A stretch of DNA of 25,942 bases. It comes from a virus (Duplodnaviria; Caudoviricetes). The position numbers and the translations under genes are program-made. The stretch is taken from the IMG/VR virus record IMGVR_UViG_3300044990_000860, positions 1-25,942 of that record; one strand, written 5' to 3'. Positions 1-25,942 of this stretch are shown here, one piece after another; positions within the stretch are counted from its first letter, which is position 1, and each line of letters starts with the position of its first letter. The notes under the pieces are model-generated. The model had not been told where the DNA came from and ran no database searches. It saw only the letters and a program-made list of their open reading frames with translations.

Positions 1-1
1 C

Positions 2-3000
2 GAGTTTGTCGTCCCAAAGTGCCACAAGCTCAGTTTGGTCAAAAACTTGCCAAGATGTTTCACCCAGTTGCACGTAACCTGCTGTGGGAACATCAGTAGC
101 TGGCTGGGGTTGATAACTGTCTCGTAGGGGAAAACGGTTGGTCACATAACTTGTGGGAGGAGTTACAATACGACTGTCACCGGGTGTAATACTCAATACA
201 TCATCACTGGGAATATCGGCATCAACACTACTGAACAAGTTGATCCATTGTATGGTGTTGGTTACATCTTGTGGATTTAAATAAAACTCCACTAGGTTGT
301 TGACCGCTACACCACCAAACTGTCCCAAACGCAGGGCAAATTCTTCAAAGTAATCAAATGTGCTATCTTGAGGAATCAATCCAGTGTTTCGCAGTATAGC
401 GCCCAAGCTGTTGAATGTGCCTTTTTGTCGGATGTATCCTTGGAAAAACTCAAACTCTGTGGCATCTTCCAACAGCAAATCACGTAGATAATCGCGTTGT
501 TGGTAACTAAACTGATGTTTAGCCATGCGATTCAAAACAGGATTGGTTACTACACTTTGACTGTTAATTGACTCTTGTTGTGCTGTTGTTCCATTTATTT
601 TCACAGTATAGGGTTTAGCTTGATCAATGTTGAAAAACCTGGTGAAATCCTTGGCTGTTTTATCAAAGTTGCTGGTTAAAGCCCAGGTGTTACCAGCTTG
701 CGGAACAAGAAAATACCCCGGCGCATCCAAACGTCCAGTCCAATTTCGTGTTCTATGCGTGTAAACCTTTACTCGTGGTTGATATTGGTAAAATAAAGGT
801 TGATAAACTATGTCGTTGAACTGTGTGACATTGTCTAAAATCATCACATGTTCCAGTGTGTTGACAAACAACCGTGCTCCAAAAATAGTATCAGTGTTTA
901 TGGGGCGAATGGTTATTTCTGTATCTTCACGTAGCGTTTCCAAGTTGCGTTCAACTATGGGTGTGCCTGTTTTATTAAGTATGGGATAAACACCACTAAT
1001 AGTGCCGGGAACAAACTGTATTTGTCCTGTTAGACGTCGTAGTGTAACTTGATTACTGCCGGGACTCAAAGCAATAAAGTTGTTGTTGCCCCAAGATCCC
1101 TGGCACCAATAAACAAACTCTCTGGCACTATATTGCCAATCAACTATGCGTCCGTTGTCATCGTTTACTCTATCAAAAACCCAACCCTGGGCAGTCAACC
1201 AACGTCCAAACCCTGTTACTAGGTCTACAACTTGCTGAGGAGTTTCAAGCACTGTTCCATAAAGCACAGTTTCTGTTGTATCCAAGCCCTGTTGCCAAAA
1301 TGTCACTCGCAAGTTACCGAGAGTTTCCACTTGTCGACGCCCAGCAACGTTAGGAGGAATAACAGTGAAGGCACTGCTGTTGTTGTCATAACCAAATACT
1401 TTGTAGCCACCAGTTACTTTCTGTACAACAACGCCACTGTAAAAATATTCACCTATACTACCGCTTCTATACAAGTAGACATTGCGATTTTCAGCAGGCA
1501 CAATACGACTGCTGAAGTTCACTTGACCAAAACTATCAACTAACACTCGCAGTGTGTCACTTTGCACATAACCAGCGAACTTGTGGGCAAGATTGACGTC
1601 TGTGCCTCGTATTACGTTGCCAAGGTAGTTGGTTACATCTTGTCCTTTGCTGACCAAGTATTCACTGAACCAATGCTGTAATCCGCAGCTACCAAAATAA
1701 GTGGTTGTTTGATATTCACTTAAACTTGCAGGTAGGTTCAGCAAGCTGGGATTTTCTCTATGTGCTAGGAACTCTCCGCTGCTTTTTCTTGTTTGTGTGT
1801 CTGTATAAACAAACTGCGGCCAGGGAGTATCTGCAAACAGAGTTTCTGTTCGTGCAACATCCCAGTTGATATCAACAAACTCAGCGGGTTTTGTCAAATA
1901 TCCTGTAAATGCCTGAGTAAATGTGCGACTTTGACTTTTTCTCCATGCTTGTTCAACTGGAGCACCGTCACCAAAATCCCATTCACTTGCCGCTGCTTGT
2001 GTGCTGGGCAAATATTGAACTATACCAGCTGCAAGCGGAGGCAAAAGCTCACCTTGAGTGCCAACAGGGATACACTGCAACAGTCCCGGACGTGCCCATG
2101 CAGGCCAATAGCCAGCAGTGCTACCTTGACGTATCAATCCCTCACTTAGATCCTGCCATAATTTGGTGTTGCCGTTTGTGTAAGGTAATACACCATATTC
2201 TTCAGTCCACCATGTGGGTTGTTGACTAAAGCCCAACATTTCCCAGGGGCGAATGTCAGGACGATCAGTATCGTAAAACAATTGATAGATACCACGCCAA
2301 TAACCTGGCACAGGTTGACCATTTAGATCAGGGACTGTGCGATAGTTAAAGCTAAACTGGTCGTTCAAATCAAAACTTGTGTTTGCTGACACATTAACTT
2401 GGTTTGCAACAGCCCAGCGTTCAAACATGGGACGTTGTATTTGGATTATTTCAGCGCGGGTGTAATCACTTGTGCGCCATTTACCGGGCAGGCGAGTGGT
2501 AATGTTGTATGTAACTTGATTGTCAGGATTACTGTATTTTGGCAGCAGGTTATTGTAAAGGTTGAGTTCAAACTGCAACCAAGCTGCTGCTATTCCTGAA
2601 CTTAACAATGCAGGATTGCTAGTTGCAGTTGCGCCTGTTGTAATCTCAGCTAAGGGCAATCCATCACTGTCAATCATGGTTATTTCCGCACCATCGTGTG
2701 TTTGGATTACCAAGGGATTGTTTGGCTGTGTTGTATCAACAAACACGCGAGGATAATATGCACCTGCGAGTCCCAATCGAGTGCCAGTTGCAGGTATCCA
2801 AGTGCTGGTTGTTGCCTGCTGTGAACAATATGCACCAGCTGGTTGAGTTAAATCATACCCACTGTTGGCCCAGGGACTTCGAGCAGTTTTACCCAAGTTT
2901 ACTTGACGCAGGGCATCTTGCACCCAAACTTGCGGATTTTGATTTAGATTGTAGCCTTGATTTGCGCTGAGATTGAATAGGGAATTGATAAAACGGCTGT

Positions 3001-5233
3001 AAAAAGTTTGATATTGTTTGTCAGCCCAAGTAATCACCAATTGTGGATCAGTATAGCCTGTAATACTGTTAATATCTGTTTGCGGAGTAGAGTTTAATAC
3101 CCCTAGTTTGAGCATGGGTGCGTTGTGTTGTAAAATATAAGTGCCCAGGCTGGGATTTCTGGCAGTATCGCGCCAGTTATTAAATCCCAAACTATCACCA
3201 GTAAAACCAGTTTGATTAGCTATCATGCTGGACAAATGTTCTAGGTATTCACCACGGCTTACAGCACTTATATCTTGGTTGTTGGGATTTCTAGCTAGGT
3301 TCCAGGGTGTCTGCCAAACACCTTGTTGTGTTGTGGGCACTTGGTTGTTGCTCCAAACGCTGATAAAATATCTATCCTGCTCTTGAGCATTATTGACCAA
3401 GACAACACTGGTGTTCTCGACATTATAATCAGTGTTTTGCAACAACTGTGAGAGAACACCTTGACGATTTCTAATGACATTTACACTGGGGACATCGTTT
3501 GCCTCATTAGCAGGTATTTCCACGCCTGTGGGCATGAGCAGGGCATTGTTGGGATAAGCTAAACCTGAAAATACTTTGTTTTGCTCGCCTACACCCAAAA
3601 GTGTTCCTTGATCCATGACGTATTGCAAATCAAGATACTGTCGGCTGTCACTTTGAGCTTGATACCATCCGTTGGCATATTGTTCCGGGACAAAATCATC
3701 AGCAGCTATGCGGGAATATTTCCAGCCCCCAATCGCTGTGGCAATGTTGTCAAGCAAATATGTCCACGTGTCAGTTTGTTGATGGTTTTCAAATATCCAA
3801 TCACCAAACTCATTTAGTTCCACACTTATACCCAAATAAGCATCTGTTGTGCGGAAGTCGCTTGTTTGATAACTGAACAACAAGCTGCCTGTAAATGTGC
3901 TACCGGGGTATGCACCTAGATCATTTAAGGCAATGCCGGAACCATCATAAAGCATCCAAAGTGGACGACTACCAGTCGATACACTTTGTCCCAATTGCCA
4001 AGACGCACCTGTATAGTGCCATGTCTCAATAGCACCTGTTGTTTCTATCAATAAAACTTGATCACCCAGTTGTGCTAGTGTGCTGCTGTCCGAGGGTGAG
4101 CGCGGTTGTGCGGTTAACACACATTGTCCAATAGTGGATAAACCACTTACTTGGTATATTCTGTTGTTTACATGAGAATCCTGATCATTTATAACCAAGA
4201 TTAAATCACCATCTTGCAAAGATCGACCATTTATTGCGGGATTGGCAAGCCCTGTGTAAGTTGCAATAAAGTTGGGATCACTGCTTGTGAAGTTAATATA
4301 ACCACGGCTGGTTGTGCCTTGGTTCCCTAACTCCAAGTTGCGTAGATATTGCAAAATAGGCCGTTGCGGAGGCAGGGCAAAAGTTTCAGTTAGGCTGTTT
4401 TGTGGATTTTCCACAGCCAGTGTTTGGCTGACATTCAAGACATCTAAATGGAACCATCTGTTGGCTAAACTATAACTGTTGCCGTTTAAGGTTCCACGTT
4501 CTTGCACATGATATATTGGCCCTTGATCCACAAACACTCGCAAACCATTTGTGACATCACTTGCCCAATCGTCGTTCACTAGTAGGATTTTTTCACCAAC
4601 ATTGCAAACTATCCAGTCCTGGTTGTTGTATTCAGGACGACTGTCAGCTAGGAATCTTATTTTCAATCCTGTTGTAAAAATAATAGAACCTGTTTGTGAT
4701 GTTCCATTGCTGCCATCAGCGTTGGCTATTGCATAACTGCCAGTGTAAGTGTAACTTGACTGCCCGCGAATATTTTGATAAAAGTCAGTTACATCAAGCA
4801 AATCAATACGTCGAGGACCTTGTGGAACCCAGCGATATTGATTCCAGTTTAAAAACAAGTCGATGTCTACTGGAGGACTCCAGCTATAGTAGCGATTGTT
4901 AAACAAACGCTCGGGAGTTGAAGTTATTGCACCTTGCAACCGCAGTTTGTTTAACAAGTCATCATAAAACAAAATGTTTTGCACTGCACCATTTTGTGGA
5001 TCACGACTGACCACAGTGGGTGAAAGTTGATATTTTTCTCTATCGCTAGTGGGCTCGGGAACATAAAAATCTGTAACAGGATTGTAATAGACTGGATGAC
5101 TGCCCACATACCCAGCTAGAAACTCACTGTTTTCTGGTTGGAACAAATGGTCCACAGTGGCATTGAAAAACTTCGTTAATGCTGCTGTTTGATTAACTTG
5201 AGGAAGTAACTCTACTATTTTGCGATTAGCCAT
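2..5233 (-). CDS. Very large baseplate/virion structural protein (wedge, gp7-position); >=1744 aa, 3' end beyond the window edge
   Basis: ATG at 5233 overlaps the gp6 stop (ATGGCTAA). It reads MANRKIVELLPQVNQTAALTKFFNATVDHLFQP...YYSWSPPVDIDLFLNWNQYRWVPQGP, and the same frame reads ...ELVALWDDKL at the left edge. Its absence from the ORF track is consistent with no in-frame stop. It lies directly after gp25-gp6; the product call rests on position and size. Confidence 0.8.
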   Translation of the reverse strand, partial: MANRKIVELLPQVNQTAALTKFFNATVDHLFQPENSEFLAGYVGSHPVYYNPVTDFYVPEPTSDREKYQLSPTVVSRDPQNGAVQNILFYDDLLNKLRLQGAITSTPERLFNNRYYSWSPPVDIDLFLNWNQYRWVPQGPRRIDLLDVTDFYQNIRGQSSYTYTGSYAIANADGSNGTSQTGSIIFTTGLKIRFLADSRPEYNNQDWIVCNVGEKILLVNDDWASDVTNGLRVFVDQGPIYHVQERGTLNGNSYSLANRWFHLDVLNVSQTLAVENPQNSLTETFALPPQRPILQYLRNLELGNQGTTSRGYINFTSSDPNFIATYTGLANPAINGRSLQDGDLILVINDQDSHVNNRIYQVSGLSTIGQCVLTAQPRSPSDSSTLAQLGDQVLLIETTGAIETWHYTGASWQLGQSVSTGSRPLWMLYDGSGIALNDLGAYPGSTFTGSLLFSYQTSDFRTTDAYLGISVELNEFGDWIFENHQQTDTWTYLLDNIATAIGGWKYSRIAADDFVPEQYANGWYQAQSDSRQYLDLQYVMDQGTLLGVGEQNKVFSGLAYPNNALLMPTGVEIPANEANDVPSVNVIRNRQGVLSQLLQNTDYNVENTSVVLVNNAQEQDRYFISVWSNNQVPTTQQGVWQTPWNLARNPNNQDISAVSRGEYLEHLSSMIANQTGFTGDSLGFNNWRDTARNPSLGTYILQHNAPMLKLGVLNSTPQTDINSITGYTDPQLVITWADKQYQTFYSRFINSLFNLSANQGYNLNQNPQVWVQDALRQVNLGKTARSPWANSGYDLTQPAGAYCSQQATTSTWIPATGTRLGLAGAYYPRVFVDTTQPNNPLVIQTHDGAEITMIDSDGLPLAEITTGATATSNPALLSSGIAAAWLQFELNLYNNLLPKYSNPDNQVTYNITTRLPGKWRTSDYTRAEIIQIQRPMFERWAVANQVNVSANTSFDLNDQFSFNYRTVPDLNGQPVPGYWRGIYQLFYDTDRPDIRPWEMLGFSQQPTWWTEEYGVLPYTNGNTKLWQDLSEGLIRQGSTAGYWPAWARPGLLQCIPVGTQGELLPPLAAGIVQYLPSTQAAASEWDFGDGAPVEQAWRKSQSRTFTQAFTGYLTKPAEFVDINWDVARTETLFADTPWPQFVYTDTQTRKSSGEFLAHRENPSLLNLPASLSEYQTTTYFGSCGLQHWFSEYLVSKGQDVTNYLGNVIRGTDVNLAHKFAGYVQSDTLRVLVDSFGQVNFSSRIVPAENRNVYLYRSGSIGEYFYSGVVVQKVTGGYKVFGYDNNSSAFTVIPPNVAGRRQVETLGNLRVTFWQQGLDTTETVLYGTVLETPQQVVDLVTGFGRWLTAQGWVFDRVNDDNGRIVDWQYSAREFVYWCQGSWGNNNFIALSPGSNQVTLRRLTGQIQFVPGTISGVYPILNKTGTPIVERNLETLREDTEITIRPINTDTIFGARLFVNTLEHVMILDNVTQFNDIVYQPLFYQYQPRVKVYTHRTRNWTGRLDAPGYFLVPQAGNTWALTSNFDKTAKDFTRFFNIDQAKPYTVKINGTTAQQESINSQSVVTNPVLNRMAKHQFSYQQRDYLRDLLLEDATEFEFFQGYIRQKGTFNSLGAILRNTGLIPQDSTFDYFEEFALRLGQFGGVAVNNLVEFYLNPQDVTNTIQWINLFSSVDADIPSDDVLSITPGDSRIVTPPTSYVTNRFPLRDSYQPQPATDVPTAGYVQLGETSWQVFDQTELVALWDDKL

Positions 5234-8200
5234 GTGTTATACCCAGTGTTGCGTTGGTGAAGTCTTGTACAATATCTACGTTAGTTACTCTAGCACTGCT
5301 AATGAATATTTCATCAGGTTGGCATTTGATTTCAAACAAATCGCCAAACTGTGCTTGAGTATTTAAAGGAGTTATAACCACGCTGGCTATAACCGGTGCT
5401 AATCTTATATGTATGTAAGCAGCAAGTTCGGTAAAGAAAAAGCTTTGTCCAAAGTCCCAGTTAATCAAACTAAAGTATTCGTTAATACTTCCTATAACAA
5501 GACTTTTAATTTCATTGTCAGTTACTGTGGTGCCCGATGCTTTGATGACTTTGAAACGCACTTGTAGTTCTTGAGGAGCTTGATTTCCAAATATTACTTT
5601 ATATTTCACTGGATGCCATATTATTTGGTCGGTCATGGTTTTAAATGCTTCCAAGCCTGAAAAAACACTGCGCAGTTGTTCACTAGTAGGCGCTTGTGGT
5701 TCAGCACTGGCTGGAGCATTTGTTGCTATCCAGTTTCTCAAATCTGTATCGTATGTGCTTGTAAGCACATATATGTCAACAATATTCATTATAGCTGGAT
5801 CAATACGTTGCTCGTTGGGAGCATAATGATCATAAATCCATTTTAAACCACGGCGGCCTATTTTCATTTTCCAGCTATTGGTCACAAGCAGCAACTCGCC
5901 GCTGGGACCCCGGCGTATCCACTGATAAAATTGTCCAGTTGTCATCACATATGCAACTTCACCTTGACTCCAAAGGGGATCACTTGCAGGTGGCAGTTGA
6001 TTGGCATATGTATAAATGCGGCTTGTGGGAATAACACGTGGCTGCCAATATTCGTAACCATCACTTGTGGGAACTAAAGTCCAAAATATCATACGCTGTG
6101 CGATGTTTTCTGGGTCTACAATTATATCATATTGGTTGGGATTTAGTGGCAAGCCCAGGGGATTGTTTTCACCACTTACATAGACCTTGGTGTTATCCAC
6201 ATAACCATCAGGATAAATGTCTTGCCCTAGTATGCGCCAAATGTAGTTGGCGCCCAAAGCTGGGGCGGGAGTTGTAGTTGTGGGATCTTGTGGGGCAGTG
6301 TTGATGTCTAATACTGTTATACTGTCTTGTTTGACATCACCGGTGTTTATGTCAATTGTTTTGTATTGAGTGTTGTATAAAAATCTAACATCTCGCACAC
6401 TTTCAAAAACATATCGCTGTGCGCGAGCTGTGAATGTCCATGTGCTGCCAGTAAACGCAGCCAACAGCAACCAACTGCTATCACGATTTGTGTTGGTAGT
6501 GTCACCGCTGTTAGATAAACTCCAAGCACCGGGATTGATATTGCCGCTGGTAATAACTTTCCATTGCGCATTTAGATAATCATATCGAATCCCAAATTTG
6601 TTTTTTCTATCCAAAGCAGTTTGAATATCTGAGGTTTCTTGGGCATTGAACAAGGGATTCCAACTGGCAATTATTTCCGTGGGCTGGTACCCAATAGTGT
6701 TGGCTATAAGAGGTGGAGTAATGCTTATGGCTCCCTGGCCAGTGCTTAACAAGCCATTGTTGGTTCCTACACCTTGTTGGTTGACAGCAGTGACTTCACA
6801 CCATGTGTTGTTGGCATAAAATAAAGCGCCGGGAGCAACTACGTGAAACACACTGCTTACCGAAACGTTGCTACCTACAGTTTGGGCAACATTTCCTTGA
6901 TACAATGCACCAGTGCTAATTTGACTGCTGCTTGTTGCAGTTTGCCAAACAGTTGTGCCTTGACTTTGCAAGTTAGCTCGCGGATAGTAATAATAATAAA
7001 AGTCTTTGACTTCTTGAGCTACACGTTGCTGTCCTTGACTGCCAGTCAGCATGGGTTGAATGTAATTGGTTACAAGAGCTAGACTGTTTTGAGTGTTAGC
7101 CACACTGACTTCCACTTTGTTGGTGCCAGGCTCGTCATACAAGATGCCATCGGTGCTGACAAGCTTTATGTTTTGATAAGTGCCGGTGGGATCGTTTATG
7201 TTAAGAAAGCGGCTTTGTCCACTGTATGTGCGATTTACAGCTTTGACTTTCAGTGCTTGTGTGTTAGTCAAGGGGAATACATTATAGTCTTCGCCGGTGA
7301 CCATGCGGTCTTGAGTATAGTAGTTTTGGCTAGCTGCAAGTTGTATTTGTTGATTGCTGGCACGCAGTTGGCTATTTGCCACTGTTGTTTGCAAACTTGC
7401 GGATAATACCAAGTTGAATGAGTTGTTGAGGTTGTCATTGTAAGTAAATGCAAAGTTAATATTTTGCATGTCAACAGGACGTACTTGATAAGCCAAGCCA
7501 TTGCTTTGGCGATATGTCACACGTATGAAGCCAGTTGGCACGCTACCAAAGTTTCCATCAGCAAATCTTATGCTAATTTGGTCTTGGCCCTGGCTGTCTC
7601 GTGTGTAAACACTGTATATATCTCGAACATTTTTGTTAAGACTGTTATAGATAACATTGAATCCATTCACACTGCTTACAGCAGTCCAATCTTTCAACAC
7701 ATTGCCTTGACTGTCAACATTTTGCACCCACACATCAATATTGTTGATGCCGTTGACGTTTACATCCAGCACACGATTGGCAACAGGATAGTCCAACTGA
7801 TAATCTGTGTACCCCTGTTGTCCTTGTTTAAACATTAGGAAAAATCCAGTATTTGCACTGGTATTACCCAGTCCATCGCTGCGGTAAATCAAATACCAAC
7901 TGTTTGTGGGATTGGGAGCCCGTTCGTAAAATATACCACTAGTTGATGTTGCAACACTTGTAATATCTGCAATGGAAAAGTCTGGATTGACCAGTTCAAA
8001 GTCCATGGTATTGCCAGCAGTGTTACTGGTGTAGGGAAACACACTACTACCATTGTTGTTGGTATTCATTTGGTAAAGTTCGGTGGCAATACCGTTTACA
8101 ATGCCACTTTTAACTGGATTTCCAAAATAGTTGTTGCTGTTTAAACTGCTGTTGATGACTAAGATAAACTGTTCCAACCAATCAGCATTGTTTTGATCAT

Positions 8201-8639
8201 TCCAAGTTATAGGAACATTTTTGAGATTTTGGCCTGTTGCATCATATAAGTCTTGGTTTGTAATAACTGTGGTTATTTTTAGCAAACCTTGGCTGGGCAT
8301 GGCTCTTGGAGCATTATAGCTTAACATCCTGGCAAGACGTATGATACTTTCACGCCGTGTGGCAGTTTCAATAAAGTTTTCGCGTGTGTTGAGATCCATG
8401 CGAAAAGCCAAGCTTTGTCCCAGGTATGCTAGTAGATCAATAATAGCAACAAACTCGCTGCTTTCAATCCAGTCATTGAAATCTTCAGGATAAGTCAGTC
8501 TTATGTAATCCACCATAGCTGCACGTATGGTATCAAAATCATAAGCTGCAAAATTAACTTCGGAGAATGCTTGATATATAACTCGCCAATCTTGAGCATA
8601 AAAAAGTTGGCTTTGACGCTGTTGTTGAGTAACTGCCAT
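5226..8639 (-). CDS. gp6: Baseplate wedge protein, T4 gp6-like (1137 aa)
   Basis: N-terminal DFDTIRAAMVDY...FNDWIESS...IDLLAY...ENFIETATRRESIIRLARMLSY, plus IRFADGNFG and RMVTGEDY motifs typical of gp6/baseplate-J; lies downstream of gp25. Confidence 0.88.
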   Translation of the reverse strand: MAVTQQQRQSQLFYAQDWRVIYQAFSEVNFAAYDFDTIRAAMVDYIRLTYPEDFNDWIESSEFVAIIDLLAYLGQSLAFRMDLNTRENFIETATRRESIIRLARMLSYNAPRAMPSQGLLKITTVITNQDLYDATGQNLKNVPITWNDQNNADWLEQFILVINSSLNSNNYFGNPVKSGIVNGIATELYQMNTNNNGSSVFPYTSNTAGNTMDFELVNPDFSIADITSVATSTSGIFYERAPNPTNSWYLIYRSDGLGNTSANTGFFLMFKQGQQGYTDYQLDYPVANRVLDVNVNGINNIDVWVQNVDSQGNVLKDWTAVSSVNGFNVIYNSLNKNVRDIYSVYTRDSQGQDQISIRFADGNFGSVPTGFIRVTYRQSNGLAYQVRPVDMQNINFAFTYNDNLNNSFNLVLSASLQTTVANSQLRASNQQIQLAASQNYYTQDRMVTGEDYNVFPLTNTQALKVKAVNRTYSGQSRFLNINDPTGTYQNIKLVSTDGILYDEPGTNKVEVSVANTQNSLALVTNYIQPMLTGSQGQQRVAQEVKDFYYYYYPRANLQSQGTTVWQTATSSSQISTGALYQGNVAQTVGSNVSVSSVFHVVAPGALFYANNTWCEVTAVNQQGVGTNNGLLSTGQGAISITPPLIANTIGYQPTEIIASWNPLFNAQETSDIQTALDRKNKFGIRYDYLNAQWKVITSGNINPGAWSLSNSGDTTNTNRDSSWLLLAAFTGSTWTFTARAQRYVFESVRDVRFLYNTQYKTIDINTGDVKQDSITVLDINTAPQDPTTTTPAPALGANYIWRILGQDIYPDGYVDNTKVYVSGENNPLGLPLNPNQYDIIVDPENIAQRMIFWTLVPTSDGYEYWQPRVIPTSRIYTYANQLPPASDPLWSQGEVAYVMTTGQFYQWIRRGPSGELLLVTNSWKMKIGRRGLKWIYDHYAPNEQRIDPAIMNIVDIYVLTSTYDTDLRNWIATNAPASAEPQAPTSEQLRSVFSGLEAFKTMTDQIIWHPVKYKVIFGNQAPQELQVRFKVIKASGTTVTDNEIKSLVIGSINEYFSLINWDFGQSFFFTELAAYIHIRLAPVIASVVITPLNTQAQFGDLFEIKCQPDEIFISSARVTNVDIVQDFTNATLGITHG

Positions 8640-8650
8640 GAGGATCTCTA

Positions 8651-9025
8651 TTAATAACTTTCTGCTGTACGACGATCAAAGTCCAAACTAAATGTCCCTA
8701 TTGCGTTAAATGGAACATAAAACAAATCCATTTGTAACCTTATACCTTGATCAAACGCATTTACTGCAATACTGTTAGCTTGCACACGAGGATCACCATC
8801 GATTACTTTTTGCACTTCATCTACTATGTTTTGACGTGTTAAATCATCAAAAGGATCATATAACATGTTCCAAATAGCACAGCCATATTCTGGCATCATG
8901 ACTCGTTCACCGGGACGGGTGTAAAAAGCATTAAGTAAATCACGTTTTACCAACTCAATGTCAGCAAACTGCTGATTTTTGACGTTGGTTTCCACTGTGC
9001 TATAGCCATAAAACAGTCTTTGCAA
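8651..9025 (-). CDS. gp25: Baseplate gp25-like protein (GPW/gp25 family), 124 aa from TTG 9025
   Basis: LVKRDLLNAFYTRPGERVMMPEYGCAIWNMLYDP...DPRV is the gp25 signature. Start moved from 9094 to the in-frame TTG at 9025 because a late promoter lies at 9061-9068 and AGGA precedes this TTG. Confidence 0.9.
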   Translation of the reverse strand: MQRLFYGYSTVETNVKNQQFADIELVKRDLLNAFYTRPGERVMMPEYGCAIWNMLYDPFDDLTRQNIVDEVQKVIDGDPRVQANSIAVNAFDQGIRLQMDLFYVPFNAIGTFSLDFDRRTAESY

Positions 9026-9060
9026 TGTTAATGTCCTATTGTGCTGGATGTTGTTTTTGA

Positions 9061-9068
9061 TATTTATA
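9061..9068 (-). promoter_or_regulatory. T4-type late promoter TATAAATA driving gp25-gp6-wedge
   Basis: Plus strand TATTTATA = TATAAATA on the minus strand, ~35 nt upstream of the gp25 start; a gp55-like sigma is encoded in the window. Confidence 0.82.
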
Positions 9069-9092
9069 ACAGTTTCAGCCGGAGATTCAAGC

Positions 9093-9127
9093 AAAAGAAA
9101 AGTGCAGTTGGTTTCCCAACTGCACTT
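9093..9127 (-). terminator. Rho-independent terminator ending the leftward island transcript
   Basis: Minus strand AAGTGCAGTTGG-GAAA-CCAACTGCACTT (perfect 12-bp stem, GAAA loop) runs into TTTTCTTTT, just downstream of the 63-aa ORF. Confidence 0.88.
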
Positions 9128-9162
9128 GCTGTTTGATACTTACTTGCCTGTTGCTACGTGCT

Positions 9163-9354
9163 TTAATCACACATCAAAAAGTCCCTACGTTGCTGAGCAG
9201 TGGTCCAATTTTGCACAAAAAAAGTTTGTTTGTGTCCGCGAGCTGACAGTCGTAGAGCTAGCAAGTCAGCCTCGTATTGGCTAAGCTTGTCTGCTACTGC
9301 ATACCTACAACCGTTGTCGTCCTGGCGGACCACCATGAAATGTTGAGTTTCCAT
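9163..9354 (-). CDS. Small hypothetical protein (63 aa), RQDDNG...GHKQ family
   Basis: VVRQDDNGCRYAV...EA...L.ARGHKQTFFV resembles small bacterial proteins I recall being loosely annotated as SPOR-like. It is tightly coupled to the upstream ORF and followed by the terminator. Confidence 0.7.
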   Translation of the reverse strand: METQHFMVVRQDDNGCRYAVADKLSQYEADLLALRLSARGHKQTFFVQNWTTAQQRRDFLMCD

Positions 9355-9356
9355 GA

Positions 9357-9638
9357 TCAGTTCACATAGAGCACTTCTGTGCCCTCTTCGTCTTCGTCAT
9401 GTTCCATCATCATCCACATTTGATAGAGATCAATAAACTCAGGCCAAATTGCTGTGCATTGGGGACAAATCTTGTCAGCCCAGGAATTACCTACCACAGC
9501 CTCACAGCCTCTTACGGGGACAAGGCACTTGCCACACCACCGTCGGAGATCATCAAAAACAGCGCCATGGGGCGTGGGCATGTCGAGAAAAGCTTCTTTG
9601 AGAAGCTCACGGTCAAAACCTTCAGGAAGCGAGTGCAT
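9357..9638 (-). CDS. Putative zinc-ribbon protein with acidic tail (93 aa from ATG 9638)
   Basis: AAGGAG 7 nt before ATG 9638 (MHSLPEGF); CGKC...CPQC pairs; C-terminal EHDEDEEG. Confidence 0.7.
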   Translation of the reverse strand: MHSLPEGFDRELLKEAFLDMPTPHGAVFDDLRRWCGKCLVPVRGCEAVVGNSWADKICPQCTAIWPEFIDLYQMWMMMEHDEDEEGTEVLYVN

Positions 9639-10344
9639 CTTGGAACTCCTTGAGAATATCAGGATCAGCAATGGCAACTGTAATCATGCCATCGTCAACA
9701 ACAATGTTCTGTCCGCCGTTAAGTGCCAGCATCATGCGGCTGTCGCTGGTTTTGGTTTGTATTTTACGGACATATTCGTTAAAACGTTCTTCCACGGAAA
9801 AGCGAAACCGCTCCGCTACATCCATGATCAGCCAGATGCTGGTGGTATTGACCGGTACGGTCCACACTTTGTTTTGCGGGTCCCAGCTGGCATAAAAACG
9901 CTTGTCGCCGTGCGAGCCACGAATGGTTTTCATAGCTGCAACCAGCTCGGGGTCATAGCGAAACTTGAAAACTGCCAGGGTGTCCTTGCTGACAAGCTCG
10001 CGGTCCGCAGGCTTGTTGTTGGGGCTAGCCTCGGGAGCAGGGGCAGCAGCAGGATCATAGGGCTGGGCCTTAAACACAGGATTAACCAGGAAAGCCTGCA
10101 CCACAGCCTCGCCGCCCAACTGCCGCCGGTACTTGTTGACCAGCTTGAGTGCGCCCTGCGCTTGCTTGACAGTGTAGGCACGCCCTTGCTGGGCACGCTG
10201 AGCCAGGCTGTGCCCAAACTCTGTGTCTGCACCCGAAAAGCCCTGTGCGTCATGCTTGTGCGCACCATCGCACACACCAGCCAAGGACATGATCATGCCC
10301 TCAACGGTACGGGTTGCTGTGTGATCCACCATCCAGTGTTTCAA
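9622..10344 (-). CDS. Stand-alone HARP-like domain protein (240 aa)
   Basis: TTG start with AAGGAG RBS (10351-10356). FKFRYDPELVAAMKTIRG...SWDPQNKVWTVP fits the HARP pattern. N-terminal CDGA...D..GF...D..FG.SLA...KQ...KYRRQL module. Confidence 0.72.
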   Translation of the reverse strand: MKHWMVDHTATRTVEGMIMSLAGVCDGAHKHDAQGFSGADTEFGHSLAQRAQQGRAYTVKQAQGALKLVNKYRRQLGGEAVVQAFLVNPVFKAQPYDPAAAPAPEASPNNKPADRELVSKDTLAVFKFRYDPELVAAMKTIRGSHGDKRFYASWDPQNKVWTVPVNTTSIWLIMDVAERFRFSVEERFNEYVRKIQTKTSDSRMMLALNGGQNIVVDDGMITVAIADPDILKEFQDALAS

Positions 10345-10369
10345 GGCATGCTCCTTGCTTTACCTTGCC

Positions 10370-10399
10370 ATACTAGCACGTATGACCCAGCTGTCAACC
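10370..10399 (-). promoter_or_regulatory. Sigma70-type early promoter (leftward), TTGACA-N16-TAGTAT
   Basis: Minus strand GGTTGACAgctgggtcataCGTGCTAGTAT upstream of the HARP gene RBS. Confidence 0.72.
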
Positions 10400-10484
10400 T
10401 TTTTCCTGATTTAATTTTGATCCCCGCTAGCGTGCCCACGTAGCATATTTAACCATGAACCGCACGACAGAGCGCGGAAATCGC

Positions 10485-10534
10485 TAAGCTATTGTTTTTA
10501 CAACCGTAAGTTTGCACTGTAAGCTGTTGTTTTT
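10485..10534. repeat. Direct repeat TAAGCT(A/G)TTGTTTTT x2, IHF-site-like
   Basis: Copies at 10485-10499 and 10520-10534 (14/15 identical), partial third copy TAAGCTGG at 10542. Reverse complement AAACAAnnnnTTA is one mismatch from WATCAANNNNTTR. Confidence 0.55.
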
Positions 10535-10587
10535 GCTGACCTAAGCTGGATTTCATCATGAGGCTGCTACCATGCAGGCATTTTTTT

Positions 10588-10617
10588 GGTTGACGTTTTA
10601 GGCAACCGTGCTATATA
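10588..10617 (+). promoter_or_regulatory. Sigma70-type early promoter (rightward), TTGACG-N16-TATATA
   Basis: GGTTGACGttttaggcaacCGTGCTATATA upstream of the helicase ATG 10645; same GGTTGAC-N12-CGTGCTA frame as the leftward promoter. Confidence 0.72.
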
Positions 10618-10644
10618 TGACTACAGTGCATCACGGGGCTTGAA

Positions 10645-12237
10645 ATGCTTCACGTTTCCGCTACAGTGCCCAACGCCCGCAAGGTGTATCAGCTGTGCGT
10701 CAAGCACCGCTTGCCCGTGCCGGATGCGTTGGTTAGCGTGCTTAACAGCAACACGCAGGCTTGCGATATCCCGGGCTTTAGTTTTCAGCTCAAGGAATAT
10801 CAAGCGCATGGCGTGGCTTATCTCGAACGCTGGGACGGCAACGTGCTGCTGGCTGATGAGCCCGGACTGGGCAAGACCGCGCAGGTCATGGTGTATGCTT
10901 GGCAAAACCGCCGCTTTCCCATGCTGGTGGTGCTGCCCAAGACCTTGCTCTTGAACTGGCGGCGGGAAATCACGCTCATGCTGGGCAGCCAGCTCAGCGT
11001 GCTGATTGTGGGCTTTGTGCCCAGCAAAAAGCGTCAGGCGCAGCTTAGGGCACAATGGCCGCATGTGAGTTTCAGCCGTGTACCGCAGCCGGGTTATGAT
11101 GTAACCCTTATCAACTACGACATTGTCGAGCGCAACCTGGCTGCACTGGAAGCGCAAAACTACGATTATGTTGTGGCTGATGAAAGCCACAAGATCAAAA
11201 ATCCCAAAGCCCATCGCACGCAGGCTTTTTTGCGGCTGGTGACAGGACGTGAGGAAATTCCCCGGCAGCGTGGCCAGTTTCGTCCGGTGCATGATGCTGT
11301 GCCGCATGTGACGTTCTGCACGGGCACGCCCATGTTGAATCGGCCTGTTGAGCTGTGGACAACTGTGAACACGTTGGCTGGCTGGGTGCCGCAGTTTGAA
11401 AACTTTTTTAACTTTGCTTCTAAGTTCTGCAATGCCCATAAGACCCGCTGGGGCTGGGACTTTAACGGCAGCAGCAACGAAGCCGAGATCAACACGCTGT
11501 TGACTGAAACTTGCATGCTGCGTCGTCTCAAGCAGGACGTGCTCCGGGATTTGCCGCCCAAGACTTTTGTTACGGTTCCCCTGGAGTTTGATCGCGCTGA
11601 GTATGATGCTGTAGCAGCCGCTTTTGAGGGCTCGGGCGCTTGGAAGCAGGGCATGGAAACCCTGGTTCGGCATGGCGGCAATGCTGCCAAGAGCGACGAA
11701 GCCATCGTGGCGCTGGGCAAGTGCCGTGAGATTGCTGCATATGCCAAGCTGGACAATGCCGTGGAATGGATCATGGACTTTGTCGAGCAGGGTGAAAAGC
11801 TTGTGGTGTTTGCACATCACCAGCGCATGGTTGATCAAGTTGCTGAACGTCTCGCAGCGGCTAATATCGGCGTGCGAGTGATTCGCGGCGGTGTTAGCTT
11901 GGAGCAGCGTGCCCAGGCAGCGCAGGACTTCCAAACTCGCAATGATGTGCAGGTGATTGTCTTGAACATTGCCAGTGCAGGCTTTGGCATCACGCTCACT
12001 GCGGCGCGGGCGTGTGCGTTTCTCCAGCTGCCTTGGACCCCGGGTGATCTCATCCAAGCTGCGGATCGTGTTCACCGCATCGGGCAGCAGGACAACGTCA
12101 CTGTTTACAATCTTGTTGCCGAGGGCACTGTGGAAGAGGACATAGGTGAACTGATCATGAGCAAGGCGGCTGTGAGCAATGCAGTTGTTGATGGCGGCGC
12201 CAACCGCGAGTTGGCTGATTTGAATCTGGGCCAGTAA
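10645..12237 (+). CDS. SNF2-family ATPase, SMARCAL1/ZRANB3-like annealing helicase core (530 aa)
   Basis: LLADEPGLGKT (motif I), VVADESHKIKN (II), TGTPMLNRPVELW (III), MLRRLKQDVLRDLPPK, GFGITLTAA (V), WTPGDLIQAADRVHRIGQ (VI). Confidence 0.93.
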   Translation: MLHVSATVPNARKVYQLCVKHRLPVPDALVSVLNSNTQACDIPGFSFQLKEYQAHGVAYLERWDGNVLLADEPGLGKTAQVMVYAWQNRRFPMLVVLPKTLLLNWRREITLMLGSQLSVLIVGFVPSKKRQAQLRAQWPHVSFSRVPQPGYDVTLINYDIVERNLAALEAQNYDYVVADESHKIKNPKAHRTQAFLRLVTGREEIPRQRGQFRPVHDAVPHVTFCTGTPMLNRPVELWTTVNTLAGWVPQFENFFNFASKFCNAHKTRWGWDFNGSSNEAEINTLLTETCMLRRLKQDVLRDLPPKTFVTVPLEFDRAEYDAVAAAFEGSGAWKQGMETLVRHGGNAAKSDEAIVALGKCREIAAYAKLDNAVEWIMDFVEQGEKLVVFAHHQRMVDQVAERLAAANIGVRVIRGGVSLEQRAQAAQDFQTRNDVQVIVLNIASAGFGITLTAARACAFLQLPWTPGDLIQAADRVHRIGQQDNVTVYNLVAEGTVEEDIGELIMSKAAVSNAVVDGGANRELADLNLGQ

Positions 12238-12247
12238 AGGAGGAAAA

Positions 12248-12415
12248 ATGGTCGCTTTATTTCTACTGCTGTTTGTTTGGATTCCCTTAGCTATCAGTGT
12301 CACACGAGTTTTGGGCTTGCCCATGCTGGTAGTTGCTATGCTTTGGTTGGGGTTTGTGATCTTATTTGCCCCAATCAACTACTTTTTTGGACCTTTTATC
12401 ATTATAGGACCGTAA
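12248..12415 (+). CDS. Small very hydrophobic membrane protein (55 aa), not in ORF track
   Basis: AAGGAGG RBS, then MVALFLLLFVWIPLAISVTRVLGLPMLVVAMLWLGFVILFAPINYFFGPFIIIGP-stop; fills the gap between the helicase and the 195-aa ORF. Confidence 0.75.
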   Translation: MVALFLLLFVWIPLAISVTRVLGLPMLVVAMLWLGFVILFAPINYFFGPFIIIGP

Positions 12416-12419
12416 TGTT

Positions 12420-13007
12420 ATGAAAAACTTGTTTGGCCTTGTTGGCGTTGTTATTGCTGGCTGCATTTTTGCTGCAGAGCCCAGTTGGGCTGATGTTGCA
12501 AAACAAGCTGCTACCCGTTATGGAGGTAGTGGAAAAGAATGGGGTTATTACGAAGCACCTTGGGCATTTTTCCTTGCAACTGGTATTGGATTGTGGTTTA
12601 CATACAACCTCATGATGGTTTTTCGCCCATTTGCTTACATTGCAGGTGCAATTTCAGTCTTTATGTTTGCACATGGTATTGCGATTATAGGTAATTTTTA
12701 TGGCAGTAATCCTCGAGGTGATGTAAGTATTTTTACATATCAAAACCCTTATTTTATCAGCAAATATGAACATGATCGACTGTGGCGTCTAGCTTGGAAG
12801 TTCCAAGAGGATTGTCGCGGTAACAACGGTTGCACTACCAGTGTGTGGCGTGCTTTCCAAGACTGCAAATCGTTCAACAACTGCCGTGGTGTAATGGTCG
12901 AGGTCTATAACGAACGGCGGCGCGAACTAGCTGAGAACCCGCATGCGTTTAGTAGTTTTAAACCTTGCGAAGATCGCAGCATCAACAGCTGGGCCAAGTG
13001 TTGGTAG
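12420..13007 (+). CDS. Membrane/exported protein (195 aa) with signal-like N-terminus, two TM segments and Cys-rich C-terminal domain
   Basis: MKNLFGLVGVVIAGCIFAAEPSWA; hydrophobic stretches WAFFLATGIGLWF and FAYIAGAISVFMFAHGIAIIG; six Cys in the last ~65 aa; AGGA upstream. Confidence 0.75.
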   Translation: MKNLFGLVGVVIAGCIFAAEPSWADVAKQAATRYGGSGKEWGYYEAPWAFFLATGIGLWFTYNLMMVFRPFAYIAGAISVFMFAHGIAIIGNFYGSNPRGDVSIFTYQNPYFISKYEHDRLWRLAWKFQEDCRGNNGCTTSVWRAFQDCKSFNNCRGVMVEVYNERRRELAENPHAFSSFKPCEDRSINSWAKCW

Positions 13008-13032
13008 CACATCTAGCTGGTTGGCGGGGCTG

Positions 13033-15306
13033 TTACAGTTTACCACGCCACAGCAAAGCCTCCCTTTCTCGTCGTGTAACCAAGCCCCGTAATAGGGGCT
13101 TTCCTGTCCATTCCATAAGCAAGTTGGGAATATCTGCATAGTTTCCTTTGTTAAGTTCCTTTAATAAAGTGCTGCTGGCAAGTCTCCCTCCACCTATGTT
13201 AAATGTAAAACTGCATAAGGCATCAAATTGATTTTGGGTTAAAGGCACTTTGACCAAACGTCGGACGTATGTTTCACCTTCGGCTGCAATATCTTGCAAC
13301 AACAACGTTTGTATTTCTGGTTGGCTCAAGTTTCGACTCAATGGCACACGCACCCCTCCTATCAAGACGCTATTAGAGGAAATGTCTTGAGCAGTTAGTT
13401 TGTGCCCAACTCCTACAGTAAGATTCCCTTTGGGATCTGGATGTACATCGGCTCTTGATGATTCAAATTCTGTTATAAAACGTGCAAGACTGGGACTGGC
13501 TTTTAGCCCTGCAACTGATACCAGATCAGTGCTATTACCTTCAAACTTGTATATAGGGCTGCCTTTTTCGTCATATCCTTGCCCACTGTATCTGCCTGCT
13601 GGCATGCCTTCTCGGGGACTACCTACAAGATCCAAAGGTTTGTCTTGCCCTGCTATAACTTGACCAGTTTTCAATCCACCATTTGTGTTTTGTTCCACAC
13701 TTCCATTCAAACCATCAACTCTGCCACTGTGCCCAGTATAGGGTTCATGATAAGGCAATCTAGGCATGATGGTGTTAATCAAGATATACCTAAACTGTCC
13801 TTCAGTTATAATTTGCATGTCTTTTTGCAACAAGCTGACTGTGCTTGTGGCTGGTTTAGCTACAGCAGCTTGCGGCGCATTACGTCCATTCATGTCTATA
13901 CGGGCAGAACTTAACACATAGTTTCCTGCACACAAAACTCCAAACTCTCCGCTAGCAGTGTCACGCAAATAGCCACCACTTTTTCTATCGTAATTGCCAT
14001 AGCTAGTTTCATATATATTGGTTCCTGCACTGCGATGTGTTTCTTTCAAACTGGTCTGGTACATGTTATCATGGCTCATCAAATGCATGTCTTTAGCAGC
14101 TTCGAGTTTGATCAAACCTCCATCAGTAGTTCGTGTTGCTACAGGACTGGGGTTAAGTTCAATACTTTTACCAACCCCTGAAACCACATAGCTAATCAAG
14201 TTGTAAGTGGTATCAAGATTGCGCCTAAACTCCACTAAAAGACCATCAGTAAAAACCACACTGGAGTTGCTAATTTGATTAGTCAAACTACTTTGCCAGT
14301 TACCAACATACGTATATTGTTCTTTACCAATAATTAAGTTTTGAGCATCAGTAATGTCCAAGAAAATAGCAATGTCAGGTATAGGGCCCAAAGCTTCGTC
14401 ACGTGCTTTTATAAAAACACTGCGGCCAGCTTCAATATTCACATCTAAATCAGCCCGTAAGTTCAAGCTTCCTTGAGTCCTTATGCTGATGTCAGCTTGA
14501 GCATATATATCAATTTCACCGCCACCGCTGAGTTCCACCCAGTTTTTGCCATCCACACTGTTCATGTAAACACAACCAGTGCTGTCGTTAACTAGCACTT
14601 GTGCACCTGACTGCGTACGTAATCTTATAAAGCGGTTTCCAGGATTGTCGTCAAAAACAACTTGGTTACCACCCGGCGTTAGAATTCCATAAGCATTATT
14701 GATAGGGTCAGGACGCCGGGCGCTGGCGTTGGTAATCCCACGAATTGGATCATCTAGCAGGCCTTGTCGTAAAAGTGCGTCACGCAGAGGTTCAAACTCG
14801 GGCCTTTGAGAAGTTTCACTGGGATCACCATTATATTGGTTGCGTTTGTTATATTCCACAACAGGTGCGCCATTTGTGCCGCCGTTGCCTGCAATACCAG
14901 GAACCATGTTGTTCATGTTTTGCTGATACAAGCAACCAAGCCAAATGCCTTTGCTGCTATCGCCGTTTATAAACGCAACTATTACTTCGTTGTCTTTGTC
15001 AGGTGGCACAAACCACATGCCGTAACTGCGTTGACTGGCTGTGTAACTTGTATCATTGGGTTTGTTGTTGTAGACACTAGTAGCCCCAGCAAACGGACTG
15101 CAATAGCTGACAATAAACCACGAGCTAGGGTCTAGACCATCGCCGCCTGATATTTCTGGAATCCAAACTCTAAGGCGACCCATGCGGCTGTCATCATCAG
15201 TTTCTCTTACAAACCCCACATACATTTTGTCAAGTAAAGGTGTTCTACCTTGTGGTTGTAAGCCGTACTCATCGGGAGTATCACTTGTTCTAGTTAATAA
15301 TACCAT
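13033..15306 (-). CDS. gp5: Baseplate central spike, gp5/VgrG-like, with C-terminal GH24 lysozyme (757 aa)
   Basis: OB-fold YVGFV...D...MGRLRVWIP...SYGMWFVPPD...VIVAF; beta-helix-like repeats; C-terminal E-x8-D-x5-T (ESSRADVHPDPKGNLT), VGVGH, QNQFDALCSFTFNIG, GLVTRREREA. Confidence 0.88.
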   Translation of the reverse strand: MVLLTRTSDTPDEYGLQPQGRTPLLDKMYVGFVRETDDDSRMGRLRVWIPEISGGDGLDPSSWFIVSYCSPFAGATSVYNNKPNDTSYTASQRSYGMWFVPPDKDNEVIVAFINGDSSKGIWLGCLYQQNMNNMVPGIAGNGGTNGAPVVEYNKRNQYNGDPSETSQRPEFEPLRDALLRQGLLDDPIRGITNASARRPDPINNAYGILTPGGNQVVFDDNPGNRFIRLRTQSGAQVLVNDSTGCVYMNSVDGKNWVELSGGGEIDIYAQADISIRTQGSLNLRADLDVNIEAGRSVFIKARDEALGPIPDIAIFLDITDAQNLIIGKEQYTYVGNWQSSLTNQISNSSVVFTDGLLVEFRRNLDTTYNLISYVVSGVGKSIELNPSPVATRTTDGGLIKLEAAKDMHLMSHDNMYQTSLKETHRSAGTNIYETSYGNYDRKSGGYLRDTASGEFGVLCAGNYVLSSARIDMNGRNAPQAAVAKPATSTVSLLQKDMQIITEGQFRYILINTIMPRLPYHEPYTGHSGRVDGLNGSVEQNTNGGLKTGQVIAGQDKPLDLVGSPREGMPAGRYSGQGYDEKGSPIYKFEGNSTDLVSVAGLKASPSLARFITEFESSRADVHPDPKGNLTVGVGHKLTAQDISSNSVLIGGVRVPLSRNLSQPEIQTLLLQDIAAEGETYVRRLVKVPLTQNQFDALCSFTFNIGGGRLASSTLLKELNKGNYADIPNLLMEWTGKPLLRGLVTRREREALLWRGKL

Positions 15307-15309
15307 TTA

Positions 15310-18066
15310 TTAATATCCTGAAACATCGCCACTAGGATTTCCCAAAGGCTGTAAGTTTCGTTGTGGCTGTACAGGGCTAGCAGGTGCTATTCTTGCTTGT
15401 TCTGTTTTTTTAGCAGCCTCATCGGCTTTCTTGATATAACTGTCCATGGCAGTATTACCATGTTGACTAAATGTATCTTTGCAACTGGTTAATACCTGCG
15501 AGAACTTACCATTTGCAAAGATATTTTTCACTTGAATAACCAGATAAAATCCATCAACAAACTGATTGTTTTGTGTAAACTCCATGAATCCTGTTTCAGG
15601 ATTGGGAGCTTGTCCGCTGCGGAAGGTAAGATAATACATGTTATCACCGCCAATCAGTTCTGCGAAGTTGCTATTAAGATCTGCTAACTTATCAGGAACA
15701 GCCGCGTCAATATCAATGTTGCTATGTCCCATCCACCAAGGATCTCCACGTATTTCCAAATCAATTTTTATCATTTCTTTATTGGCACTGTCAAAGTTGC
15801 CAATCACGCTGCCAAACAAACTACGACTTTTAGGATAGTTTATTTGATTAGTGCTAAATGTAGGAGTTTGCTGACTGGCAGCGCCTTGATTGCCATCTGC
15901 TTGCCGGGCAGCATCATTAGGAATAACTGTGTTAACGTAGGGAAAATCTGGATCAATAATGTCTTGATCTTCAACAAAAAGCTGTTGGTTTTCTTGGTTC
16001 ACCGCGGCAAATCTGCTGCGTAACTGTTCTACACCACGTCGTCGAGCCAAAGCTTGTGGGTTATCTTGGATAATAGCACTGGGTTCACGATCGTAAAAAT
16101 CCACAAAGTCTTGTGTTTGTTGTCTGAGATTTTGTTCCAAGGTGTTACGTTCTTGTTGCAAGGCAGCAACTTGTTGTTGAGCAGTGTTAAGTCCTGGAAT
16201 GTTTGCTACTATCTGCTGTCGCTCCCGTAATAAAATCAACCTCTCAGCCCCCAAAACCCTTAATTCACCATAAGAATCCTTCTCTTGTAGTTGAGCAGTT
16301 AGTCCACGTAGTTTTTGATTGGCATTTTGTAAGCCTTCTACAAGACGTTCAGCTTCTTGAATTTGTTTTGGCAAGGCATTATATCTCTCTTTGGCTTTGC
16401 GATATTGAGCTAATCGTTGTTCCCATGCACTTGCTTTGTCATTAGCTAGGGGGCCAATAGTTTGATTGCTGTAGTTGTTTGTTCCGGCATAAGGTACTGT
16501 GGCTATGGCAAAAAAGTTGTTGACTTTTAAATCAAATTTTATAATATCTAAGTTCAAACCTGTGTAAATCCATTCATATCGTTTTTTAATTCTACCACTT
16601 GTTAACAAAAACTTGAGTTTTTGCATTTGCACATTGCGCTTTTCCACAGCCCGTATAGTGGGAATATCTTCTCCACGCACCCGAGTTTCCCAATAGGGAA
16701 CAATTGTATAGGTGACTTTTTCCACATATTTGCCAGCACGAAAATCATAGCCCACATAGCTTACCTTGCTGTGGATTTTAACATTTTTGACCAAGCCATG
16801 TGTTAAAGTAGTTACGCTGCCTTGTTGATTTTGCCCACCCTGTGTCCAATTTTTAAACTCATCACACAAGCTAAGTGTTTGGTAAACCAAGCTACTGAAG
16901 TCAATGCCCTTCGTAGCAGTTATCTGAACTGTGTTGCCCTCGGCTTTAATGTTCATGTTCTTGCTGCGCTGATCATCACTAAGACGGCTTTTATTCATCT
17001 GCCAGGAGCGCATTTCATTTGGCAAGCGAATTTCATATTGTGCTAACGGAGCCGTGCCCAATGCAAGAGTTTCTTGATTGAAGTTCAGTGCTTTCTGAAA
17101 CTTATCAAAAAAATCTCCTACTGTAGTGGCACTTACAGATATCGTACTAGTTTGCAAATCTAGTTGATTAGTATAGCCAATTTGTCCATCCATGATACCT
17201 TGTACTTCGTAACTTCCACCACCCTCATTGCCGCTGAAGTTGATTGTGGTAATTACAACACGATAGATTTGATGAAATAATGCTTGGTCAACTGGTGCGC
17301 CATTTTCATCATATCCCACAAACCAAACTTCTATGAAAAACTTAGCACGCTGCCAGTTAATAGTACCAAACTGTTGAGCTGTGGAGTTCAATCTATCAGG
17401 CAAACTGAAGCCGTAGGGCTCTATGATTTTCATAGTATAGCTCACACTGGGCATGTTGCGGGTTTCGTTGTTTGTTCCCACCAAGTTACGCAGAGTAAAC
17501 TCAGTTATGTTAAATCCTGCTGTTGCTCCACTTTCAGCAATCACTACTTTTGGTATAGCATCTACCACACCTTTGCTGCTAGAAACTGTTTCTGATAGAC
17601 TTTCACTAGTCATCCAAAACTTTATATGGTAAGTATAGTTTGCATATTCATCAAGTGGATTAGGTCGCATGCTCTCACGAGTTAGGGCATCAAAGTCAAT
17701 AGTTTCAACATTTTGAGAAACTTGCCTTATTGTGCCAGCTGTTCGTATAGGTGCTTCGCCTTGCAGAGCATCAGTTTGTTGTATATAACCCAAGGCAGCT
17801 TTGGTAACAGCATCATAGTTTGATCTGCTAGCTTGGCCAGCTAAGTCTGCAAGATTTTTAATAGTGGCAGTGTCGCCGCGTTGATTAGCTGTTTTTATAG
17901 CTGCTCCAATTACATCAGGTCTTTCAGGAGCAACAACTGGCCGTGCTGCTGCGGCTTGGTCTGCTGCTTGTGCGCCTCGCTCTTGTTGTTCAGCGATGCG
18001 TTGCTGCTGTGCATTTGGAGTACTGGGCGTCACGAGATAATCTATAGCGCGAGAAAACCAATTCAT
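15310..18066 (-). CDS. Baseplate hub protein, gp27-like, with coiled-coil insertion (918 aa)
   Basis: Lies between gp53 and gp5. Motifs NPLDEYANYTY, IIEPYG, YEWIYTGLNLDII, LEIRGDPWW and GFYLVIQVKNIF..GKFSQVL match the hub C-terminal pattern. Confidence 0.68.
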   Translation of the reverse strand: MNWFSRAIDYLVTPSTPNAQQQRIAEQQERGAQAADQAAAARPVVAPERPDVIGAAIKTANQRGDTATIKNLADLAGQASRSNYDAVTKAALGYIQQTDALQGEAPIRTAGTIRQVSQNVETIDFDALTRESMRPNPLDEYANYTYHIKFWMTSESLSETVSSSKGVVDAIPKVVIAESGATAGFNITEFTLRNLVGTNNETRNMPSVSYTMKIIEPYGFSLPDRLNSTAQQFGTINWQRAKFFIEVWFVGYDENGAPVDQALFHQIYRVVITTINFSGNEGGGSYEVQGIMDGQIGYTNQLDLQTSTISVSATTVGDFFDKFQKALNFNQETLALGTAPLAQYEIRLPNEMRSWQMNKSRLSDDQRSKNMNIKAEGNTVQITATKGIDFSSLVYQTLSLCDEFKNWTQGGQNQQGSVTTLTHGLVKNVKIHSKVSYVGYDFRAGKYVEKVTYTIVPYWETRVRGEDIPTIRAVEKRNVQMQKLKFLLTSGRIKKRYEWIYTGLNLDIIKFDLKVNNFFAIATVPYAGTNNYSNQTIGPLANDKASAWEQRLAQYRKAKERYNALPKQIQEAERLVEGLQNANQKLRGLTAQLQEKDSYGELRVLGAERLILLRERQQIVANIPGLNTAQQQVAALQQERNTLEQNLRQQTQDFVDFYDREPSAIIQDNPQALARRRGVEQLRSRFAAVNQENQQLFVEDQDIIDPDFPYVNTVIPNDAARQADGNQGAASQQTPTFSTNQINYPKSRSLFGSVIGNFDSANKEMIKIDLEIRGDPWWMGHSNIDIDAAVPDKLADLNSNFAELIGGDNMYYLTFRSGQAPNPETGFMEFTQNNQFVDGFYLVIQVKNIFANGKFSQVLTSCKDTFSQHGNTAMDSYIKKADEAAKKTEQARIAPASPVQPQRNLQPLGNPSGDVSGY

Positions 18067-18067
18067 T

Positions 18068-18382
18068 TTACAATAACCCTGCTAGAGTTTGATTACTGGG
18101 AACATAGATCTGTACGCCAGGTATCATGTCATATATAGGATCCTGTAAAGTATCACTGTTGTAAACTGCGAAAATCCACCACAATCTTGGAGTTCCATAT
18201 GCATCGTAACTTAATAAGTCAGGACGATGTTTATATTTTTCAGGCAAAGTAATAACTGCGTCGTCAGCCCCTGTAGTTAAAACTGGAGGCTGCCAGTAAT
18301 CTAAATACGTGACATATTGATTTACTTGTGGTGTTAGCTTGTAATAGCTGTTGTTATTATAGAAAGATTTAATCATATCCAT
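18068..18382 (-). CDS. gp53: Baseplate wedge gp53-like LysM protein (104 aa)
   Basis: YKHRPDLLSYDAYGTPRLWWIFAVYN...DPIYD..PG..IYVP. Confidence 0.85.
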   Translation of the reverse strand: MDMIKSFYNNNSYYKLTPQVNQYVTYLDYWQPPVLTTGADDAVITLPEKYKHRPDLLSYDAYGTPRLWWIFAVYNSDTLQDPIYDMIPGVQIYVPSNQTLAGLL

Positions 18383-19281
18383 CCTGCTTTTTTCATGGAA
18401 ACGCTGGTTATATATCCACCACTGCGGAACTTTTCAATACTCCATTCTCTCAGTTGGCGCGGGGTATGTTGCACTGTTAAAGAAACAGATATATCAAATA
18501 TTGCAGGCACCCTTGTTACCTTAGACTGCGGACTAGCAGTCACAGTAACATAGTCAGGATCATTAGGCAGTGTAATAGCGAAATTTTTCACAACTACAGG
18601 AATGTTTAAAAACATACCACCACCATGCGCATCAAAGTATAACACAGGTGGAGGAGTTCCTCGTTGTGGATTTACACTAGCACCAAAACTCATTTTTGTA
18701 ATCAAGCGCAGAAAATGCAAGCAGGCTAAATTATATCGGGCTTCTAGCTGAGTTTGACTGCTGAAACTACCTGATACTGTGATAGTTGGGGCACTGGTTC
18801 TACTATATGCTAAAATTTCTTGATTGGTATGAACAGCGTTAAGACTATCATACTGTACATCTTGATTGTATGTAATATTTGGTGTATATGGCCAAATCAT
18901 TCCACCATAGTTTTGTAAGTTAACCCAAGGATTATCTGCATATAATAACTTATATGCTACGCTGTTGGGCTTAGCACGTAAACGAGCACGCAAATCAGTT
19001 GCACTAGGCCCAGAAACCGCATTGTTGGCTGTGGTATCCTCTAGTTTAGTGGGATCTATTCCCTGCAATGCATTTTGAGTTACTGTTAGCTGTCGTTGTG
19101 TTTCACGACCAACACTTCTTTCAGCAAATCGTGCGCCTAAAACTGCCCCGCTTAGTTCGCTATAAGTATTAAAGGGTTTAAATACATCTGATTCGAACGT
19201 ATCAGGAGCATCTGCAGGCTGTATATCTGGGGCTTGAGTAGGCCCCGGAGATGCTTGATTTGAAGATTTTCTTAGGCCCAT
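18373..19281 (-). CDS. Tail tube initiator / baseplate-tube junction protein (gp48/gp54-like), 302 aa
   Basis: GMIWPYTPNITY, ITVSGSF, GTPPPVLYF..HG..F.NIPVVVKNF..LP..PDY; first gene after the late promoter; GGAG RBS at 19292-19295. Confidence 0.7.
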   Translation of the reverse strand: MGLRKSSNQASPGPTQAPDIQPADAPDTFESDVFKPFNTYSELSGAVLGARFAERSVGRETQRQLTVTQNALQGIDPTKLEDTTANNAVSGPSATDLRARLRAKPNSVAYKLLYADNPWVNLQNYGGMIWPYTPNITYNQDVQYDSLNAVHTNQEILAYSRTSAPTITVSGSFSSQTQLEARYNLACLHFLRLITKMSFGASVNPQRGTPPPVLYFDAHGGGMFLNIPVVVKNFAITLPNDPDYVTVTASPQSKVTRVPAIFDISVSLTVQHTPRQLREWSIEKFRSGGYITSVSMKKAGWI

Positions 19282-19305
19282 AAATATAAGACTCCAGGTT
19301 TGTTA

Positions 19306-19313
19306 TATTTATA
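19306..19313 (-). promoter_or_regulatory. T4-type late promoter TATAAATA for the baseplate operon
   Basis: Plus strand TATTTATA at 19306-19313, 25 nt upstream of ATG 19281. Confidence 0.82.
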
Positions 19314-19331
19314 GCACGAAAAACCGGGATT

Positions 19332-19360
19332 TTGACACTGACAAATACCGGGTTTATAAT
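19332..19360 (+). promoter_or_regulatory. Perfect sigma70 consensus promoter TTGACA-N17-TATAAT for the late sigma gene
   Basis: TTGACA 19332-19337, 17-nt spacer, TATAAT 19355-19360; GGAG RBS 19373-19376; TTG start 19384. Confidence 0.9.
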
Positions 19361-19383
19361 CTTGATGATTTTGGAGACAAATA

Positions 19384-21180
19384 TTGACTATAACCGCTGC
19401 AATTAAAATCAAATACTTAACGAACCGTGAACTCTTAGAACAAATCCACGCTAGCAAAAATACCTATTGCAGCTACTTGGAAAATATTTACAGCAGTTTT
19501 GATATAATAACTCAAGATTTAAACTTGATAAATCTTGAAACTCTTGAGCAAGCTAAAATACGCAAAGCTGAACTGCAATCACAACGTTTACGTAAAGAAG
19601 CGCAAGCTCGTGGTGAAAAAAATCCTGTATATCGAGTAGATCCTGACAGCTTGGATATTGAACAGGTTGTGGTTAGATTAATGACTTATGATCATATTCC
19701 ACCTCATCCCATCAAACACGAAATGGGAAAAACTGTTGCAGAACGCCATATTAAAATAAACTTTCCAGCTTTCCAACATTTTATTTGGACCAATGACTGT
19801 TGGGTATGTGTGGGCAAAAGTCACTGGCGTGGTGGTTTACAAAACGGAGAGTTTTGTAATAACCATGGTTACATTACACCCAAGCTTGCCATGATGTTTA
19901 TGAAACTTGTGGAAAAATACAGTAAAAAAGGCAACTGGAGGGGCTATTGCGTTGATGATCAGACTCAAGCTCTAACTCAAAGGGGTTGGTTAAACACTAA
20001 TGAAATTAACGAAACGGATATTATTTTAAGTTACGAAACAGGAGATCTCAAGTGGAGCAAAATCAAATCTATTTACCGAGGTGATTTTGATGGTCTGATG
20101 CACAAAGTAACTTGTCGGAGCATTGATAGTTTGATTACACCTAATCATAAAATAGTTACTGCTCGTGGCTTAATACCTATTGAACAAATTTGTGAAAATG
20201 ATAAAATAGTTGTCATGGGCAATGCTGAAAAAGGAAATGATGTAAGCCAATATGCAGATTCTTTGGTAGAATTAGCGGGCTGGATAATAACAGAAGGCTG
20301 CTATGATTATGATAGGCAAGGCAATATAAAAAGCATTGCTATCTATCAAAATCCCGGAGCCAACGCTGATAAAATCCGTAAAGCCCTGGAAACTCAAAAC
20401 TTTACTTTCACTGAAAACCTGCGCAAAAATAACATTTGCTTTAGAATTTGGAAGTCAGATAGTAAAACTTTGGAAAACTTATTCCCTAATAAAAACATCC
20501 CTATGAGTTTTATTCTGGAACTTACTAATGATCAACGTGAACTGCTGTTGCAAACATTAATTGCCGGTGATGGATGGAATCGCAAAACCAGTGTTAGCTG
20601 GGTGCAAAAAGATCAAGGACGAACAGACATGTTTCAAGCTCTTTGCACTTTATTAGGTAAGAAAACAAATAGTCATAAACATACTCATGTAAGTTTTGGT
20701 AAAGAAACAGAATGTATTACCACAAATGTTTTCAGTAATCGAGCTAATAACACAACCGGGGCTTGTTTAAACTTACATGGCGGCAAACGGAATGGTAGAA
20801 GTCATCCTGGACGTGGTAAAGCCATGCATCCTAACGAACCAACAACATATTACCAGGGACAAGTATGGTGTCCAGAAACAGAATATGGTTGCTTTGTGGC
20901 ACGACGTAATGGAAAAGTTTATCTAACTGGCAATACATATAATGAAGAAATGCAAGGACAAGCTTTGTTGCAGCTAAGTCAGATAGGACTACAGTTTGAC
21001 GAAAGTCGCAGTGAAAATCCATTTGCATATTATACGTCCGCAGTGCAGAATTCATTTACTCGAATACTAAATACTGAAAAACGAAACCAAAACATTCGTG
21101 ATGACTTGTTAATAATGCACGGATCTACTCCCAGCTACACAAGACAAACAGAAAACGAAATAGCACAAAAAACTGATTAA
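19384..21180 (+). CDS. gp55: Late-transcription sigma factor (T4 gp55-like) precursor containing an intein; 598 aa, 269 aa after splicing
   Basis: N-terminal YLTNRELL; NWRGY|TYNEEMQGQALLQL...FDESRSENPFAYYT...NSFTRILNTEKR matches gp55-family motifs once the intein is removed. TATAAATA promoters and gp47/gp46 are adjacent, as in T4. Confidence 0.85.
   Translation: MTITAAIKIKYLTNRELLEQIHASKNTYCSYLENIYSSFDIITQDLNLINLETLEQAKIRKAELQSQRLRKEAQARGEKNPVYRVDPDSLDIEQVVVRLMTYDHIPPHPIKHEMGKTVAERHIKINFPAFQHFIWTNDCWVCVGKSHWRGGLQNGEFCNNHGYITPKLAMMFMKLVEKYSKKGNWRGYCVDDQTQALTQRGWLNTNEINETDIILSYETGDLKWSKIKSIYRGDFDGLMHKVTCRSIDSLITPNHKIVTARGLIPIEQICENDKIVVMGNAEKGNDVSQYADSLVELAGWIITEGCYDYDRQGNIKSIAIYQNPGANADKIRKALETQNFTFTENLRKNNICFRIWKSDSKTLENLFPNKNIPMSFILELTNDQRELLLQTLIAGDGWNRKTSVSWVQKDQGRTDMFQALCTLLGKKTNSHKHTHVSFGKETECITTNVFSNRANNTTGACLNLHGGKRNGRSHPGRGKAMHPNEPTTYYQGQVWCPETEYGCFVARRNGKVYLTGNTYNEEMQGQALLQLSQIGLQFDESRSENPFAYYTSAVQNSFTRILNTEKRNQNIRDDLLIMHGSTPSYTRQTENEIAQKTD
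19948..20934 (+). mobile_element. Intein with LAGLIDADG homing endonuclease (329 aa, Cys1...Gly-Asn / Thr+1)
   Basis: Block A CVDDQTQALTQRGW; block B ITPNHKI; LAGLIDADG-like LAGWIITEG and LQTLIAGDG; blocks F/G VWCPETEYGCFVARRNGKVYLTGN followed by Thr. Confidence 0.92.
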
Positions 21181-21249
21181 CGGTCAAGGAGACAAATATG
21201 AGTTTGGGCGATTGGTGTTCACATATTCAGGAATAGCTGTTACATAAGT

Positions 21250-21278
21250 TTGATTATCATGTCTGTCTAAGCTACTAT
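21250..21278 (+). promoter_or_regulatory. Putative sigma70 promoter TTGATT-N17-TACTAT for gp47 (possibly leaderless)
   Basis: The -10 ends 8 nt before ATG 21287, and no Shine-Dalgarno precedes that ATG. Confidence 0.5.
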
Positions 21279-21286
21279 CAGTAGCT

Positions 21287-22309
21287 ATGACAAATCGCAC
21301 CCCCCAACTTGATAACATCGCAGCTTTCACCGATCTGCATTTTGGAATGAAAAACAACAGTCGCGAGCATAACATGCAATGCGAACAGTTTTTGTTGTGG
21401 TTTATAGAACAGGCTCAAAAACAAGGTTGTAAAACATGTGTGTTTCTAGGCGACTGGCATCATGTACGCAGTGCCATTAATATTTCCACGCTGAACTACA
21501 GTGTTGCCGGCTTGCGCTTGCTTAGTGCCGCTTTTGATGATGTATTTTTTATCATTGGCAATCATGATTTATATTTCCGTGACAAACTGGAAATACACAG
21601 CATACCTTACATTCAAGAATTTGATAACATTCACTTGATTGATAAAATCACCACAGTGGGCGACCATGCTTTTGTTCCCTGGCTGGTGGGAGATGAATGG
21701 AAAAAGGTTGTTGATATTTCTGTTCCCTATATTTGGGGTCATTTTGAACTGCCAAGGTTCAAAATGAATGCCATGGTGGAAATGCCCGACCATGGCCACC
21801 TAAATGGCAATCATTTAGCCAAGCAAAAATACGTTTTCAGTGGTCACTTTCACAAACGTCAAGTTCAAGGCAATGTGCATTATATTGGTAATGCATTTCC
21901 CCACAACTACAGTGATGTTTGGGATGATGAGCGTGGCATGATGTTTTGGCAAAAAAATCATGAGCCACGTTATGTTGCATGGCCACAAGCTCCACGATAC
22001 CGTGTGTTAACTCTGCAAGATCTTCTTTATGATCCTCAGCGTCATTTGCAACCACAAAATCACGTAAGAGTGCAAATTCCTCAAGACACTGACTATCTTG
22101 ACATGACTTTCCTACGTGAAGTATTACAAGCAGCTTGGCCAGTTAATGAACTGGCGTTTCAAACCGCTGTGAGTAATGAAGTTGCAGAACTTCAAGATGA
22201 AGCAATAGACTTTCAAAGTGTTGACACTATTGTTATCAGTCACTTAAACAGTATTGAAAGCAAAACTATTGACTGTAAAAAACTAGTGGAAATTTATCAG
22301 AGTCTATAA
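21287..22309 (+). CDS. gp47: Recombination endonuclease subunit, gp47/Mre11/SbcD-like (340 aa)
   Basis: Metallophosphoesterase motifs FTDLHFG, LGDWHH, IGNHD, GHFE, SGHFH. Confidence 0.93.
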   Translation: MTNRTPQLDNIAAFTDLHFGMKNNSREHNMQCEQFLLWFIEQAQKQGCKTCVFLGDWHHVRSAINISTLNYSVAGLRLLSAAFDDVFFIIGNHDLYFRDKLEIHSIPYIQEFDNIHLIDKITTVGDHAFVPWLVGDEWKKVVDISVPYIWGHFELPRFKMNAMVEMPDHGHLNGNHLAKQKYVFSGHFHKRQVQGNVHYIGNAFPHNYSDVWDDERGMMFWQKNHEPRYVAWPQAPRYRVLTLQDLLYDPQRHLQPQNHVRVQIPQDTDYLDMTFLREVLQAAWPVNELAFQTAVSNEVAELQDEAIDFQSVDTIVISHLNSIESKTIDCKKLVEIYQSL

Positions 22310-24081
22310 TGCTGCAATATCACAATGTAGAAATACGCAACTTCCTTAGTGTTGGTACTGTTCCACAAACAGTGGATTTAACTCGCAGCGGATTTACTTT
22401 GGTGTTAGGGGAAAACCTTGACATGGGTGGTCAAGGCAACCGTAATGGCGTGGGAAAAACCACGCTGTTAAATGCCATTAGCTATGCACTGTACGGCCAA
22501 GCTCTAAGCAATATCAAAAAAGACAACTTGGTCAATCGCATCAACAGCAAAAACATGAGCGTTTGTTTGGAGTTCAGTCGCGATGGTCAAACATATCGCA
22601 TTGAACGCGGCCGTAAACCAGCTTTCTTTAGATTTATTGTTAACGATCAAATGGTCAACAGTCCTGATACTGATGAAGCTCAAGGTGAAAACCGCGAGAC
22701 TCAAAAGCAAGTGGAAGCTGTGCTGGGCATGACGCATACTATGTTCTGCAACATTGTGGCGTTGAACACTTACACCCTGCCATTTTTAAGTCAAGGTGCA
22801 GGCAAGCAACGGGAAATCATCGAAGAACTCTTGATGATTACCATGCTTAGCACCAAGGCTGAAACGCTAAAGGAACGCATTAAAGAAACACGCATACAAC
22901 AAGATCAAGAAGATTTCAAAATAAAAACCATTGAAGCCAGCAATGAAAAGATTGCTCGCACACTTGCTGATCTCAATACTCGCAGTGAAAAATGGCAAGT
23001 TCAACATCAAGACAAAATAAATGACATTCAACAAGCTCTTGACAGCATGAGCCAGTTAGATATTGAAGTTGAAATACAAGCACATAGAGATCGAGTAGAT
23101 GTTGACAAGCTCAAGTCTGCACGGAACGAGCAACAGCGTTTGCTTACAGGAAAAAATCGTCTTGTAACTAACTTGCAAACTCAGCTAGACAAAAACATGG
23201 CAAACTATCGTCAAGTATTAGACGCACAATGCCCCATGTGTCAGCAAGGGCTAAGTGATCACAATCACAAAGAAATTCTGGGTAATCTTGAGCAACAGAT
23301 TTTGCAGTTGGATCAACAACTGCAACCGTTAAATCTAGAAGTTAAACAACATCAAGAATACATTCAGGAACTAGCGCAAGCAGAACGTAGTTTTGATATA
23401 CCCAACACTTTATACAATAATCTTGAACAAGCTTTGAGCCATCTCAACAGCATGGAAAACCTTCAGCAGGAAATGTCACGGCTGCAACAGGAAACCAATC
23501 CCTATCTTGATCAACAACACAGTTTGACAGCCACACTGCAACCTATAAACCACAACATACTGAATCAACTCAATAGTCAACGTGAACACCAAGAGTTTTT
23601 GTTGAAGTTGCTTACCAACAAAGAAAGTTTCATCCGCAAAAAGATTATTGATCAAAATCTTGCCTATCTCAATACACGTTTGCAAGATTATCTAAACCGT
23701 GTGGGCCTACCTCACCAAGTGAAGTTTCAAAATGATCTTGGCGTGGAAATTACTCACTTGGGAACAGAAATGGATTTTGATCAACTCAGCCGCGGCGAAC
23801 GCACCCGTTTAATTCTCAGCTTGAGCTGGAGTTTTCGAGACATTTGGGAAAACAACAACCAACCCATTAACTTGATTTTTGTTGACGAGTTACTTGATCA
23901 AGGACTGGATCCTCAGGGCTTGGAAAAAAGTGTGGAAATCCTCAAAGCCCATAGTCGAGACAGAAACAAAAATGTATTTCTAGTCAGTCATCGAGAAGAA
24001 CTTGTGTCACGAGTCAGTAACGTCCTTACAGTTATCAAAGAGGATAACTTTTCAAGATTTGAATGGGGTTATGAAGGTTGA
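22309..24081 (+). CDS. gp46: Recombination ATPase subunit, gp46/Rad50/SbcC-like (590 aa)
   Basis: Walker A NGVGKTT, coiled coils with CPMC zinc hook, signature LSRGE, Walker B IFVDELLD, H-loop VSH; TAATG coupling to gp47. Confidence 0.94.
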   Translation: MLQYHNVEIRNFLSVGTVPQTVDLTRSGFTLVLGENLDMGGQGNRNGVGKTTLLNAISYALYGQALSNIKKDNLVNRINSKNMSVCLEFSRDGQTYRIERGRKPAFFRFIVNDQMVNSPDTDEAQGENRETQKQVEAVLGMTHTMFCNIVALNTYTLPFLSQGAGKQREIIEELLMITMLSTKAETLKERIKETRIQQDQEDFKIKTIEASNEKIARTLADLNTRSEKWQVQHQDKINDIQQALDSMSQLDIEVEIQAHRDRVDVDKLKSARNEQQRLLTGKNRLVTNLQTQLDKNMANYRQVLDAQCPMCQQGLSDHNHKEILGNLEQQILQLDQQLQPLNLEVKQHQEYIQELAQAERSFDIPNTLYNNLEQALSHLNSMENLQQEMSRLQQETNPYLDQQHSLTATLQPINHNILNQLNSQREHQEFLLKLLTNKESFIRKKIIDQNLAYLNTRLQDYLNRVGLPHQVKFQNDLGVEITHLGTEMDFDQLSRGERTRLILSLSWSFRDIWENNNQPINLIFVDELLDQGLDPQGLEKSVEILKAHSRDRNKNVFLVSHREELVSRVSNVLTVIKEDNFSRFEWGYEG

Positions 24082-24581
24082 GTTTTCACTATGTTGCGTA
24101 TTACATCGCGATTAACAGTGAACAAGTCATTGAAATCCGTGACAATATAATGTTGATACCTAGCATAATTGCCTATTTGCAGTTGTGCGTGCCACTTTTC
24201 ATGGAACACAGCGAAACTACCTTGTCTGTTAATACGGAATACCACCACACTGAAATCTTGGCTGGTAATGTTTTCTTCCAGTTGTTTGATCCAGCCGTCT
24301 AATAGAGGTATTTTTTCATTTTTCAACAGTTTGCTAAAAGGAAACTCTTTGTAAAACTTGCTTTCAATAACCAAACCTCTCATGTCACTGGGTGGAATGA
24401 TGTCAGCACGAAAACTAGCTATTTGTCCTTGATCCATTAGTTGTTGGCGATGATTGTTCGCACCTCCTAAAAATGCTCCACTGTTCGGAACACGAATAAA
24501 CTTGGCCTGATAAAGTTCAGTTAAAAAGTTAGCGATTATACGCTCGCCTGTATTACCTTTGTTTTTGCCTGCACTGGGCAT
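24069..24581 (-). CDS. PD-(D/E)XK nuclease, Holliday-junction-resolvase-like (170 aa)
   Basis: KNKGNTGERIIANFL...RVPNSGAF...ADII...VIESKFYK; convergent 13-nt overlap with gp46; TTAAATA (late-promoter variant) and AGGTG upstream. Confidence 0.78.
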   Translation of the reverse strand: MPSAGKNKGNTGERIIANFLTELYQAKFIRVPNSGAFLGGANNHRQQLMDQGQIASFRADIIPPSDMRGLVIESKFYKEFPFSKLLKNEKIPLLDGWIKQLEENITSQDFSVVVFRINRQGSFAVFHEKWHAQLQIGNYARYQHYIVTDFNDLFTVNRDVIRNIVKTQPS

Positions 24582-24613
24582 GTTTTTTCACCTAAAAAAA
24601 ATATTTAAGCTTG

Positions 24614-24642
24614 TTGACAAACTTACAAGAACATACAATAAT
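24614..24642 (+). promoter_or_regulatory. Putative sigma70 promoter TTGACA-N17-AATAAT
   Basis: TTGACA 24614-24619, AATAAT 24637-24642; implies the downstream ORF starts at ATG 24665 (AGGA upstream) rather than 24611. Confidence 0.6.
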
Positions 24643-24664
24643 GACTACAGGAATCGCAATAAAC

Positions 24665-25474
24665 ATGAGTCATTCAGCATATAATCGCAACAACACTTGG
24701 CAAAAGACTTTTGAGTTGACTGCAACCGAAAGTCAGTCCAGAACTTTAGGTCATTTCATTAAAAATGAACTGGCTTATTATCAAGCTTTGAGTCACATGT
24801 TGGGAATACGCATGCGTGCGTTTCCCGAAGACTTTGTGCAAGTTAGCACAAACGTTCGCCAACTATGGTTGTTTGCTGCACAGTTTTCTGTCAGTAGCGA
24901 CAAACTCAAAACTCAGCCTCGCAAAACTTGGCCTCAGCAAATTGAGCACTGCTGGTCCACTGCTTACAATAATAAAAATCAATGGCAAATGAGCAGTGGA
25001 ACAGAAAGTGTCATGAATATTCTTGCTACAACGTGTCATTTACATCCAGATGTGCGTCGTAACATGGCAGAGGAAATACTAAATCAAGTTTGTCATCAAG
25101 CAGAAATCCTGCATGCTGCACAAAAGACTGAGGAACTCCGCACACCTGTTCAAACTCTTCCGCAACATGAATGGTCCACAAAACGCCATGTGCAAATTCC
25201 CCGGCAGTTGGTTAGCATTGCATATAATGCCATGAAAAACCGTAGTGAAATTACCATTCCCTATTGCCGTGAGCCTTTGCTGCTAAATGAACAAAATATT
25301 CAAGACACTCGTTGGGATATTTTGGTTGTCAGCCAAGTTGATCCAGACTTTACTAACTCAGAAAACTTGCAAATCTCTTTGAGAACCACTAGAGATAGAT
25401 ACCTTATTAAATATCGTGACGAAACTAAAAAACCCTGGGCACAATCTAGAAAAATTACACCAGGTCTAAGATAG
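24665..25474 (+). CDS. Hypothetical protein (~269 aa) resembling the TnpB/Cas12 WED-REC half, lacking RuvC and Zn finger
   Basis: The ORF itself is well supported (long, with its own promoter). KTFELTATESQSRTLGHFIKNELAYYQAL resembles the TnpB N-terminal K.f.L.pt.eQ...L.......yN.al pattern; KRHVQIP...ITIPY resembles WED strands. No GIDxG or CxxC motifs. The homology is judged by eye only. Confidence 0.5.
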   Translation: MSHSAYNRNNTWQKTFELTATESQSRTLGHFIKNELAYYQALSHMLGIRMRAFPEDFVQVSTNVRQLWLFAAQFSVSSDKLKTQPRKTWPQQIEHCWSTAYNNKNQWQMSSGTESVMNILATTCHLHPDVRRNMAEEILNQVCHQAEILHAAQKTEELRTPVQTLPQHEWSTKRHVQIPRQLVSIAYNAMKNRSEITIPYCREPLLLNEQNIQDTRWDILVVSQVDPDFTNSENLQISLRTTRDRYLIKYRDETKKPWAQSRKITPGLR

Positions 25475-25900
25475 GCACACAACAGGCACCTGCCGTTAAC
25501 ATTTAAGTCTGCATACTGGCAATATAAGTGACGAAGTAAGTTCGTTAGTGCCCAAGGATAGAAATATCATACTGCACTCCAAGGATAATAGCTTAGATAC
25601 ACCTTGGCCAGGAAAAGTAAAGTAAAAAGGATCACAGCTCTGAGGGACACTTCATCTGTGATGCTGTTGTTGGTGGCTGAATATCAACAACAACAGCTTG
25701 GACAACCATAACCGCGTGGATTGGTAACAATCAAAATCCGCATCTACAAGCAGGGAAATAGGCACGCCGCCCGCTGCTCTTGGACAGAGCTAGGATGCAT
25801 TCAGCATGGCTGAGCAACTCACATGATGCTCCGCGACCCATGATTTTTCCGGGTCGGGAAAATCATGGCATCACAATCTACATGAGTGCTAAAAAAGCAT
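25475..25900 (+). ncRNA. Candidate large structured non-coding RNA, family unassigned
   Basis: No ORF >=60 aa in an otherwise gene-dense genome; at least eight stem-loops including GNRA loops (25557-25568, 25719-25732), a 10-bp stem 25663-25697, a 13-bp stem 25838-25868 and a 7-bp loop/distal pairing. Ends are approximate. Confidence 0.62.
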
Positions 25901-25942
25901 ATGTTATATCATAACTTATAAAAAAGAATAACAACTTGCTTT

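What the first reader, a model, noticed from the sequence alone, without database searches (positions are those of the whole stretch)
25475..25900. Multi-helix, pseudoknotted non-coding RNA candidate
Helices read directly: TGACGAA/TTCGTTA (25529-25547); GATA-GAAA-TATC (25557-25568); CCAAGG/CCTTGG (25579-25607); ATCACAG/CTGTGAT with inner TGAGG/CTTCA (25631-25662); GCTGTTGTTG/CAACAACAGC (25663-25697); GATTG-GTAA-CAATC (25719-25732); GCTCT/AGAGC (25776-25790); CCATGATTTTTCC/GGGAAAATCATGG (25838-25868) flanked by TGATGC/GCATCA. The loop GCTGAAT (25676-25682) is exactly complementary to ATTCAGC (25799-25805), a candidate long-range pseudoknot. GNRA loops and G-U pairs favour the plus strand. I could not match it to tRNA, tmRNA, RNase P or intron cores, so it may be a new large RNA class, whether or not it binds the upstream protein.
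Basis: partly seen in the sequence, partly recalled or inferred. Interest (0 to 1): 0.8.

Follow-up and report, generated by a model that had tools for sequence, protein, structure and literature searches.

The report
Double-pseudoknot RNA of giant phages
Uncultured giant bacterial viruses carry, at one fixed genome site, a conserved stretch of about 380 letters predicted to fold as an intricate RNA that matches no family in the Rfam catalogue, and it may act as the primer that starts copying of the viral genome.

Summary
The structure is real. Window 25511-25891 (+) folds better than shuffles (z -3.9). It has no Rfam hit.

The contig is a T4-like jumbo phage. The same core sits in the gp46-to-baseplate-hub interval in 25 of 38 non-redundant relatives. 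It carries interchangeable 5' domains, one being the known Polynucleobacter-1 motif (RF01718).

The oddest feature is a 6-8-nt direct repeat flanking the last hairpin. Both copies change together (44 of 46 regions), and pairing does not explain it.

The upstream ORF is predicted to be a RuvC-less TnpB/Cas12f half, but linkage is loose: both 11, RNA only 14, gene only 4. No guide target was found.

Downstream, DNA-type GNA mini-hairpins are enriched about 25-fold. My leading guess (0.35) is therefore a folded R-loop primer at a replication origin; rivals are a protein-binding scaffold, a ribozyme and a TnpB guide. Transcription is not shown.

This scan noted the protein and a neighbouring RNA before, on other genomes.

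The parts
25511..25891 (+). Conserved structured RNA candidate (long form), about 380 nt
   Evidence: Conservation boundaries in alignments A2, A6, A9; z -3.93; covariation
25516..25611 (+). 5' domain closed by P1 (25516-20/25607-11), holding hairpins 25529-47, 25549-77 and 25579-607; replaced by other domains, including Polynucleobacter-1, in sister forms
   Evidence: P1 94.5% paired, 4 of 5 pairs change on both sides
25631..25697 (+). Two hairpins; the loop of the second holds the 5' strand of pseudoknot 1 (25676-82)
25799..25805 (+). 3' strand of pseudoknot 1
   Evidence: 94% paired, 5 of 6 pairs compensatory; own-locus complement of 6 or more Watson-Crick pairs in 38 of 41
25714..25767 (+). 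Pseudoknot 2 (25714-18 with 25763-67), the signature of the whole family
   Evidence: 100% paired in 14 rows; found in 41 of 46 regions with 17 different 5' strands, 1 of 920 shuffles, 64 of 1554 cross-locus swaps
25741..25797 (+). Core helices 25741-45/25793-97 and 25750-54/25770-74, plus hairpin 25776-90
   Evidence: 92.9%, 89.1% and 82.7% paired
25821..25885 (+). Terminal module: direct repeat ACATGA (25821-26, 25880-85) flanking the last stem-loop (core 25844-61); the two copies co-vary across the family
   Evidence: among the top three repeats in 44 of 46 regions (counted by eye); anchored 7-mer pattern 28 of 46 versus 10 of 920 shuffles
25927..25942 (.). Start of the downstream perfect-hairpin tract, cut by the contig end; it continues in identical contigs L001/L002
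25473..25489 (+). Variable leader with two AGGCAC copies; similar motifs recur upstream of many homologues and form a tandem array in L058
24641..25474 (+). ORF predicted to be a RuvC-less REC/WED half of TnpB/Cas12f; true start probably 24665
24614..24642 (+). sigma-70-type promoter match (11 of 12) upstream of the ORF
   Evidence: on identical L002; similar -35/-10 in homologues by eye
21287..24581 (.). Fixed neighbours: gp47-like and gp46-like nuclease subunits (+) and RusA-like resolvase (-)

Best explanation
This is a conserved, compensatorily paired double-pseudoknot element at one fixed site in a large group of T4-like giant phages, likely transcribed as an RNA that would act in cis as a folded primer at a replication origin. 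Shown: the fold, its fixed position, interchangeable 5' domains, the co-varying direct repeat and the enrichment of DNA-type mini-hairpins just downstream. Inferred: an early sigma-70 transcript folds; its 3' end stays hybridised to the template as an R-loop; the displaced and opened strands expose C-GNA-G hairpins that load primase or helicase. The two identical repeat copies would mark the 3' end that is processed or re-aligned on the template, or would be twin sites for a dimeric initiator. The RuvC-less TnpB half is at most an accessory partner in one sub-clade.
For: Fold. RNA rather than DNA for the core: GNRA loops on the sense strand at 1.32 per kb inside versus 0.05 per kb in flanking control DNA. 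Fixed site: pseudoknot 2 in 25 of 38 non-redundant complete gp46-to-hub intervals versus 6 of 140 control stretches; one profile hit in the complete 354,680-bp G001. In the 170 nt after the RNA, GNA-triloop hairpins occur at 4.0 per kb (30 in 7.5 kb, both strands, 29 closed by C-G) versus 0.16 per kb in controls; 32 of 44 loci have a DNA-type loop; the tract is 53-75% AT. The four gene-only gaps L061, L062, L063 and L073 have hairpins but no GNA triloop. Neighbours are recombination and replication genes. Structured motifs of 223-349 nt tied to replicons have precedent in ARRPOF, GEBRO and PAGEV (PMC5737381 passages). ColE1 RNA II, T4 R-loop origins and the stability of d(C-GNA-G) hairpins are recalled, not from a call.
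Against: Nothing tests priming directly. The window's own lineage has no DNA-type loop by the strict test (L002). Read on the minus strand, several downstream hairpins are followed by T runs and could simply terminate the convergent hub operon. Four of 15 non-redundant complete intervals with the ORF lack the core, and it was not found elsewhere in two such partial contigs, 12-13% complete. PA5oct and Phosso have long non-coding gaps at this site but no profile hit or anchored repeat on the expected strand apart from one weak match. Invariant unpaired nucleotides fit catalysis or protein binding equally well.
Confidence: 0.35

Rival explanations
1. A trans-acting large ncRNA scaffold (GOLLD/ROOL-like in role) that binds a homodimeric phage or host protein through the two identical repeat copies placed on either side of the terminal stem.
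For: Repeat spacing varies continuously, mostly 49-68 nt and up to 91, so the copies meet through folding rather than by helical phase. Ornate fold with GNRA loops. PA5oct, a related phage, makes abundant ncRNAs (PMC7318152 passages).
Against: None of the four PA5oct ncRNAs maps to the syntenic gap at about 76-77 kb. A trans RNA would not need the fixed site or the downstream DNA-type hairpins.
Confidence: 0.25
2. A ribozyme or self-processing RNA: the two pseudoknots build a catalytic core that cuts or joins at the two identical sites.
For: Two nested pseudoknots with invariant unpaired residues. Identical sites are what one active site acting twice would need.
Against: No Rfam ribozyme or intron match. 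No consistent internal complement of the repeat: best match 7 of 7 in only 1 of 28, 4-6 of 7 in the rest.
Confidence: 0.15
3. The omega-like guide RNA of the upstream RuvC-less TnpB half, forming a non-cutting RNA-guided DNA binder.
For: The ORF is predicted to have the REC/WED fold. The RNA lies directly downstream and is probably co-transcribed in the window's clade; both are present in 11 of 38 intervals.
Against: Core without the gene in 14 intervals and gene without the core in 4. Complete G001 has the core and no gene (positive controls 3 of 3). A 92-96-aa ORF and a terminator-like hairpin separate them in L068-L072. 3' and 5' flanks have no match above shuffle level (11-12 nt versus 11.3-11.9) in 174 kb of the own lineage.
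Confidence: 0.12
4. The whole element folds as single-stranded DNA (recombination, packaging or origin signal) and is not a functional RNA.
For: Covariation cannot separate ssDNA from RNA (PMC5737381 passage). No clean transcript evidence.
Against: Sense-strand GNRA loops about 26-fold enriched inside, while DNA-type loops are concentrated downstream. Frequent G-U pairs. Strand asymmetry of folding.
Confidence: 0.06

Closest known systems
Polynucleobacter-1 RNA motif (Rfam RF01718; Weinberg et al. 2010, PMC2864571)
   Same: Nine of 32 scanned loci carry it at the same genomic site, directly 5' of a core with the same pseudoknot 2 (8 of the 9), pseudoknot 1 and repeat-flanked terminal hairpin.
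   Different: The window has no RF01718 match and a different 5' domain. RF01718 (141 positions) covers none of the pseudoknotted core or terminal module, so it appears to be the 5' third of a larger RNA.
Large ornate phage and bacterial ncRNAs (GOLLD, ROOL, HEARO, OLE)
   Same: Size class, multiple covarying helices and pseudoknots, phage location.
   Different: No Rfam match. It has a fixed core-genome locus, swappable 5' domains and a co-varying direct repeat.
Replicon-linked structured elements: ARRPOF, GEBRO, PAGEV (PMC5737381 passages); ColE1 RNA II and T4 R-loop origins (recalled)
   Same: A long structured non-coding element followed by an AT-rich, hairpin-bearing tract near replication and recombination genes.
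   Different: No sequence or covariance-model match; priming untested; skew inconclusive.
TnpB omega-RNA (ISDra2, PDB 8H1J/8EXA), Cas12f and TldR guide RNAs
   Same: The upstream ORF is predicted to share the REC/WED fold; the RNA lies 3' of it and is pseudoknotted.
   Different: The protein ends before RuvC; the locus is not mobile; gene and RNA occur apart; no guide target was found.

Membership tests
Any Rfam 15 family (ROOL, GOLLD, HEARO, OLE, ARRPOF, group I/II, RNase P, tmRNA, small ribozymes) | Covariance-model match at gathering score | tested here: not met
   0 hits in the window; 3 chance hits at E 0.21-9.3; none in long-form homologues L008, L068, L080, L090, L092, L094, L097, L104, L108
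Polynucleobacter-1 (RF01718) | RF01718 match in the window's RNA | tested here: not met
Polynucleobacter-1 (RF01718) | Same locus and shared downstream core (extended family) | tested here: met
   9 RF01718 loci lie in the gp46-to-hub interval; pseudoknot 2 in 8 of 9 and the repeat in 9 of 9. The sequence-profile link to the window is weak, E 1e-4 to 4e-4 at the 3' end.
TnpB omega-RNA / OMEGA system | Partner protein with REC/WED lobe | tested here: met
TnpB omega-RNA / OMEGA system | RuvC domain in the partner (active, or inactivated as in TldR) | tested here: not met
   277 aa; the model ends after the WED strands; the 150 listed relatives are at most 345 aa
TnpB omega-RNA / OMEGA system | Obligate gene-RNA linkage | tested here: not met
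   11 both, 14 core only, 4 gene only, 9 neither, of 38; G001
TnpB omega-RNA / OMEGA system | 3' guide with a DNA target | tested here: inconclusive
   No match above chance in 174 kb of the own lineage; host and the rest of the genome not available
RNA-primed origin (ColE1 RNA II / T4 R-loop type) | Upstream promoter reading through the element | tested here: inconclusive
   An 11 of 12 sigma-70 match about 870 nt upstream, no + strand terminator between by the scan; transcript not shown
RNA-primed origin (ColE1 RNA II / T4 R-loop type) | Downstream unwinding region with ssDNA hairpin signals | tested here: inconclusive
   GNA-triloop hairpins about 25-fold enriched family-wide, absent by the strict test in the window's own lineage; may be terminators
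RNA-primed origin (ColE1 RNA II / T4 R-loop type) | Persistent RNA-DNA hybrid and RNA-to-DNA transition | not testable with these tools
   Needs infection or in vitro work
RNA-primed origin (ColE1 RNA II / T4 R-loop type) | Strand-composition switch at the site | tested here: inconclusive
   Local GC-skew troughs near the element in G005 (about 39 kb, RNA at 38 kb) and G001 (120-130 kb, RNA at 133.5 kb); in G005 this coincides with a gene-strand change and G001 is otherwise near-monotonic

The most novel reading that the evidence does not exclude
A widespread, undescribed class of modular giant-phage RNA (one double-pseudoknot core, several interchangeable 5' domains) that starts phage DNA replication as a self-positioning R-loop primer, using a co-varying direct repeat to set or re-align its 3' end. 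In one sub-clade it may have recruited a RuvC-less TnpB half as an RNA-held DNA-unwinding module.
Probability: 0.2. Interest if true: 0.92.

Novelty: new variant of a known kind. Interest (0 to 1): 0.72.

Why it matters
It defines a large structured RNA family at a core locus of abundant aquatic giant phages and gives Polynucleobacter-1, an orphan motif since 2010, a larger structural context. The co-varying direct repeat is a constraint that base pairing within the molecule does not explain, so it points to a templating, processing or dimer-binding mechanism that can be tested with paired mutations. If the origin reading holds, it locates a replication origin for these phages and adds a new kind of folded primer RNA. 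The adjacent RuvC-less TnpB half offers a test of whether the recognition lobe alone can be reused.

Tried and rejected
Known RNA classes: ARAGORN and five Rfam scans gave only RF01718 in relatives. An exact 16-nt scan of viral contigs gave 37 stretches, of which 9 were true homologues, all from the close clade.

Cultured phages: neither the RNA nor the ORF family (PA5oct and Phosso) matched. PA5oct and Phosso have 1-1.5 kb non-coding gaps at the syntenic site but no profile hit.

Expression: two RNA runs held only low-depth contigs (depth 2-3.8). One covers the ORF end and leader; one covers the RNA's 5' domain in a relative. Contigs cannot show strand, ends or level, so this is no evidence either way.

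Guide hypothesis: no target above chance. Mutual pairing of the two repeat copies was rejected because several variants, such as GGATGAA, GCATAAA and AGATAAT, are not self-complementary. GC skew was inconclusive. The cross-locus control for pseudoknot 1 was loose (723 of 1554 swaps reach 6 pairs versus 38 of 41 own), so one search is the better evidence for it.

Literature: searches found no description of this core or of a RuvC-less TnpB in jumbo phages. Term searches in two 2026 language-model preprints and PMC7824862 had no relevant hit.

Full report
Observation. The + strand of 25475-25900 folds at z -3.93 with 0 of 100 shuffles as stable, and the - strand at z -1.50. No ORF of 60 aa or more lies beyond 25482. 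ARAGORN finds nothing. Rfam 15 gives no hit at gathering score and three chance hits at E<=10.

Context. The contig is a T4-like jumbo myophage: baseplate genes, an intein-bearing late sigma factor, gp47- and gp46-like nucleases and a RusA-like resolvase. The resolvase's best cultured matches are Phosso, SCTP-2 and PA5oct-group phages at 33-36% identity. In contigs with a 100% identical ORF the element is followed by two hairpins and a convergent baseplate-hub gene.

Structure. Homologues were fetched through the upstream ORF and, independently, through the hub gene (the best 80 of 582 confirmed relatives were kept). I aligned 14 of the 29 distinct long-form sequences later collected. On that alignment 82.3% of cells pair against 70.6% in shuffles, and 43 of 71 pairs change on both sides against 28 (0 of 500 shuffles). 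Slid controls reach 35-47%. The structure was drawn from these sequences, so these controls lean in its favour. One helix (P3, 28.6%) and parts of others are misaligned by MAFFT. A second pseudoknot, 25714-18/25763-67, is 100% paired with 4 of 5 compensatory. P1 and two core helices score 94.5%, 92.9% and 89.1%. Sense-strand GNRA loops occur at 1.32 per kb inside the elements and 0.05 per kb in flanking DNA, which favours RNA over ssDNA. Conservation runs from about 25511 to 25891.

A wider family. Distant phages carry shorter or different elements at the same site. In 46 hand-picked regions an anchored test finds pseudoknot 2 in 41, with 17 different 5' strands. It appears in 1 of 920 shuffles, and only 64 of 1554 cross-locus swaps still pair. 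A pseudoknot-1-type complement of 6 or more Watson-Crick pairs is found in 38 of 41, although its swap control is loose (723 of 1554). In an unbiased tally of the hub-anchored loci, 25 of 38 non-redundant complete gp46-to-hub intervals hold pseudoknot 2, against 6 of 140 control stretches. Redundant and open-ended loci were dropped before that count. Nine of 32 loci scanned carry Rfam Polynucleobacter-1 directly 5' of this core, and 8 of those 9 pass the pseudoknot-2 test. RF01718 therefore looks like one of several interchangeable 5' domains. The link between forms rests on position, topology and covariation; by sequence profile it is weak (E 1e-4 to 4e-4 at the 3' end). A fourth form (L112, L122, L143, L151) shares only the terminal module.

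The unexplained feature. A 6-10-nt direct repeat flanks the last stem-loop (window ACATGA at 25821-26 and 25880-85). It is among the three longest repeats in 44 of 46 regions (counted by eye; L094 and L110 are the exceptions). A strict anchored 7-mer pattern finds it in 28 of 46 regions against 10 of 920 shuffles. Both copies change together through many variants (ACATGA, ATCAGAA, AACGAA, ACCAGAAT, AGATGAA, GGATGAA, AGATAAT, GGATAAT, GCATAAAG). Several variants are not self-complementary, a full internal complement exists in 1 of 28, and spacing varies continuously from 49 to 91 nt.

Mechanism. In the 170 nt after the RNA, GNA-triloop hairpins occur at 4.0 per kb on both strands against 0.16 per kb in controls. 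32 of 44 loci have a DNA-type loop, and the tract is 53-75% AT. From recall, C-GNA-G mini-hairpins are unusually stable in DNA and occur in single-strand replication and promoter signals, ColE1 RNA II is a folded primer, and T4 origins use R-loops. PMC5737381 (passages) ties ARRPOF, GEBRO and PAGEV to replicons and warns that ssDNA and RNA motifs are hard to tell apart. With the fixed site beside gp46/47 and a resolvase, my leading reading is a folded R-loop primer at an origin (0.35). Against it: the window's own lineage lacks the DNA-type loops by the strict test, the hairpins may terminate the convergent operon, skew is inconclusive, and some relatives lack the core here. Rivals are a trans-acting scaffold with twin sites for a dimer (0.25), a ribozyme acting at both sites (0.15), a TnpB guide (0.12) and an ssDNA-only element (0.06). 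Transcription is not shown.

Prior knowledge. Papers seen: PMC2864571 supplement passages listing Polynucleobacter-1 as a probable RNA with 16 members; PMC7318152 passages, four PA5oct ncRNAs, none at the syntenic gap; PMC10691335 passages on inactivated and C-terminally truncated TnpBs, none shown for jumbo phages; term searches in 10.64898/2026.09.22.753630 and 10.64898/2026.10.21.760802 and PMC7824862 with no relevant hit. Other papers were seen only as search listings. The preprints' supplements could not be seen and may list this RNA as an unnamed cluster. Earlier notes of this scan reported the same protein family and, in two cases, a neighbouring structured RNA on other genomes. One called the RNA an independent module, which prompted the hub-anchored test that confirmed it. 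The link to Polynucleobacter-1, the second pseudoknot as family signature, the co-varying repeat and the downstream hairpin bias were not in the notes I was shown.

Verdict. A real, widespread large RNA fold that is absent from Rfam, with one strange and testable constraint; the mechanism is open. New variant of a known kind, interest 0.72.

Noticed in passing
window 24641-25474 (+): Stand-alone predicted REC/WED half of TnpB/Cas12f at a fixed locus behind a sigma-70-type promoter; 164 clusters at 50% identity with a conserved KRHxQ motif.
   Followed up: yes
L058 626-725 (+): Three to four tandem copies of a 24-nt unit that ends in the RNA's 5' terminal motif; shorter AGGCAC/AGGCTC repeats precede the RNA in many loci (possible processing or start signal).
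   Followed up: no
L068 4369-4659, L069 4402-4689, L070 4375-4659, L072 4389-4667 (+): A 92-96-aa ORF between the TnpB-half gene and the RNA; also present where only one of the two remains (L091, L092, L096, L099).
   Followed up: partly
L112, L122, L143, L151 (about 400 nt downstream of the hub genes, - strand): A different non-Rfam structured element at the same locus that shares only the repeat-flanked terminal hairpin.
   Followed up: partly
L049 4480-5990 and L047 4990-6000 (PA5oct, Phosso): 1-1.5 kb gaps with no real ORF and strong local folding (z down to -9 in PA5oct) at the syntenic site; RNase HI lies next to the Phosso gap. No profile hit; these cultured phages could be test systems.
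   Followed up: partly
L075 4500-5275 (+) and L157 5540-6740 (-): Long non-coding intervals at the same site with partial motifs but no pseudoknot-2 match.
   Followed up: no
window 19384-21180 (+): Late sigma factor gene interrupted by a probable intein with a LAGLIDADG-like domain.
   Followed up: no
window 10621-12378 (-): A 585-codon open frame antisense to the SNF2 helicase gene 10645-12237 (+).
   Followed up: no
L002 about 5400-5640 (-): A gp51-like frame overlaps the end of the hub gene in nearly all loci; earlier scan notes propose a -1 frameshift here.
   Followed up: no
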